The position numbers and the translations under genes are program-made. The notes beneath the pieces were generated by a model. That model had not been told where the DNA came from, ran no database searches, and saw only the letters and a program-made list of their open reading frames with translations. 64,000 nucleotides of DNA from an uncultured Acidobacteriota bacterium (GTDB lineage: Bacteria > Acidobacteriota > Thermoanaerobaculia > UBA5066 > Gp7-AA6). The stretch covers positions 675,224 to 739,223 of the forward strand of contig CAWHTA010000002.1 of assembly GCA_963832145.1 (NCBI GenBank), given 5' to 3'. Positions 1 through 64,000 of the stretch are shown here, in pieces (position 1 is the first letter of the stretch; every line of letters starts with the position of its first letter).

Positions 1-1640
1 CCGGCCGGACAGGTTCCGTTTTGCGACGTCGAAAAGGCGGTGCCCGCCGTGTTGTTGCACTCGACGTAGTTCGGATTGGCCGCGTAGTTCAGGAAGCCGT
101 CGGTCGAGCTGAACTTCCATAAGCCGTTCGCGAATCCGAGGAACGTCTGTCTCGAGACGACGCGGTTCCACTCGACCCCGATCTTGATCGCGTGGTCGCC
201 CATGAGGATGGAAAAGTTGTCGAGGAGCTGGGTGCGCGTGTCGTAGTACGCGACCGGGATGAAGAACGGCATCCCGAACCGGTAACCCCTCCCGAAATCG
301 AAAGCGGTATCCGGCAGCGGCCGCCCCGACGCCAGGGTCGGTCCCGTGTACGGGCGGGGCCGATCCTCCCGGGAGTACTGCCCGCGGAGCTCGTTCAGAA
401 AGGATTCCGAAAGGGTCGAGATGACGGAGCCGCCGATCGAGTAGGAGCTGACCTTTTCGATCGCGTTGTTGCTGACGCCCCAGGAGTCGACGTCGAACGT
501 CCCGTTGTCCTGCTCCGACCAGTTATAGGCGTAGCGCAGGGTCGCGAGGTGCTTCTGGGTCGCGTGCCAGTCGAGCTTGACGAGGCCGACGAAAGCGTCG
601 TCGCCGCGGGTGATCGGGCCGTTCTCGTCCGGGATACCGATCGATTCGAAGTAGTCCACGACGCGCTGCTCGATGCGGTCCGGGTCGGTCTGCTTGACCG
701 ACTCGCCGATCTGGCCGTCGGCGGCGAGGAAGTAGAAGAGCCGGTCCGGCTGGATCGGGCCGCCCAGGGTGAAGCCCGCCTGCCACTGGTCGAAGTCGAA
801 TTCCTCCGCCTCGGTGCCGTCCCGCTTGGCGGCCCGGGCGGCGAGGCTGTCGTCCTTCCAGTACAGGTGGCTGGAGCCGTGGAAGTCGTTCGTTCCCGAC
901 TTCGTCACGACGTTGACGAACCCGCCCGAGGACCGGCCGAACTCGGCGGCGGCGCCGTCGGCGACGACGACGACTTCCTGCACCGCGTCGAGGTTGAAAG
1001 TGAACGGCGGGCGCTGGCCGCCCCGCTGTTCCCCGAAGAAGGGGTTGTTGAAGTCCTGGCCATCCACCGAAACGTTGTTGTGGATTCCCTTCTGACCGTT
1101 GATGGTGAGCTCGTCTCCGTCGGGACCCTGAACGATCGAGACTCCCGGGGTGAGCTTCGCAAAGTCGAGGAAGTTGTGGTCGGCGTTCGGGAGGTTCTGC
1201 ACGGCCTGTTCGTCGATCAGCGTCGAGCCCGCGGTCCGGCTCGTCTCGACGACGGGCGCGACCCCGGTTACGCGCACCTCCTGCTGAACGGCCGAGACCT
1301 CCAGCGGCAGGCGGAGGTTGATCGTCTGACCGACCGAGAGCGTGACGCCGTCGCGCACGTGGGTGGTGAACCCGGGGAGCGTGGCGGTGATCTGGTACGG
1401 GCCGAGCGGCAGGAGGACGGCGCGGAATCTCCCGGCCGAGTCGGTCGTCTCGCGTTTCTCGAAGTTGATCGCCGTGTTCCGGAGCACGACGGTGGCGCCC
1501 GGAAGCACCGCGTCGCTCGCGTCCACGACGGTTCCCTCGATCGCGCCGGTGGTTGCCTGGGACTGGGGGAAGGCGGCAGGGGAGAGAACGAGGAGAAAGG
1601 TGAGGGCCGCGAGTGCCGCGCGCCACGACGTCTTCGCCAT
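1..1640 (-). CDS. TonB-dependent outer-membrane receptor with CarboxypepD_reg-like N-terminus (partial; C-terminal part lies beyond window start)
   Basis: Absent from the ORF track because it has no stop inside the window. My own minus-strand translation from ATG 1640 (GGAGG on the minus strand at 1645-1649) gives MAKTSWRAALAALTFLLVLSPAAFPQSQATTGAIEGTVVDASDAVLPGATVVLRNTAINFEKRETTDSAGRFRAVLLPLGPYQITATLPGF..., then plug-like 'STLIDEQAVQNLP' and 'VSVDGQDFNNPFFG'. The frame stays open to position 1. Confidence 0.8.
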   Translation of the reverse strand, partial: MAKTSWRAALAALTFLLVLSPAAFPQSQATTGAIEGTVVDASDAVLPGATVVLRNTAINFEKRETTDSAGRFRAVLLPLGPYQITATLPGFTTHVRDGVTLSVGQTINLRLPLEVSAVQQEVRVTGVAPVVETSRTAGSTLIDEQAVQNLPNADHNFLDFAKLTPGVSIVQGPDGDELTINGQKGIHNNVSVDGQDFNNPFFGEQRGGQRPPFTFNLDAVQEVVVVADGAAAEFGRSSGGFVNVVTKSGTNDFHGSSHLYWKDDSLAARAAKRDGTEAEEFDFDQWQAGFTLGGPIQPDRLFYFLAADGQIGESVKQTDPDRIEQRVVDYFESIGIPDENGPITRGDDAFVGLVKLDWHATQKHLATLRYAYNWSEQDNGTFDVDSWGVSNNAIEKVSSYSIGGSVISTLSESFLNELRGQYSREDRPRPYTGPTLASGRPLPDTAFDFGRGYRFGMPFFIPVAYYDTRTQLLDNFSILMGDHAIKIGVEWNRVVSRQTFLGFANGLWKFSSTDGFLNYAANPNYVECNNTAGTAFSTSQNGTCPA

Positions 1641-1838
1641 GAGACCTCCTTGCTGCAGTGCTACGGGCGTGCTTCCGATTTGTTGACCGGAATCTATTCC
1701 GCGCTGCCGAGGCAAGTCAACGACGCGCTCGCACGGCATTCGTGCGGTCTTTACGCACCTGAGATAATCTGCGCCGCCCGATGAGAGAAGCCGTCAGCGG
1801 TTCGCTCGGAGGAGCGGAAATCTGAGGGCTGCTCTTCC

Positions 1839-2648
1839 ATGACGACCGGAACCCTCGTTTTTCTCCTGCTGCTCCTCGCGGGGTGCGCCGGAATCACGAT
1901 TTCCTTCGCTCGCGCGCGTTCGCGGGCCGTGTTTGCCGAAGACGGCTTCACCGAACCGGGTCGGCGGACGATCGCGGTCTCCCTGCTCGCCGCCGTCCTG
2001 CTCCTGACGGTGGCCATTCCCTTCGCGGGCGGGTTTGCGGGAGCCCAGCCGGAGACGGAGGACCTGACGGTTCTCTCCCTCTTCGCGGTTCACGCGATCC
2101 TGCTCTTCTTTCTCGCCTGCTACTACGCTCTCTCGGGCCGCCGCTCGCTGGCCGACTTCCTCAAGATCCGCAGCGCCAGGCCGGTCGCGGACCTTTCGTC
2201 CGGAATTCTCGTGGGCGCGGCCGGGTGGCTCGTGACGATCCTCGCGGCCGTGGGCGTCGTCGGGCTCTGGTGGCTCCTGCGGAGGTCCGCGCCGGGAGCG
2301 GAGGAGAGCCCGTCCGTGTCGCCGACGATTCTCTGGATCGTCGCCCAGCCGGTCTGGGTCAAGATCGCCATCGTCGTTTCGGCGATGGTCGTGGAGGAGC
2401 TCTTCTTCCGCTCGTTCCTGCAGACGCGCGTCGGGCCCGTCGCGGCCACCCTCATGTTCACAGCGGCCCACGGCGCCTACGGCCAGCCGCTCGTCCTGAT
2501 CGGGATCCTCGTGATCTCCGCGGTCCTCTCCGTCACGTTCGTGCTCTACGGCAACGTTCTGCCCTGCATCGTCGCGCACGGCGTCTTCGACGCCATCCAG
2601 ATGTTCGTGATGATTCCGCTGATGACCCGCGCGGTCGCGGGGGCGTGA
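1839..2648 (+). CDS. CPBP (CAAX) family intramembrane metalloprotease
   Basis: 269-aa polytopic ORF with the CPBP motifs EExxxR ('VVEELFFRSFL'), FxxxH ('FTAAHGAY') and HxxxD ('AHGVFDA'). Confidence 0.8.
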   Translation: MTTGTLVFLLLLLAGCAGITISFARARSRAVFAEDGFTEPGRRTIAVSLLAAVLLLTVAIPFAGGFAGAQPETEDLTVLSLFAVHAILLFFLACYYALSGRRSLADFLKIRSARPVADLSSGILVGAAGWLVTILAAVGVVGLWWLLRRSAPGAEESPSVSPTILWIVAQPVWVKIAIVVSAMVVEELFFRSFLQTRVGPVAATLMFTAAHGAYGQPLVLIGILVISAVLSVTFVLYGNVLPCIVAHGVFDAIQMFVMIPLMTRAVAGA

Positions 2649-2664
2649 GCGAGGGCCCGGCGCC

Positions 2665-3870
2665 TCAGCTCTTCGGAGCGGTAAACCCCGGCAGCTCGGG
2701 CGGCGCCTTGAAACCGAGCGTGACGACGACGTCGGCTCCCGCGCGCACGATGGCCGGAGAATCGGGCGCCCTGGATCGGGCCTTCCGGAGCGCCGTCTCG
2801 AAGAGCAGCGCGGAACCGGGCGTGTCGAAGCGCAGCCGCCACACGTACGAGAGCGCGCCGCCCGAGACGTAGAAAGCGATTCGATCTCCGCGCCACCCGG
2901 AAACCGCGTCCACCGACTCCTCCTCGCCGAGCGAACGCCGGAGGAGATAGCGCGCGGCCCACTCCCCGATCGTGTCGGAATAGAGGTGGCGGCTCCCCGG
3001 AGGAGCGATGCGTCCCGCGTCGGCCGGCAGAAGATCGGACGCGGGCGGCGGGCGGCGTCCGTCGTGGAGGATCTCCGATGTCGAGAGCGGCGGCTCGTTC
3101 CATAGACGGTCCACTTCTTTCCAGCCGCCGCGCTTGACCGCGCGCCGGACGTAAGCCGTTCCCTCGACGTACGGAAAGAAGAGCTGGTCGACGAAGAAGT
3201 CGGGCAGGTCCTTCGGGACGTTCGCCCGCTCGAGGGCCCCCGCGGAGAGGAGGGGCGCGAGCGCCTCTTCGGCGGCGGCATCCGCCCCCGGCAGGTCGCG
3301 CAGCGCGACGCGCACCATGACGAGCGTTGCCTCCCCCTCCAGCAGGCACTGCAGGGCGAGCGCGCGGTCGCCGTCGTCCTTGAGCGATCGGAACCGGCGA
3401 TCGAGCTTCAGCGACTGGTCCTGGAGGGCGTGCATGAGCTCGTGAGAGAAGAGGAGGTTTTGGGCGAGCTCCTCCGAGCCGGTGCCTTCGAGCGCGCCGC
3501 CGGCCGCCCCGCGAACGACGTAGAAGCGCCGCGGCTCCGGGTCGTAGAAGGCGACGACCTGCGAGGCGTAGAAGTCGACGAGGCGTTCCACGAGGTCCGG
3601 GGTCTTTTCGATGAGGCCCAGTACGGCGAGCGAGCGAAGGGTGTCTTCGACCGGGGCCGGGAAGGCGTCGGCGATCTTGCCCTTGAGGAACGTCTTCAAC
3701 GCCGCCGGGTTCATTTCGGAGGCCGCGACGACCTCGGAGAATCGCCGGCCCCGGACCTCTTCGACAGCCCGGGAAACGTCGCGAATCCGGGCGGGCAGGA
3801 GGGTCGTGGCGCCGGTCGCGAAGAGCGCCGCACCGAGGATCGCGGCATGCGCCCTGCGGAACCGTTTCAC
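2665..3870 (-). CDS. secreted putative zinc metalloprotease (HExxH gluzincin-like), family not recognised
   Basis: 401 aa with a signal-peptide-like N-terminus. 'FSHELMHALQD' (HExxH) is followed about 30 aa later by 'LLEGEATL', a candidate third ligand Glu. Confidence 0.65.
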   Translation of the reverse strand: MKRFRRAHAAILGAALFATGATTLLPARIRDVSRAVEEVRGRRFSEVVAASEMNPAALKTFLKGKIADAFPAPVEDTLRSLAVLGLIEKTPDLVERLVDFYASQVVAFYDPEPRRFYVVRGAAGGALEGTGSEELAQNLLFSHELMHALQDQSLKLDRRFRSLKDDGDRALALQCLLEGEATLVMVRVALRDLPGADAAAEEALAPLLSAGALERANVPKDLPDFFVDQLFFPYVEGTAYVRRAVKRGGWKEVDRLWNEPPLSTSEILHDGRRPPPASDLLPADAGRIAPPGSRHLYSDTIGEWAARYLLRRSLGEEESVDAVSGWRGDRIAFYVSGGALSYVWRLRFDTPGSALLFETALRKARSRAPDSPAIVRAGADVVVTLGFKAPPELPGFTAPKS

Positions 3871-3973
3871 CGCGGCAGGGTAGCACGCGGGTCAGCGGGA
3901 CGGGACGGGGGAGCACCCGCCGGACAGCGGGTTTTATGGTTTAAGATGCGCCGATTTCGCCGCGACCGTGTGA

Positions 3974-4441
3974 ATGACAAAAACCCCTGCGAAGAACGAT
4001 GCCGGCCCGATCCGGATGTCCCTTTCCAGCCGATTCGAGAACATCGAGTTGGCGCAGCACCTTTGTGGGAAACTTCTCGAGGGTCGGGAGGTTCCGGAGG
4101 AGACTCGCCACTGGCTTTTGATGGCGTTGCGGGAAGCGCTCGCAAACGCGATCAAGCACGGTAACCGCCAGGACGTGTCCAAACGGATACATCTCGAAAT
4201 GGACGTGGTAGATGAAAACCTGCAGATCACGATCCGGGACGAGGGAGAAGGGTTCGAGCCGACGAAGGTGGACGACCCTCTCGCCCCGGAGAACCGCCTG
4301 AAGACGTCCGGACGCGGAATCTTCTACATGAAGACCTTCATGGATGACGTCCGTTTCCGCCGGGTCGAAGGCGGGGGTATGGAAATTGTATTGACCAAGA
4401 ATCTGGGCTCGGCAAAGGAGAAGGAGGAGAAGCGGAAATGA
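3974..4441 (+). CDS. anti-sigma-factor-type serine kinase (RsbW/SpoIIAB-like HATPase)
   Basis: 155 aa. GHKL N-box 'REALANAIKHGN', G-box 'RDEGEGF', 'GRGIFYM'. Small single-domain size. The true start could be the internal Met15. Confidence 0.75.
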   Translation: MTKTPAKNDAGPIRMSLSSRFENIELAQHLCGKLLEGREVPEETRHWLLMALREALANAIKHGNRQDVSKRIHLEMDVVDENLQITIRDEGEGFEPTKVDDPLAPENRLKTSGRGIFYMKTFMDDVRFRRVEGGGMEIVLTKNLGSAKEKEEKRK

Positions 4442-4779
4442 AAGCGAACGTGCGCGAAGTGGGGGACGTCTCGATCGTGGATCTGAAGGGCAAGATCACG
4501 ATCGGTTCCGGAGACGTCCAGTTGCGCGAGGTCATCAACGGTCTCGTCGACAAGGGCCGGAAGAACATCCTGATCAACATGCAGGAAGTGACGACCATCG
4601 ACTCGTCCGGAATCGGCGAGCTCGTCGGCTGCTACACCTCCGTGACGCACAAGGGCGGAAAGCTGAAGCTCCTTCACCTGCCTCCGAAGATCAACGACGT
4701 CCTGACCGTCACCCAGCTCATCACCGTGTTCGACGTCTACGAATCGGAGCCGGAGGCGCTGGCCACCTACGCGGCGTAG
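4438..4779 (+). CDS. STAS-domain anti-sigma-factor antagonist (RsbV/SpoIIAA-like)
   Basis: 113 aa. Phosphorylatable Ser context 'TTIDSSGIGELV'. ATGA start/stop overlap with the upstream kinase. Confidence 0.85.
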   Translation: MKANVREVGDVSIVDLKGKITIGSGDVQLREVINGLVDKGRKNILINMQEVTTIDSSGIGELVGCYTSVTHKGGKLKLLHLPPKINDVLTVTQLITVFDVYESEPEALATYAA

Positions 4780-4805
4780 GGGCTCCAGGGTTCTCCGGTG
4801 GCCGC

Positions 4806-4853
4806 GTTCTCAGTGCTCCGCGGGGAGCTGAGAACTGAGCACTGAGAACTCGG
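4806..4853. repeat. CTGA-heptad hairpin element (copy a)
   Basis: A 13-nt arm gttctcagtgctc (4806-4818) is complementary to gagcactgagaac (4837-4849). The 3' side reads gcTGAga/acTGAgc/acTGAga with 7-nt spacing. It is followed by ttcccc, then GTG at 4860. Confidence 0.85.
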
Positions 4854-4859
4854 TTCCCC

Positions 4860-5771
4860 GTGGCCAGACGCCGCCCGGACGCCGCGCCTCCGAAGGGCGA
4901 ATTCGAGCGATTCGCGCAAGCGCATCGCACCGCGCTCGAGGCGGCGCTCTCCGACAACCTCCCGTCGCCCACCCGCGGAGCGGCGCGCCTCGGCGAGGCG
5001 GTGCGCTCGGCTGTCCTCTCTCCCGGAAAACGCGTGAGGCCGCTCGTCGCGCTGGCGGCCGGCCAGGTGGTCGGGGCGAAGCCCTCCGGGGCGCTCGCCG
5101 TCGCGGTCGCCGTCGAGTTCGTCCACGCAGCCTCGCTCGTCCTCGACGACCTTCCCTCCATGGACGACGCCGCGCGCCGCCGGGGGGAGCCCGCGCTGCA
5201 CCGGGTCTACGGCGTCGCGACGGCCGAGCTCGCCGCCGTGACCCTTCTCTCGCGGGCCTTCGAGGTCGTTTCCCGTGAGCCGGGAATGCCTCCGGCCGTT
5301 CGAACGAGGATCCTGGGCGAGCTCGCCGTCGCCGTCGGCGCGGCCGGCTGCTGCGGAGGGCAGGCCGCCGATCTGGCCGCGGACCCGGCGACCGTGGCGC
5401 TCGAGGACCTCGAGTCGATTCACGCGCGAAAGACCGGGGCCCTCTTCGTCGCGGCCGTTCGCGGCGGCGCGCTCGCGGGCGGAGCGAGCGACGCTGCTCT
5501 CGAAACGCTCACCCTATACGCCCGCAACCTCGGGCTCGCCTTCCAGATCACCGACGACCTCCTCGACCTCGAGGGGGACCCCGAGCGCCTCGGGAAGGAC
5601 ACCGGGCGGGACGGACATCGCGCCAATTTCGCGGCGGTGCTCGGTCCCGACTCGAGCCGTGAGCTCGTCGGGGAGCTCCTGGACACCGCCGTCGCCGCGC
5701 TCGTCCCCTTTCGCCGGCGGGCGGGGGTCCTCACGGACCTGACGCGGTTCGTCCGCGACCGGCGGGCTTGA
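4860..5771 (+). CDS. polyprenyl diphosphate synthase, probably geranylgeranyl-diphosphate synthase type
   Basis: 303 aa, GTG start. FARM 'ASLVLDDLPSMDDAARRRG', SARM 'FQITDDLLD'. Small residues (A, S) at -5/-4 before the FARM suggest a product longer than C15 (inference). Confidence 0.85.
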   Translation: MARRRPDAAPPKGEFERFAQAHRTALEAALSDNLPSPTRGAARLGEAVRSAVLSPGKRVRPLVALAAGQVVGAKPSGALAVAVAVEFVHAASLVLDDLPSMDDAARRRGEPALHRVYGVATAELAAVTLLSRAFEVVSREPGMPPAVRTRILGELAVAVGAAGCCGGQAADLAADPATVALEDLESIHARKTGALFVAAVRGGALAGGASDAALETLTLYARNLGLAFQITDDLLDLEGDPERLGKDTGRDGHRANFAAVLGPDSSRELVGELLDTAVAALVPFRRRAGVLTDLTRFVRDRRA

Positions 5772-7363
5772 GCTCCGCCCCGCCACCGCGCCTCACGCTC
5801 GAAGAGGCGCGGGCGCGCCTTCGGGAGCTCGGCTATCTCCGGGGCGGGGTCGAGCGCTTCGTGTTCCGGCGCGCGCTCGGCGGCGGGGCGGGCCCGGTGC
5901 TCCCCGTCCTCGCGGTCGGAGCCCTCACGCTGGCGCTCTCCGCCGCGGCGGCCGTGGCCTCCACGCAGTTCCGCTACGGTCAGTCTCCGCGCGCGATCGG
6001 GCTTCTCTTCGTCCACCTCCTCCTCCCGGCCCTCGTCCCGGCCGCCGGCTTCACGGCTCTCCTTCTCGCCGCGGCCGGCCGCTCCCGCCGGCCGGGACTC
6101 GGAGCCGCGGTCTTCGGCTTCGTCGCGGCGGCCGGCGTCCTCGTGCTCTGGCTGAACGCGACGTGGCGGCTCGGCCCGGAGCGGCCGGAGAAGGCGCTCC
6201 TCTGGGGGGTGCCGGTCGCCCTCGCCGCGCTGCTCTTCGGGTCCACGGGGAGGGCGGCCTACCTGGCGAGGGCATTCGCGCGGTCCGGCCGACTCCCGGA
6301 GCGGCGCACGCGCGCCATTCTCCTCGTCGCGGCGGCGTCATCGCTCGCGATCGCGGCGCTCCTCTTCTCGTCGGAGCGCGAGGCCGCTCCGGCGCCGCCC
6401 CCTCTCCCTTCGCCCCGGTCGGGAAGCGTCGTCGTCGTGGCGATCGACGGCCTCGGCGCCGCCGCCGGCGGTCAAGACACGGCGCTTGAGCGCCTTTTCC
6501 AGTCCGCCGCAACCGGGTGGTGGCCGGCGCGATCCGGATCGCCGGCGGAAATCTGGACGGATCTCGCCACGGGCGTTCCCGCGTCGCGGCACGGCGTTCG
6601 CGCGCTCGAGTGGGTGCGCCCGGTGGGGCTCGTCCCGCTGCGTCCGCCGCTCGGGACGTCCTGGTACTTCCGGGGTGTCGGCATCCGCCTGCGCCTCGTC
6701 GAACGTGCTCCCGTCTCGGCGTGGGAGAGGCGGAGCCTCGCCTTCTGGGAGGTCGCGGCGTCCGCCGGCCTGCCGGTTGCAACTGTCGGATGGTGGGCCT
6801 CGGGAGCCTGGCCGGGGGCCGCCGTCGTCGAGAACCGCGAGCTCCTCGCCCGCGCGAAAGACGGCCGGGACGTCGATCGCATCGCAGTCGCCGCCTTCGA
6901 AGCGATCGCGCCCGGCCGCCCCGTTGCCGCCGTCTACCTGCCCTCGCTCGACATCCTCCGCGGCGACGCGCCGGGCCGGTCCGCGGCCCTTGCTGATCTG
7001 CTGCCTTTTGTCGAGTCCCTGGCCGCGCGTGCCGCGCGCGGCGAGATTGCGCTCGTCGTGATCGCCGCCGACAGCCACCCGTCTCCCGGATCCCTCGGAC
7101 GGATGGCCGTCTTCGACGGCGCGCCCCCGCGAACCGTCCGCATCCGGCCCGAGGACGTGGCGCCGTCGATCCTCGCGCGGTCCGGCGTCCCGGTGGCCGA
7201 GGACCTGCCCGGCCGGCCCGCGGTGTCGCTCTTCCGCCCGGGGACCCTCGAGGAGACCAAGGTCGCGACGTACGGCGAGCGGATCGCTCCGGCTGTCGAG
7301 CCGCGGCGCGAGACGGACCGCGAATACCTCGAGAAGCTGAAGTCCCTCGGGTATCTGAATTGA
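5768..7363 (+). CDS. membrane-anchored alkaline-phosphatase/nucleotide-pyrophosphatase superfamily protein, function unknown
   Basis: 531 aa. TTG start in a TTGA overlap with the upstream stop. The N-terminal ~210 aa carries several hydrophobic helices. The soluble domain starts 'VVVVAIDGLG'. The protein ends 'LKSLGYLN'. Confidence 0.6.
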   Translation: MSSAPPPRLTLEEARARLRELGYLRGGVERFVFRRALGGGAGPVLPVLAVGALTLALSAAAAVASTQFRYGQSPRAIGLLFVHLLLPALVPAAGFTALLLAAAGRSRRPGLGAAVFGFVAAAGVLVLWLNATWRLGPERPEKALLWGVPVALAALLFGSTGRAAYLARAFARSGRLPERRTRAILLVAAASSLAIAALLFSSEREAAPAPPPLPSPRSGSVVVVAIDGLGAAAGGQDTALERLFQSAATGWWPARSGSPAEIWTDLATGVPASRHGVRALEWVRPVGLVPLRPPLGTSWYFRGVGIRLRLVERAPVSAWERRSLAFWEVAASAGLPVATVGWWASGAWPGAAVVENRELLARAKDGRDVDRIAVAAFEAIAPGRPVAAVYLPSLDILRGDAPGRSAALADLLPFVESLAARAARGEIALVVIAADSHPSPGSLGRMAVFDGAPPRTVRIRPEDVAPSILARSGVPVAEDLPGRPAVSLFRPGTLEETKVATYGERIAPAVEPRRETDREYLEKLKSLGYLN

Positions 7364-7382
7364 CTCGTAAGATGACGGGGCG

Positions 7383-8438
7383 ATGAAAGCCGTCTTTTTC
7401 CGCCGGCACGGCGGCAACGAAGTCCTCGAGTACGGCGACTGGCCCGACCCCCTACCCGGGCCGGGCGAGGTCCTCGTGGGGATCCGCGCGGCGGCTCTCA
7501 ACCGTCTCGACCTCTTCGTGCGCGACGGGATCCCCGGCGTCCCGCTCCCCCAGGTGCCGGGAGCGGACGGCGCGGGAGTGGTCGAGGCGATGGGGGAAGG
7601 CGTCTCCGGTCTCACGCCGGGCGACCGCGTACTCATCCAACCCGGCCTCTTCTGCGGCAAGTGCGAGTTCTGCCGGAGCGGCGAGCAGAGTCTCTGCGTC
7701 ACGTTCCGGATCGTGGGGGAGCACGGGCCGGGCACTTTCGCCGAAAAGGCGGTCGTGCCGGCAGTCAACGTTTTTCCGATCCCCGGCGGGCTCTCGTTCG
7801 AGCAGGCCGCTGCGTTTCCGCTCACCTACCAGACGGCGTGGCGGATGATCGTCGGCCGCGGGGCGGTCCGCCCCGGCGACACGGTCCTGATCCACGGCAT
7901 CGGCGGAGGAGTCGGCTGGGCGGCGCTCGAGATCGCGCTCTTCTGCAGCGCGCGGGTGATTGCGACGACCTCCGGCGCAGAGAAGGCGGACGAGGCGCGC
8001 GCGGCCGGCGCCTGGATCGTCGTCGACTACAAGTCAGAGAACGTCGGCGAGGTCGTCCGCCGGGAGACGGCGAAACGCGGCGTGGACGTCGTCATCGACT
8101 CGGTCGGCGAGAAGACATGGATGACGTCGCTGAAGGCGGTGCGGCGCGGCGGGCGGATCGTCACGTGCGGCGCGACGAGCGGGCCGAACCCCGCGGAGGA
8201 GATCCGGCTCGTCTACTGGAAGCAGATCTCGATCCTGGGTTCGACCATGGCGAACGACCGGGAGTTTCGGGCCCTCCTCGCCGCGGTCGGCGCCGGCCGG
8301 CTCAAGCCCCGTATCGACAAGGTGCTGCCGCTCTCGCAGGCGCCCGCGGCCTACCGGCTCCTCGAAGAGGGCCGCCAGTTCGGCAAGGTCGTGCTCGTTC
8401 CCGACGGGAGCGCCCACGAGTGGCCGGATGGCGACTGA
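7383..8438 (+). CDS. zinc-binding alcohol dehydrogenase / quinone oxidoreductase family (MDR) protein
   Basis: 351 aa. MDR N-terminus 'MKAVFFRRHGGNEVLEY...GEVLVGIRAAALNRLD', structural-zinc Cys cluster 'CGKCEFCRSGEQSLC', Rossmann motif 'IHGIGGGVG'. Confidence 0.85.
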   Translation: MKAVFFRRHGGNEVLEYGDWPDPLPGPGEVLVGIRAAALNRLDLFVRDGIPGVPLPQVPGADGAGVVEAMGEGVSGLTPGDRVLIQPGLFCGKCEFCRSGEQSLCVTFRIVGEHGPGTFAEKAVVPAVNVFPIPGGLSFEQAAAFPLTYQTAWRMIVGRGAVRPGDTVLIHGIGGGVGWAALEIALFCSARVIATTSGAEKADEARAAGAWIVVDYKSENVGEVVRRETAKRGVDVVIDSVGEKTWMTSLKAVRRGGRIVTCGATSGPNPAEEIRLVYWKQISILGSTMANDREFRALLAAVGAGRLKPRIDKVLPLSQAPAAYRLLEEGRQFGKVVLVPDGSAHEWPDGD

Positions 8439-9630
8439 GGGGGGCCGCGGGGGCGAAGGTCCACTCTCCGTTCTGCAGGTGCTCGAGAAGGGGAGCTTCA
8501 CGACCGGCAGCGTCGTCCAGATGTTCGAGCTCGCTCGCGGGCTCGCCCGGCGGGGGCACCGGGTCGGCGTCGTCTCCCGGCCGGGAGGAGAGGTCGCCGA
8601 TCGCTCCCGCGCCGAGGGAATCGACTTCTACCCGCTCCCCCTGAAGCACGAGTTCGACTTCGCGAGCGCGCGGCTTCTCGCGCGCCTCGTCGACGAGCGC
8701 GGCGTGCAGGTCGTCCACGTGCACAAGGGCATCGCGCACTCCGCCGCGCTCTTCGCGACGTTCTTCTCGCGGCGGCGGCCCGCGCTCGTCGTGAACCGGG
8801 GCGTCTCTTTCCCTCTGGACGCGGCGAGCTCGCTCAAGTACCGGTTCCGCCTCGACGCGGTCGTCACCGTCTGCGAAGACATCAAGAGAGTCGTCGTCCG
8901 GTCCGCCGGAGTTCCGCCCGAAAAGGTCCACGTCGTCTACGCGGGCGTGGACCTGCAGCGCTTCGACCCCTCGCGCGCGGACGGGGCCCGGGTGCGGCGG
9001 GAGTGGCAGATCGGGGACGGGGAGAGGCTCCTCCTCCAGGTCGGGGCACGCGACTGGAAGGGCTGGCGGGACGTCGTTTCGGCGGCAGCGCTCCTCGGGG
9101 AACGTTTTCCCGGCCTCGTCGTCGCCATCGTCGCCTGCAAGGACGAAGCGGAAAAGGAACGGGTCCTTTCCTTCGCCCGCGAGAAGGGGATCGGGGAGCG
9201 CGTTCGGGCGATCGGTTTCCGAACCGACATGCCCGACGTGCTCGCGGCCGCGGACGTCGTCGCCGACCTCTCCTACGAAGGCCTCGGAATCACCGGCACG
9301 ATCCGCGAGGCGATGGCTTTGGGCAAGCCGGTCGTGGCGAGCGCCGCCGGAGGCAACCCGGAGCTCGTCGAAGACGGCGTTTCCGGCCGGCTCGTTCCTC
9401 CGCGCGACCCCGCCGCCCTGGCGTCGGCCGTCGAGAGCCTGCTCGAAGACCCTTCCCTCGCCTCGCGTCTCGGCCGGAGCGCCCGCGAGCGCGTCGTCGC
9501 GGGCTTCTCGACCGAGGTGCGACTCGATCGGATCGAGACGCTCTACCGGCGACTGGTTTCGCGGTCGATCGCTAGCGCCGGAAGAGCCAGAGGAGGAGCG
9601 TCACCACCAGCGACAATAGAAGACAGGTGA
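8428..9630 (+). CDS. glycosyltransferase family 4 (GT-B, glycos_transf_1)
   Basis: 400 aa. N-terminal GT4 sugar-binding-like half. C-terminal 'EGLGITGTIREAMALGKPVVASAAGGNPELVEDGVSG' is the E-x7-E region. Confidence 0.85.
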   Translation: MATEGGRGGEGPLSVLQVLEKGSFTTGSVVQMFELARGLARRGHRVGVVSRPGGEVADRSRAEGIDFYPLPLKHEFDFASARLLARLVDERGVQVVHVHKGIAHSAALFATFFSRRRPALVVNRGVSFPLDAASSLKYRFRLDAVVTVCEDIKRVVVRSAGVPPEKVHVVYAGVDLQRFDPSRADGARVRREWQIGDGERLLLQVGARDWKGWRDVVSAAALLGERFPGLVVAIVACKDEAEKERVLSFAREKGIGERVRAIGFRTDMPDVLAAADVVADLSYEGLGITGTIREAMALGKPVVASAAGGNPELVEDGVSGRLVPPRDPAALASAVESLLEDPSLASRLGRSARERVVAGFSTEVRLDRIETLYRRLVSRSIASAGRARGGASPPATIEDR

Positions 9631-9793
9631 CGATCGGAAAGACGAACGTGAAGCCGGGACGCCGGACGACGACGTCCCCCGGCAGCCGCCCGAAGTACTT
9701 CGAGAGAAGCGGCCACGCGATGGCGGTGAGCAAAAGGGCGATCCCTCCGACGAGGAGAACGGTCCGAACGGAGGATCCACCCACCTTCGTCAT
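9572..9793 (-). CDS. DUF2905 family small membrane protein
   Basis: Only the last 73 codons of track ORF 9572..10252 look real: MTKVGGSSVRTVLLVGGIALLLTAIAWPLLSKYFGRLPGDVVVRRPGFTFVFPIVTCLLLSLVVTLLLWLFRR. The 'GRLPGD...F.FPI.TC...S' pattern is typical of the family. ATG at 9793. Confidence 0.7.
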   Translation of the reverse strand: MTKVGGSSVRTVLLVGGIALLLTAIAWPLLSKYFGRLPGDVVVRRPGFTFVFPIVTCLLLSLVVTLLLWLFRR

Positions 9794-9803
9794 TATCCCC
9801 GAC

Positions 9804-9838
9804 CCCTGAAACCTGACCCCTGATACCGGATACCTGCC
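9804..9838. repeat. CTGA-heptad array (copy b), five tandem heptads
   Basis: ccccTGA aaccTGA ccccTGA taccgga tacctgc. It nearly fills the 46-nt gap between the divergent starts at 9793 (-) and 9840 (+). Confidence 0.85.
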
Positions 9839-9839
9839 C

Positions 9840-10529
9840 ATGCCCGAGCCTTTCCGCATCCGCGACCTGCCCGCGGACGAAAGGCCGCGCGAAAGGCTCG
9901 CGCGCGCGGGTCCTTCCGCGCTCTCCTCGGAAGAGCTGCTCGCGCTTCTCCTCGGATCGGGCGGCCGCGGCGAGAGCGCTCTCGACTGCGCTCGCCGGCT
10001 TCTCGCCGCGCACGGCGGCCTGACCGGGCTGGCGAGCATGACCGTCAGCGAGCTCGCGCGCGAGCGCGGCGTCGGAAGAGCACGCGCCTCCGCGATCGAG
10101 GCGGCGATCGAAGTGGGCCGACGTCTCGCGACCGAGACGGTTTCCACGCGCGATCTCTTGAACGAGCCGGCTCTCGTCAAGGAGTACCTCCGGCGGACGC
10201 GCGGCGACGGAACCCAGGAGCGAACCGGCGCGCTGTACCTGAACGCGCGCAACCGGCTCTTGCGGGACGATCCGGAGATCTACCGCGGCACGCTCGACCG
10301 TGCTGTCGTCGAGCCGCGCGAGCTCCTGAAACGCGCGCTCCTCGCGAACGCGGCGGCGCTCATCGTGTACCACAACCACCCGTCCGGCGATCCGTCGCCC
10401 TCGCGCGAAGACCGCGAGTTCACCCGGCGACTCGCCTCGGCCGCGGACCTCGTCGGGCTGCGCCTGCTCGACCACGTCGTCGTCGGCCGCGACGGCTGCG
10501 TCTCGTTCCGGGAGGCCGGACTGCTCTGA
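9840..10529 (+). CDS. radC: RadC-family JAB/MPN domain protein
   Basis: 229 aa. HhH-like N-terminus 'SSEELLALLLGSGGRGESAL' and JAMM motif 'HNHPSGDPSPSREDREFT'. Confidence 0.9.
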   Translation: MPEPFRIRDLPADERPRERLARAGPSALSSEELLALLLGSGGRGESALDCARRLLAAHGGLTGLASMTVSELARERGVGRARASAIEAAIEVGRRLATETVSTRDLLNEPALVKEYLRRTRGDGTQERTGALYLNARNRLLRDDPEIYRGTLDRAVVEPRELLKRALLANAAALIVYHNHPSGDPSPSREDREFTRRLASAADLVGLRLLDHVVVGRDGCVSFREAGLL

Positions 10530-10553
10530 CTGCGGTATGTTTCCCGGCTCCCC

Positions 10554-12491
10554 ATGAAGACGTTCTACGCGACGACGCCCATCTACTACGTGAACGATCT
10601 GCCCCACATCGGGCACATCTACACGACCGTGGTGACGGACGTCGTGACGCGCTATCACCGCCTCGTCGGCGAGAAGACCCGGTTCCTGACCGGTACCGAC
10701 GAGCACGGGCAGAACATCGAGCGGGCGGCGGCGGCTCTCGGCATCGAGCCGATCGAGCTCGCTGACCGGGTCGTCCGGCGGTACCACGAGCTCTGGAAGA
10801 CGTTCGAGATTCGCAACGACGACTTCATCCGGACGACCGAAGCGCGGCACCACCGCGGCGTCGTCGAGATCATCCGGCGGATGGAAGCGGCCGGCGACCT
10901 GTACCTCGACCGTCATGAGGGGTGGTACTGCGCAAGCTGCGAGGCCTTCTATACGGAGAAGGAGCTCCAGGACGGCAACTGTCCCGTCCACGAGAAGCCG
11001 GCGGCGTGGCAGTCCGAGGAGAACATGTTCTTCCGGCTCTCGCGGTACGCGGAGCCGCTGCTCGACCTCTATCGGAGCCGGCCCGAGTTCGTGCGCCCCG
11101 AGAACCGCCGCTCGGAGGTGACGTCGTTCGTCGCCGCCGGACTGAAGGACATCTCGGTGTCGCGCACGAACGTGAAGTGGGGCATTCCGTTCCCCGATCG
11201 GCCGGGACACGTCGTGTACGTGTGGCTCGACGCCCTCTCCAACTACATCACCGCGCTCGGGTTCGGCTCGGAGGACGACGCGCTCTACCGGGAGTTCTGG
11301 GAGGAACCGGACGGGCGGCGCGTCCACCTGATCGGCAAGGACATCCTTCGCTTCCACGCGGTGTTCTGGCCGGCGTTCCTCCTGTCGGCGGGGCTGCCCC
11401 TGCCGACGACCGTCTGGGCGCACGGCTGGTGGCTGCACGACGCGAAGAAGATGTCCAAGTCCGTCGGCAACGTCGTGCGGCCCGACCGGCTCGTCGCCGA
11501 GTTCGGTCCGGAGGCGCTGCGGTACTTCCTCCTGCGGGAGATGGCGTTCGGACAGGACGCCAACTTCTCCGACCAGGCGTTTCTCGAGCGATACAACGCG
11601 GACCTCGCCAACGACCTCGGCAATACCGTCTCGCGCGTCGCGGCCCTCTGCCGGCAGTCGTTCGGGACCTCGCCGCCCGAGAGCTGCGAGGACAACGAAG
11701 TGATCGCCGCGTGGGAGCGCGCCCGCACCGACTGGCGCGCCGCGATGGACGAGTTCGCCTTCAACCGGGGGCTGGAAGCGATCTGGCGGTTTCTCTCCGA
11801 GATCAACGGGTACGTCGTGGCGCGGGAGCCCTGGAAGATCCGGAAAGAGGAGGGGAGCTCGCCGCGGCTGGCGCGGGTGCTCTACGCGGCGTCCGAGGGC
11901 GTGCGGCTCGCCGCCGCTCTGCTTTCGCCGTTCACGCCCGCGACGTCGCGGAAGATCTTCGCCGCCCTGGGCGCGCCCCCCGATGACCCGCAGCTTTCCG
12001 ACCTGGAGTGGGGCCGGCTGCCGACCGCGGCGCCGCTCGCGCCGGCGGAGTCGCTCTTCCCACGGGTCGACACCGCGGTCTACTTTTCGACGCAGGAGGA
12101 GAAGATGACGACGGAGAACCCCGACGCGGTCCCTCCAGCCCCGCCGCCCTCGTCTCACGACGGCCGCATCTCGATCGAGGACTTCCAGAAGGTCCGACTC
12201 GTCACGGGGCGCGTCGTCGAGGCGGAGCGGGTTCCGAAGTCGAACAAGCTCGTGCGGCTGCAGGTCGACCTGGGGACCGAGCGGCGCCAGGTCGTTGCGG
12301 GAATCGCGAAGCGCTACGAGCCGGAGGCTCTCGTCGGGAGAACCGTCGTGATCGTCGCGAACCTGAAGCCCGCCACGCTGATGGGGGTCGAGTCGAACGG
12401 TATGGTGCTCGCAGCGACGGTCGGAGAAACGGGGGAGCCGTGGCTCCTCGACGTGCCCGGGGACGTTCCGCCCGGCAGCGTCGTGAAGTAG
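10554..12491 (+). CDS. metG: methionine--tRNA ligase with C-terminal tRNA-binding (EMAP/Trbp111-like) domain
   Basis: 645 aa. HIGH motif 'LPHIGHIYT', 'KMSKSVGN', C-terminal OB domain 'KLVRLQVDLGTERRQVVAGI'. Confidence 0.97.
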   Translation: MKTFYATTPIYYVNDLPHIGHIYTTVVTDVVTRYHRLVGEKTRFLTGTDEHGQNIERAAAALGIEPIELADRVVRRYHELWKTFEIRNDDFIRTTEARHHRGVVEIIRRMEAAGDLYLDRHEGWYCASCEAFYTEKELQDGNCPVHEKPAAWQSEENMFFRLSRYAEPLLDLYRSRPEFVRPENRRSEVTSFVAAGLKDISVSRTNVKWGIPFPDRPGHVVYVWLDALSNYITALGFGSEDDALYREFWEEPDGRRVHLIGKDILRFHAVFWPAFLLSAGLPLPTTVWAHGWWLHDAKKMSKSVGNVVRPDRLVAEFGPEALRYFLLREMAFGQDANFSDQAFLERYNADLANDLGNTVSRVAALCRQSFGTSPPESCEDNEVIAAWERARTDWRAAMDEFAFNRGLEAIWRFLSEINGYVVAREPWKIRKEEGSSPRLARVLYAASEGVRLAAALLSPFTPATSRKIFAALGAPPDDPQLSDLEWGRLPTAAPLAPAESLFPRVDTAVYFSTQEEKMTTENPDAVPPAPPPSSHDGRISIEDFQKVRLVTGRVVEAERVPKSNKLVRLQVDLGTERRQVVAGIAKRYEPEALVGRTVVIVANLKPATLMGVESNGMVLAATVGETGEPWLLDVPGDVPPGSVVK

Positions 12492-12512
12492 GGGTCCGCC
12501 CGGGCTCGACTG

Positions 12513-13283
12513 GTGCTCGCCGACTCACATTGCCACCTCCACATGCTCGGGGACCCGCTGCCCGACGTGATGGCGCGCGCCCGCGAGGCGGGCGTCTCGC
12601 GGTTTCTCGTCCCCGGTACGACGTTCGCGGACTCGCGCGACGCCGTGCGCCTCGCGCAGGCGAACGAAGACGTGCTTGCGGCGGTCGGGGTGCACCCGCA
12701 CGAGGCGAAAGACTTCGACGCGAAGCGCGACGGGCCCGGGCTCGAGGATCTCGCGCGCTCGCCCGGCGTGGCCGCGATCGGGGAGATCGGCCTCGACTTC
12801 CACTACGACCTTTCGCCGCGTGCCCGCCAGATCGAGACGCTCGAGTGGATGCTCGACCTCGCGCGCCGGATCGACCTCCCGGTGATCCTCCACAACCGGG
12901 AGAGCTCGGCCGAGATGCTCGCGCTCGTCGGGCGGTTCGGCCCGCGGGAGAACGCCGGCGTGTTCCACTCGTTTACCGCGAACGCGGACTTCGGCCGGAA
13001 GGCGATCGATCTCGGTTACGTCGTGTCGTTCTCGGGGATGATCACTTTCCGGAAGGCCGAGAACATCCGGGAATCCGCCGCGGCGCTGCCCCTGGAGGCG
13101 ATGCTCGTCGAGACCGATTCGCCCTACCTCGCGCCGGAGCCCTACCGGGGCAAGCCGTGCGAGCCGGCGTTCGTCGTCGAGACGGCGAAGAGGCTCGCGC
13201 AGGTGAAGGGGGTCGCGCTCTCGGAGGTCGAGGACCGGACGACAGCGGCGTTCGATCGGCTCTTCACGCGGCGCGGAGCGTGA
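12513..13283 (+). CDS. TatD family metal-dependent hydrolase/DNase
   Basis: 256 aa, GTG start. 'DSHCHLH', 'IGEIGLDFHY', 'VILHNRES', 'ETDSPYLAP'. Confidence 0.9.
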   Translation: MLADSHCHLHMLGDPLPDVMARAREAGVSRFLVPGTTFADSRDAVRLAQANEDVLAAVGVHPHEAKDFDAKRDGPGLEDLARSPGVAAIGEIGLDFHYDLSPRARQIETLEWMLDLARRIDLPVILHNRESSAEMLALVGRFGPRENAGVFHSFTANADFGRKAIDLGYVVSFSGMITFRKAENIRESAAALPLEAMLVETDSPYLAPEPYRGKPCEPAFVVETAKRLAQVKGVALSEVEDRTTAAFDRLFTRRGA

Positions 13284-13651
13284 CGAGCCCTTCCCGCATC
13301 TCCCCGCGCGACTTCGAGGCGCTCGTCGAGGAGGCGCTCGCTTCGGTGCCCGCCCGCTTCCGGCAGTACCTGACGAACATCGTCGTGGTCGTCGAAGAGG
13401 AGCCGGCGGACGAGGACTACGACGAGACCGACACCCCGGACGACGAGGAGCTCTTCGGGATCTTCCGGGGCGTGCCGTTTTTCGAGCGCGACCGGCAGGT
13501 CACGGACCTGCCCGGCCAGATCGCGATCTTCCGCGGGCCGATCCTCCGGTCCTGCGAGACGCGGGGCGAGGCGATTCGCGAGATCCGCGACACCGTGGTC
13601 CATGAGCTGGGGCATCTGCTGGGACTTGAAGATGGTGAAATGCCGTACTGA
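13280..13651 (+). CDS. metallopeptidase family protein (zincin-like, DUF1025-type)
   Basis: This is the C-terminal 123 codons of track ORF 12008..13651. GTG 13280 overlaps the tatD-like stop (GTGA). Acidic stretch, then 'TVVHELGHLLGLEDGEM' (HExxH). Confidence 0.7.
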   Translation: MTSPSRISPRDFEALVEEALASVPARFRQYLTNIVVVVEEEPADEDYDETDTPDDEELFGIFRGVPFFERDRQVTDLPGQIAIFRGPILRSCETRGEAIREIRDTVVHELGHLLGLEDGEMPY

Positions 13652-13687
13652 TCACGCGAAGGGCTGACTCCGAGCCCTTTGCCTTCC

Positions 13688-13718
13688 CTGTCATCCCGAG
13701 CGAAGCGAGGGATCTGGG
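13688..13718. repeat. half copy of repeat family A (gtcatcccgagcgaagcgagggatc type)
   Basis: ctgtcatcccgagcgaagcgagggatctggg is the reverse complement of 44423-44453. It is also related to 37497-37509. Confidence 0.85.
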
Positions 13719-13738
13719 CGCTTGGTCAATGGCGGTAT

Positions 13739-13769
13739 CCGGGATCTGACCCCTTCGGGATCAGACCCC
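13739..13769. repeat. repeat family B (gatcTGACCCC ... GGGaTCAGAcc)
   Basis: ccgggatctgaccccttcgggatcagacccc. The same gatctgaccccc/gggggtcag core occurs twice at 48716-48805. Confidence 0.75.
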
Positions 13770-13782
13770 TCCACGCGGTCAT

Positions 13783-13811
13783 AAAAAAAGCCGCCCTTGC
13801 GGGCGGCTTTT
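13783..13811. terminator. bidirectional rho-independent terminator
   Basis: 9-bp stem aagccgccc/gggcggctt with loop ttgc. It is flanked by an A7 run (a strong U-tract for the minus-strand lipoprotein gene) and TTTT (weaker, for the metG-tatD operon). Confidence 0.7.
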
Positions 13812-13825
13812 CGAATCTTCTCAAG

Positions 13826-14677
13826 TCACCTTACCCGCACCGGCTCCTCGAGCGTGAAGGCCACCGTCTGGCCGGCGTCCACCGTGAAGTCGAGGTCTCC
13901 CGTCGCCGCGGCGACTCCGGTGCCGACCGCCGCTCCGGCGGCCGCGCCCGTCAGGGTGCCCTCGGTGTCCTTCCCGAGAACCTGGCCGAGGATGGCTCCG
14001 ACCGCGGCGCCACCGGCGATGTAGCCAACGTTCCTCTTCGTGTGCGTCTTGCCGACCCGGTCGTACGCCGACGTCCGCACCGGCGTCATGCCGCCGCGGG
14101 TCTCGATCTCGGTCAGCCGGAATCGGAGCTCCGCCGGCCGCGCGAGCTTGCCCGAATCGACGACGTGCTCGACGGTGCCGACGACGCGGCTGCCCGAGGA
14201 CGCGGCCACGCGACCTCCCTCGTCGAGAACGTCGTCCAGGAGCCGGCCGCGAACTGTGTCGCCGACTTTGGCGGTCGCCGTCGAGATCGGCTCGTCGAAA
14301 GCGACGCGGACGATCGTGCCCGAAGGGACCTCTCGCGCCGCGGACGGAGCCTGCGCGGGAGCAGGCCGCTCTTCCGAGTATCCCGGACGGCCCGTGGACG
14401 TCGTCGAGCGGGACTGGGTCGCCGCCCGGCGCCGAGTGGCGTTGCGCTGGGAAACGACGACGGGGTCCGCCGTGATGACGGAGTCCGCGGGCGGTACGAA
14501 TGCGGTACCTGCCGCGGTCGAAGTCGTCGTGGTCGTCGTCGTGGTCGTCGTGACCGCGCCCGCGTCGGGGCTGGTGGCGACTGTCGTCGTCTCCGTCTTC
14601 TTGCAGGCGGCCGCGCCGAAGACGAGTGCCCCGGCGAGGACCGCGATGGGAACGAGGCTGAATTTCCTGTGAGTCAT
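13826..14677 (-). CDS. lipoprotein with poly-Thr linker and C-terminal glycine-zipper region, function unknown
   Basis: GGAGG lies 8 nt upstream of ATG 14677. Lipobox 'VFGAAAC'. Run of 11 Thr ('TTTTTTTTTTTS'). C-terminus 'GYIAGGAAVGAILGQVLG...GAAAGAAVGTGVAAATG'. Confidence 0.7.
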   Translation of the reverse strand: MTHRKFSLVPIAVLAGALVFGAAACKKTETTTVATSPDAGAVTTTTTTTTTTSTAAGTAFVPPADSVITADPVVVSQRNATRRRAATQSRSTTSTGRPGYSEERPAPAQAPSAAREVPSGTIVRVAFDEPISTATAKVGDTVRGRLLDDVLDEGGRVAASSGSRVVGTVEHVVDSGKLARPAELRFRLTEIETRGGMTPVRTSAYDRVGKTHTKRNVGYIAGGAAVGAILGQVLGKDTEGTLTGAAAGAAVGTGVAAATGDLDFTVDAGQTVAFTLEEPVRVR

Positions 14678-14812
14678 TTCAAGCACCTCCTGCGCTCGGG
14701 CGGTTAAGGGAGCAAGCGCTGTGCCGCCGGGCCAGGGGCCCGGCTCCTCGTTAACCTGCTTCCGTAAAGAGACTTATCCGCATTCGGTCGAGCCGGGTGT
14801 CCCCCGGAGGTG

Positions 14813-17020
<2,208 letters not shown>

Positions 17021-17119
17021 CGTCTTCCTTACTTTCTGCCGAAGGATCGGCGAGGGCGGATCGGGTAACGCGCGTGGTCCCCGCCGGGGCGGGTCACCGG
17101 CCGGTGCGTCGGCGGCGAG

Positions 17120-17395
17120 TTACTTCCGGATCCCGAGGCGCTCGATCAACCGGTGATAGCGCGCGAGGTCTTCCGACTTCACGTAATCGAGCAGGCGCCG
17201 GCGCCGGCCGACGAGCTTCAGGAGTCCACGCCGGGAGTGGTGGTCCTTCGCGTTCGACTTGAAGTGCTCGGTCAGGTAAGTGATGCGATTCGTCAGCAGC
17301 GCGACCTGCACCTCGGGCGACCCCGTGTCGGTGTCGTGGGTGCGGTACTGCTGGACGATCGTCGGCTTTTTCTCCCGATGTTCCGTGACGTTCAC
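17120..17395 (-). CDS. rpsO: 30S ribosomal protein S15
   Basis: 91 aa, GTG start after GGAGGA. '[48 protein letters not shown]'. Confidence 0.95.
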
Positions 17396-17460
17396 TGATC
17401 CTCCAACTCTCTACTCACTACTACTTTTTTCAAACTTCGCAGACTAACACAGGACGCAAG

Positions 17461-18390
17461 TCATTCGGCCAGCACGAGCTTGGGGCGGATGAGGGCGATC
17501 CCCCGGGTGCCGATGGGCGTCACCTGGCCGAGCGCGACCATCTCGTCGGACGGGCCGACGAGCGCGACCCAGTCGCCCTCCTTCGATGAGACCCCCCGCG
17601 CCGGGATCGACTGACCCTTGCGGATCTTCCACGTCTCGAGGGAGGCGAGCCGCACCCGCTCGAACGGGAAGTGGACGCGCGAGAGGGGCAGGGCGTGGGG
17701 GCCTTCCAGCCGCTCCGCCGCGGTCATCTGCTCGAAGCGCTCGAGCGGGGCCGCGTTCTCTACGGAGAAGTCGCCGATCCGGGTCCGACGAAGCGATTCG
17801 AGGTGCGCCCCGCAGCCGAGCTTTTCCCCGAGCTCGCTCGCGATCGAGCGGATGTACGTCCCGGACGTGCAGGCGATGGAAAACGGGAGCCGGCCGTCGA
17901 CGGGCGCGCCGAACTCGAGCCGCGAGACGCGGACCTTCTTCGGCATGAGGGGCACCGTCTCGCCCTTGCGCGCCATCTCGTAGAACTTCCGTCCACCGAC
18001 CTTCTTCGCGGAGTAGGGGGGCGGCGACTGGAGAAACTCCCCGCGGAACGCCTCGGCCGCCGCTTCGACAGCCGCCCGATCGACCCCCTCCACGCCGCGC
18101 TCGGTGCCCACCAGCTCCCCCTCGCGGTCGTAGGTTGTCGTCGCGCGTCCGAGCCGGATGACCCCCTCGTACGACTTGTCCATGAGCGTGAAGAAGCCCT
18201 GGAGCCGGGCCGCCTCTCCCGCGCAGAGGAGGAGGAGGCCGGTTGCCATCGGGTCGAGCGTCCCGCTATGGCCGACGCGGGCGACGGAGAGCGCGGTCCG
18301 CACCCGCTCGACGACGTCGTGAGACGTGAGCCCCGCGGGTTTGTCGAGCAGGAAGAGATATCCCCGGCGAAAGGGATCGGCGGCCTTCAC
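17461..18390 (-). CDS. truB: tRNA pseudouridine(55) synthase
   Basis: This is the last 309 codons of track ORF 17461..19071. GTG 18390 overlaps the rbfA stop (GTGA). 'LDKPAGLTSHDVV', catalytic 'GHSGTLDPMATGLL'. Confidence 0.9.
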   Translation of the reverse strand: MKAADPFRRGYLFLLDKPAGLTSHDVVERVRTALSVARVGHSGTLDPMATGLLLLCAGEAARLQGFFTLMDKSYEGVIRLGRATTTYDREGELVGTERGVEGVDRAAVEAAAEAFRGEFLQSPPPYSAKKVGGRKFYEMARKGETVPLMPKKVRVSRLEFGAPVDGRLPFSIACTSGTYIRSIASELGEKLGCGAHLESLRRTRIGDFSVENAAPLERFEQMTAAERLEGPHALPLSRVHFPFERVRLASLETWKIRKGQSIPARGVSSKEGDWVALVGPSDEMVALGQVTPIGTRGIALIRPKLVLAE

Positions 18391-18752
18391 TGCTCCTCTT
18401 CCGCTTCCGGGAGGACTTCCGAGAGGATTTCTTCGATTCTCGCGCCGGTCTCGAACGTGAGGTCGCGCTGGAAGTGGAGCTCCGGAGCGTAGCGAAGCCC
18501 GCAGCGACGGCCGACCTCGCGACGGAGGAAACCGGACGCGCGCGCCAGGCCCTCGCCCACGCGGACGAGCGCGGCTTCGTCGCCGTGCGCGGTGAAGTAC
18601 ACGCGGGCCGACCTCAGATCCGGCGGCATCTCGACGTCCGTGATCGTCACGAGCCGGATCTCCGGATCGTGGACCTCGGTCAGGAGGAGGTTCGAGATCT
18701 CTGCCCGGACGATGTCGGCGACGCGCTCGCGGCGGCGGGAGTCTTTTTTCAT
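18387..18752 (-). CDS. rbfA: ribosome-binding factor A
   Basis: 121 aa. 'RVADIVRAEISNLLL...VTITDVEMPPDLRSARVYF'. Confidence 0.93.
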   Translation of the reverse strand: MKKDSRRRERVADIVRAEISNLLLTEVHDPEIRLVTITDVEMPPDLRSARVYFTAHGDEAALVRVGEGLARASGFLRREVGRRCGLRYAPELHFQRDLTFETGARIEEILSEVLPEAEEEQ

Positions 18753-18767
18753 AGGAAGCTTTCAGTT

Positions 18768-19055
18768 CTACACATGGATGAACTCGTTCCGATAGTTCAG
18801 CAACTCGCCTTCCAGGTTCTGCTCGACGAACGACAGGATGTTCTGCAGCAGGGCGTCCAGGGGCTGCTGGTCGGGCCCCACCGCCGCCACGCCGAGCTCC
18901 GCTCGCTGGAGAAGGTCCTGCGAACCCACCTCCGCCGCCGAAACCTCGAACTCCCTCCGGATCCGGGCCTTCAGCGACCGGACGATCATCCGCTTCTCCT
19001 TCAGGCCGCGACAGCCGGGAAGGTGCAGGTCGAAGACAGCGTAGGCGAGGACCAT
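18768..19055 (-). CDS. DUF503 family protein (YlxP-like)
   Basis: 95 aa. 'LHLPGCRGLKEKRMIVRSLKARIRREFEVSAAEVG'. It sits in the canonical position between infB and rbfA. Confidence 0.8.
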   Translation of the reverse strand: MVLAYAVFDLHLPGCRGLKEKRMIVRSLKARIRREFEVSAAEVGSQDLLQRAELGVAAVGPDQQPLDALLQNILSFVEQNLEGELLNYRNEFIHV

Positions 19056-19092
19056 GGTTTGTCAGGCGCAAGTCGGGCCAGGCCGCGAATCT

Positions 19093-21894
19093 TCAGGCTT
19101 CCATCAACCCCGCGGTCTTCTCGATCTGGTACGCCTCGATCACGTCGCCGACCTTCACGTCCTGGTATCGCTCGAGCGCGATTCCGCACTCGAAACCCTG
19201 CTTCACTTCGGAGACGTCGTCCTTGAACCGGCGCAGCGAAGCGATCTTTCCGTCGTAGATGACGCGGTTGTCGCGCAGCAGGCGCACCTGCGAGGAGCGC
19301 GCGACCGAGCCTTCGGTGATGTAGCAGCCGGCGACGACGCCGAACTTCGGAACCTTGAACGTGTTGCGGACCTCGGCGCGGCCCCGGGCGACCTCCTTCA
19401 GCGTCGGGTCGAGGAGCCCTTCCATCGCCTTCCGGATCTCGTCGGTGACGTTGTAGATCACCGTGTGGAGGCGGAGCTCGACGCCGCTCTTCTCGGCCTC
19501 GGTCTCGGCTTTCCTCTCCGGCCGCACGTTGAAGCCGACGATGATCGCGCCGGAAGCCGATGCGAGAAGGACGTCGTTGATGTTGATCGCGCCGACGCCG
19601 ACGTGAAGGAGCGTGACCTTCACCTTCTCGTTGGAGAGGTTCTTCAACGCGTGCGCGAGGACTTCGGCCGATCCGGCGACGTCCGTCTTGACGATCAGGG
19701 GGAGCTCCTTGACCCGGCCCTCCTGGATCTTGTTGAAGAGCTGGTCGAGCGAGAACTTCTGGCTCGCCGCCATCGCCTTGTCCCGGTCCTTCAGCTGACG
19801 GAAGGACGCCACGGAGCGCGCCTTCGCCTCGTCGGGGACGACCTGGAAGGCGTCGCCGGCCTGGGGGAGGTCCTCGAAGCCGGTCACTTCGACCGGAGTC
19901 GCGGGTCCCGCTTCCGTCAGCCGCGCGCCGCGGTCGTCCGTCATGGACCGGACGCGGCCGAAGACCGATCCCGCGAAGAAGACGTCGCCGATCGAGAGCG
20001 TCCCGGACTGGACGAGGACGGTGGACACGTTCCCGCGGCCGGCTTCCCGCCGCGCTTCGAGAACGACGCCGCGCGCCTCTTCACTGACCGAGGCGGTGAG
20101 CTCCTGGAGGTCCGCCACGATGAGGATGAGCTCGAGGAGCTGTTCGATCCCCTGTTTCTTCGTCGCCGAGATCTCGGCGGAGGCGACGTCGCCGCCCCAC
20201 GACTCGAGGAGGACACCCTGGTCCGCGAGCTCCTTGCGCACGCGGTCCGGATTTGCGTTCGGCTTGTCGACCTTGTTTATCGCGACGACGATCGGGACCT
20301 TCGCCGCGCGCGCGTGGTTGATCGCCTCGATCGTCTGCGGCATGACCGCGTCGTCGGCGGCGACCACGAGCACGACGATGTCCGTCGCCTTTGCGCCGCG
20401 GGCGCGCATCGAAGTGAACGCCTCGTGACCGGGCGTGTCGAGGAAAACGATCGGCCGGCCGTTCACCTCGACCCGGTAGGCGCCGATGTGCTGCGTGATC
20501 CCGCCCGCCTCGCCCTCCGCCACCTTGGTCTGGCGGATCGCGTCGAGGAGCGACGTTTTGCCGTGATCGACGTGGCCCATCACGGTGACGACCGGAGCGC
20601 GCGGCGAACGCACGGACGGCTCGGCCGCCACGGTTTCCGACGTCTCCGACCCGCCGCGGGCGAGCTCCATCTCTTCTTCGAACGAAACGACAGCGGCCTC
20701 GACGCCGACTTCCTTGGCGATCTGGATCGCGGTGGGAGCGTCGAGCGTCTGGTTGACCGTCGCGAGGATCCCCCGCTGCATGAGGAGCCGCTGGATGTCC
20801 TTGGCGAGGACGCCGAGCTTCTCCGAGAGCTCCTTGATCGTGACGCCTTCCGAAAGGAAGATCGGACCGGTCGGCATCGGCTTCTTGAACTCGAGGAGCT
20901 TTCCGGAGTCGTGGGCGCGCGTGGACTTCGCCGCGCGACGGAGCGCCGACTTCGACACCGGCTTCGCCTCGGCCACGGCGCCCTCATCGGCCCCTTCGCC
21001 CTTCTCGATGAGAGGAAGGGAGATGTCGGAGTAGGTGTCTTCCTCGTACGCGCCGACGAACTCGCGAAGATCGACCTCGTCCGCGACGGTGATCTTCGGC
21101 TTTGCGCCGCGCTTCGCGGCCGGTTTCTTGTCCTTGTCGTCTTCCTTCTTGCGCTTGGTGACCGGGCGGTCGGTCTCCGGCGGGGGAGCCACGCCGCGTC
21201 CCGCGGCCGGTCCCATCGGCCGTCCCAGGGGACCCGCCGGACGGCCCGTCGGACCGGTGGGACCGGTGGGGCGCAGCGGCATTCCCGCCGGCCTCATGCC
21301 GGGGCCTCCGGGAGTCGGGCGGTACACGGAGGGGGCGGGCCGTCCGGGGGACCCGCTCGCGGGACCCATCGGCCGTGCCGGGCCCATCGGGCGCGTCGCG
21401 CCGGGTGCGGCGGACCGGGCCATCCCCGCGGATGCGGGGGGAGCGGCCGGTCGCGTCGGAACGGTGCGCGGGGGAGGCAGGACGATCTTGCGCGGCAGCG
21501 CCGGCTTCACCGGCTCGGCCTCGGGCTCGGACGGCACGACGGCGGTTCGCGCCGGCTCCGCCGGCTTCGCCTTCGGCTCGGCAGGGGGTGGCGCGGGCGC
21601 CGGTCGCCGCACCGGTTCCGGCTCCGGCTCGGGGCGCGGAACGGCGGGCTTGTCGATGATCTTGATCCGCGACAGCGCGCTCTTCTGCGGGCGGAACGCC
21701 TTCGACTCCGAGTCACGAACGATCAGCTGCTTCGGGGCGTGCGTCTTCCCCTGCAGGATTGCGAGCACGGTTGCTTCGTCGAGCGCCGCCTGCTCCGACT
21801 TGACGTCCACGCCGATCGACTGGAGAAGGAAGAGGACTTCCTTGCTCCCGATCCCCATCTGTGCCGCCAGCTCCTCGACCCGGATCTTTCCCAT
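19093..21894 (-). CDS. infB: translation initiation factor IF-2
   Basis: 933 aa. Pro/Ala-rich N-terminal region, G-domain 'VTVMGHVDHGKTSLLD', 'DTPGHEAF', 'NKVD'. Confidence 0.97.
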   Translation of the reverse strand: MGKIRVEELAAQMGIGSKEVLFLLQSIGVDVKSEQAALDEATVLAILQGKTHAPKQLIVRDSESKAFRPQKSALSRIKIIDKPAVPRPEPEPEPVRRPAPAPPPAEPKAKPAEPARTAVVPSEPEAEPVKPALPRKIVLPPPRTVPTRPAAPPASAGMARSAAPGATRPMGPARPMGPASGSPGRPAPSVYRPTPGGPGMRPAGMPLRPTGPTGPTGRPAGPLGRPMGPAAGRGVAPPPETDRPVTKRKKEDDKDKKPAAKRGAKPKITVADEVDLREFVGAYEEDTYSDISLPLIEKGEGADEGAVAEAKPVSKSALRRAAKSTRAHDSGKLLEFKKPMPTGPIFLSEGVTIKELSEKLGVLAKDIQRLLMQRGILATVNQTLDAPTAIQIAKEVGVEAAVVSFEEEMELARGGSETSETVAAEPSVRSPRAPVVTVMGHVDHGKTSLLDAIRQTKVAEGEAGGITQHIGAYRVEVNGRPIVFLDTPGHEAFTSMRARGAKATDIVVLVVAADDAVMPQTIEAINHARAAKVPIVVAINKVDKPNANPDRVRKELADQGVLLESWGGDVASAEISATKKQGIEQLLELILIVADLQELTASVSEEARGVVLEARREAGRGNVSTVLVQSGTLSIGDVFFAGSVFGRVRSMTDDRGARLTEAGPATPVEVTGFEDLPQAGDAFQVVPDEAKARSVASFRQLKDRDKAMAASQKFSLDQLFNKIQEGRVKELPLIVKTDVAGSAEVLAHALKNLSNEKVKVTLLHVGVGAININDVLLASASGAIIVGFNVRPERKAETEAEKSGVELRLHTVIYNVTDEIRKAMEGLLDPTLKEVARGRAEVRNTFKVPKFGVVAGCYITEGSVARSSQVRLLRDNRVIYDGKIASLRRFKDDVSEVKQGFECGIALERYQDVKVGDVIEAYQIEKTAGLMEA

Positions 21895-21903
21895 CGGTTC
21901 CGA

Positions 21904-23436
21904 TTACTCCTGAACGATCGTCTCTTCGGCCGCCTGGGAGGGCTCGCCCTCTTCTTCCGCCGACGTCTCGACCTCTTGCTGTTCTTCTTCCGCTTCTCCT
22001 TCGGTCTCTTCTTCCGCGAGCTCCTGCTCTTCTTCTTCCTCTTCCTCTTCTTCCGCCTGGCGGGGAGACCGGATCTCCTCTTCGGCCGCTGCGGCCGCGT
22101 CGAGGACCTTCTCCGCCGTCGCCGCGCCGATTCCCGGGATCTCGGCCAGCTCCTCCGCGCTCTTCTCGAGCACGTCGGCGAGCGACACGAGACCGGCTTC
22201 CGCCAACTTCGCCGCCGTCTTCTCGCCGATGCCGGGGATCTCCGCGACCGCGATCTGCCGCATGCGCGACGTCTGCAGCATGCGGGTCAGGGCCTCGGCG
22301 ACTTCCCCCTTGACCTCCGTCTCGCCCTTGATCTCGATCTTCAACCCGATGAGCGCCGAGGCGAGACGGACGTTCTGGCCCTTCTTGCCGATCGCGAGGG
22401 AGAGCTGCTCGTCTTCGACGACGCAGTCGAGGCTCATCGTTCCGTCGTCGTGATGGATGGGCGAAACCCGAGTGATCTTGGCCGGCGCGAGGGCGTTCTG
22501 GGCGAAGTTGATGAGGTCGTCGGAGTAGAGGATCACGTCGATCTTCTCGCCGTGGAGCTCCCGCATGATGGACTGGACGCGGCTGCCCCGCATGCCGACG
22601 CAAGCGCCGACCGGGTCGACGTCGCGCTCGCGCGAGCGCACGGCGACCTTCGCCCGCTCGCCCGGCTGGCGGACGGCTCCCTTGATCACGACGGTTCCGT
22701 CGTAGATCTCGGGCACTTCCATTTCGAAGAGCCGGATGAGCAGCCGCGGATCGGTGCGGGAGAGCACGAGCTGCGGGCCCTTGGGGTTCCGATGGACGTC
22801 GAACAGGATCGACCGGATCCTCTCGCCCTGCCCGTACCGCTCGGCGCGCGACTGCTGGTCCCGCGGGATGATCGCTTCGGTCTTGCCGAGGTCGACGATC
22901 ATGTCGCCCCGCTCGAAGCGCTTCACCGTCCCGCTCATGAGCTCCCCGACCTTCGGGAAGTACTCGTTGTAGATGTTGTCGCGCTCCGCTTCGCGGACCT
23001 TCTGATACAGGACCTGCTTGGCGGTCTGAGCCGCGATGCGGCCGAGCCCCATCGCCTCGCGATAGACGCGCACCTCGTCGCCGAGCTGAACTTCGTCGAC
23101 CTCGGTCGGCGGGGTGGCGCTCTCGGGATCGGCGCCCGGACGCAGCACGCGGACCTCGCCTCCCGTCCCCTTCTTGGCGACGAGCTCCCGCGCCTCGTCG
23201 AGCAGCATCTGGGGCGGCGGCTCCTCGGATTCGGTGTCGAGCACCTCGACGACAGTCCGCGGCGAATAGACGGTCATCGCGCCGGTCGTCCGGTCGATCA
23301 GGGTCACCATCGCCTTGTCGTGGTAGAACTTCCGCGCGGCCGAGGACATGGCTTCCTCGAGCGCGCCGAACATTTTTTCGGCGTCGATATCTTTCTCTCT
23401 CGAAACCTGTCGGATCACCGACGGATCGATGTTCAT
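21904..23436 (-). CDS. nusA: transcription termination/antitermination factor NusA with acidic C-terminal tail
   Basis: I chose the start MNIDPSVIRQVSREKDIDAEKMFGALEEA (ATG 23436) rather than the track start at 23574, which would overlap rimP. S1 and KH domains, HhH repeats, poly-Glu tail. Confidence 0.92.
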   Translation of the reverse strand: MNIDPSVIRQVSREKDIDAEKMFGALEEAMSSAARKFYHDKAMVTLIDRTTGAMTVYSPRTVVEVLDTESEEPPPQMLLDEARELVAKKGTGGEVRVLRPGADPESATPPTEVDEVQLGDEVRVYREAMGLGRIAAQTAKQVLYQKVREAERDNIYNEYFPKVGELMSGTVKRFERGDMIVDLGKTEAIIPRDQQSRAERYGQGERIRSILFDVHRNPKGPQLVLSRTDPRLLIRLFEMEVPEIYDGTVVIKGAVRQPGERAKVAVRSRERDVDPVGACVGMRGSRVQSIMRELHGEKIDVILYSDDLINFAQNALAPAKITRVSPIHHDDGTMSLDCVVEDEQLSLAIGKKGQNVRLASALIGLKIEIKGETEVKGEVAEALTRMLQTSRMRQIAVAEIPGIGEKTAAKLAEAGLVSLADVLEKSAEELAEIPGIGAATAEKVLDAAAAAEEEIRSPRQAEEEEEEEEEQELAEEETEGEAEEEQQEVETSAEEEGEPSQAAEETIVQE

Positions 23437-23476
23437 CGGACCGTACTTCTCCTCGAGCGCGGCGACTCGACCATCC

Positions 23477-23989
23477 TCAGGCGCGGCGCCCCGGCCACTC
23501 GAATTCCAGACGCGCCTGTCGAATATCGCCGAAACGGACATTATAGGTTTTGCGATTCTCCCCATCAACGACACGGAGGACGTCCCCGTCGACTCTCTCG
23601 AGCGTTCCGCGCAGGTTCCGGCTGCCTGCGGGCGCCGACTTCCCGCCGGACGTCTCCGGGAAGACCGGTTCGTCGGTCTTCACCCGGACCCGGCGACCGA
23701 CGAAACGCCGCGCGTCGTCGATCGAGTAGAGCTTGCGGTCGAGTCCGGCGGACGAGACCTCGAGAAGGTACCGGTGACCGATCTCGTCGGACTCGTCCAG
23801 GAGTGCCGAAACGTCCCGGGAGACGGCCTCGCACTCTTCGATCGTGACGGGGTTTCCGTCCTCCCTCTCGAGAACGACCCGCATCACAGAGGACCCCCCG
23901 CTGCCGGACGGCTCGACGTCGAGCAGACGGCATCCCTTTCGACGGGCGATCGCCCGGATTTGCTCCAGTGTTTCCTCCTTCAACCGCAT
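23477..23989 (-). CDS. rimP: ribosome maturation factor RimP
   Basis: 170 aa. 'LEVSSAGLDRKL'. It is the first gene of the nusA-infB operon. Confidence 0.9.
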   Translation of the reverse strand: MRLKEETLEQIRAIARRKGCRLLDVEPSGSGGSSVMRVVLEREDGNPVTIEECEAVSRDVSALLDESDEIGHRYLLEVSSAGLDRKLYSIDDARRFVGRRVRVKTDEPVFPETSGGKSAPAGSRNLRGTLERVDGDVLRVVDGENRKTYNVRFGDIRQARLEFEWPGRRA

Positions 23990-24004
23990 TTCCCAACTCG
24001 AATT

Positions 24005-24034
24005 GAAACAAAAAGGCGGGCCTGCGCCCGCCTC
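24005..24034 (-). terminator. intrinsic-terminator-like hairpin in the rimP-nusA leader (possible attenuator)
   Basis: The minus strand reads aggcgggc-gcag-gcccgcct (8-bp GC stem, 24014-24033) followed by ttttgtttc. It ends about 15 nt upstream of the rimP ATG (23989). No minus-strand gene lies upstream for it to terminate. Confidence 0.5.
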
Positions 24035-24171
24035 CCCGATCGTCGAGAGCCGTCTCTATGTATCAAATAGGGGGCACGAGCCGCAAGCCGCTCCCCTCGG
24101 AATAGGGAGAATCGCTCGACGCCCGAAGGTGTTAGGACTCAGGGTAGTTCTCCGCCGAAGCGAAACAAAAA

Positions 24172-25167
24172 GTGTTCCAGATCGTCGAAAAAGCGCAGAA
24201 ACCTTTCCCGGTGGAGAGGGCGATCCTCCTGTCGCTCGCGGGACATCTGGTGATCGCGATCCTCCTCATGAGCGCTCCGCCGACGTCGACCGCGCCGCCG
24301 AAACCGGGCGGCCTCCTCGCCTCCTTTCTTCCGCCGGAGCCGGAGCCGGAAGAAGGGCCGCCCATCCCGGTCGTTTTCAAGGAATCCCCGGGACCCACGC
24401 GGGAGAACCCACGCCGGGCGGACCCTTCCGACGCCACCCGGCGCGCGGGCGGCGGCGACCCCGCGCGGCCAAAGTCCCTCGCCCCCTTCGTCCCGCCGCT
24501 TCCCGGAATCGAGGGGCTCGAGGCCGGTCCGCGGTCGGGCCGGTCTTCTCCCAAGCCGGAGGGCACCCAGGCGCAGGCCGCGCCGCGGCGCGGGGAGCCG
24601 GAGGGGGCACGGGAGGACGATCCGGGCAAAGGGGTCTTCGGCCCCCGCGGGGAGACCTCGACGAAGTCCCCGATCGCGGCGAACGGGGCCCCCGCTCGGG
24701 AGGGCGAACGGCTCGCGAGCCTGGATCAGGCGATCCGGGAGGCGGCCCGGGACGCGGCGGCCGGAGGCTCCGGCCAGGAGGGCGCCGGTTTTCCGAACCC
24801 GGATGGCGGCTTCGTGGACTCCGGCCCGCTCTCCTTCGACACGACCTGGTACGACTGGGGGCCCTATGCCGCCGAGATGGTCCGGCGGATCCGGATGAAC
24901 TGGGACATCCCCGAGCTCGCCCGGCTCGGCTGGAAAGGCAAGCTCACGATCCGGTTCTTCATCCTGGCCGACGGGACGGTCGCGGACGCGACGATCGTCC
25001 GGCGCTCGGGCGTCCCGCCGTTCGACTTTGCCGCCCTCCAGGCGATCCTGAAATCCTCCAAGTTCCGGCCCCTTCCGAGCGAGCTGTCGGATCGCGAGGG
25101 GGTCACCGTAACCTTTTTCTACAATATTCGTCCGGAGAAGGAGACCCGGCCGGAGGGGACGCGATGA
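24172..25167 (+). CDS. TonB family energy transducer (C-terminal TonB domain)
   Basis: 331 aa, GTG start. One N-terminal TM helix, a long Pro-rich spacer, and C-terminal 'KGKLTIRFFILADGTVADATIVRRSGVPPFDFAALQAILKSSKFRPLP'. Confidence 0.75.
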   Translation: MFQIVEKAQKPFPVERAILLSLAGHLVIAILLMSAPPTSTAPPKPGGLLASFLPPEPEPEEGPPIPVVFKESPGPTRENPRRADPSDATRRAGGGDPARPKSLAPFVPPLPGIEGLEAGPRSGRSSPKPEGTQAQAAPRRGEPEGAREDDPGKGVFGPRGETSTKSPIAANGAPAREGERLASLDQAIREAARDAAAGGSGQEGAGFPNPDGGFVDSGPLSFDTTWYDWGPYAAEMVRRIRMNWDIPELARLGWKGKLTIRFFILADGTVADATIVRRSGVPPFDFAALQAILKSSKFRPLPSELSDREGVTVTFFYNIRPEKETRPEGTR

Positions 25168-25607
25168 ACGACCCCGGTGAGATCCGTTCGGCGCTCGAGA
25201 GCGCGAGGACGATCGCCGTCGTCGGCTGTTCTCCGAACCCGGAGCGGCCGTCGAACGCGATCGCCCGGTATCTCCTCGAGCAGGGCTATCGGGTCATCCC
25301 GGTCAACCCGGGACACTCCCGGATCCTCGGGGAGACGTGCTACCGGTCGCTCCAGGAGATCCCCGCGGACGTCTCGATCGACATCGTGGACGTGTTTCGC
25401 CGGTCCGACCAGGTCGCCCCGGTCGCCGAGCAGGCGATCGCCCGCGGTACCCGGCTCTTTTTCATGCAGCAGGGGGTGGTGGACCACGCCTCCGCGCGAC
25501 TTCTCGAAGAAGCCGGTATCCACGTGGCCATGGACCGCTGCATACTGGTCGAGCATGCGAGCCGGGGAATCGCCCCTCGGAAATTCGACGCCCGGCAGGC
25601 GCGTTGA
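25164..25607 (+). CDS. CoA-binding domain protein (YccU/YneT-like)
   Basis: This is the last 147 codons of track ORF 23844..25607. ATG 25164 overlaps the tonB-like stop (ATGA). 'ARTIAVVGCSPNPERPSNAIARYL...GYRVIPVNP'. Confidence 0.8.
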   Translation: MNDPGEIRSALESARTIAVVGCSPNPERPSNAIARYLLEQGYRVIPVNPGHSRILGETCYRSLQEIPADVSIDIVDVFRRSDQVAPVAEQAIARGTRLFFMQQGVVDHASARLLEEAGIHVAMDRCILVEHASRGIAPRKFDARQAR

Positions 25608-25616
25608 CTTTTTTTG
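25585..25616 (+). terminator. probable rho-independent terminator
   Basis: An imperfect GC stem at 25585-25607 (one bulge) overlaps the stop codon and is followed by c + T7 (25609-25615). A T-run like this is rare in this GC-rich sequence. Confidence 0.45.
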
Positions 25617-25703
25617 CCTGGAGTATTTGACAGCAGTGGAACAACCAACGGTGGAGCAACATAGTCCCGCCTCTCGCGACGGGGCGGAGGAGTAAGAAAA
25701 TCC

Positions 25704-27242
25704 ATGGAGAAATCCACAAAAAGAGCCCTTTCGTTCTCCGTGCTCATCGCCGCGGCCGTCATCTTCGGGATGGTCGTCGCGAGCTCGGTCAACGTGACCC
25801 CCCGGTCGGAGGCGCAGCGGGAAGCTCCCGCACGGGCGCGCACCGGCTCGGTACTGCTCCCTTCCTTCGCGGACATCGCCGACGAGACGATGCCGGCGGT
25901 CGTTTCGATCACCTCGACCGAGATCGTGAAGGGATCCTCCCGACGCTTCGTGTCGCCGTTCGGCGGCGGGGGCGGCGGCAATGGCGACCCGTTCGAGTTC
26001 TTCTTCGGACCCCAGCAGCGCCGCGGCCAGCCGCAGCAGCAGCCCCGGGACGACGAGGAGCACCCCGAGCGCCAGGGGGGCACCGGTTTCCTGATTTCCG
26101 AGGACGGCTACATCGTCACGAACTACCACGTGATCGAGAACGCCGACAAGGTCGAAGTCCGGCTCTCCAATCGCGAGCGTTTGACGGCGCGGATCGTCGG
26201 CCGGGACCCGGCGACGGACCTCGCCCTGCTCAAGATCGACTCCAAGACCACCCTGAACCCGCTTCCGCTCGGCAACTCCGACTCGCTCCGCGTGGGTGAG
26301 TGGGTCATGGCCATCGGCGACCCGCTGAACTTCGACAAGAGCGTCACGGTGGGCGTCGTCTCCGCGAAGGGCCGCTACGGCCTGACGGCGGACCGCGCGA
26401 CGAGCTCCTTCGAGAACTTCATCCAGACCGACGCCGCGATCAACTCCGGCAACTCGGGCGGGCCGCTGATCAACGTCAACGGCGAAGTGATCGGCATCAA
26501 CACGGCGATGTTCCGGCCCGCTCAGAACATCGGCTTCGCGGTTCCGATCAACACCCTGAAGAGCGTCCTGCCCCAGCTTCGCGAGAAGGGGAAAGTCACG
26601 CGCGGCTTCCTCGGGATCAACATCGAGAACGTCGACAGCGACAAGGCCGCGGCGTTCAAGCTGAAGTCGCTCGACGGCGCCTTCGTGCAGTCGGTCGAGT
26701 CCGGCCGGCCCGCCGACAAGGCGGGGGTTCGCCCGGGCGACGCGATCGTCCGCGTGGACGACCTGCCGGTCAAGGACACGCGGGAGCTCATCGGCTACGT
26801 TTCCGGCAAGGCCCCGGGCAGCAAGGTGCGGCTCGGCGTCGTGCGGGACGGTCGCGAGATGAACCTCACGGCGACGCTCGCCGAGCGCGATGCCACGCAG
26901 AGCGAGGAAGAGGAGCCCGGCAAGGCGAGCTCCCACGACTCGCGCGAGCGCATCGGCGTCTCGGTCACGGATCTGACGCCGCAGGTGCGGCAGATGCAGA
27001 GCATCCCGACGTCCGTGTCGGGTCTGCTCGTCGTCAACGTCAAGGAGGTTTCGGCGGCTGCGGATTCCGGGATCCGCGAGGGAGACGTGATCACCGAGGT
27101 CAACGGGCGGCGGCTCACGTCGACCGACGACTTCGGCAAGCTCGTCTCGGGCGCCCGCAAGGGCGAGTACCTGCGGCTGTACATCGTGCGGTCGCGCCCC
27201 GCCCCGGTCTCGTTCTTCGCCCTGGTGAAGATCGAGGAGTAA
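25704..27242 (+). CDS. htrA: periplasmic serine endoprotease, DegP/HtrA (Do) family, two PDZ domains
   Basis: 512 aa. Signal anchor, catalytic 'TNYHVIENA' (His) and 'GNSGGPLINVNGEVIGINTA' (Ser), two PDZ-like segments. Confidence 0.93.
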   Translation: MEKSTKRALSFSVLIAAAVIFGMVVASSVNVTPRSEAQREAPARARTGSVLLPSFADIADETMPAVVSITSTEIVKGSSRRFVSPFGGGGGGNGDPFEFFFGPQQRRGQPQQQPRDDEEHPERQGGTGFLISEDGYIVTNYHVIENADKVEVRLSNRERLTARIVGRDPATDLALLKIDSKTTLNPLPLGNSDSLRVGEWVMAIGDPLNFDKSVTVGVVSAKGRYGLTADRATSSFENFIQTDAAINSGNSGGPLINVNGEVIGINTAMFRPAQNIGFAVPINTLKSVLPQLREKGKVTRGFLGINIENVDSDKAAAFKLKSLDGAFVQSVESGRPADKAGVRPGDAIVRVDDLPVKDTRELIGYVSGKAPGSKVRLGVVRDGREMNLTATLAERDATQSEEEEPGKASSHDSRERIGVSVTDLTPQVRQMQSIPTSVSGLLVVNVKEVSAAADSGIREGDVITEVNGRRLTSTDDFGKLVSGARKGEYLRLYIVRSRPAPVSFFALVKIEE

Positions 27243-27262
27243 AGGCTATCCGATCGATCTCG

Positions 27263-27291
27263 AAACGCCCGCCCACCGGCGGGCGTTTTTT
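27263..27291 (+). terminator. rho-independent terminator after htrA
   Basis: cgcccgcc-cacc-ggcgggcg (8-bp stem, 27266-27285) followed by T6 (27286-27291). Confidence 0.8.
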
Positions 27292-27293
27292 CT

Positions 27294-27365
27294 GGGGACA
27301 GACCACGGTTTCTCGCCCGGGAGGGGACGACGCCCGCTCGTTCTGAGAAACCGTGGTCTGTCCCC
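27294..27365. repeat. perfect 21-bp inverted repeat with 30-nt spacer
   Basis: ggggacagaccacggtttctc (27294-27314) is exactly complementary to gagaaaccgtggtctgtcccc (27345-27365). Confidence 0.9.
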
Positions 27366-27407
27366 GTCGGGAACAACCGGGCGCGGTAAGTGCATTTACA
27401 CGTTGGC

Positions 27408-28766
27408 ATGAGCCAGAAGGTCCTCGTCGTCGACGACGACGCCGGCATCCGCGACACCCTCCGGATGATCCTCGAGTACGAGGGTTACGAGGTTGCCACG
27501 TCGCCGGACGGGAAGACCGCGCTCGCCGACCTGGAAGCCGGCCCTGTCGACGCCGTGTTGCTCGACATCAAGATGCCGGGCATGGACGGCCTCGAGGTTC
27601 TCGATCGGATCGTGGCGCGGGAGAGCGCCCCGCCGGTTCTCATGATCTCCGGGCACGGGGACATCGCGACGGCTGTGGAGTCCACCCGCCGCGGGGCCGT
27701 CGACTTCCTGGAGAAGCCCCCGCAGCGCGAGCGGATCCTGGTCTCGCTCCAGAACGCGCTCTCGCGCAACAAGCTTCGCGCCGAGAACGAGAGGCTCCGG
27801 ACCGCGCTCGAGGAGGAGTCGGTCCTCGTGGGGAAGAGCGCCCCGATGCAGAGGCTCCGCCAGGAGGTCGCGCGCGCGGCGCCGACCGGAGCGACCGTAC
27901 TCATCATGGGGGAGAGCGGGACGGGCAAGGAGCTCGTCGCGCGCGAAGTTCACCAGGCATCGCGCGTCGCGAGCGGTCCGCTCATCCAGGTCAACTGCGC
28001 CGCGATTCCGGAGGAGTTGATCGAGTCGGAGCTCTTCGGCCACGAGAAGGGGTCGTTCACCGGAGCGGTGCGGCGCCAGACGGGGAAGTTCGTCGAGGCC
28101 GACGGCGGCACGATCTTCCTGGACGAAGTCGGAGACATGTCCGCTCGGACCCAGGCGAAGGTGCTTCGGGTCCTCGAGGCGGGAGAGGTCGAGCCGGTGG
28201 GCGCGGCCCGCGTGCGCCAGGTGAACGTGCGCGTCATCGCCGCCACGAACCGCGACTTGACGGAAGCGATCCGGGAGGGGCGTTTCCGGGAAGACCTCTT
28301 CTTCCGCCTGAACGTCGTCCCGGTCCGGACCCCGCCCCTTCGCGAGCGGGCTGAAGACATCCCCGAGCTCGTCGAGCACTTCACCCGGCGATACTGCGCG
28401 CGCGACCACTGCCGGCCACGCCGATTCGGCGCCTCGGCCCTCGCCCTGCTGAAGGCGCGCTCCTGGCCCGGCAACGTGCGGGAGCTGAAGAACCTGGTCG
28501 AGCGCGTCCTGATCATGACGGACGCCGATCCGATCGAAGCGAAGGACCTGCCGCCGGAGGCGCGCGTCTCGCCGAACGAGATCTCGACGAGCGGGCTCGC
28601 GATGACGACGCTCTCCGAGTTCAAGGAGTTCGCGGAGCGCCAGTTCCTCATGGCGAAGCTGCGGGAGAACGGCTGGAACATCAGCCGCACCGCGGAGGCG
28701 ATCCAGACCCCGCGCTCGAACCTCTACAAGAAGATCGAGCACCACCGGATCACGCGCGACACGTAA
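27408..28766 (+). CDS. sigma-54-dependent response regulator (NtrC family): receiver + AAA+ + HTH
   Basis: I chose the start MSQKVLVVDDD (ATG 27408). The track start GTG 27390 is also possible. Receiver Asp 'VLLDIKMPGMDG', Walker A 'GESGTGKE', 'GSFTGA' (GAFTGA variant), C-terminal Fis-type HTH. No adjacent histidine kinase. Confidence 0.9.
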   Translation: MSQKVLVVDDDAGIRDTLRMILEYEGYEVATSPDGKTALADLEAGPVDAVLLDIKMPGMDGLEVLDRIVARESAPPVLMISGHGDIATAVESTRRGAVDFLEKPPQRERILVSLQNALSRNKLRAENERLRTALEEESVLVGKSAPMQRLRQEVARAAPTGATVLIMGESGTGKELVAREVHQASRVASGPLIQVNCAAIPEELIESELFGHEKGSFTGAVRRQTGKFVEADGGTIFLDEVGDMSARTQAKVLRVLEAGEVEPVGAARVRQVNVRVIAATNRDLTEAIREGRFREDLFFRLNVVPVRTPPLRERAEDIPELVEHFTRRYCARDHCRPRRFGASALALLKARSWPGNVRELKNLVERVLIMTDADPIEAKDLPPEARVSPNEISTSGLAMTTLSEFKEFAERQFLMAKLRENGWNISRTAEAIQTPRSNLYKKIEHHRITRDT

Positions 28767-28769
28767 GTT

Positions 28770-28858
28770 AGCTCTCAGCGTTCAGCTGTCAGCTCTCAGC
28801 TTCCGGCATCCTCGTCGGCTTGCTCCGGCTGATGGCTGACAGCTGATAGCTGATAGCT
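28770..28858. repeat. CTGA-heptad hairpin element (copy c), 31-nt arms
   Basis: Left arm agctctcagcgttcagctgtcagctctcagc (28770-28800). Right arm gctgatggctgacagctgatagctgatagct (28828-28858). 26 of 31 positions are complementary, with a 27-nt loop. It is followed by tttcccg, then GTG 28866. Confidence 0.9.
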
Positions 28859-28865
28859 TTTCCCG

Positions 28866-29441
28866 GTGACCATCGACGACTTCACCGCGGTGGGAGCCCT
28901 TCTCACCGGCCACTTCCGTCTCTCGTCGGGCCTCCACTCCGACCGCTACCTCCAGTGCGCGCGGCTCCTCATGTGGCCCGAACGCGCCGAGCAGGCCGGC
29001 CGCGACCTCGCCGCGAAGCTCGCATCCGTTTCGCCGCAGGCGGTCGTGTCCCCCGCGATCGGCGGAATCGTGATCGGTCACGAGGTCGCGCGGGCTCTCG
29101 GGGTCCGCGCGCTCTTCGCCGAACGCAAGGACGCTTCGTTCGTTCTGCGGCGCGGGTTCGCCCTTTCTCCCGGGGAGCGCGTCGTCGTCGTCGAGGACGT
29201 CTTCACGACGGGTGGCTCGACGCGTGAGGTGTGCGCTGCGGTCGAGTCCGCCGGCGGAACGGTCGTGGGCGTCGGGTCGATCGTGGACCGCGGCCTTCCC
29301 GCGGGCGCCTTCGCCGTCCCCGCGAGCTCGCTCGTCTCGCTCGACGTTCCCGCCTGGCCCGAGTCGGAGTGTCCGCTCTGCGCCCGCGGCGACGCTTTCG
29401 ACGTCCCGGGCAGCCGTCTCATCGCGAATAGGGGCGCCTGA
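28866..29441 (+). CDS. pyrE: orotate phosphoribosyltransferase
   Basis: 191 aa, GTG start. 'GHFRLSSGLHSDRYLQC', PRPP loop 'VVVVEDVFTTGGS'. Confidence 0.9.
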   Translation: MTIDDFTAVGALLTGHFRLSSGLHSDRYLQCARLLMWPERAEQAGRDLAAKLASVSPQAVVSPAIGGIVIGHEVARALGVRALFAERKDASFVLRRGFALSPGERVVVVEDVFTTGGSTREVCAAVESAGGTVVGVGSIVDRGLPAGAFAVPASSLVSLDVPAWPESECPLCARGDAFDVPGSRLIANRGA

Positions 29442-29490
29442 GCGAAAAAGCGCGCTCCGTTATCGCGTTTCCGTCTTACCCTTTCGGTCC

Positions 29491-30069
29491 ATGGAAATCA
29501 CGACGATCTGCGTCTACTGCGGAGCGAGCGCGACCCGCGAACCGGCCGTCGAGACCGAGATCCGCACTTTCGGCCGCGAGATCGCTCGACGCGGGATCAC
29601 CCTCGTCTACGGCGGCTCCTCGCTCGGACTGATGGGCGCGCTCGCCGATGAGGTGCTCGCCGCCGGCGGCAAGGTCATCGGCGTGATCCCGAAGACGCTC
29701 GTGGGCCGCGAGTCGGCGCACAAGGGGCTCACGGAGCTCAAAGTCGTTTCGACGATGCACGAGCGCGAGCAGGTGATGTCGGACCTCGGCGACGCGTTCG
29801 TCGCGTTCCCGGGCGGATTCGGCACGCTCGTCGAGATCATCGAGATGATCACGTGGAAGCAGCTCGGCATCCACGGAAAACCGATCGTCATCGCGAACAT
29901 CGGCGGGTACTTCGACGCGCTCCTCCAGCAGTTCGACACCGCGATCCGACACCGCTACGCGCGACCGGAGGACAAGATCCTGTGGGCGGTGGCGCCGAGC
30001 ACGAAGGCGATCCTGACGCTCCTGGAAGGCGCGCCCGTGCTCTTCCGCAAGTCGGGGGATTGGGCCTGA
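29491..30069 (+). CDS. LOG family (TIGR00730) protein, putative nucleotide 5'-monophosphate nucleosidase
   Basis: This is the last 192 codons of track ORF 29212..30069, from ATG 29491. 'VYCGAS', 'LVYGGSSLGLMG', 'PGGFGTLVEIIE'. Confidence 0.85.
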   Translation: MEITTICVYCGASATREPAVETEIRTFGREIARRGITLVYGGSSLGLMGALADEVLAAGGKVIGVIPKTLVGRESAHKGLTELKVVSTMHEREQVMSDLGDAFVAFPGGFGTLVEIIEMITWKQLGIHGKPIVIANIGGYFDALLQQFDTAIRHRYARPEDKILWAVAPSTKAILTLLEGAPVLFRKSGDWA

Positions 30070-30096
30070 ACGGCACCCGGTAGCCGGGATCGGGCC

Positions 30097-31065
30097 TCAG
30101 CGCTCCGTCTTGTCGGCTTCCGGCTTCCGGCTTCCGGCTCCCGATTCCCGCAGCTTCAACTCCTCGAGCAAGGTGCGGTTGATCCCCACGAGGTCGGCGA
30201 GGAGCGCGATCAGGAAGGTCTGCGCCCCGACGACGATCAGGACCGCCGCGAGGATGAGCGACTGGACGTGGCCGGCCGGGTTCTGGCCGGTGAAATAGAA
30301 CCAGAGATACCGGAGCCCGAGAAGGGCGCCCGCGAGCACGAAAACGGCCGCCGCGGCGGAGAACATCTTGAGCGGCTTGTAGAGAGCCGTGATGCGCAGG
30401 ACGTTGGCGCCCTGCACGAGGACGTACTTGCCCGCCGACGCGAAGAGCCGCGAGCGCCGCGCCGTGGGACGCGCAGCGACGGGCACCGAGGCGACCCGGA
30501 GGTCCTTCGATCCCGCTTGGATCAACGTCTCCAGCGTGTAGGTCATCCGCGAAAACACGTTCACGCGCCGCGCCGCCTCGCGCGAGAGGGCGCGGAACCC
30601 GGAGGCGGCGTCGGGGACCTCCAGTCCGGACGCCTGGCGCACGACCCAGCTGCCGACCCGCTGGAGAAGCCTCTTGCCGGCCGAGAAGTGGGCGAGCTTT
30701 CCCGCGGCGCGGTCGCCGATGACGAGGTCCGCGCGCCCGGCGAGAACGGGCTCGACCAAGGCGGGGATGTCCGCGGGGTCGTACTGGAGGTCGGCGTCGA
30801 AGTTCACGATGACGTCCGCCCCCATCCGGAGCGCCTCTTCGAGGCCCACGGAAAAGGCCGCGGCGAGCCCGCGGTGGGCGGGTAGCCGAACGACACGGTC
30901 GGCGCCGTTCGAGCGCGCGACCTCCGAGGTGCGGTCGGTCGAGCCGTCGTCGATAACGAGGATCTCGACCTCGTCGAACCCGGCCACGTTGTGGTCGAGG
31001 ACCGCGAGGGCTTTCGGGAGGAGCTCCTCTTCGTTGAACGCCGGAATCTGTATGACGAGCTTCAT
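30097..31065 (-). CDS. GT2 polyprenyl-phosphate glycosyltransferase (GtrB/CsbB/DPM1-like) with two C-terminal TM helices
   Basis: 322 aa. 'IQIPAFNEE', 'LVIDDGSTDRT', 'DADLQYDP' (DxD region). C-terminal helices 'FSAAAAVFVLAGALLGL' and 'LILAAVLIVVGAQTFLIALLADL'. Confidence 0.85.
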   Translation of the reverse strand: MKLVIQIPAFNEEELLPKALAVLDHNVAGFDEVEILVIDDGSTDRTSEVARSNGADRVVRLPAHRGLAAAFSVGLEEALRMGADVIVNFDADLQYDPADIPALVEPVLAGRADLVIGDRAAGKLAHFSAGKRLLQRVGSWVVRQASGLEVPDAASGFRALSREAARRVNVFSRMTYTLETLIQAGSKDLRVASVPVAARPTARRSRLFASAGKYVLVQGANVLRITALYKPLKMFSAAAAVFVLAGALLGLRYLWFYFTGQNPAGHVQSLILAAVLIVVGAQTFLIALLADLVGINRTLLEELKLRESGAGSRKPEADKTER

Positions 31066-31071
31066 GGAGGA

Positions 31072-31138
31072 AGCTTTCAGCTGTCAGCGATCAGCTTTCA
31101 GCCGTCCGCTGATAGCTAATGGCTGACGGCTGATGGCT
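31072..31138. repeat. CTGA-heptad hairpin element (copy d), 31-nt arms, 5-nt loop
   Basis: agctttcagctgtcagcgatcagctttcagc (31072-31102), loop cgtcc, then gctgatagctaatggctgacggctgatggct (31108-31138). It contains the stop codon (31084-31086) and the last ~17 codons of the upstream minus-strand CDS. Confidence 0.9.
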
Positions 31139-33321
31139 CTCACGATGAGCGCCGCAAACGCGACCAAACCTACACCGGAAATCAACAGTTCCCTGCGCGG
31201 GATCGCGAACCTCCCCTCCACCCGGTGCCGCCCGGGCGGAAGCTCGATGCCGAAAAAGATCCCGTTTGCCGTGAAGCCTTCGGCGCGCCGCCCGTCCAGC
31301 GAGAAGCGCCAGTAGGGGCCGAAGCGCTTGTGGGAGGAGACGAGGAGCGAGTCGAGCGGAGTTTCGGTCTCGAGCACGAAGCGCTCCGGCTCGAACGCCA
31401 CGACGCGCAGCGAGCCGCCCGAGCCCCGCGACCTCTCGGCCGGCGCCAGACGCCGCGCGATCTCCGGCGCCACGAAAACTCCCGTCGCGAGCGTCGCGCG
31501 GTCCGCCGTTCGCACCTCCTCGATCCCTCCGGGAAGCGCGCGGGTGACGAGCCAGAACCGCGGAAACGCGCTCGGGCGGGCGAAAAGGGTGAGGTCGTCC
31601 CCGTCGAAAATCTTCGGGAATCGGCGCGGGTCCGGGTCCGGGCGGCCCGCTCCGGACGGCTCCATCGCGGCGGCATCGAGCCGCTCGATGTTCCGCCCCG
31701 TCGGGTGCGCGGAGCCGGGGGGCGCCGCGAGCGTCTTCACGTTCAGGAGGTCGAGGACCGGCGAAGCCGGATCGAGCGACCGCGGGTTGAAGACCAGATA
31801 GGTCCCGTACCTTCCGAACGCGTTGGGATCCGCGGCGGAGAGGAGCCGGCGGTACGCGGCGTCGTGGAGCAGGTGCCCGCGGGCGTCCTCGAGGCCGAAG
31901 ACCTCGGACACGTTCGGGAGGAGCGTCCATCCGGCCGCCGCGAACCGGCTCGGGGACGATCGATCGGCCTCCTGCAGCCGCGCGATGCCGGGCGTGGTCG
32001 TGAAGACCGCGTCGGAGGGTTTCGCCACGGAGTGAAAGTCGAGAGCGTGAAACGCCATCGGGACCGCGATCAGGAACGGCGCGGTCCGGAGGGCGACCCC
32101 GCGGAGGCCGCTTCCCGCCGCGAAACGCTCGAGCAGCTCGGCGCCGCACGCCGCGAGAACGGCGATGGCGAGCACGATCAGGATCTTCGACCGCGCGAAG
32201 AGCGCGTTGTCGAGGAAGGGGACCGATCCCACCAGCCGGAGAATCGAGCCGCCGCCGTAGAGCGGGATTGCGACGGCGGCGGCGAGAACGGATGCCCACG
32301 CCGCGAGGGTCCGCCGCTTCCGCGAAAAGAGCCCGATCGCCGCGAGCCCGCCCGCGACGAGCCCGACGCCCGCCGCGGTCTCGACGTAGTTGTCGCCCGG
32401 GATCCAGCCGACCCCGCGATAGTCCCCGCGCCGCGTGTTGCCCTGGTAGTCCGGCAGGAGATAGAGGCGGAGGTGCCGGAGGGGCAGCGCGAACGCGGCG
32501 CCCATGCCCTTCCGAACCTGCTGGTACCCGGACGCTTCCACGAAGCGCGCCGACGCGAGGATCGATGGGAGGAGGATCGCGATCGCGATTCCCGCGGCGA
32601 GGGAGAGGCGCAGAAACGCCTTTGGCGCTGCCCCGCGCTCCCGCACCGCGCGAAAAACGAAGTAGAGCGCTCCGGCGAACGCGCCGTAGAGAATCCAGTG
32701 CGGAAAGCCGCCGGCGAGGCAGAGGAGGAAGGCGGCCGCGGCAAACGCGATCGACCGAGCCGGACGCTCCTCTCCGAAGGAGCGGTCGACCGCCGCGAGA
32801 AGCAGGGGATACGTGACCGAGACGGAGGTCTGCATCCAGAGGCCCCACACCGTCTGACCGGTCGAGAACGCCCAGGCGGCGGCGCCCGCGGCGGCGGCGA
32901 GGTCCGAAAACCCGCGTCCCCTCAGGAAGAGCCACGCCGCGAGGTAGGCGAAGTTGAACTTCAGGAAGAGGATTCCGGACTCGATCCACGCTTCCGGCAG
33001 GGTGATCGAGGGGAAAACGACGAACGGCGAGAGGAATCCCTGCGCGAGGTGGAACGGCCCGATCGATCCCGACGAGATCCACGGGTTCCAGAAGAAGCCG
33101 CGGGGGAAGTCGCGGTATCGAACGAGCGTGGTCTCGCCCGCCGCGGCGGGGTCGGCGAGCAGGGGGTTCTCGACGCGAAGCACGCCGCGGTCGGTCGCGC
33201 GCCAGGGGTGGTGCGCGCGAACGAACTCGTGCGAGGAAAGGACGCGGCCGCGCGCGAGGAGCGGAGCGAAGAGGACGAGGTCGAAGACGAGGAGGGTGGC
33301 GAGTCCGAGGCGGCGGGACAA
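31084..33321 (-). CDS. large polytopic membrane protein, YfhO-like (GT-C-type) putative glycosyltransferase
   Basis: 745 aa, TTG start. About 12 or more hydrophobic segments, a YfhO-like 'FFWNPWISSGSIGPFHLAQGFLSPF' region, and a C-terminal ~300-aa non-membrane domain plus a final TM. The family call is pattern-based. Confidence 0.6.
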   Translation of the reverse strand: MSRRLGLATLLVFDLVLFAPLLARGRVLSSHEFVRAHHPWRATDRGVLRVENPLLADPAAAGETTLVRYRDFPRGFFWNPWISSGSIGPFHLAQGFLSPFVVFPSITLPEAWIESGILFLKFNFAYLAAWLFLRGRGFSDLAAAAGAAAWAFSTGQTVWGLWMQTSVSVTYPLLLAAVDRSFGEERPARSIAFAAAAFLLCLAGGFPHWILYGAFAGALYFVFRAVRERGAAPKAFLRLSLAAGIAIAILLPSILASARFVEASGYQQVRKGMGAAFALPLRHLRLYLLPDYQGNTRRGDYRGVGWIPGDNYVETAAGVGLVAGGLAAIGLFSRKRRTLAAWASVLAAAVAIPLYGGGSILRLVGSVPFLDNALFARSKILIVLAIAVLAACGAELLERFAAGSGLRGVALRTAPFLIAVPMAFHALDFHSVAKPSDAVFTTTPGIARLQEADRSSPSRFAAAGWTLLPNVSEVFGLEDARGHLLHDAAYRRLLSAADPNAFGRYGTYLVFNPRSLDPASPVLDLLNVKTLAAPPGSAHPTGRNIERLDAAAMEPSGAGRPDPDPRRFPKIFDGDDLTLFARPSAFPRFWLVTRALPGGIEEVRTADRATLATGVFVAPEIARRLAPAERSRGSGGSLRVVAFEPERFVLETETPLDSLLVSSHKRFGPYWRFSLDGRRAEGFTANGIFFGIELPPGRHRVEGRFAIPRRELLISGVGLVAFAALIVRAISRQPLAISGRLKADR

Positions 33322-33327
33322 GTGCCG

Positions 33328-33410
33328 AGCTATCGGCTGTCAGCTATCAGCGATCAGCCGAGCCCGAGAGCCCCCGGGAGCTGAAAGCTGACAGCTGAAG
33401 GCTGAGAGCT
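33328..33410. repeat. CTGA-heptad hairpin element (copy e), 31-nt arms
   Basis: agctatcggctgtcagctatcagcgatcagc (33328-33358), a 21-nt loop, then gctgaaagctgacagctgaaggctgagagct (33380-33410). Confidence 0.9.
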
Positions 33411-33417
33411 TCCCTCG

Positions 33418-34386
33418 TCATCGCTTCCTCGCGATGATCACGCGAAAGTAGGAGTCGACCCAGCCCCGCTCGAGCAGGTGGTCCTCGAGCGCGATCAGGC
33501 GGGAGAGCGCCCCCGTCGAGTCGCCGCGCAGCCGCTCCATGTCGAGGCAGGGGAAGATGAACCAGAGGATGTTGCCGCCGTAGGGCCGCTCTTCGGCGAT
33601 CTCGAAGTGGCGCGCGAGGATCGGCCGGATCGCGCTCGACCGGATCGATTCGGACGGGTCGTCGAGCGGAAGCGGGATCATGAGCTCCGGGCGGTTCTTG
33701 AGCTCCTCGGGCAGCGAGTCGAACGCGCTCCGCGCGAAGCCCCACTCTTCGTCCGTCCAGTCGGAGCGAGACGGGCCCATGTACTCGTCCAGGTAGACGA
33801 CGCCGCCGGGCTTCAGGGACTGGCGCACTTCGACGAGCACCCGCTCGATCTGGCGGATGTGGTGGAGCGATCCGTGGAAGAACACGATGTCGTACCGGGC
33901 GTGCGGGAGCTTCAGGGCGTTGATGTCCTCGACCCGGTAGTCCAGGCGGTCGGAGAGGTGGGCCTCCTCGGAGGCGAACCTCGCCTCGCCGATCGCGTCC
34001 TCGGAAAAGTCGATCCCTTCCATCCGGTCGCAGATCCCCTTCGAGAGCACGTCGCGCTCGAGGAGACCCGCCCCGCACCCGACCGAGAGCCCGAGCGGGA
34101 AGGGCGGACGCGCGTACGCCTCCGAGAACCACTCCATCGGCCACCGATTGGGGTCTCCGGTCACCCGCCGGTTGATGGTCCGGCGGACGAGTGGCTGGGC
34201 CCCCCAGTAGTGGTCCTCGGCCTCGCGTGTGCCCTCGGAGCTCCAGAACCGCCGGGCGGCGGCGGTCTCCGCGCGTTCCTCGCGGAGGGAGGTCCAGCGG
34301 CGCACGAGCGACGAGAGAGACGCTCGGAGTGGAGAGGGCATGGATTGCTCAGATGATACGGGATCGGGGCCGCGGACGGATTCCAC
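33418..34386 (-). CDS. class I SAM-dependent methyltransferase
   Basis: 322 aa. Motif I '[15 protein letters not shown]', '[12 protein letters not shown]', '[12 protein letters not shown]'. Confidence 0.8.
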
Positions 34387-34394
34387 TGCCGGAT

Positions 34395-34423
34395 TTGCGC
34401 CGCCCTTCCGACTCTGTTAGATT
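34395..34423 (+). promoter_or_regulatory. candidate sigma-70-type promoter upstream of the tRNA-Val pair
   Basis: TTGCGC (34395-34400), 17 nt, TAGATT (34418-34423). Motif match only. It lies about 120 nt upstream of the first tRNA. Confidence 0.25.
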
Positions 34424-34542
34424 CCCCCGTCCTTCGGGTCAGGTCGGAGAGCTCTTTCTCAATCAGGGACGATGGCCGGGTAGAAAAGCCCCCGCGGGCT
34501 TCCGGCCGGTAGCCCCCCGCTCCGGAAACGGTCGGGAAGCAC

Positions 34543-34617
<75 letters not shown>

Positions 34618-34631
34618 ACTCTTCGAGGCGA

Positions 34632-34707
34632 AGGCGCTTAGCTCAGCTGGGAGAGCGCTACCTTCACACGGTAGAGGTCAACGGTTCGATCCCGTTAGCG
34701 CCTACCA
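34632..34707 (+). tRNA. tRNA-Val (anticodon CAC), CCA encoded
   Basis: Acceptor aggcgct/agcgcct, anticodon stem ctacc/ggtag with loop ttCACac, T-arm aacgg-ttcgatc-ccgtt, a + cca. Confidence 0.9.
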
Positions 34708-34783
34708 GAGAAGTTCGGAACGACGCGGGGTGACCCGCGTTTTTGATTTTTTGGGACCAGAAAAGTTTCGGAATCGGGAGAAC

Positions 34784-36739
34784 ATGGAAGCGCTGGCGAA
34801 AAACGTGACGATTCGGCTGCCGAACGGGGCCTCCCTCGAGGTCCCGTCGGGGACGTCCGTCCGCGAAGTCGCGGAGCGGATCGGCCCGCGGCTGGCCAAA
34901 GACGCCGTCGCCGGAAAAGTCGACGGCCGCATCGTGGACCTCGTCACGAGGCTCGAGTCGGACGGATCGATCGAGATCCTCACCTGGAAGTCGCCCGACG
35001 TCGTTCCGATCTACCGTCACTCGACGGCGCACCTGACGGCTCAGGCGGTCAAGCGGCTGTTCCCCGAAGTGCAGATCGGGATCGGCCCGCCGATCGAGAA
35101 CGGCTACTACTACGACTTCCTCCCGGCGCGGCCCTTCACCCCCGACGACCTCGAGAAGATCGAAGCGGAGATGCGCCGGATCATCGCGGAGGACCTTCCC
35201 ATCGAGCGCAGCGAGATGCCGGTCGACGAGGCCATCGCGATCTTCGAGGGCCAGAACGACCCCCTGAAAGTCCAGATCGCGCGCGAGCTCCCGGAGGGAG
35301 AGCGGGTCTCCTGCTACCGGCAGGGCGAGTTCATCGACCTCTGCCGCGGCCCGCACGTCGCCTCGACGGGCCGCCTCGGCGTTTTCAAGCTCACGCACTC
35401 GGCCGGCGCCTACTGGAAGGGGGACGAGAAGAACCCGATGCTCCAGCGCATCTACGGGGCCTCGTTCCTCACCCAGAAGGAGCTCGACGCCTACCTTCAG
35501 AGGCTCGAGGACGCGAAGGCGCGCGACCACAGGAAGCTCGGGCGCGAGCTCGAACTCGTCACCTTTCACCAGCTGGCGCCCGCGTCGCCTTTCTTCCTGC
35601 CGAAGGGCGCGGCCCTCTACAACGGGCTGCTCGCCTACCTTCGTGCGGAGTACGCGCGCCGCGGATACGACGAGGTCGTCACCCCGCAGATCTTCGACGC
35701 GGACCTGTTCCGCATTTCGGGGCACTACGACAACTACCGCGAGAACATGTACTTCACGGAGATCGACGAGAGGGAGTTCGGCGTCAAGCCCATGAACTGC
35801 CCGGGACACCACCTCCTCTTCAAGGAGAGTCACTGGTCGTACCGCGACCTGCCGGTCCGCTTCGCGGACTTCGGCCGGCTCCACCGCTACGAGCGCTCGG
35901 GAGTGACGGCGGGTCTGACGCGCGTCCGGACGTTCTCGCAGGACGACGGGCACATCTACGTTGCGGCCGACCAGGTGGAGTCGGAGATCCTCGCGTTCGT
36001 CCAGTTCCTCGACTCGGTCTACTCGACCTTCGGGTTCGACGACGTGGAAATCTCGGTCGGCCTCCGGCCGCCGAGCCGGATGGGATCGGACGAAAACTGG
36101 GACCGCTCGGAGCAGGCCCTCGAGTCCGCGCTGAAGGCGATCGGCCGGCCCTACGAGCTCACGCCGGGCGACGGGAACTTCTACGGCCCGAAGATCGACT
36201 TCCGCGTGAAGGACGCGATCGGCCGGCCATGGCAGCTCGGCACGATGCAGTACGACTCGGCGCAGCCCGAGAGCTTCGACCTGACTTACATCGGCGAGGA
36301 CGGCAAGGCCCACCGGCCCGTCGTGCTCCACCGCGCGATCCTGGGATCGGTCGAGCGGTTTCTCGGGATCCTGATCGAGCACACCGCCGGCAACTTCCCG
36401 TTCTGGCTCGCTCCCGTGCAGGCCGTCGTGCTCCCCGTGTCCGATCGTTTCGCCGACGCCGCCCGCGCGACCGAGCGCCAGCTGGCGGCCGCCGGGCTGC
36501 GCGTCGAGATCGACGAGCGGAACGAGAAGCTCGGCGCGCGGATCCGCAAGGCGGAGCTCGCCAAGGTCCCGGCGATGCTCGTCGTCGGTGAGAAGGAAGC
36601 CTCGTCCGGCGCCGTCTCGGTCCGGCTGCGGCACGGCGGTGACGCCGGAACCATGAGTGTGGAAGAGTTTCTCAGCATTGCTCGGCGCGCGATCGATGCA
36701 AGGAGCGGTGAGCTCACGACGGAGGTGAAAGATCGATAA
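34784..36739 (+). CDS. thrS: threonine--tRNA ligase
   Basis: I chose the start MEALAKNVTIRLPNG (ATG 34784, with GGGAG 4 nt upstream) over the track GTG at 34730. TGS domain, 'HRAILGSVERF', anticodon-binding C-terminus. Confidence 0.95.
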   Translation: MEALAKNVTIRLPNGASLEVPSGTSVREVAERIGPRLAKDAVAGKVDGRIVDLVTRLESDGSIEILTWKSPDVVPIYRHSTAHLTAQAVKRLFPEVQIGIGPPIENGYYYDFLPARPFTPDDLEKIEAEMRRIIAEDLPIERSEMPVDEAIAIFEGQNDPLKVQIARELPEGERVSCYRQGEFIDLCRGPHVASTGRLGVFKLTHSAGAYWKGDEKNPMLQRIYGASFLTQKELDAYLQRLEDAKARDHRKLGRELELVTFHQLAPASPFFLPKGAALYNGLLAYLRAEYARRGYDEVVTPQIFDADLFRISGHYDNYRENMYFTEIDEREFGVKPMNCPGHHLLFKESHWSYRDLPVRFADFGRLHRYERSGVTAGLTRVRTFSQDDGHIYVAADQVESEILAFVQFLDSVYSTFGFDDVEISVGLRPPSRMGSDENWDRSEQALESALKAIGRPYELTPGDGNFYGPKIDFRVKDAIGRPWQLGTMQYDSAQPESFDLTYIGEDGKAHRPVVLHRAILGSVERFLGILIEHTAGNFPFWLAPVQAVVLPVSDRFADAARATERQLAAAGLRVEIDERNEKLGARIRKAELAKVPAMLVVGEKEASSGAVSVRLRHGGDAGTMSVEEFLSIARRAIDARSGELTTEVKDR

Positions 36740-37268
36740 GAAATCGATTCGAATCAACGACCAGATCCGGTGGAAGGAAGTCCGTCTCATCGGAGAAGAC
36801 GGGGAGCCGCTCGGCGTGGTTGCGATGGCCGACGCTCTCCAGAAGGCGCGGGAGGCCAGTCTCGATCTCGTGGAGATCGCGCCGACCGCGAACCCTCCCG
36901 TCTGCCGGATCATGAACTTCGGAAAGTTCATCTACCAGCAGAAGAAGAAACAGCAGGACTCGAAGAAGAAACAGAAGACGACACAGGTAAAAGAAGTGAA
37001 ATTCCGACCGAACATCGACGACCACGACTACGACTTCAAGATCAAGAACATCCTGAAGTTCCTCGCGCACGGCGACAAGGTCAAGGCGACCGTTCAGTTC
37101 CGGGGCCGCGAGATGGCCCGGCGCGAGAACGGCCAGAAAGTCCTCGACCGCCTTCTCGTGGACCTCACGGGAAAGGCCGTCGCGGAGTCGCGCTCCGAGA
37201 TGCTCGGCAACCGTCTCTACCAGATTCTCGCGCCCGTGAAGGTGCACGAGAAGGCCGCAAAGGCTTAG
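36732..37268 (+). CDS. infC: translation initiation factor IF-3, probable non-AUG (ATC) start
   Basis: The track starts at GTG 36816, but the conserved N-domain IDKKSIRINDQIRWKEVRLIGEDGEPLGVV is encoded in frame upstream, back to the stop at 36726. GGAGGTGA lies at 36721-36728, 6 nt before ATC 36732. ATT 36747 is an alternative start. Confidence 0.75.
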   Translation: MDKKSIRINDQIRWKEVRLIGEDGEPLGVVAMADALQKAREASLDLVEIAPTANPPVCRIMNFGKFIYQQKKKQQDSKKKQKTTQVKEVKFRPNIDDHDYDFKIKNILKFLAHGDKVKATVQFRGREMARRENGQKVLDRLLVDLTGKAVAESRSEMLGNRLYQILAPVKVHEKAAKA

Positions 37269-37286
37269 CTCCCGAACGGAGTCACC

Positions 37287-37484
37287 ATGCCGAAGATCAA
37301 AACGCACCGCGGCGCCGCGAAACGCTTCCGGAAGACCGCGACCGGAAAGTTCAAACGCGCCAAGGCCAACAAGAGCCACATCCTGACCAAGAAGGCGCCG
37401 GGCCGGAAGCGCGGTCTCGCTCAGTCGACGACCGTTTCCAAATCGGACCACAAGCGCGTCAAGGAAATGCTGCCATACGCGTAA
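37287..37484 (+). CDS. rpmI: 50S ribosomal protein L35
   Basis: 65 aa. '[36 protein letters not shown]'. Confidence 0.95.
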
Positions 37485-37496
37485 GACCGTCCCTTT

Positions 37497-37571
37497 CTGT
37501 CATCCCGAGCGCGGAGACGGGATCTCGACGTTGATTGAGATTCCTCGGCCCGTCGGGCCTCGGAATGACAG
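37497..37571. repeat. repeat family A, full nested-palindrome copy
   Basis: Outer arms ctgtcatcccgag / ctcggaatgacag. Inner palindromes gggatctc...gagattcc and ggccc-gtc-gggcc. It sits between rpmI and rplT. Confidence 0.85.
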
Positions 37572-37592
37572 GAGAAGGGCAGGAGGATTCAG

Positions 37593-37955
37593 ATGCCTCG
37601 CGTCAAGAGAGGACCGAAGAGAAAGAACCGCCGGGCGAAAACGCTCGCGCTGGCCAAGGGCTACTACGGCACGAAATCGAAGTCGTACCGGATGGCGAAG
37701 CTCCAGGTCGAGAAGTCGCTCCTGTATGCCTACCGCGACCGGAAGGCGCGGAAGCGTGACTTCCGTGGCCTCTGGATCGTCCGGATCAACGCGGCGGCGC
37801 GGGAGAACGAGATCTCGTACAGCCGGCTGATGGACGGGTTGAAGAAGGCAGGGAACGATATCAACCGCAAGATGCTCGCCGATCTGGCGGTGACCGATCC
37901 GACGGCGTTCCGTCATCTCGTCGGGGTGGCGAAGCAGGCGCTCGGCGGCGCGTGA
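37593..37955 (+). CDS. rplT: 50S ribosomal protein L20
   Basis: 120 aa. AGGAGG lies upstream. '[26 protein letters not shown]'. Confidence 0.95.
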
Positions 37956-39028
37956 CCGCGGAGCCCGGTCCCGGCCCCGCCGACCACACAATCTCGAAGC
38001 TGGTCGCCGACTTCCATGAGGAGACGGCCGGCGGAGTCTCCTCGCGCTCGGAGTTCGAAGCGCTGAAGGGGCGCTATCTCGGGCGGGAGAAGGGTCTCGT
38101 CCCGGCGCTGTTCGCGCGGATGCGCGAGATTCCCGCGGCGGACCGCGCCTCGTACGGCGCTCGTGCGAACGCCGCCAAGCGGGAGATCGAAGAGGCCGTC
38201 GCGCGCCTGGGCGACCTCCTCGCGCGCGGCGAAGCGGAGAAGAGCGAAAGGGCCGCCGCTGTCGACGTGACCCTGCCGGGGCGCCGTGTGCGCGCCGGTT
38301 CTCTCCACCCGGTCACGATCGTTCGGCGGAGGGTGGAGGAAATCTTCCTCCGGATGGGTTACTCGATCGCCGACGGGCCCGAGATCGAAAACGACGCCCA
38401 CAATTTCGAGGCGCTCAACTTCCCGCCGGAGCACCCCGCGCGGGACGCGCAGGACACTCTCTTCCTCGACCGCAAGGCGCCGTCGCCCCTACTTCTGCGC
38501 ACCCACACGTCGCCCGTCCAGATCCGGGAGATGAAGAAACGCGGGGCTCCGATCAAGATCATCTCGCCCGGCCGCGTGTACCGAAACGAATCGGTGGATG
38601 CCACCCACCAACCCGTCTTTCACCAGGTCGAAGCGCTCGTCGTCGACCGGGGGATCTCGATGGCGGACCTGAAGGGGACCGTCGAGGCCTTTTTCGAGGC
38701 GCTCTTCGGACCGGGGACCCGCTCCCGGATCATCCCCACGTTCTTCCCGTTCGTCGAACCGGGCGCCGACGTGCACGTGAGCTGCATTTTCTGCAAGGGC
38801 GCTGGCTGCCGCACGTGCAAGGGCTCGGGATGGGTCGAGCTCGCCGGGGCCGGCGAAGTCCATCCGCGCGTCCTCGAAGCCTGCGGGATCGACCCCGAAG
38901 AGTTCAGCGGATTCGCGTTCGGACTGGGGCTCGATCGCGTCGCGATGATGCTCTACGAGTTTCCGGACCTCCGCCTGCTCTTCGACGGGGAGGAGAGGTT
39001 CCTCTCCCAGTTCGCGCCGCTCTCATGA
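37952..39028 (+). CDS. pheS: phenylalanine--tRNA ligase alpha subunit
   Basis: 358 aa. GTG start overlaps the rplT stop. '[11 protein letters not shown]', '[10 protein letters not shown]', '[10 protein letters not shown]'. Confidence 0.95.
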
Positions 39029-41131
39029 AGTTCGCGCTCGAGTGGATCGGAGACCGCGTCGCGATCGCGGACGCCGGCGGGACGAACGGGGTTCGGAAGC
39101 TGCTCGACAGCGCGGGACTGCCGGTCGAGTCCGCGGAGGGCGAGGGCGAAAGCGTCGTTCTCGACGTCGAGATCACCCCGAACCGTCCGGACGCGATGAG
39201 CCATCGGGGTCTCGCGCGCGAGCTCGCCGCCATGGCGGGGATCCCCTTCCGCGATACGGGCGCCGGGCCGGAGCTTTCGGCGAGCGGTCCTCCGGTCGAA
39301 GAGCTGGCGTCCGTCGAGATCGCGGTCCCGCGGCTCTGCCGGCGGTTCGGCGCGCGCGTCGTTCGCGGGATCGCGAACTGCGCCCTCTTCCCCGAACGTG
39401 CGCGCCCGCCTCGCCGCGATCGGAGCGAAGTCGATCGACGCGGCGGTGGACGCGACGAACTACGGGCTCTGGGACCTCGGCCAGCCCCTTCACGCGTTCG
39501 ACCTCGACAAGCTGGCGGGCGGACGCATCGTCGTCCGCAAGGCGAAGCGGGGAGAGAAGCTCGTCACGCTCGACGGAGTGGAGCGCGCGCTCGAGCCGTC
39601 CGACATCGTCGTCGCCGACGGGCAGCGCGCGATTTCCCTTGCCGGGATCATGGGGGGTCTCGATACCGCGGTGACGCCGGCGACGAAGAACGTCCTCCTC
39701 GAAGCGGCGTGGTGGGACCCCGTCGCGGTCCGCCGGACGTCGCGCCGCCTCGGAATGCATACGGACGCGTCGCACCGGTTCGAGCGCGGCGCCGACCCGG
39801 AGATGATCCCCGCGGCGCTCGACCTCGCCGCGCGGCTCCTGCTCGAAGCGGCCGGCGGCACTCTCGCCCCCGGACTCATCGACGCCCGCGGCTCGGCGTT
39901 GCCCCGGCGGAAGGTCGTCCTGCGGCTCGACCGGCTGCGAATGCTCGCGGGCGATCCCCGTCTCGACCTCGACTTCGCGGCGGAGGCGCTCGCCCGGCTT
40001 GGGTTCTCGATCGCGAAGAGAAGCGCCCGCCGCCTGACGGCCGAGGTGCCGTCGTACCGCCCGGACGTCTCGATCGAAGAGGACCTCGTCGAGGAAGTGC
40101 TGCGGGTGTGGGGTTACGACCGACTCCCGTCGCGGCTTCCCGCCACCGCGGGGGCGGGCGGGCATCTCGAGCCGCGCCGGATCATCGAAGACGCGCTGAG
40201 TGACCGCGCGGTGTCGGCGGGCCTCCACGAGACGTACTCCTATCCATTCGCTGATCGGGAAAGCGACGAGTCCGCGTTCGCCCCCTGGCTCGAGGCGACC
40301 GGGATCGCCCGCGAACCGCTCACGCTCGCCAATCCGGTGGACGCTTCCAGGAGCCACCTGCGGGCGACGCTGCTCCCGGCGATCCTGGACGCGTCTTCGC
40401 GCAATTTCCGGCACGGCGCCCGCGAGGTGGCGCTCTTTGAGGTTGGACGCGCGTTCGGCCGGGACGGAGATCCCTCGCAGCCCGAGACCTTCGAGTCGCG
40501 GCGCTTCGCCTTCGCGCTCGGGGGCGAGGCCCGGCCGCACTGGAGCGCGCCGGCGGATTCGCGCGCCACGGATTTCCATGACGCGAAAGGCCTGTTCGAG
40601 CGCCTCCTCGAGCGGTGGGTGCCGGCCGAGGATCTCGCCTGGAAGGTCTTCGCTGCGCCGGCGTTCGTCGCGGGCGCGGCGGCGCGGTGCGAAACCAAAG
40701 AGGGCGTTCTCCTCGGGGTCATCGGGGTCGTCGGGAGGACGGAGCGCGAGAAGCGCCGGCTCCCGGATGGCGTCTCGGCGGGGGAAATCCTCGTCGACGC
40801 GATTCCCCGCGAGACGAGGGCTGTGCGCTTCCGGCCTTTCTCGCTCTTTCCGCCTGTCGTTGCCGACCTCTCGATCTCGCTGCCGGCCGCGATCGCGTGG
40901 GAGAGCGTGGATCAGTTCGCTCGCGGACTCGGGCTCGCGAACCTCGAGTCGTTGCGGCTCTTCGACCGCTACACGGGACCTGGCGTTTCCCAGGGACGAG
41001 TGAAGACGACCGTTCGCCTCACGTTCCGTTCCGCGGAGCGCACGCTCGAGCAGGAAGAGGTCAACTCGGAACGGGACCGGCTCGCCTCCGCACTCCGAAC
41101 GCAGTTCGGGGCGGAGAGTGACGGCGGATAG
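39025..41131 (+). CDS. pheT: phenylalanine--tRNA ligase beta subunit, reading frame broken near 39382 (apparent frameshift, probably assembly error)
   Basis: ATG 39025 gives [12 protein letters not shown]...VEITPNRPDAMSHRGLARE...RFGARVVRGIANC, after which the frame degenerates to Arg-rich nonsense. The +1 frame (track ORF 39398..41131) continues PSSPNVRARLAAIGAKSIDAAVDATNYGLWDLGQPLHAFD... to the B5, B3/4 and FDX-ACB-like C-terminus. The N-terminal OB (tRNA-binding) domain seen in E. coli PheT appears to be absent. Confidence 0.9.
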
Positions 41132-41140
41132 CTGATAGCT
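41131..41140. repeat. remnant (1.5 heptads) of the CTGA-heptad element (copy f)
   Basis: gctgatagct is followed by ttccctc and then ATG 41148. The junction matches copies c and e. It starts at the last base of the pheT stop (TAG 41129-41131). Confidence 0.5.
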
Positions 41141-41147
41141 TTCCCTC

Positions 41148-41465
41148 ATGGACACGACGAAAGTTTTCGACGCGCTCGACCGCAAGATCGAGAAGCTGCT
41201 CGAGCGTCTCGGCACGCTCGATCGCGAGAACGACAAGCTGAAGGCGGACCTCGCCAGCGCGCGCCGGGCGGAAAAGGAAGCGGCGGATTCTCGCGGGACC
41301 GTCGAAAAGCTGAAGGCCGAACTCGCGAACGCGCGGAGGGCCGAGAAGGACGCCTCGGATTCCCGCGGCGCCGTCGAGAAGCTCGAACGCGAGCAGGAAG
41401 CGGTCCGGGAGCGCCTCGAAAAGCTGATCGCGACCCTGGAGGCCGCGGACGCGAAAAAGGGGTAG
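41148..41465 (+). CDS. coiled-coil protein, ZapB-like
   Basis: 105 aa and all-helical. It contains a 24-aa tandem repeat and sits directly upstream of zapA. The family call rests on context and composition. Confidence 0.6.
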   Translation: MDTTKVFDALDRKIEKLLERLGTLDRENDKLKADLASARRAEKEAADSRGTVEKLKAELANARRAEKDASDSRGAVEKLEREQEAVRERLEKLIATLEAADAKKG

Positions 41466-41492
41466 GCGACCCCTCGGTCGGCTCCTAAATCA

Positions 41493-41522
41493 TTGACTCC
41501 GCTGGGGGCTAGAAACTACACT
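41493..41522 (+). promoter_or_regulatory. candidate sigma-70-type promoter for zapA
   Basis: TTGACT (41493-41498), 18 nt, TACACT (41517-41522). Motif match only. Confidence 0.25.
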
Positions 41523-41555
41523 CAGCCCGTTTGAAAGGAGCCACGAGGCCATCGC

Positions 41556-41849
41556 GTGGAGAAGCGGGGTAGCGTGACACAGGTCGAGATTTTCGGTCAG
41601 ACCTACAACGTCCGGGCCGAAGGCGACAGCACCTACATCCACGACCTCGCGCGTCTCGTGGACTCGCGTATGAAGGAAGTGGCCGAAAGGACAGCCACCG
41701 TCGACACGACCAAAATTGCCATCCTGGCTGCATTGAACATCACGGACGATCTTTATCAGTCGGAGAAACGTCGAAGTGGTGAGCCGACGGACTTTCGGGC
41801 CCGCGCGGAGCGCCTGATTCGAAAACTGGACGACGCCCTGGGCGCCTGA
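41556..41849 (+). CDS. zapA: cell division protein ZapA
   Basis: 97 aa, GTG start. 'VEIFGQTYNVRAEGDSTYIHDLARLVDSRMKEVA...KIAILAALNITDDL'. Confidence 0.85.
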   Translation: MEKRGSVTQVEIFGQTYNVRAEGDSTYIHDLARLVDSRMKEVAERTATVDTTKIAILAALNITDDLYQSEKRRSGEPTDFRARAERLIRKLDDALGA

Positions 41850-41866
41850 AGGCGAGGCGTCGGCAA

Positions 41867-42011
41867 CCCCGAGTCTCTCGGGGAACACGAATGAAATGAG
41901 CGGCCCTGTTGAAGGCTAAAACGGTGTCCCCGGCCCCGAAGCCCCGTCGGAAGAGTCGCTTCCAGCCAGTCGTGTAGCCGCGCCCCGGCTTCGGCCCCCG
42001 AGGTTTTGGGG
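41867..42011 (+). ncRNA. candidate structured RNA, possibly 6S RNA (ssrS-like)
   Basis: 169-nt non-coding gap downstream of zapA. The ends can pair: ccccgagtctctcgggg (41867-41883) with cccccgaggttttgggg (41995-42011), giving about 16 pairs including G-U pairs, one mismatch and one bulge. The interior contains gaaggcuaaaacgg, which resembles E. coli 6S 'gaagccuuaaaacug'. No covariance model was run. Confidence 0.25.
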
Positions 42012-42018
42012 AGCCGAA

Positions 42019-43584
42019 ATGAACACATCAATCGCGATCTCGATCGCTATGGCGATCATGGCGGTCGCGTTCGCTTTGCTCGCGTACTTTCTCCTCCGGA
42101 GTCAGGTCAAACGCGAGCGCGCGGCGATCCGCGAGGACGCCGACCGCGCCCTGGCGGAGGCCACCCGGGCCGGGGAGGCGAGGCTGCGCGAGGCGTCCAT
42201 CGAGGCGAAGGAGAGGGTCCTCGCCGCCCAGGTGGAGTTCGACAAGACCATCCAGGCCCGCCGGCAGGAAGTGGCCGCTCTCGAGAAGCGGGTCACCCAG
42301 AAGGAGGAGAACCTCGATCGCAAGCTCGCCCAGCAGGAGAAGCGGGACGAGGAGTTCGCCCGCAAGGAGCGGGGCCTCGCCGACGCCCAGAAGGGGGTCG
42401 AAAAGGCGCACGCCGACGCGCTCCAGCTGATCGAGGAACAGCAGCGCCGGCTGGAGCAGATCTCGGGACTGACAGCCGCCGACGCCAAGCGCGACCTCAT
42501 CCGATCGATCGAGAACGAGGCGCGGGTCGAGGCCTCGGGTCTCATGCGGCGGATCGAGGAGGAGGCGACGGAGCAGGCGACCCAGAAGGCCCGCCACCAC
42601 ATCGGAATGGCGATCCAGCGGCTCGCTTCCGATACGGTGGTAGAGGCGACGGTCTCGGTCGTCGAGCTTCCCTCGGACGACCTCAAGGGCCGCATCATCG
42701 GGCGTGAGGGCCGCAACATCCGGGCCCTGGAAGCCGCGACGGGAGTCGACCTGATCATCGACGACACCCCCGAAGCGATCGTGATCAGCGCGTTCGAGCC
42801 GATCCGGCGGGAGGTCGCGAGGCTCGCCCTGGAAAAGCTCGTCATCGACGGGCGAATCCACCCCGCGCGGATCGAAGAAGTCGTCGAGAAGGTGCGGTCG
42901 GAGCTCTGGGAGAAGATCCGGCACGAAGGGGAGGCGACCGCGCTCGAGTTCTCGATCCCGGACCTCCATCCCGAGCTCATCAAGCTCCTCGGTCGGCTGA
43001 AGTACCGGACGTCGTACGGCCAGAACGTCCTCCAGCACTCCAAGGAAGTCGCGTGGCTCGCGACGAGCATGGCGGGGGAGCTCGGAGCCCGGACGGAGGT
43101 CGCGAAGCGGGCGGGACTCCTTCACGACATCGGCAAGGCGATCGACCGGGAGATGGAAGGCACCCACCTCGAGCTCGGCCGCGAGGTGTTGAAGAAGTTC
43201 GGCGAGAACGACGACGTCATTCACGCGATGGAGTGCCACCACGGCGACTACGAGCCGCGATCGCTCGAGGCGGTGCTCGTCAACGGCGCCGACGCTCTCT
43301 CTGCGGCGCGCCCCGGCGCGCGGCGCGAGATCCTCGAGACTTACGTCAAGCGCCTCGAGAAGCTCGAGCACATCGCGGACGGGTTCAAGGGAGTCCAGAA
43401 GGCGTTCGCGATCCAGGCGGGAAGGGAGCTGCGCATCATCGTCGAGGCGAACCGCGTCACCGACGACGAGGCCCTCTGGCTGTCACGGGACATCGCCAAG
43501 AAGATCGAGGCGGAGCTCCAGTATCCCGGTCAGATCAAGGTGACGGTCATCCGGGAGACGAGATCCGTCGAGTACGCGCGTTGA
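42019..43584 (+). CDS. rny: ribonuclease Y
   Basis: 521 aa. N-terminal TM, coiled coil, KH '[15 protein letters not shown]', HD 'GLLHDIGKA'. Confidence 0.95.
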
Positions 43585-43597
43585 CGCGGAACGCGCG

Positions 43598-44380
43598 TTG
43601 AACATCCTCTTCATCGGCGACGTCGTCGGCTCTCCGGGCCGCCGGGCGCTCGAGCGCGGCCTCCTTCCGCTCATCGACAGGCGCAAGGTCGACTTCACGA
43701 TCGTGAACATCGAGAACGCGGCGGGAGGATTCGGGCTCACCGTGGAGCTGTTCGCGGAGCTCTCCAGGCTGCCGATCGACGTCTTCTCTTCGGGAAACCA
43801 CATCTGGGACAAGAGGGAGATCTACGACTCCCTGAATTCGTCGGACCGGCTGCTTCGTCCGGCGAACTACCCGCCCGGAAATCCGGGGCGCGGAGTCACG
43901 GTGCAGCCGACGGCCTCCGGTGTCCCGGTCGGCGTGATGAACCTGCAGGGTCAGGTCTTCATGCCCGCACACGCCGACTCGCCGTTCCGCGTCGCGGACG
44001 ACGAGCTCGCCCGCCTTTCCGAGGTGAAGGTCGTGATCGTCGACTTTCACGCCGAGGCGACGTCGGAAAAGGTGGCGATGGGCTGGTACCTGGACGGCCG
44101 CGTCTCCGCCGTGCTCGGGACCCACACCCACGTCGCCACGGCGGACGAGACCGTGCGGCCGGGAGGGACCGCCTACCAGACGGACGTCGGCATGACCGGA
44201 GCGTACGAGGGCGTGATCGGGTTCGCCCGCGAACGCGTGATCGAGAAGTTCCTCGCCCAGACCCCCAAGTCGTTCGAGACGGCGAAGAAGGACATCCGGT
44301 TGTCCGGCGCGCTCGTCGAGGTCGACGAGGAAACCGGACGCGCCACCGCGATCGAGCGGATCCACGTGAAGGTGGAGTAA
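43598..44380 (+). CDS. TIGR00282 (YmdB-like) metallophosphoesterase
   Basis: 260 aa, TTG start. 'ILFIGDVVGSPGR', 'VNIENAAGGFG', 'DFHAEATSEK', 'GTHTHV'. It follows rny, as in many bacteria. Confidence 0.9.
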   Translation: MNILFIGDVVGSPGRRALERGLLPLIDRRKVDFTIVNIENAAGGFGLTVELFAELSRLPIDVFSSGNHIWDKREIYDSLNSSDRLLRPANYPPGNPGRGVTVQPTASGVPVGVMNLQGQVFMPAHADSPFRVADDELARLSEVKVVIVDFHAEATSEKVAMGWYLDGRVSAVLGTHTHVATADETVRPGGTAYQTDVGMTGAYEGVIGFARERVIEKFLAQTPKSFETAKKDIRLSGALVEVDEETGRATAIERIHVKVE

Positions 44381-44387
44381 AGATGTC

Positions 44388-44453
44388 TTGTCATTCCGAG
44401 GCCGCAGGCCGAGGAATCTGGGCCCAGATCCCTCGCTTCGCTCGGGATGACAG
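44388..44453. repeat. repeat family A, full palindromic copy
   Basis: Arms ttgtcattccgagg / ctcgggatgacag with an inner palindrome ggaatctggg/cccagatcc. The right half is the reverse complement of 13688-13718. Confidence 0.85.
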
Positions 44454-44487
44454 AGCGGGGCAAGAGCCTCGGGTTGAAAATTAGGAA

Positions 44488-45327
44488 ATGCCCCGCGAGA
44501 AGCTTTCGGCCATCGTCACGTCTTTCAATGAAGCAATCAACATCAAGGACTGCCTCGAGAGCGTCTCGTTCGCCGACGAGGTCCTCCTCGTGGACTCCTT
44601 CTCGACCGACGCGACCCTCGATCTCGCGCGCAAGGTTCCCGGCGTGAGAATCCTCCAGCGGCAATACTTCGGCTCGGCAGCCCAGAAGAACTGGGCGATG
44701 GACCAGACAGTTCACCCGTGGATCCTCATCGTCGACGCGGACGAGCGCGTCACGCCGGGGCTCGCGAGCGAGATCGGCGACCTTCTCGAGCAGGGTCCGA
44801 AGGCAAACAACTACTCGATCCGCCGGCGGAACCTCTTTCTCGACCGGCTGATCCGGCACTCGGGATGGTCTACCGACAAGGTCGTCCGCCTCCTTCGTCG
44901 CGGCGCGGCGCGGTATCCGAAACGGCGGGTCCACGCGGACATTCAGCCGGAGGGCGAGGCTCCGATCCTTCAGAATGCACTCCTCCACTACACGTTCCGC
45001 TCGCTGGGCCAGTACCTCGAAAAGCTCCACCGGTACGCCGAGTGGGGAGCGGCCGACGCGTACCGCAAGGGGAAGCGCGTCGGAGCGGTCGAGCTCTTTT
45101 TCCGCCCGATGTGGCGGTTCATCCGGATGTACGTCTTCCAGGCGGGCTTCCTGGACGGCCGCCACGGTCTCGTCCTCTGCATGCTGCAGGCTTACGGTGT
45201 GTTTCTGAAGTGGGCGAAGCTCTGGGAGTGGCGGCGGTTCGACAAGAACGGCTGGAAGTTCGAGCTTCCGGCTTTCGACGATTCGGAAGAGACTTGGCAG
45301 GGAGGCGCGGCGAAGGCCGCGGAGTGA
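44488..45327 (+). CDS. glycosyltransferase family 2 (LPS-core-type)
   Basis: 279 aa. 'LSAIVTSFNEA', 'LLVDSFSTDAT', 'ILIVDADERV'. Confidence 0.85.
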   Translation: MPREKLSAIVTSFNEAINIKDCLESVSFADEVLLVDSFSTDATLDLARKVPGVRILQRQYFGSAAQKNWAMDQTVHPWILIVDADERVTPGLASEIGDLLEQGPKANNYSIRRRNLFLDRLIRHSGWSTDKVVRLLRRGAARYPKRRVHADIQPEGEAPILQNALLHYTFRSLGQYLEKLHRYAEWGAADAYRKGKRVGAVELFFRPMWRFIRMYVFQAGFLDGRHGLVLCMLQAYGVFLKWAKLWEWRRFDKNGWKFELPAFDDSEETWQGGAAKAAE

Positions 45328-45821
45328 ACGTGTTCGGAAAGAAGTCGGGTCCGCTTCCGCTCTCGCCGGGCGACGACGCGCCGGAGTTCTCGCTGCCCGA
45401 CCACACGGGGACCGTCCGGAGCCTGTCGGAGTTTCGTGGACACCCGGTCGTCCTCTGGTTCTATCCGGCGGCAAACACCCCCGGGTGAACGATCGAGGGG
45501 CGCGGGTTCCGCGCTCTCGCCAGGGAGTTCGAGGATGCGAACGCGCAGATCCTCGGGGTCTCGTTCGACTCGGTGCCCGCGATCGCGAAGTTCGTGCGCA
45601 AGGAGGGCTTTCCCTTCCCCCTCCTGTCGGACGCGGAGCGCGTTTGCGGGCTCGCGTACGGAGCCGCTGACACGGCGGAAGCGCGGTCCGCGCGGCGCAT
45701 CTCCTACGTGATCGGCTGGGAACCGGACGGGAAAGCGAAGATCCTCGCCGCCTACCCCACGGTCTCGGTCGCGTCCCACGCTCGCGAGGTGCTCGACTTT
45801 CTCTCGAGCAGCCGCGCGTAG
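45324..45821 (+). CDS. Bcp/PrxQ-type peroxiredoxin with in-frame TGA (45486-45488) at the peroxidatic-Cys position; candidate selenoprotein
   Basis: The tail of track ORF 44718..45488 and ORF 45573..45821 are in the same frame and are separated only by one TGA. The joined protein is about 165 aa: ...DAPEFSLPDHTGTVRSLSEFRGHPVVLWFYPAANTPG-U-TIEGRGFRALAREFEDANAQILGVSFDSV...FPFPLLSD. GTG 45324 overlaps the upstream stop. Confidence 0.7.
45495..45518 (+). promoter_or_regulatory. candidate bacterial SECIS hairpin
   Basis: The upper stem gcgcgg/ccgcgc (45500-45514) starts 11 nt after the TGA. The apical loop is G/U-containing (gguuc/guu). The outer pairs gag/ctc add bulges. Confidence 0.45.
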
Positions 45822-46855
45822 AACTCGCGGGCCGCGGCGGCAAACGGCGCCGCGCCGAACTCATGCGCGCGCGCGCGGCCGAGTTGGCCCATCTCTGCCC
45901 GCAGCGCCGGTTCGTTTCGCAAACGTTCGAGCGCCTCCACGAAGTCGGAGGCCGCGGTGACGACGAAACCCTCGCGCCCGTCCGTGACGAGGTCCCGCAC
46001 TCCCGGCACGTCGAGCGCGATGACCGGCACTGCCGAGGCCATCGCCTCCAGGAGCGCGCGCTGCCCCTGCTCCGAGCCGGAGGCGGGGAACAGGAAGACG
46101 TCCATCGCGCGGTAGAGCTCGGGCAGGTCCTCGTCGGCGTATCCGGTCCAGACATTGCGCTGCGCCGCCCCGAGCGCGGCGGCGCGGGCCTCGAGCTCGG
46201 GTCGCAGCTCTCCCTTGCCGACGTGGAGCAGGACGACGGACGGAATCGCCGCGGCCGCCTCGATCGTTTCGCGGTGCCCGCGCCCGGCCGCGATTTTGCC
46301 AACCGTTCCGACGACGAGGGCCCCGTCGGGAACGCCGAGCGAACGGAGACGCTCGATCGGCTTGACTCCGGGCGCATAGCGGTCCGCGTCGACAACCGGC
46401 GGCTGGACGGGTCCGTCCCCGCCGAACTTCTCGGCGACCGCCCGATTGGCGAAGGCGAACGCGTCCGTCCGCCGGAAGAGCCACCGGGTGAGCGGATCGC
46501 CGCGGGCGTGGTCGATGTTGTGAATCGTGCGCACCACGAGAGGGGAGCCGGAACGGCGGGCCGCTACCGCCGTGTAGTGATCGTGCGAGGAGTGGCAGTG
46601 GACCACGTCGAAGAGCTCGCGGTCGATCGTCCGTTTGAGCTCCCGCACGTCCCGGGAGAAGCGCAACCGATCGCGGGCCGGGGAGAGAATCGGCCGCGCC
46701 CATCCGAGCGGAAGGAGTCGCGCGGCAAGGGGGCTGTCCCGCGGAAACCCGAACTGGGTCTCGACCCCGGCCGCGACGAGCGCGGCCGTCTGGTCGAAGG
46801 CGACGGCCGCGGCGCCGGTCCACTTCTCGCCCGCGACGAGGTGGAGGATGCGCAT
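45752..46855 (-). CDS. glycosyltransferase family 4
   Basis: This is the last 367 codons of track ORF 45752..47278, from ATG 46855: MRILHLVAGEKWTGAAAVAFD... E-x7-E region 'SEQGQRALLEAMASAVPVIALDVPGVRDLVTDGREG'. Confidence 0.85.
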   Translation of the reverse strand: MRILHLVAGEKWTGAAAVAFDQTAALVAAGVETQFGFPRDSPLAARLLPLGWARPILSPARDRLRFSRDVRELKRTIDRELFDVVHCHSSHDHYTAVAARRSGSPLVVRTIHNIDHARGDPLTRWLFRRTDAFAFANRAVAEKFGGDGPVQPPVVDADRYAPGVKPIERLRSLGVPDGALVVGTVGKIAAGRGHRETIEAAAAIPSVVLLHVGKGELRPELEARAAALGAAQRNVWTGYADEDLPELYRAMDVFLFPASGSEQGQRALLEAMASAVPVIALDVPGVRDLVTDGREGFVVTAASDFVEALERLRNEPALRAEMGQLGRARAHEFGAAPFAAAAREFYARLLERKSSTSRAWDATETVG

Positions 46856-46863
46856 GGTTCGGG

Positions 46864-47370
46864 TCAGCTTCTCAGGAGAATCCGGGCACCCACCGCGGCC
46901 AGAATCAAGGCGAGTGCGATGCGAAGCTCGAGCGAGAGCGTCGGAATCGAGTTCGGTACCTGCCCGGGCAGCACCGTCATCACGAGGGTTCCTGGAATCA
47001 GCTTCTTCCCGGAATCCGAGACGGTGATCACCTGGTCTCCAAGAGTTCGAAGGACGACCGAGAACCCCTTGGTGCCGCGGTCGGCCGGGACGAAGGTGTA
47101 ACCCGCGGGAAGAGTCGCAAGAGGATCCGAGCTCGAGAAAATCAGCGTGCCGGAGTAGTCCGTGTCGGGTCCGAGGGCTGCATCGACTGCCGCAACGTAG
47201 ATCCCGAATTCCGCCCCCGAGACGGCCGTCGTCGGGAGTGGCGGCGGCGTGTCGGGGCAGAGTGCGCCAAAGGCACAAGGGCTGCTCGTAACGAGAAAGC
47301 GCACGGCAGGCTCGCCCCGGGCCGCCAGAGGCAGAATCACCAGGCCAACCAGGATCAGGAACCGCTTCAT
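46864..47370 (-). CDS. small secreted protein with IPTL-CTERM-like C-terminal sorting signal
   Basis: I chose ATG 47370 (MKRFLILVGLVILPLAARG, signal peptide). The ~120-aa beta-rich domain is followed by 'IPTLSLELRIALALILAAVGARILLRS', which is the IPTL motif, a TM helix and a basic tail. Confidence 0.7.
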   Translation of the reverse strand: MKRFLILVGLVILPLAARGEPAVRFLVTSSPCAFGALCPDTPPPLPTTAVSGAEFGIYVAAVDAALGPDTDYSGTLIFSSSDPLATLPAGYTFVPADRGTKGFSVVLRTLGDQVITVSDSGKKLIPGTLVMTVLPGQVPNSIPTLSLELRIALALILAAVGARILLRS

Positions 47371-47414
47371 GACAGTCAAAGGGTAACAGCCAGGCGCTAG
47401 GCTACACTTCAGAC

Positions 47415-47675
47415 GTGTCCGTCGACCCCGAGCTCCTCGCCATTCTCGTCTGTCCCAAGACCCGGGGCGCGCTCGAGCTCGTCGACCTCGACGAAGGGAC
47501 GCGGCGAGCGCTCGTCGACAAGTACCGCGAGAAGTTCCGCGACGAGGAGCCCGTCGTGACGCAGGGGCTGTACTCGAAGGACGCGGACCTCGTCTACCCG
47601 ATCGTCTCCGACATCCCGGTCATGCTCATCGACGAGGCGCTCCCCGGCTCCGCCCGCGTCCGACGCGAGGCGTAA
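47415..47675 (+). CDS. Trm112 family (UPF0434/YcaR-like) protein
   Basis: 86 aa, GTG start. 'LLAILVCPKTRGAL' ... 'YPIVSDIPVMLIDEA'. Confidence 0.8.
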   Translation: MSVDPELLAILVCPKTRGALELVDLDEGTRRALVDKYREKFRDEEPVVTQGLYSKDADLVYPIVSDIPVMLIDEALPGSARVRREA

Positions 47676-47699
47676 GACGCCAGACGTAGACGATCGGGT

Positions 47700-48962
47700 T
47701 TGATCCGCAAGTCGCTCTTTCCCCTTCTCGTTCTCTTCGCGCTTCTCTCCTCGCAGATCTCCCTCGGTTACGCGCTCTTCGGGCTGCTCGCGGCGGGATG
47801 GATCGCGACCGGGTGGAGGGAAGAGAGGTTCCGCGGCGCGTTTTCCCACCCCCTTTCCGTCCTCGCCGGCGTTTTCGCGCTTCTGGTAATCCTCTCGGTT
47901 GCGTTCTCGCTCGACCCGAGGGCCAGCCTGCGCGCGCTTCCGGGGTTGACGCTCTTCCTCCTCGTCCCGATCACCCTCGACCTCGTCGGGACGGAGTCAC
48001 GCGCCCGCGCTCTCCTCTTCGCATCCGCGGCGAGCGGAGTGGCCCTGGCCGTCCTCGGCGTCCTCGGGCTCGCGTCGGGCGGCGCCGACCTCCAGAACCG
48101 GATCCGCGGGCCGCTCTCGCACTACATGACGCTCTCCGGGCTCACGATGATGGCCGGTTGCGTACTCCTCGGATTCCTCTTCGCAGGGAGAGGGTGGGAG
48201 CGATGGTTGGGACTTCTCTCCGTCGTGCCCTTCACGGCGATGGTCCTGACGCTCACCCGGGGGGCGTACGTGGCGACGGTCGGCGCCGTCTTTCTCTACC
48301 TTGCCCTCGCCCGGCCCCGCATCCTTCTGCTCTTCGTCCCCGTGCTCGTCGCGATCTTCTACTTGAGCCCGCCGGACGTCCGCGACCGCGCCGCGTCGAT
48401 TGTCGACCCGACGGAAACGACGAACCGCGACCGCATCGCGATGGCCCGCGCCGGCGGTCGGATGATCGCGGACCGGCCGGTGTTCGGCCTGGGCCCCGAG
48501 CTCGTCAAGCCGTACTACACGATCTACCGGGACTCCGACGCTCCGCGGTGGCGGGTACCCCACCTCCACAACAACGTTCTTCAGATCGCGGCCGCGAGCG
48601 GAGTCTTCGCTGCCGCGGCCTACCTGGCGCTCCTCGCGGTCTTCTTCGCGCGGACGGTGCGGTCGATCCGCGCGGACCGGAAAGGACTGTATCGGGCGAG
48701 GCGAGAAAGAAATGTGGATCTGACCCCCGCCGGGGGTCACGGAAACGCAGTTGAGAGGCCAAGTCGAGAAAGAAATGTGGATCTGACCCCCGGAGGGGGT
48801 CAGACCCTGCGCGGTCAAGGACTCGTTGCCGCGTCATCATTTCTCTCAGTGACCGCGCTCTCGATCGCCGGTCTGTTCGAGTACAACTTCGGCGACAAGG
48901 AAGTGTTGATGGCGACGCTTCCGCTTCTCGCCCTGCCGTTCTGCCGCCGGGTACAATCGTGA
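47700..48962 (+). CDS. O-antigen ligase family (Wzy_C) membrane protein carrying an in-frame repeat insertion
   Basis: 420 aa, TTG start. Polytopic. 'MVLTLTRGAYVATVGAV', periplasmic loop 'NRDRIAMARAGGRMIADRPVFGLGP...HLHNNVLQIAAASG'. Confidence 0.8.
   Translation: MIRKSLFPLLVLFALLSSQISLGYALFGLLAAGWIATGWREERFRGAFSHPLSVLAGVFALLVILSVAFSLDPRASLRALPGLTLFLLVPITLDLVGTESRARALLFASAASGVALAVLGVLGLASGGADLQNRIRGPLSHYMTLSGLTMMAGCVLLGFLFAGRGWERWLGLLSVVPFTAMVLTLTRGAYVATVGAVFLYLALARPRILLLFVPVLVAIFYLSPPDVRDRAASIVDPTETTNRDRIAMARAGGRMIADRPVFGLGPELVKPYYTIYRDSDAPRWRVPHLHNNVLQIAAASGVFAAAAYLALLAVFFARTVRSIRADRKGLYRARRERNVDLTPAGGHGNAVERPSRERNVDLTPGGGQTLRGQGLVAASSFLSVTALSIAGLFEYNFGDKEVLMATLPLLALPFCRRVQS
48702..48812. 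repeat. tandem 63-nt duplication containing two family-B hairpins, inside a CDS
   Basis: cgagaaagaaatgtggatctgaccccc occurs at 48702 and again at 48765. Each is followed by a tgaccccc/gggggtca hairpin. The region translates in frame as RERNVDLTPAGGHGNAVERPS / RERNVDLTPGGGQTLRGQG. Confidence 0.9.
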
Positions 48963-50392
48963 GCCGAGTGTTTCCGCGTCCCGTTCCCGCCGCGGCGCCG
49001 CCGCGCCCCTACACCGTCTCGGAGCTCCTTGCCGAGGTGGGAGGAAGCCTGCGCCAGTCCTGGCGGGACGTCGCTGTCGCCGGAGAGATCAGCCGCTGGG
49101 AGGTTCGCGGGGGCCACGGCTATTTCGCGCTGAAGGATCGGACCGGCTGCCTGAACGCAATCATCTTCGCCTCCGATCGCGAGCGGATCCCATTCAAGGT
49201 CGAGCCGGGGCTCGAGGTCGTCGTGCGCGGCTCGCTCGACCTCTGGGCGCCGCAGGGGAAGTTCCAGATCAAGGCCTACCAGATCGAGCCCGTCGGTGCG
49301 GGGGCCCTGCAGCTCGCGTTCGAGCAGTTGAAGGCCCGCCTCGCCGCGGAAGGCCTCTTCGATCCGGCGCGCAAGCGCCGCATTCCGCTCCTTCCGCAAT
49401 CCGTCGCCGTCGTGACGTCGCCGGACGGCGCCGCGATCCGCGACATCGTGAACGTGCTGCGGCGGCGGCACGACGGCCTCGCCGTCACGATCTATCCCGC
49501 ACGCGTCCAGGGCGCCGGCGCCGCGCTCGAGATCGCCGACGGGATCCGCGCTTTCAACCGGCGGGGCGGGTTCGACGTGCTGATCGTCACGCGCGGCGGC
49601 GGCTCTCCGGAGGACCTCGCGCCGTTTAACGACGAGCGCGTCGCCCGGGCGCTCGCGGCCTCCCGGATCCCCACGATCTCCGCCGTCGGCCACGAGACCG
49701 ACGTCACGATCTCCGATCTCGTCGCAGACCTTCGCGCGGCGACCCCTTCCGCTGCGGCCGAGCTCGTGGCGGAAAAGAAGACGGAGCTCGCGCGCCGCGC
49801 CGACGGGTGGCGGAACCGGATCGAGCGCGCGGTGAAGTCGAGGCTCACGCTCGTGCGCGCCCAACTTTCTCAGACGACGCGCGCGGAAGGGCTGCTCCGG
49901 TTCCGGTACCGCCTGCGCGAGAACCAGGAGCGGGTGGCGCAGAGCCTGGGCGCCCTGAAGGATGCGCTCGAGGGGCGTCCGGTCCGGGACGCCGCGCGCC
50001 TTGGAAGAGCCGTCGGCGTGCTCGCCGCTTTCCCGAGGGTCGCGGAGCTCGCCCGCAAGCGGGACGCGGCCGGGAATCGCCGGCGCGAGCTCGAGAACCG
50101 GCTCACGCGCGCGTTCGAGAGGCGGTTCGAGAAGCTGCGCGAGTGCACCGAGAAGCTCGGCCTCGTAAATCCGTTCGCGATCCTCGCCCGTGGGTACGCC
50201 GTCGCGTACCGCGAAGGGGCGAAGGCGCCGCTCCTCTCGGCGAACGCCGTCCTCCCGGGCGAACGGATCCGCGTCCGCCTCCACGAAGGCGAGATCGCGG
50301 CGATCGTCCGCGGGATTCCGGTGCCGCGGCAGAAGCCGGTGTCCGCGTCCGGATTCGGTCCGCTGTTTTCGGACCCGGAGGAGGAAACGTGA
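48959..50392 (+). CDS. xseA: exodeoxyribonuclease VII large subunit
   Basis: 477 aa. GTG start overlaps the upstream stop. OB-fold N-terminus 'VAGEISRWEVRGGHGYFALKD', 'VVTSPDGAAIRDI', 'TRGGGSPEDL'. Confidence 0.93.
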   Translation: MSRVFPRPVPAAAPPRPYTVSELLAEVGGSLRQSWRDVAVAGEISRWEVRGGHGYFALKDRTGCLNAIIFASDRERIPFKVEPGLEVVVRGSLDLWAPQGKFQIKAYQIEPVGAGALQLAFEQLKARLAAEGLFDPARKRRIPLLPQSVAVVTSPDGAAIRDIVNVLRRRHDGLAVTIYPARVQGAGAALEIADGIRAFNRRGGFDVLIVTRGGGSPEDLAPFNDERVARALAASRIPTISAVGHETDVTISDLVADLRAATPSAAAELVAEKKTELARRADGWRNRIERAVKSRLTLVRAQLSQTTRAEGLLRFRYRLRENQERVAQSLGALKDALEGRPVRDAARLGRAVGVLAAFPRVAELARKRDAAGNRRRELENRLTRAFERRFEKLRECTEKLGLVNPFAILARGYAVAYREGAKAPLLSANAVLPGERIRVRLHEGEIAAIVRGIPVPRQKPVSASGFGPLFSDPEEET

Positions 50393-50664
50393 CCGCGCGT
50401 CCCGCAAAGAAGGAGAGGAGCTTCGAGGAGGCGATGGAGCGGCTCGAGGCGATCGTCTCGGAAATCGAGTCCGACGAACTCGGCCTCGAGAAGCAGTTCG
50501 AGCTCTTCCAGGAGGGCATGACGCTCGCGCGTTTCTGCGACGCGAAGCTGAAAGAGGTCCAGAAGTCCGTCGAGCTCGTCCTCAAGGAGTCGGGCGAGGA
50601 GTGGAAGACGGTCCCGTTCGAGACCGGGCTCGCGCCGGCCGAGGGCTCCGACGACGACAGCTGA
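50389..50664 (+). CDS. xseB: exodeoxyribonuclease VII small subunit
   Basis: This is the last 91 codons of track ORF 49807..50664. GTG 50389 overlaps the xseA stop. 'SFEEAMERLEAIVSEIESDELGLEKQFELFQEGMTLARFCDAKL'. Confidence 0.9.
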   Translation: MTARPAKKERSFEEAMERLEAIVSEIESDELGLEKQFELFQEGMTLARFCDAKLKEVQKSVELVLKESGEEWKTVPFETGLAPAEGSDDDS

Positions 50665-50725
50665 CCCGATTGCCTCCTACCTCGCCGAGCGCCGCGAGGA
50701 AATCGACTCGGAGCTCGAACGACTC

Positions 50726-51553
50726 GTGCCCGCAGAGTCGAGCTGGCCGGACACGGTGCATCGCGCGATCCGGCACAGCCTCTTCGCGGGCGGCAAGCGC
50801 CTCCGGCCGATCCTCTGCATCGCGGCGGCCGAAGCCCTGGGCGCCCCCTCGGAGATCGCCCTCGCGCCCGCGTGCGGGTTCGAGCTGCTTCACACCTACT
50901 CGCTCGTTCACGACGACCTGCCGGCGATGGACGACGCACCGCTGCGGCGCGGGTCGCCCACGAGCCACGTCGTCTTCGGCGAGGCGATCGCGATCCTCGC
51001 GGGCGATGCGCTGCTGACCCTCGGCCTCGCCGTGCTCGCGCGCCATCCGGCCGGAGAACGTTTCGCTTCCGCCAAGCTGCGCGCGCTCGCCCTGGTCACG
51101 GACGCGATCGGAAGCGGCGGGATGATCGGAGGCCAGGTCGCGGACCTCGAGGCCGAGCGCACGCAGAGCCGTTCGGGTGAGCGCCTCCTCACGATTCACG
51201 AGGCGAAGACGGGGCGGCTCTTCCGTGCCGCGCTCGCGGCCGGAGCGCTCCTCGCCTTCGCACCCGACGACGTACTCGCGAAGGTCGATACGTACGGCCG
51301 CGCCCTCGGCCTCGCCTTTCAGATCAAGGACGACCTGCTCGACGTCGAGGCGGACGCCGCGACGCTCGGAAAGCGTGCCGGGTCCGACTTCGCCGCGAAC
51401 AAGCTCACGTTCCCGGCGGTGTGGGGGATCGCCCGCTCGCGCGCGTGGCTCGCCGAGAAGGTCGAGGAAGCCGTCGAAGCGGCGCGCACGCTCCCGGGCG
51501 GGGGCGGCCGGCTTCCCGATCTCGCGCGGTTCGTCGGCGAGCGTCGGGCCTGA
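50726..51553 (+). CDS. ispA: farnesyl-diphosphate synthase type polyprenyl synthetase (true start probably upstream, non-canonical)
   Basis: FARM 'HTYSLVHDDLPAMDDAPLRRG' with an aromatic Tyr at -5, SARM 'FQIKDDLLD'. The in-frame upstream sequence IASYLAERREEIDSELERL (from ATT 50669) looks like the usual first helix, but no ATG, GTG or TTG lies upstream of 50726. Confidence 0.85.
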   Translation: MPAESSWPDTVHRAIRHSLFAGGKRLRPILCIAAAEALGAPSEIALAPACGFELLHTYSLVHDDLPAMDDAPLRRGSPTSHVVFGEAIAILAGDALLTLGLAVLARHPAGERFASAKLRALALVTDAIGSGGMIGGQVADLEAERTQSRSGERLLTIHEAKTGRLFRAALAAGALLAFAPDDVLAKVDTYGRALGLAFQIKDDLLDVEADAATLGKRAGSDFAANKLTFPAVWGIARSRAWLAEKVEEAVEAARTLPGGGGRLPDLARFVGERRA

Positions 51554-51562
51554 GTCGGCCCG

Positions 51563-52576
51563 ATGCGCGCGTTCGTCCAGACCGCCATCGGCGCCTTCGA
51601 GGAGCGGGACCTGCCCGCCCCGCGACCGCGGCGCGGGGAGGTCGTCCTGCGGGTGCGCGCGGCCCTCACCTGCGGAACCGATCTCAAGCTCCTCTCGCGC
51701 GGCCATCCGAGGATCGCGCTGCCCGTCACGATGGGACACGAAGCGTGCGGGGAGGTCGCGGAGGTCGGCGAAGGCGTCGAAGGCTTCCGGGTCGGAGACC
51801 GCGTCGTTGCCGGGATCTCGGGTCCGTGTGGCGAGTGCCGGGAGTGCCGCGCGGGGATGCCGAACCTGTGTCCGAAGGCGCATGGCGACCGGACATGGGG
51901 CGCGTTCGCGGAAATGCTCCGCGTCCCCGCCGCCGTCGTCGCGACGAACCTCCACCCGGTGCCGACCGGGGTGCCGGACGAAATCGCGGCGTTCCTCGAT
52001 CCGCTCGCCTCCGTGCTGCACGGGTGGGACCGCCTCGCGCCCGGGGAGGGAACGCTCCTCGTCTACGGAGCGGGCGCGCTCGGGCTCCTGTGGGCCGCGA
52101 CGGCCCGCGCCCGCGGCGTGCCGGTCGTCGTCGCCGCGCGCGGAGGCGCGTCGCGGCTCGCGATCGCGCGCGGGTACGGCGCGGAGGTTCTCGACCTCGC
52201 TCGCAAAGGGGACGACGACATTGCGGGCGCCGCCCGGGGCGCCGCGACGATGGCGGTCGACTGCACGGGCGATCCCGACGTGTGGCGGCGGCTGCCGGAC
52301 CTCGTGGCGCCCGGGGGGAAGGTCCTTCTCTTCGGCGGCTGTGCGCCCGGGACCGAGGTCGCGTGGGCAGCCGAGCGCCTGCACTACTCCGAGATCTCGC
52401 TCGTCGGTTCGTTCCACTCCACTCCGGCGGATGCGCGGGAAGCGCTCCGGATTCTGACCGCGCGGGAGATCGACCCCGCGCCCCTTCTGACCGAGCACGG
52501 CTCGCTCTCGGACCTTCCGCGATTCCTCGAGGCGCAGCAAAGGCGCGAGGGAATCCGGTACGCGGTGCGACCGTGA
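51563..52576 (+). CDS. zinc-dependent alcohol dehydrogenase family (MDR) protein
   Basis: 337 aa. 'LTCGTDLKLLSRGH', 'MGHEACGEVAEVG', structural zinc 'CGECRECRAGMPNLC', 'VYGAGALG'. Confidence 0.85.
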   Translation: MRAFVQTAIGAFEERDLPAPRPRRGEVVLRVRAALTCGTDLKLLSRGHPRIALPVTMGHEACGEVAEVGEGVEGFRVGDRVVAGISGPCGECRECRAGMPNLCPKAHGDRTWGAFAEMLRVPAAVVATNLHPVPTGVPDEIAAFLDPLASVLHGWDRLAPGEGTLLVYGAGALGLLWAATARARGVPVVVAARGGASRLAIARGYGAEVLDLARKGDDDIAGAARGAATMAVDCTGDPDVWRRLPDLVAPGGKVLLFGGCAPGTEVAWAAERLHYSEISLVGSFHSTPADAREALRILTAREIDPAPLLTEHGSLSDLPRFLEAQQRREGIRYAVRP

Positions 52577-52589
52577 TCGGTCTCTCGCG

Positions 52590-53596
52590 ATGAAAGCGGT
52601 CCGCGTCGCCGCCGACGGAACCGTCGCGGTCATCGAAGCGCCCGTTCCCCGCATCGGGCCGGGCGAAGCGCTCGTCGAAGCGCACGCGCGGTGGGAATCT
52701 GCGGATCCGACCTCCTCGACTGGTACGTTCGCCGCAAGGCCGGCTCGATTCTCGGCCACGAGGTCGCCGGCGAAGTCGTGGAAGTGGGGAGCGGCGTCGA
52801 GAACTTCGCCGTCGGCGACCGGATCGTCCCGCACCACCACGCGCCGTGCGGACGGTGCGAGGAGTGCCGCAACGGCCGTCCCGTCCACTGCGCGGAGTGG
52901 CGAGCTTCCGCGCTCGATCCGGGCGGGATGGCGGAATTCATCCGGGTGCCGGCGGGAAATCTCGCGCGCGACTCGTGGAGGACTCCTCCGGCCGTCACCG
53001 ACGAGGAAGCGACCTTCGTCGAGCCGCTCGCGACGGTCGTCAAGGCCTTCCGCCGGGGAGCGTACGCGCCCTCGCGATCGCTCCTCGCGGTCGGGCTCGG
53101 AGCGACGGGTCAGCTCGCGATCCGTCTCGCGAAGGCGGCGGGCGCCTCGCGCATCGCCGGGGCGGACCGGGTCCCCTCGCGCCTGGCGCTCGCGGTGGAG
53201 AGCGGCGCGACGGAAACCATCGACGTTTCCCGCGCTCCGATCGACGGCTCGGCGAAGTTCGACTTCATCTTCGTCGGCCCGGGAAAGGCGGAGGTGATCG
53301 AGGGCGCGCTCGCGGCGGTCGCGCCGGGCGGGACACTCCTCGCGTTCACCATGGCGTCCCCCGAAGAACGCCTGTCGGTCTCCCCGCACGACCTCTACTT
53401 CCACGAGATCGCGATCGTCCCGTCGTACTCCTGCGGGCCCGAAGACATGCGGGAAGCGCTCGCCGCGATTGCTTCCGGGCGGGTGCGCGTCGCGGACCTC
53501 GTGACCCACCGCTTCGGCATCGAGCGCGCGCCGGAGGCGTTCGCCCGCGCGGCGCGACCGGAGGGCTCTCTGAAGGTTCTCCTGACGTTCCCCTGA
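52590..53596 (+). CDS. second zinc-dependent alcohol dehydrogenase family protein, frame broken near 52689-52693 (apparent 1-nt deletion)
   Basis: ATG 52590 gives MKAVRVAADGTVAVIEAPVPRIGPGEALVEAHAR, then nonsense. The -1 frame (track ORF 52691..53596) continues VGICGSDLLDWY...LGHEVAGEVVEVG...CGRCEECRNGRPVHC... to the C-terminus. Confidence 0.8.
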
Positions 53597-53599
53597 CGC

Positions 53600-54335
53600 G
53601 TGGCGCGCAACCGGCTCGACCGCATCCTGTTCGCGCGCGGGCTCGCGCCGACCCGCGAGAAGGCGCAGGCGCTCATCCTCTCGGGAGCGGTGTCCGTCGA
53701 CGGCCGCCGGGTGGACAAGGCCGGTACCCCCGTGGACGAGTCGGCGGAGATCACTGTCGCCGGACCTCCGCACCCCTACGTCTCGCGCGGCGGGTTGAAG
53801 CTTGCGGCCGCGCTCGACGCCTTCGGCCTCGACCCGGCGGGCGCCGTGTGCCTGGACGTCGGCGCATCCACCGGCGGGTTCACCGACTGTTTCCTGCAAC
53901 GCGGCGCGGCGAAGGTTTACGCCGTGGACGTCGGCCACGGCCAGCTCGATTCGAAGCTTCGAGCCGACCCGCGCGTCGTCGTCCGCGAGAAGGTCAACGC
54001 GCGCGCCCTGTCGGCGGGAGGACGTTCCCGAGCGCGTTCGCCTCGCCGCGATCGACGTTTCCTTCATCTCGACCCGCCTCATCCTGCCGGCAGTCGTTCC
54101 GCTCGTGGAGAAGACGGGCGCTGTCGTCGTCCTCGTGAAACCGCAGTTCGAAGCGGGCCGCGCGGAAGTCGGCAAGGGCGGCATCGTGCGATCGGAGGCG
54201 GTCCGGCAGCGCGTGCTCCAGTCGGTCGAGGGCTACGGCCGGGACTCGGGTCTCGAGCCGATCGGATCGATTCCGTCTCCCATTCGCGGGGCGCACGGCA
54301 ACGAGGAGTTTCTGATCGGCTTTCGATTAAAGTGA
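53600..54335 (+). CDS. tlyA: TlyA family rRNA 2'-O-methyltransferase, frame broken at 54016-54018 (apparent 1-nt insertion)
   Basis: GTG 53600 gives the S4 domain '[22 protein letters not shown]' and FtsJ '[12 protein letters not shown]' up to ...VNARALSA. The +1 frame continues [26 protein letters not shown]...[20 protein letters not shown]...[12 protein letters not shown] (tail of track ORF 53802..54335). Confidence 0.85.
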
Positions 54336-54340
54336 GCAGG

Positions 54341-55246
54341 ATGAAGGGGTCGCCCGGCAGGCGTCGCTCGGGTCGCCCGCCGGCCGGTCGGTTTCGGCGG
54401 GTGGGGCTCGCATGCAAGTGCACGTCGAAGCCGGCCCTCGCCCTCGCCGCCTCCCTCGACCAGGCGCTCCAGAAGAGGGGCCTCGAGGTCCATTTCGACT
54501 CCGACAGCGCGGCGGCCCTCGGCGGGCGGGAGGGAGTCTCGCGGGACCGACTCGCCCGCAGTGTCGACCTCGTGATCGTCGTCGGGGGAGACGGCACGCT
54601 CCTCTCCATCGCGCGCTCCGCCCCCACGTCGACTCCCGTCCTCGGGATCAACGTCGGTGTGCTCGGCTTCCTGGCGGGCCTGTCGCGCTCGGAGGCCCTG
54701 ACGCGGCTCGACGAGGTGCTCGCCGGCGAGTTCCGGGAAGACCGGCGGCTTCGTCTCCGCGTCTTCGTCTCGGGAGGCGAGCGACGGGCGCGATTCCGCG
54801 CCCTGAACGACGCCGTCCTGAACAGGCACGCCCTCGCGAGGATCTCGACGTTTCGCGTCGACCTCGACGGGCACAAGGTGGCGGAGTTCCGCGCGGACGG
54901 AGTCATCGTCTCGACGCCGACGGGATCGACCGCCTACAACCTCTCGGCCGGGGGCCCGATCCTCCATCCGCAGCTGCCCGCGGTGGTCGTCACCCCCATC
55001 TGTCCCCACACCCTGTCGCAGCGGCCCCTCGTCGTTCCGGCGGACACGGTCATCAGCGTGAGGATCCTCGACGCCCCGCGCGAGCCGGGCGGCGTCTACC
55101 TGACGATTGACGGCCAGGAGGGTCTCGCGATCGGGCCCGACCGATCGGTCGAGGTGCGGAGGGGAGCGTCGCCGGTAACCCTCCTGCGGCCTCCGGAGGC
55201 CGACCATTTCCGAAACCTGGCCGAAAAACTGAACTGGGGAATCTGA
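54341..55246 (+). CDS. nadK: NAD(+) kinase
   Basis: In frame within track ORF 53600..55246, from ATG 54341 (GTG ~54399 is an alternative start). '[13 protein letters not shown]', '[10 protein letters not shown]', '[22 protein letters not shown]'. Confidence 0.88.
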
Positions 55247-55248
55247 GC

Positions 55249-58200
55249 TTGAGCGGAAAGAAAACACAGCCTCCGGAGGAAGCACACCTCCACTCCGCGC
55301 TCCACCTCTCGCCGCTCCGGCTCTTCCTCGTCGTCGTCGTTTTCCTCGTTCTCGCCTCCTACGCGGTCTGGAACTCGGAGCGCTTCCAGAACCTCTTTCA
55401 GGGCGTTTCGCAGACGCGCCTCTCCGAGGCGCTCGGGCGCCCGGTCACGTTCCGGCAGGTCGACTTCCGGGTGCTGCCGCCGGCGATCCGGCTTGCCGAC
55501 GTGCGGATCGGGAACGATCCCCGCCTCGGGCCCGAGCCGTTCCTGGAGGCGGAGGAGCTCTCGATCGGGGGCGGCATCTCGCTGACCGGCGGCGAGCTGC
55601 GGGTCGGAAGGATCCGGGCCCTTCGGCCGAGGGTCTCGCTCGTGCAGTTCCCCGACGGGACGTGGAACCTGCCGCCGGGAATCAATCAGCCGGCGAAGAA
55701 GGGTGGCGGGCTCAAGTTCCGCGTGGGTGAGGTCGTCCTCCAGCAGGGGATCTTCGCGCTCGACGGCGACAAGGTCGCTGTCGACGTCGCGCTCGAAGAC
55801 TTCAACGGGAACCTCGCTTCCATCGGCGAGGATCACTACACCGGGGCTCTGACGGCCCGGAAGATGACGCTCGGCCTTCCCTCCGCGGAGCCAATCGTGT
55901 CGGATCTCTCGACCCGCTTCCACATGGAGCCGGGGCGCGGGATCGTTTTCGAGTCGCTCCGACTCGCGGGATCCTTCGGCCGCCTGTCCGCGACCGGCGC
56001 GATCGAAACGGGCGGCGCCGGGTCGAAGACGACTTTCGCCGTGTCGGGCGACGTCTCGATCACGGAGGTCGAGCGGATCTTTCACTCGAACCTCGGCTTC
56101 GCCGGGGACGCGCGGATCGTCGCGCGGGGCGACATCCCCGCCGGGGGAGACTTCCGCATCGCGGGAAGGGTGATCTCCCCGAGCATCGATGCGAAGGGGT
56201 TCCTTCTCGAGGACGTCGAATTCATCGTGGATGCGCGCCCCGAGGAGCTCGTCGCGCGGATCGAGAGGGGACGCTACGCGGGGGGCGACGCACAGGGGGT
56301 CGTTCGCATCGCGAGTCTCGTCGAGAAGCCGCGCAACTTCACGATCGCGCTCGAAGGGAAGGGGCTCTCGCTCGAGCGGTTCTTCGGAGACCTCGACCTG
56401 CCGGGCATCGGCTTCTCGGCCGCGGCGGACCTCGTGGTCGCGCTCCGGTTCGCGGAGGAGGCCGGGATCGAGCACGCGAACGGCGGCGGCTCGCTCGACC
56501 TCCGGCCGGGCCCGGCCTCGTCGATCGTTCGCGGGCGTTACGGCCTGCCGACGGGCGGAGGCGGCCCGCTCTCCATCGTGGACGGAAGGATCGGCTTCGA
56601 AGGCGTGACGCTCCGCTTCCCGCAGACGACGGTGGAGCTGATCGGCGGCGTCCGGATCGGCCGGTGGGCTCCGGACTTCGACTTCGAGCTCACCTCGCGG
56701 GACCTGACCGAGGTGGATCACCTCTACCAGAACCTGGTCGCGGCCACCGGCGGGCAGCCCGAGCCGCTCGGTCTCGGGGGCACCGGGGAAGCGAACGGTC
56801 ATCTCGAAGGGGAGTGGGCGGATCCGGTCGCCACCGTGCAGTTCTCGGCGGAAGAGACGCGGTACGCCGGCGTGCAGTTCGGCAGCGTGCGCGGGACCGC
56901 CGACGTGCGGGACGGCGCGTTCGAGTTTCGTCCGCTGCGCGCCTACGACGGAGAGGCGAGCTTCTCCCTCGAAGGGACCGTTCGATACCGCGAGGCGCGG
57001 GGCCAGCCGAAGCTCGACGTCCAGATCGCGGCGCGCGAGTATCCGATGTCGCGACTCCTCGAGTACCTCGACCTCGACTATCCGGTGGAGGGGCGCGTGT
57101 CCGGGAGCTTCCCGGTCGTGGGCAACGCTGCCGCGCTCTCCGGGGGCGGCCCGGTGACGGTTCGGGACGCCGTGATCTGGGGTCAGCGCGTGCCGCTCGT
57201 CACCGGAAAGCTTCTCTTCTCGCCCGGAACGTTCCGGCTCGACGACGTCCGAGCGGAAATCGACGGCGGGGTCGTCGCGGGCTCGGGCTCGATCGCTCTC
57301 GAACAAAAAACGTTTCAAGCGCGCTTCGCGGCGGATGGGATTCCGATCGGAGCGGTGACCGCACTCGCCGAAGTGTCCGAAGACGTCTCCGGCAAGCTTT
57401 CCTTTCAGGTCGCCGGAGACGGGGAGATCGCGCGGCCGAACCTGACCGCGACCGCGACCCTCTCCGAAGCGTCGCTCTTCGGGCACAAGCTGCCCGAGGG
57501 CAGCGAGCCGCGCCTCGACGTGAAAATGGTTCAGGGTGCGCTCACGGGCGGTATATCGGTGCCCGAGAGGTGGACGCTCTCGGCGGAGGGGAATCTCCTC
57601 GAGCCGGGCGCGAAGGTCAACGTCTCGCTCGACGCGCGCGACCTCGCGGCTCTCCTTCTCTTCACGCCGTTCACGCTCGAGCCGGGCCGGGGGGGCGCGC
57701 TGGCGCTGCGCGGCGTCCTGACGCTCCCCGCCGACGAAAAGGCGTTTCTCTCCGGCGAGTTCACGGTGACCGAGGCGCGGCTCGACTTTCCGGATCGTCC
57801 CGGCATCCTCCGCACGTCCGGAGACGTGCGGATCGCGCTGCGCGAGCGGCGGCTCACCTTCGACGAATTTCACGCGACGGGGGAGGGCACCGACCTGAAA
57901 GTGAGCGGCTCGGTGGACCTCGGAGCCGAGCACGCCCTCTCCCTCGCCGTGGCCGGGCCGATCGACGCGTCGCTCGTGGCCCTCGCCGTTCCCGGCACGG
58001 TGCTGACCGGGCGCCTCGTCCTCGACCTCTCCGCCGGCGGGACCTTCCAGGCGCCCGACCTCTCGGGAACACTTAGAGTCGAGAACGGAAAGTACCGGCT
58101 GACCGGTCTGACTCAGATCGTCGACGACATCGACGGGGTCATCTCGTTTCACGGATCGCGGGTACAGGTGGACGGGCTTCGCGCACGGGTCGGGGGAGGC

Positions 58201-59214
58201 GATCTCCTCGCCGCCGGCAGCGTCAATCTGCAGGGGCTCAAGCTCGTGAACTTCCGGCTCACGATCCAGGCCCGTCACGTCGCCATGCGGTATCCCGAAG
58301 ACATGCGCCTCGTCGTGGATGCGGACCTCGTCGCGACGGGAGTTCCGGGGAGCAACATCGTGCGCGGCGAGGTCACGCTCCTGCGTGGGACTTACTCGCG
58401 CGACTTCGAGGTTACCCTCGCGGATCTCCTCGAGAGGAGCCGGCCGAGCGGCGCGATCGCCGCGAGGGAGCCATGGAAGGAGGAGACCGCGCTCGAAGTG
58501 CGGATCGTCTCCGCGGCGGCGCTCGAGGTCCGCAACAACGTCGCGCGGCTCACCGCGGAGGTCGACCTGGTTGCGCGCGGCACCGTCGCGCAGCCGATCG
58601 TGCTCGGGCAGATCCTCCTCGACGAGGGCGGGCGAATCACGTTCCGCGACGTCCAATACGAGATCGAGGCCGGCACGGTCACGTTCGCGAACACCGCGCG
58701 GATCGCGCCGATCATCGACCTCCGCGCCCGCGCCGAGGTCAAGGGCTACGACCTCATCGTCAGCCTCGTCGGCACGTGGCCCCGGATCCAGTCCACGTTC
58801 ACTTCCGACCCGCCCCTCTCCGACGACGCGGTCATCGGCCTGCTCCTGACCGGCGCCGAGCCCGGGCAGCGGACGGCGGGAGGGGACGCCGGCCAGGGAA
58901 TCGTCTCGGCGGGCGCCGGCATGGTGGCCGGGGCTGTCGCCGGCACGTTGACACGCGGGACGCAGCGTCTCTTTCGCCTCGATCGCTTCCAGATCGACCC
59001 CGTTTTCACCGGGAGCCAGCTCACCGACATCCGCTCGACTGTCGGAAAGCAGATCACCCCCGAGCTCTCGGCCACTTACTCGCAGTCGCTCAACTCCGAC
59101 AAGGAACCAGTCGTGCAGCTCGAGTGGCGGGTCACTCAGTTCATCACGCTGCAGGCGTTGCGCGACGAGAACGGGGTCTACTCGATCAACGTCCGGCGGC
59201 GGCAGCGGTTTTGA
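55249..59214 (+). CDS. tamB: translocation and assembly module protein TamB-like (AsmA-like repeats, C-terminal DUF490)
   Basis: 1321 aa, TTG start. A single N-terminal TM helix, then a long beta-rich repetitive body. The C-terminus 'GKQITPELSATYSQSL...VVQLEWRVTQFITLQALRDENGVYSINVRRRQRF' is typical of DUF490. Confidence 0.8.
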   Translation: MSGKKTQPPEEAHLHSALHLSPLRLFLVVVVFLVLASYAVWNSERFQNLFQGVSQTRLSEALGRPVTFRQVDFRVLPPAIRLADVRIGNDPRLGPEPFLEAEELSIGGGISLTGGELRVGRIRALRPRVSLVQFPDGTWNLPPGINQPAKKGGGLKFRVGEVVLQQGIFALDGDKVAVDVALEDFNGNLASIGEDHYTGALTARKMTLGLPSAEPIVSDLSTRFHMEPGRGIVFESLRLAGSFGRLSATGAIETGGAGSKTTFAVSGDVSITEVERIFHSNLGFAGDARIVARGDIPAGGDFRIAGRVISPSIDAKGFLLEDVEFIVDARPEELVARIERGRYAGGDAQGVVRIASLVEKPRNFTIALEGKGLSLERFFGDLDLPGIGFSAAADLVVALRFAEEAGIEHANGGGSLDLRPGPASSIVRGRYGLPTGGGGPLSIVDGRIGFEGVTLRFPQTTVELIGGVRIGRWAPDFDFELTSRDLTEVDHLYQNLVAATGGQPEPLGLGGTGEANGHLEGEWADPVATVQFSAEETRYAGVQFGSVRGTADVRDGAFEFRPLRAYDGEASFSLEGTVRYREARGQPKLDVQIAAREYPMSRLLEYLDLDYPVEGRVSGSFPVVGNAAALSGGGPVTVRDAVIWGQRVPLVTGKLLFSPGTFRLDDVRAEIDGGVVAGSGSIALEQKTFQARFAADGIPIGAVTALAEVSEDVSGKLSFQVAGDGEIARPNLTATATLSEASLFGHKLPEGSEPRLDVKMVQGALTGGISVPERWTLSAEGNLLEPGAKVNVSLDARDLAALLLFTPFTLEPGRGGALALRGVLTLPADEKAFLSGEFTVTEARLDFPDRPGILRTSGDVRIALRERRLTFDEFHATGEGTDLKVSGSVDLGAEHALSLAVAGPIDASLVALAVPGTVLTGRLVLDLSAGGTFQAPDLSGTLRVENGKYRLTGLTQIVDDIDGVISFHGSRVQVDGLRARVGGGDLLAAGSVNLQGLKLVNFRLTIQARHVAMRYPEDMRLVVDADLVATGVPGSNIVRGEVTLLRGTYSRDFEVTLADLLERSRPSGAIAAREPWKEETALEVRIVSAAALEVRNNVARLTAEVDLVARGTVAQPIVLGQILLDEGGRITFRDVQYEIEAGTVTFANTARIAPIIDLRARAEVKGYDLIVSLVGTWPRIQSTFTSDPPLSDDAVIGLLLTGAEPGQRTAGGDAGQGIVSAGAGMVAGAVAGTLTRGTQRLFRLDRFQIDPVFTGSQLTDIRSTVGKQITPELSATYSQSLNSDKEPVVQLEWRVTQFITLQALRDENGVYSINVRRRQRF

Positions 59215-62200
59215 CCGCGCGAAGACCCGCACCGCTCGCTCTCGCGGCCGCGCTTCTCCTCCTCGCGGCGGGGCGCGTCCTCGCCCAGGCTCCCGCCGCG
59301 GAGCTGCCCCCGCTTTTCGGCCGGATCGTCCAGTCGGTGGGGTACACGTCCGACGGCCCGGTCGACAAAGACGAGGTGACCCGGCTCGTCTCGATCAAGC
59401 CGGGACAGGCCCTCACGGAGGAGGGCACGGGTGCCACGATCCGCCACCTCTTTGCGACCCGTCGATTCTCCGACGTGCGCATCGAGGCCACGCCGGCGGC
59501 GGCGGGGGTCGACGTGACGATCCACCTCTTTCGGGCCTATCGCGTCAACCCCCTCCGATTCGACGACGGCGTCTCGGTGCCGAAGGAGGACATGCGTCGG
59601 GTCGTGACGCTGGCGGAGGGCGCGGTCTTTCAGGCGGAGGAGCTCGAGGAGGGCGCCGAGGCTCTGAAGCGCCGCCTCGACGCGGAGGGCTACGTGACCT
59701 CAACGGTGCAGCCCGAAGTCTTCTTCGACCGGACGACCTTCGACGCCGAAGTCATCTACCACATCGAGGCGGGAAAGCCGGCCAAGACGGCCCCGCCGCT
59801 GTTCGACGGGGAGACAAAACCCTTCACCCGCGACCAGCTCCTGAAGAAGGCGCGCCTCGACCCGGGAGATCGCTACCGCGAGACGCGGGCCCGCGCGGAC
59901 GCGGAGCGCATGACGAAGTTCCTCCGGAAGGAGCGGTACCTCCGCGGAAACGTGGAGCTGATAGCCGCCCAGCCGGACGACGACGGCCGCGTGATCCCCG
60001 TGTACCGGATCTCGGTCGGGCCCAGGGTCGTCTTTCAGACGAAGGGGATCAAGGAGCGACGGGTGCGGCGCGAGGTGTTCGATCTCCTCCAGGGCCAGAT
60101 CTTCGACGAGGACCTCATCCTCCAGTACGTCGAGAACAAGAAACGCGGACTGCAGCGCAAGGGGCGATACCGCGCCACCGTCGAGTACGCGATGTCGGAG
60201 GCGCCGGAGGTCCTCACCGTCTCCATCACCGTGGACGAGGGGCGCAAGTACGCGGTGGAGCAGATCGAGATCGCAGGGAACGAGCAGGTCCCCGACGACA
60301 AGCTCCGCGAGCTCATGGTGACGCAGAAGAAGGGGCTTCCCCTCATCCGGCCGGGCCGGCTCGTGGACAAGGACCTCGAGGACGACCTGGACGCCATCCT
60401 CGGCTACTACCAGACGCGGGGCTGGGTCAGCGCGGAGGTCGAGGACCCGAAAGTCACGGAGGGCTCGCGGCCGGACCGCTTGATCGTGAACATCGCCGTC
60501 ACCGAGGGACCGCGGGCGATCGTCGCCACGCGGAAGGTCGAGGGAGCGGAGCACCTCTCGGCGGACGAGATCGAGAAGATCCTCGTCGTGGAGACCGGGG
60601 AACCGTTCAACCCGAACGAAGTGCGCCAGGACTCCTTTTCGCTGCAGAATGAGTACCGCAACCGCGGCTGGCGCGAGGCGGCCGTCAAGGACGACTGGAC
60701 GATCTCGCCCGACGGCACGGCGGCGAACGTCGTCTACACCGTCGAGGAGGGGATGCGGTCCTTCTTCGGGAAGACGATCGTCCGCGGTAACACCCGGACG
60801 AGCACCGATCGGATCACGCGGCTCGTCAGCTGGGACGAGGGGGACCCCTTCTCCGAGCAGGAGGTCCTGTCGACGCAGAGGAACCTCACGCGGACGGGGG
60901 TTTTCCGCCGCGTCGAGCTCTCGCCCCAGCCGGCCGATCCGGCGACCCAGGTGCGCACCGTCGACATCGAGGTTCGCGAGGGCCGCCCGCTGTCGCTGCT
61001 CTACGGTCTCGGTTACCAGTACGCGCCGGACGCCCTCGAGAACCGGCACGACCCCTTCGGAATCGTCGGCGTCTCCTACAACAACCTGTTCGGCACGATG
61101 CGGTCCGCTTCTCTCGAGCTCCAGTACGCGCCGCTCTCATCGCGCGGGCGGGTGATCGCGACGTTTCGCGAGCCGTTCCTCTTCAACCGAGACATTCCGT
61201 TGACCCTGCTCGTCTTCTTCACGCGCGAGCCGATCCAGAAGATCGACATCGAGCGTCTCGGAACCGTGCTCGAGTCTTCGCGCCTCTTCGGCAACTACCT
61301 GCGCGTCGGGCTGCGTTACGAGTACCAGCGGATCGAGCCCGTCAACGCGGAGAGAGACCTCTCCACGATCGAGCGGGAGTTCAGCAAGTTCGACCGGCCC
61401 ATCCTTCAGTCCGCGATCGGTCCGAACCTCTTCTACGACCGGCGCGACGATGTCATCGACCCGCACCGCGGCTATTACCTGACGGGCGCGACCAAGTACG
61501 CGTTCCCGCTCGCGCAGTGCCCCGTCACGGAGGACCCGGAGAACCGGGAGCTCTGCTACGCCGACTATCTGAAGCTCTCGGGGCAGGCCGCCTACTTCCG
61601 CCCGTTTGGCGGAGGCGTGTTCGCGGTGTCGGCGAGGGCCGGAGCCATCAGCTCGTACGGCGAGGAGCAGGGCGTGCCGGTTCCGATCGCCGAGCGGTTC
61701 TTCGCGGGCGGTCGATCCACCAATCGCGCGTTCGAGACCGACCTGCTCGGGACCTACGGCCTCACTGTCGACCCGGACACGCGCGCGCTCCCGCGGACCG
61801 AAGACGGCGTCGGATCCTGCGCGGAGAGCTACCCGGACCTTCTTGCCGAGCACCCGGAGCTGGCGCTCTACGACTGCGATGCCGGGCCGCGGATCGTGGG
61901 GGGCAACGGCTTTCTCGGCGTGAATGCCGAGTTCCGCTTCCCGATCTTCGGGAACGTCGGCGGGACCGTCTTCTACGACGCCGCGCAGGTCTGGAAAAAC
62001 CCGGCCGACATCCGCGTCTCGCTCGAGGGCGACGACGGGCTCCGGCAGGGAATCGGCGTCGGGCTCCGCTACATGACCCCGATCGGCCCGGTGCGCGTCG
62101 AGTACGGCTGGCCGCTCGACCCCCGTACCGTTCCTTTCAGCGTGAAGGTCCTCGACGAGGTGGGCAACGTGGTCGAAACGATCCCGGCGGGCACGCGGAA

Positions 62201-62243
62201 GGAGACGGGCCAGTTCTTCTTCTCGATCGGCTACCCCTTCTAG
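59211..62243 (+). CDS. bamA: outer-membrane protein assembly factor BamA/TamA family (POTRA repeats + Omp85 barrel)
   Basis: This is the last 1010 codons of track ORF 58473..62243. TTG 59211 overlaps the tamB stop (TTGA). Signal peptide 'LALAAALLLLAAGRVLAQA', POTRA-like units, barrel motifs 'ERFFAGGRSTNRAF', 'GIGVGLRYMTPIGPVRVEYGWPL', terminal 'FFSIGYPF'. Confidence 0.85.
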   Translation: MTARRPAPLALAAALLLLAAGRVLAQAPAAELPPLFGRIVQSVGYTSDGPVDKDEVTRLVSIKPGQALTEEGTGATIRHLFATRRFSDVRIEATPAAAGVDVTIHLFRAYRVNPLRFDDGVSVPKEDMRRVVTLAEGAVFQAEELEEGAEALKRRLDAEGYVTSTVQPEVFFDRTTFDAEVIYHIEAGKPAKTAPPLFDGETKPFTRDQLLKKARLDPGDRYRETRARADAERMTKFLRKERYLRGNVELIAAQPDDDGRVIPVYRISVGPRVVFQTKGIKERRVRREVFDLLQGQIFDEDLILQYVENKKRGLQRKGRYRATVEYAMSEAPEVLTVSITVDEGRKYAVEQIEIAGNEQVPDDKLRELMVTQKKGLPLIRPGRLVDKDLEDDLDAILGYYQTRGWVSAEVEDPKVTEGSRPDRLIVNIAVTEGPRAIVATRKVEGAEHLSADEIEKILVVETGEPFNPNEVRQDSFSLQNEYRNRGWREAAVKDDWTISPDGTAANVVYTVEEGMRSFFGKTIVRGNTRTSTDRITRLVSWDEGDPFSEQEVLSTQRNLTRTGVFRRVELSPQPADPATQVRTVDIEVREGRPLSLLYGLGYQYAPDALENRHDPFGIVGVSYNNLFGTMRSASLELQYAPLSSRGRVIATFREPFLFNRDIPLTLLVFFTREPIQKIDIERLGTVLESSRLFGNYLRVGLRYEYQRIEPVNAERDLSTIEREFSKFDRPILQSAIGPNLFYDRRDDVIDPHRGYYLTGATKYAFPLAQCPVTEDPENRELCYADYLKLSGQAAYFRPFGGGVFAVSARAGAISSYGEEQGVPVPIAERFFAGGRSTNRAFETDLLGTYGLTVDPDTRALPRTEDGVGSCAESYPDLLAEHPELALYDCDAGPRIVGGNGFLGVNAEFRFPIFGNVGGTVFYDAAQVWKNPADIRVSLEGDDGLRQGIGVGLRYMTPIGPVRVEYGWPLDPRTVPFSVKVLDEVGNVVETIPAGTRKETGQFFFSIGYPF

Positions 62244-62254
62244 GAAGCGAGCGG

Positions 62255-62716
62255 CTAACCGAGTAGCTTCGCGAGCTCTCCCCGCGCGCGCTCCCGGTCG
62301 CGCGCCTTCCGAACGAGGACGAGGATCGTGTCGTCGCCCGCGATCGTGCCCGCGAGCTCCGGCCGCCGGGCTTCGTCGATCGCGATCCCGACGGCGTTCG
62401 CGCGCCCCGGCAGGGTCTTGACGAGGAAGAACGACTCGCCCGCGTCCACCGCCGTGACGAACTCCCGGAACGCGTTGCGCAGGTTCTCCTCGGACGACGG
62501 CGTGCCGGGGGACGTGCCGTTGGAGATCGCGTAGCGGTAGGCGCCTTCGCGGTCCGCGACCTTCACGAGGCCGAGACGCTTCACGTCGCGTGACACCGTT
62601 GCCTGCGTCACAGCCGCACCCCGGCGCCCGAGCTCGCGGGCGAGCTCGCCCTGCGTGGCGACGGGGTGGGTCGCCACGATCTCGAGAATTGCCCGCTCCC
62701 GCGCCATGCGGTTCAT
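62255..62716 (-). CDS. argR: arginine repressor
   Basis: This is the last 153 codons of track ORF 62255..63727, from ATG 62716 (ATGA overlap with the argH stop). 'ILEIVATHPVATQGELARELGRRGAAVTQATVSRDVKRLGLVK', 'GTIAGDDTILVL'. Confidence 0.9.
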   Translation of the reverse strand: MNRMARERAILEIVATHPVATQGELARELGRRGAAVTQATVSRDVKRLGLVKVADREGAYRYAISNGTSPGTPSSEENLRNAFREFVTAVDAGESFFLVKTLPGRANAVGIAIDEARRPELAGTIAGDDTILVLVRKARDRERARGELAKLLG

Positions 62717-64000
62717 CGGATCTCGCTCGCATCGAGCCGCGCCTCGCGGTGAGCTCGATAGATGGGGGACTCTTTCCGGGCCGCGAGCCACTCGCGCCCG
62801 GCTGCGACCTCCCGCTCCGCGAGCGCGATCTGGGCGTCGACGGCTTCGGGGGCCGGCCCGCCCGGGGAGCGGCGCGAGCGCACCGAGCTTTCGGCGGTCA
62901 GGAAGCGGGCGACATCGTCTCCCGCATCGGGGCAACAGGACCGGAGGACCTCCCGGTCGAGGTCCGCGATCCCGACGCCGCGGCGGTCCGCTTCCCGGAC
63001 GGCGCGCCCCGCCTGCTCGTGCGCCGTGCGGAACGGGACGCCCTTTCCGACGAGGTGATCCGCGAGATCGGTCGCCGTCGAGTGCCCGGCGACGAGCGCC
63101 GCCGAGAGCCGCTCGCGATCGAACGTCAACCCGCCCGAGATTCGACGCGTGGCGTCGAGGCAGCCGCGCACCGTCTCGAGCGCGTCGAAAATCGCTTCCT
63201 TGTCCTCCTGGAGGTCGCTGTCGTAGGAGAGCGGCGTCCCCTTGAGCACGACGAGGAGCGCCGTCAGGTCTCCGATGACGCGGCCCGCTTTCCCGCGCAC
63301 CAGCTCCGCCGGCTCCGGGTTCTTCTTCTGCGGCATGAGGCTCGACCCCTTGGACACGGAGTCCGCGAGCGAAACGAAGCCGAACTCCGAAGAGCTCCAC
63401 AGGACGACCTCCTCGGCCCACCGGGAGAGGTGAACGGCCGTCAGGGCGCACGCGAATGCGGCCTCGAGGGCGTAGTCCCGGTCGGCCACCGCGTGGATGC
63501 TGTTCACGAAGACGTCTTCGAAGCCGAGGAGCGCGGCCGACCGGCGGGGATCGATCGGGTGCGGCGAGCCGGCGAGCGCGCCGGCGCCGAGCGGCGACAC
63601 CCCGGCGGATCGGTGAGCGGTCTCGAAGCGCCGGCGGTCCGCCGCCAGCGACCAGAAGTGCGCGAGGAGATGGTGCGCGAGCGAGACCGGCTGTCCGCGC
63701 TGGAGGTGCGTGTAACCGGGCATCCACGTCTCGCGGTGATCCCTCGCGGCCGCGAGCCAGGCCTCCTCGAGGAGGACGAGCGCCTCGACCTCCCGTTCGA
63801 TCTCCTCCCGGACGAAGAGCCGCAGCGCCGTGGAAGTCTGGTCGTTCCGGCTCCGCGCGGTTGCGAGCCGTCCGGCGTTCGGTCCGATGCGCTCGTCCAG
63901 GTTCCGCTCGATCCAGGAGTGAACGTCCTCGTCGTTCCCGTCGACGGCCAGCCGTCCGGATTCGACGTCGGCGAGAAGCGCGGAGAGGCCGGCGAGGATC
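62713..64000 (-). CDS. argH: argininosuccinate lyase (partial; N-terminus beyond window end)
   Basis: Signature 'GSSLMPQKKNP'. The frame stays open upstream of the track Met (63723) to position 64000: ...RSRNDQTSTALRLFVREEIE... Confidence 0.93.
   Translation of the reverse strand, partial: ILAGLSALLADVESGRLAVDGNDEDVHSWIERNLDERIGPNAGRLATARSRNDQTSTALRLFVREEIEREVEALVLLEEAWLAAARDHRETWMPGYTHLQRGQPVSLAHHLLAHFWSLAADRRRFETAHRSAGVSPLGAGALAGSPHPIDPRRSAALLGFEDVFVNSIHAVADRDYALEAAFACALTAVHLSRWAEEVVLWSSSEFGFVSLADSVSKGSSLMPQKKNPEPAELVRGKAGRVIGDLTALLVVLKGTPLSYDSDLQEDKEAIFDALETVRGCLDATRRISGGLTFDRERLSAALVAGHSTATDLADHLVGKGVPFRTAHEQAGRAVREADRRGVGIADLDREVLRSCCPDAGDDVARFLTAESSVRSRRSPGGPAPEAVDAQIALAEREVAAGREWLAARKESPIYRAHREARLDASEIR

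Follow-up and report, generated by a model that had tools for sequence, protein, structure and literature searches.

A peroxiredoxin gene with an in-frame TGA, located in a 64,000-nucleotide stretch of DNA from an uncultured acidobacterium (hereafter the window), very probably encodes a selenoprotein: we put at roughly 0.92 the probability that the UGA at 45486-45488 specifies selenocysteine (Sec) at the peroxidatic site of a Bcp/PrxQ peroxiredoxin (Table 1). We favor this reading because the TGA is conserved among relatives, the 3' half of the gene evolves as coding sequence, the hairpin that follows the TGA covaries, and the forms that carry Cys instead lose this hairpin; moreover, the Sec-containing Bcp of Geobacter metallireducens aligns with the window protein Sec to Sec, and Acidobacteria are documented Sec users. 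The gene had been put forward as a candidate selenoprotein in a sequence-only reading of the window, a proposal that is now supported by the conservation of the TGA, by purifying selection, by the covarying hairpin and by a hairpin spacing like that of Escherichia coli fdhF.

Table 1. Positions in the window of the peroxiredoxin gene and of its sequence elements
Feature	Position	Strand	Description
GGAG, putative Shine-Dalgarno-like element	45320..45323	+	6 nt 5' of GTG; from sequence inspection
Sec-Bcp/PrxQ peroxiredoxin CDS (predicted)	45330..45821	+	163 aa; GTG start, TAG stop; one internal UGA = Sec53
Active-site motif P46-A-A-N-T50-P-G-U53	45465..45488	+	PxxxTxxC signature, Cys replaced by Sec
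UGA, predicted Sec codon (peroxidatic residue)	45486..45488	+	conserved across relatives
SECIS-type hairpin	45497..45517	+	9-bp stem 45497-45505/45509-45517; apical loop GUU 45506-45508
Arg123 codon (RISYVI), conserved peroxiredoxin active-site Arg	45696..45698	+	invariant column; aligned to Arg of Bcp structures

Between 45324 and 45821 of the forward strand, the open reading frame (ORF) listing holds a single frame, of which this TGA is the sole interruption; the description of the locus as two same-frame ORFs split by one TGA was thereby verified in the sequence, in both frame and position. A standard ORF listing breaks the gene into two pieces: the N-terminal ORF ends at the TGA and has its 5' end placed artificially at 44718, across the neighboring gene, and the C-terminal piece spans 45573-45821. 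When the 5' ends of ten relatives were aligned, all opened with M-F-G/R-K/R, matching the GTG at 45330. Because this homologous start aligns with the GTG and a GGAG lies 6 nt 5' of it, we place the start at 45330 and the length of the product at 163 aa. The start proposed previously, at 45324, is two codons too far 5'; a complete read-through Bcp/PrxQ protein, as also proposed, does result, with a size of 163 rather than about 165 aa. The GTG is located 3 nt past the TGA stop (45325-45327) of the preceding GT2 glycosyltransferase gene, within the 3' end of which the GGAG falls, and the peroxiredoxin gene is likely to be co-transcribed with this upstream gene.

The read-through product, which carries WFYPAANTPG-U-TIEGRGF, is by its predicted sequence a Bcp/PrxQ peroxiredoxin (PF00578, COG1225). 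It matched the Pfam family AhpC-TSA (PF00578) over residues 15-131 at 1.2e-30, with 106 bits against a cut-off of 26, and Redoxin at 2.9e-19. The top NCBIfam models were PRK09437 (Bcp; 89.8 bits) and PrxQ (83.4 bits), both scores being below the equivalog cut-offs (140 or 260); AhpC, Tpx and Prx6-type models gave 20-52 bits, and the PrxU model NF040737 gave 40.2 bits, below its equivalog cut-off of 270. The best matches among solved structures were all Bcp/PrxQ (5epf, 5iox, 5iiz and 3gkk; E 1e-23 to 1e-21). In the alignments with these structures, the TGA falls on the peroxidatic Cys (Cp) and R123 on the active-site Arg, which bears out the earlier statement that the TGA takes the place of the peroxidatic Cys in the PxxxTxxC motif; both the PxxxTxxU motif and R123 are invariant in alignment A1. 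At the two sites where Bcp enzymes carry a resolving Cys, Cp+5 and helix alpha3, the window protein has Arg and Val, respectively, and its sole Cys, C106, is not conserved; three relatives (L005, L017 and L019) contain no Cys at all. The Cp+5 residue varies among the Sec forms (Cys 66, Arg 44, Ser 27, Lys/Asn/other 12). Within the subclade to which the window belongs, it is always Arg, and no other Cys is conserved.

Relatives were gathered by a protein search and then by scans of GTDB species genomes and JGI metagenomes with a six-protein Sec-type alignment, the scans yielding 160 further loci. At the TGA site, the codon across 165 related loci is TGA in 152, TGC in 10 and TGT in 3; Sec-type genes thus account for 92% of these nearest loci, many of which come from JGI metagenomes and metagenome-assembled genomes (MAGs). 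Named loci are nearly all from Acidobacteriota MAGs (Thermoanaerobaculia, Terriglobia, Vicinamibacteria and Candidatus Marinacidobacterales), and the closest relative, L010, which is 85% identical, is from a Thermoanaerobaculia MAG. The gene order of the window, namely RNase Y, YmdB, GT2, the peroxiredoxin gene and a convergent GT4, is found again in the 27.7-kb locus L001. On two Acidobacteriota contigs, a second Sec-peroxiredoxin gene lies a few kb from the first.

The prediction that gene callers would split a gene of this kind is matched by the way in which relatives are stored, either as a 52-aa and a 90-105-aa fragment or with a false W. C-terminal fragments of 90-105 aa (P0007, P0009, P0012, P0056, P0058, P0059 and P0096) adjoin 52-aa N-terminal fragments on their own contigs, and two full-length database proteins (P0001 and P0002) show W at the TGA position; in the DNA of the split and the W-bearing relatives, TGA is present at exactly the same codon. 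When the window was compared with L010, the region 3' of the TGA contained 80 identical, 18 synonymous and 13 non-synonymous codons, and the 5' half was comparable; invariant columns run along the entire length of alignment A1. Both halves of the gene are, on this evidence, under purifying selection. The possibility raised earlier that the orthologs carry independently truncated halves is contradicted by this constraint on both halves and by the retention of the TGA in 152 of the 165 loci.

The Cys forms are scattered and nested among the Sec forms. Cys form L046 is 86% identical to Sec form L048, and two others, L059 (from a Hyalangium MAG) and L096, are 91% identical to Sec form L112. This scatter has the pattern of repeated Sec/Cys interconversion, a phenomenon already known in selenoprotein families (PMC1794560).

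A bacterial SECIS element is recognized as a stem-loop immediately past the UGA whose small apical loop contains G (PMC1088965). The hairpin in the window has as its core the sequence gcgcgg-guu-ccgcgc (45500-45514), with a 6-bp stem of G and C, and its pairing can be carried on to 45495-45518 if one base is left unpaired; between the TGA and the core lie 11 nt, the GUU loop is 17 nt past the UGA, and the codons that encode the hairpin specify E-G-R-G-F-R-A-L. Taken alone, the 26-nt hairpin folds at -15.5 kcal/mol (z = -2.5), a stability equaled by 3 of 200 shuffled sequences. In contexts of 50 and 91 nt, the sequence folds no better than its shuffles (z -0.6 and -1.05, respectively) in this DNA of 69% G+C; because these longer single-sequence folds do not rise above the shuffles, the evidence that the hairpin exceeds chance is comparative. 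The hairpin also overlaps the conserved coding motif E-G-R/C/S-G-F-R-D, and its conservation is partly at the protein level; for this reason, our argument relies on synonymous sites and compensatory changes.

These were assessed in alignment A2, which consists of 48-nt segments from the TGA onward, with 144-146 distinct sequences. The 9-pair structure is formed in 91.1% of the cells of A2, as compared with 39-55% when the pairing partners are slid by 1-3 columns. Double-sided changes occur in three pairs and 42 cells, and none of 500 shuffles attained the observed covariation score. Numbered from the U of the UGA, pair 17-27 is GC in 101 sequences, CG in 24 and AU in 8, and pair 15-29 is UA in 108 and GC in 5, the window being among the five with G-C. 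The Cp+5 codon is itself part of this pattern: it is TGC (Cys), CGC (Arg) or TCC (Ser), and sequences with TCC have, three codons further on in the 3' arm, CGG in place of CGC as the Arg codon.

Synonymous sites point in the same direction. In the Sec forms, the loop codons are nearly fixed, with Gly as GGG in 134 of 146 and Phe as TTC in 138 of 141; in 12 Cys forms, the same codons are GGC (5), GGG (3), GGA (2) and GGT (1), and TTC (7) and TTT (5). Relative to the Sec form L112, the Cys form L059 carries three synonymous changes, GGT to GGC, TGC to TGT and GAC to GAT, which destroy its hairpin. The SECIS-like stem-loop that the sequence-only reading had placed 11 nt past the TGA therefore has verified coordinates, is conserved and covarying, and is degenerate in the Cys forms. 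A second predicted hairpin, at about 45541-45558, was set aside; its pairing looked weaker in L001, as judged by eye in this one relative.

Rfam searches of the whole window at the gathering threshold returned two tRNA-Val and no SECIS family, and a search of 45440-45580 at E <= 10 returned chance sRNA and miRNA matches and, again, no SECIS family. The Rfam SECIS models derive from a small number of other selenoprotein genes, and because they cover only some selenoprotein genes, we give this result little weight.

Peroxiredoxins of the COG1225/Bcp group with Sec in a TxxU motif are an established family, catalogued since 2005 (PMC1088965, PMC1794560, PMC5029168, PMC13188914, PMC12013277 supplement file 3). 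Every census since then has included them: one counted 12 Sec-Bcp genes (PMC1794560) and another counted 91 genes in 78 organisms (PMC5029168), and the family has an entry in a 2026 review table (PMC13188914). To judge from these comparisons, the window gene, from an uncultured Thermoanaerobaculia-like acidobacterium, is a further member of the known Sec-Bcp family and has a SECIS of the usual bacterial type. The reference protein from G. metallireducens (WP_011365628.1, motif ...FYPKDSTPGUTKEANGFRDL...; PMC12013277 supplement file 3) is 40% identical to the window protein over its full length, with Sec on Sec. The two share the Bcp/PrxQ fold, the pattern FYP...TPG-U-T.E..GFR and the lack of a resolving Cys at +5; the Geobacter protein is without any Cys, like several close relatives of the window protein. 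They differ at Cp+5, which is Arg in the window protein and Asn in that of Geobacter, and in lineage, the window being from an uncultured member of the Thermoanaerobaculia (Acidobacteriota); the comparison is between the two proteins.

Cys-type Bcp/PrxQ enzymes (5epf, and the Xanthomonas-type 'bacterioferritin comigratory protein' 5iox, 5iiz and 3gkk) share the fold and the active-site Thr and Arg, and their structures match the window protein over nearly its whole length; they differ from it in having Cys rather than Sec and a resolving Cys either at +5 (alpha2) or in alpha3 (NFCAKQGF, 5iox). PrxU of Eubacterium acidaminophilum resembles the window protein in being a peroxiredoxin with Sec at the peroxidatic position, and it is the one such member for which selenium was shown experimentally, according to the work that the 2026 review cites (Sohling et al. 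2001, cited in PMC13188914); however, it belongs to another peroxiredoxin subfamily, with the motif FTFVU and a length of about 230 aa (NF040737).

The SECIS of E. coli fdhF, read from NC_000913.3, also lies inside the coding sequence immediately 3' of the UGA, and the two are laid out alike, with the UGA, 11 nt and then a G+C-rich upper stem-loop; the claim that the spacing is that of fdhF was thus accurate. Counted from the U of the UGA, the apical G and U occupy positions 21-23 in the window and 22-25 in fdhF, in small loops in both. The hairpin sequences, by contrast, are unrelated: the loop is GUU in the window (GGUUC if the closing pair opens) and GGUC in fdhF, and the bulged U of fdhF has no obvious counterpart in the window hairpin.

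We propose that during translation, SelB loaded with Sec-tRNA(Sec) would bind the hairpin and, competing with release factor 2, bring Sec to the UGA, after which the ribosome would melt the hairpin and translate E-G-R-G-F-R. With Thr50 and Arg123 activating it, the Sec53 selenolate would attack H2O2 or an organic hydroperoxide, reducing the peroxide and itself becoming a selenenic acid. Because Cp+5 is Arg throughout the subclade and no other Cys is conserved, the window enzyme is most likely a '1-Sec' peroxiredoxin, which may draw its reducing equivalents directly from an external thiol partner, for example thioredoxin or glutaredoxin; relatives with U-x4-C would instead form an intramolecular selenenylsulfide.

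Searches for the machinery of Sec insertion covered the window and related loci. ARAGORN found no tRNA-Sec in the 64-kb window or in the related loci that were fetched, and tblastn with E. coli SelA, SelB and SelD (NC_000913.3) found no selA, selB or selD in the window and 1.6 Mb of related loci; the single SelB-like match is IF2 (infB, 19093-21894, minus strand, beside nusA), not SelB. Indirect support for Sec use comes from the second Sec-peroxiredoxin gene on two Acidobacteriota contigs and from the literature: the Acidobacteria appear in a list of phyla that use Sec (PMC1794560 Table 2), and Occallatibacter riparius is an acidobacterial Sec user (PMC12013277 Table 2). Within the window, TGA terminates 19 of the 26 confident ORFs, including those of RNase Y, IF2 and GT2, and a screen for in-frame TGA with coding-like flanks on both sides left one internal case in 64 kb. 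Other in-frame TGA candidates, at 10527, 51551 and 53594, are ends of adjacent same-frame genes, and that at 26524 (minus strand) was set aside on judgement by eye only.

Three other explanations of the TGA were considered. The codon is one base from TGC or TGT, and 13 of the 165 loci are Cys forms, which would be in keeping with an error of sequencing or assembly or a nonsense mutation that arose recently in the gene for an ordinary Cys-peroxiredoxin, or with a pseudogene; yet the same TGA recurs in 152 loci, assembled independently from many different samples and MAGs, is accompanied by the conserved and covarying hairpin that the Cys forms are missing, and is followed by a frame under purifying selection, and we consider such an origin very unlikely. 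An alternative genetic code, in which UGA encodes an amino acid (Trp under table 4, Gly under table 25), is less likely still and is in effect refuted. It could appeal to the W in P0001 and P0002, which are JGI protein calls, but this W is a translation artefact, the DNA of the corresponding loci L005 and L006 having TGA; furthermore, TGA serves as a stop throughout the window, even in the GT2 gene directly upstream, with only the one internal in-frame occurrence, relatives have Cys codons and never TGG at this site, and an enzyme with Trp or Gly as its peroxidatic residue would be inactive.

We regard as improbable, although less so than these two, that the gene is a relic of a lineage that has lost its Sec machinery, in which the UGA would terminate translation and the gene would be decaying or silent. 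Bacteria often lose the Sec trait (PMC1794560), and the window itself holds no Sec machinery. Against a relic stand the ORF, which is unbroken both before and after the TGA, the excess of synonymous over non-synonymous differences from the 85%-identical L010 in the region 3' of the TGA, and the hairpin, which is not only intact but also compensated in its own way, pair 15-29 being G-C instead of the U-A of most relatives. Sec at the UGA thus remains the preferred reading, and the source organism is probably a selenium user.

The Sec-PrxQ of the window introduces no new principle, and its main practical value lies in correct annotation: one 163-aa selenoprotein, annotated with a translation exception at 45486-45488, should replace the two fragments or the 'pseudogene'. 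In public gene calls, Sec-PrxQ is routinely split or its UGA rendered as Trp, and entries that are fragments or contain a false Trp would bias selenoproteome surveys built on predicted proteins. A broader reading, the odds of which we judge to be about even when its parts are taken jointly, is that the Acidobacteriota PrxQ clade is, in our sample, almost entirely Sec-dependent and that its SECIS is coupled to the codons of the resolving Cys. According to this broader reading, the codons for the resolving-Cys position are also those that make up the SECIS, and any switch between the 2-Cys-type (U-x4-C) and the 1-Sec-type (U-x4-R/S) would therefore have required coordinated changes in coding sequence and RNA, as in the codon switch from TGC..CGC to TCC..CGG or CGC..CGC. 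The 146 SECIS variants offer a clean natural data set on the changes that SelB recognition tolerates. If the reading holds true generally, selenium use in the Acidobacteriota would be greater than is suggested by catalogues drawn from annotated proteins.

The standard SECIS-type hairpin, whose core starts 11 nt after the UGA, was missing in a minority of the Sec-type relatives, mostly Terriglobia, in alignment A2 (146 distinct 48-nt segments; column 1, U of UGA). These relatives instead carried a different hairpin approximately 5 nt further downstream (columns 19-37), exemplified by GGAUUC-CGUGAUC-GAAUCC with the loop CGUGA(UC), and both the standard and the shifted hairpin were possible in 11 sequences. 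The pattern suggests SECIS turnover inside one protein family. On the Acidobacteriota MAG contigs L071 and L079, the first gene was accompanied, at a distance of a few kb, by another Bcp-like gene that carries a TGA in frame; this second gene showed an apparent signal peptide, the motif WVVLYFYPKDFTGG-U-TLEAH, and a UCCAG-CGUGAU-CUGGA hairpin 3' of the TGA.

Features and their positions (window coordinates unless a locus or A2 is named)
Feature	Position	Strand	Remark
Form B hairpin	A2 columns 19-37		L054, L060, L067, L084, L088, L148, L150, L135
Form C hairpin	A2 columns 19-37		L153-L155
RNase Y, YmdB-like phosphoesterase, GT2 glycosyltransferase, prx	42019-45821	+	same-strand string
GT4 glycosyltransferase ORF	45752-47278	-	convergent
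Two tRNA-Val genes	34543-34707	+	anticodons GAC and CAC
prx relatives behind P0001, P0002	L005:405-881, L006:235-702		DNA has TGA, protein shows Trp
Second Bcp-like gene	L071:~17384-17900	+	in-frame TGA
Second Bcp-like gene	L079:~15680-16195	+	in-frame TGA

The peroxiredoxin gene (prx) starts 3 nt past the GT2 stop, which suggests its co-transcription with cell-envelope and RNA-turnover genes; the four-gene string is also kept in contig L001. At its 3' end, prx overlaps the GT4 ORF by 70 nt (45752-45821), and the identical tail-to-tail overlap occurs in related loci L001 (10207-10276) and L007 (283-352). Elsewhere in the window, the tandem tRNA-Val genes are spaced by 14 nt.

The Cys-type copies L059, binned as myxobacterial (Hyalangium sp. 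MAG), and L096 were 91% identical to the acidobacterial-type Sec copy L112; L070, a typical Sec-type copy, lay within a bin labelled 'Patescibacteria group'. For the Hyalangium and Patescibacteria placements, horizontal transfer and mis-binning are both possible.

The public JGI proteins P0001 and P0002 show Trp (TPGWT) at the Sec position; their DNA has TGA, and they were thus translated under a TGA=Trp code. Other relatives are mostly stored in two pieces, of 52 aa and 90-105 aa. In surveys at the protein level, Sec-type prx would be overlooked or misinterpreted.
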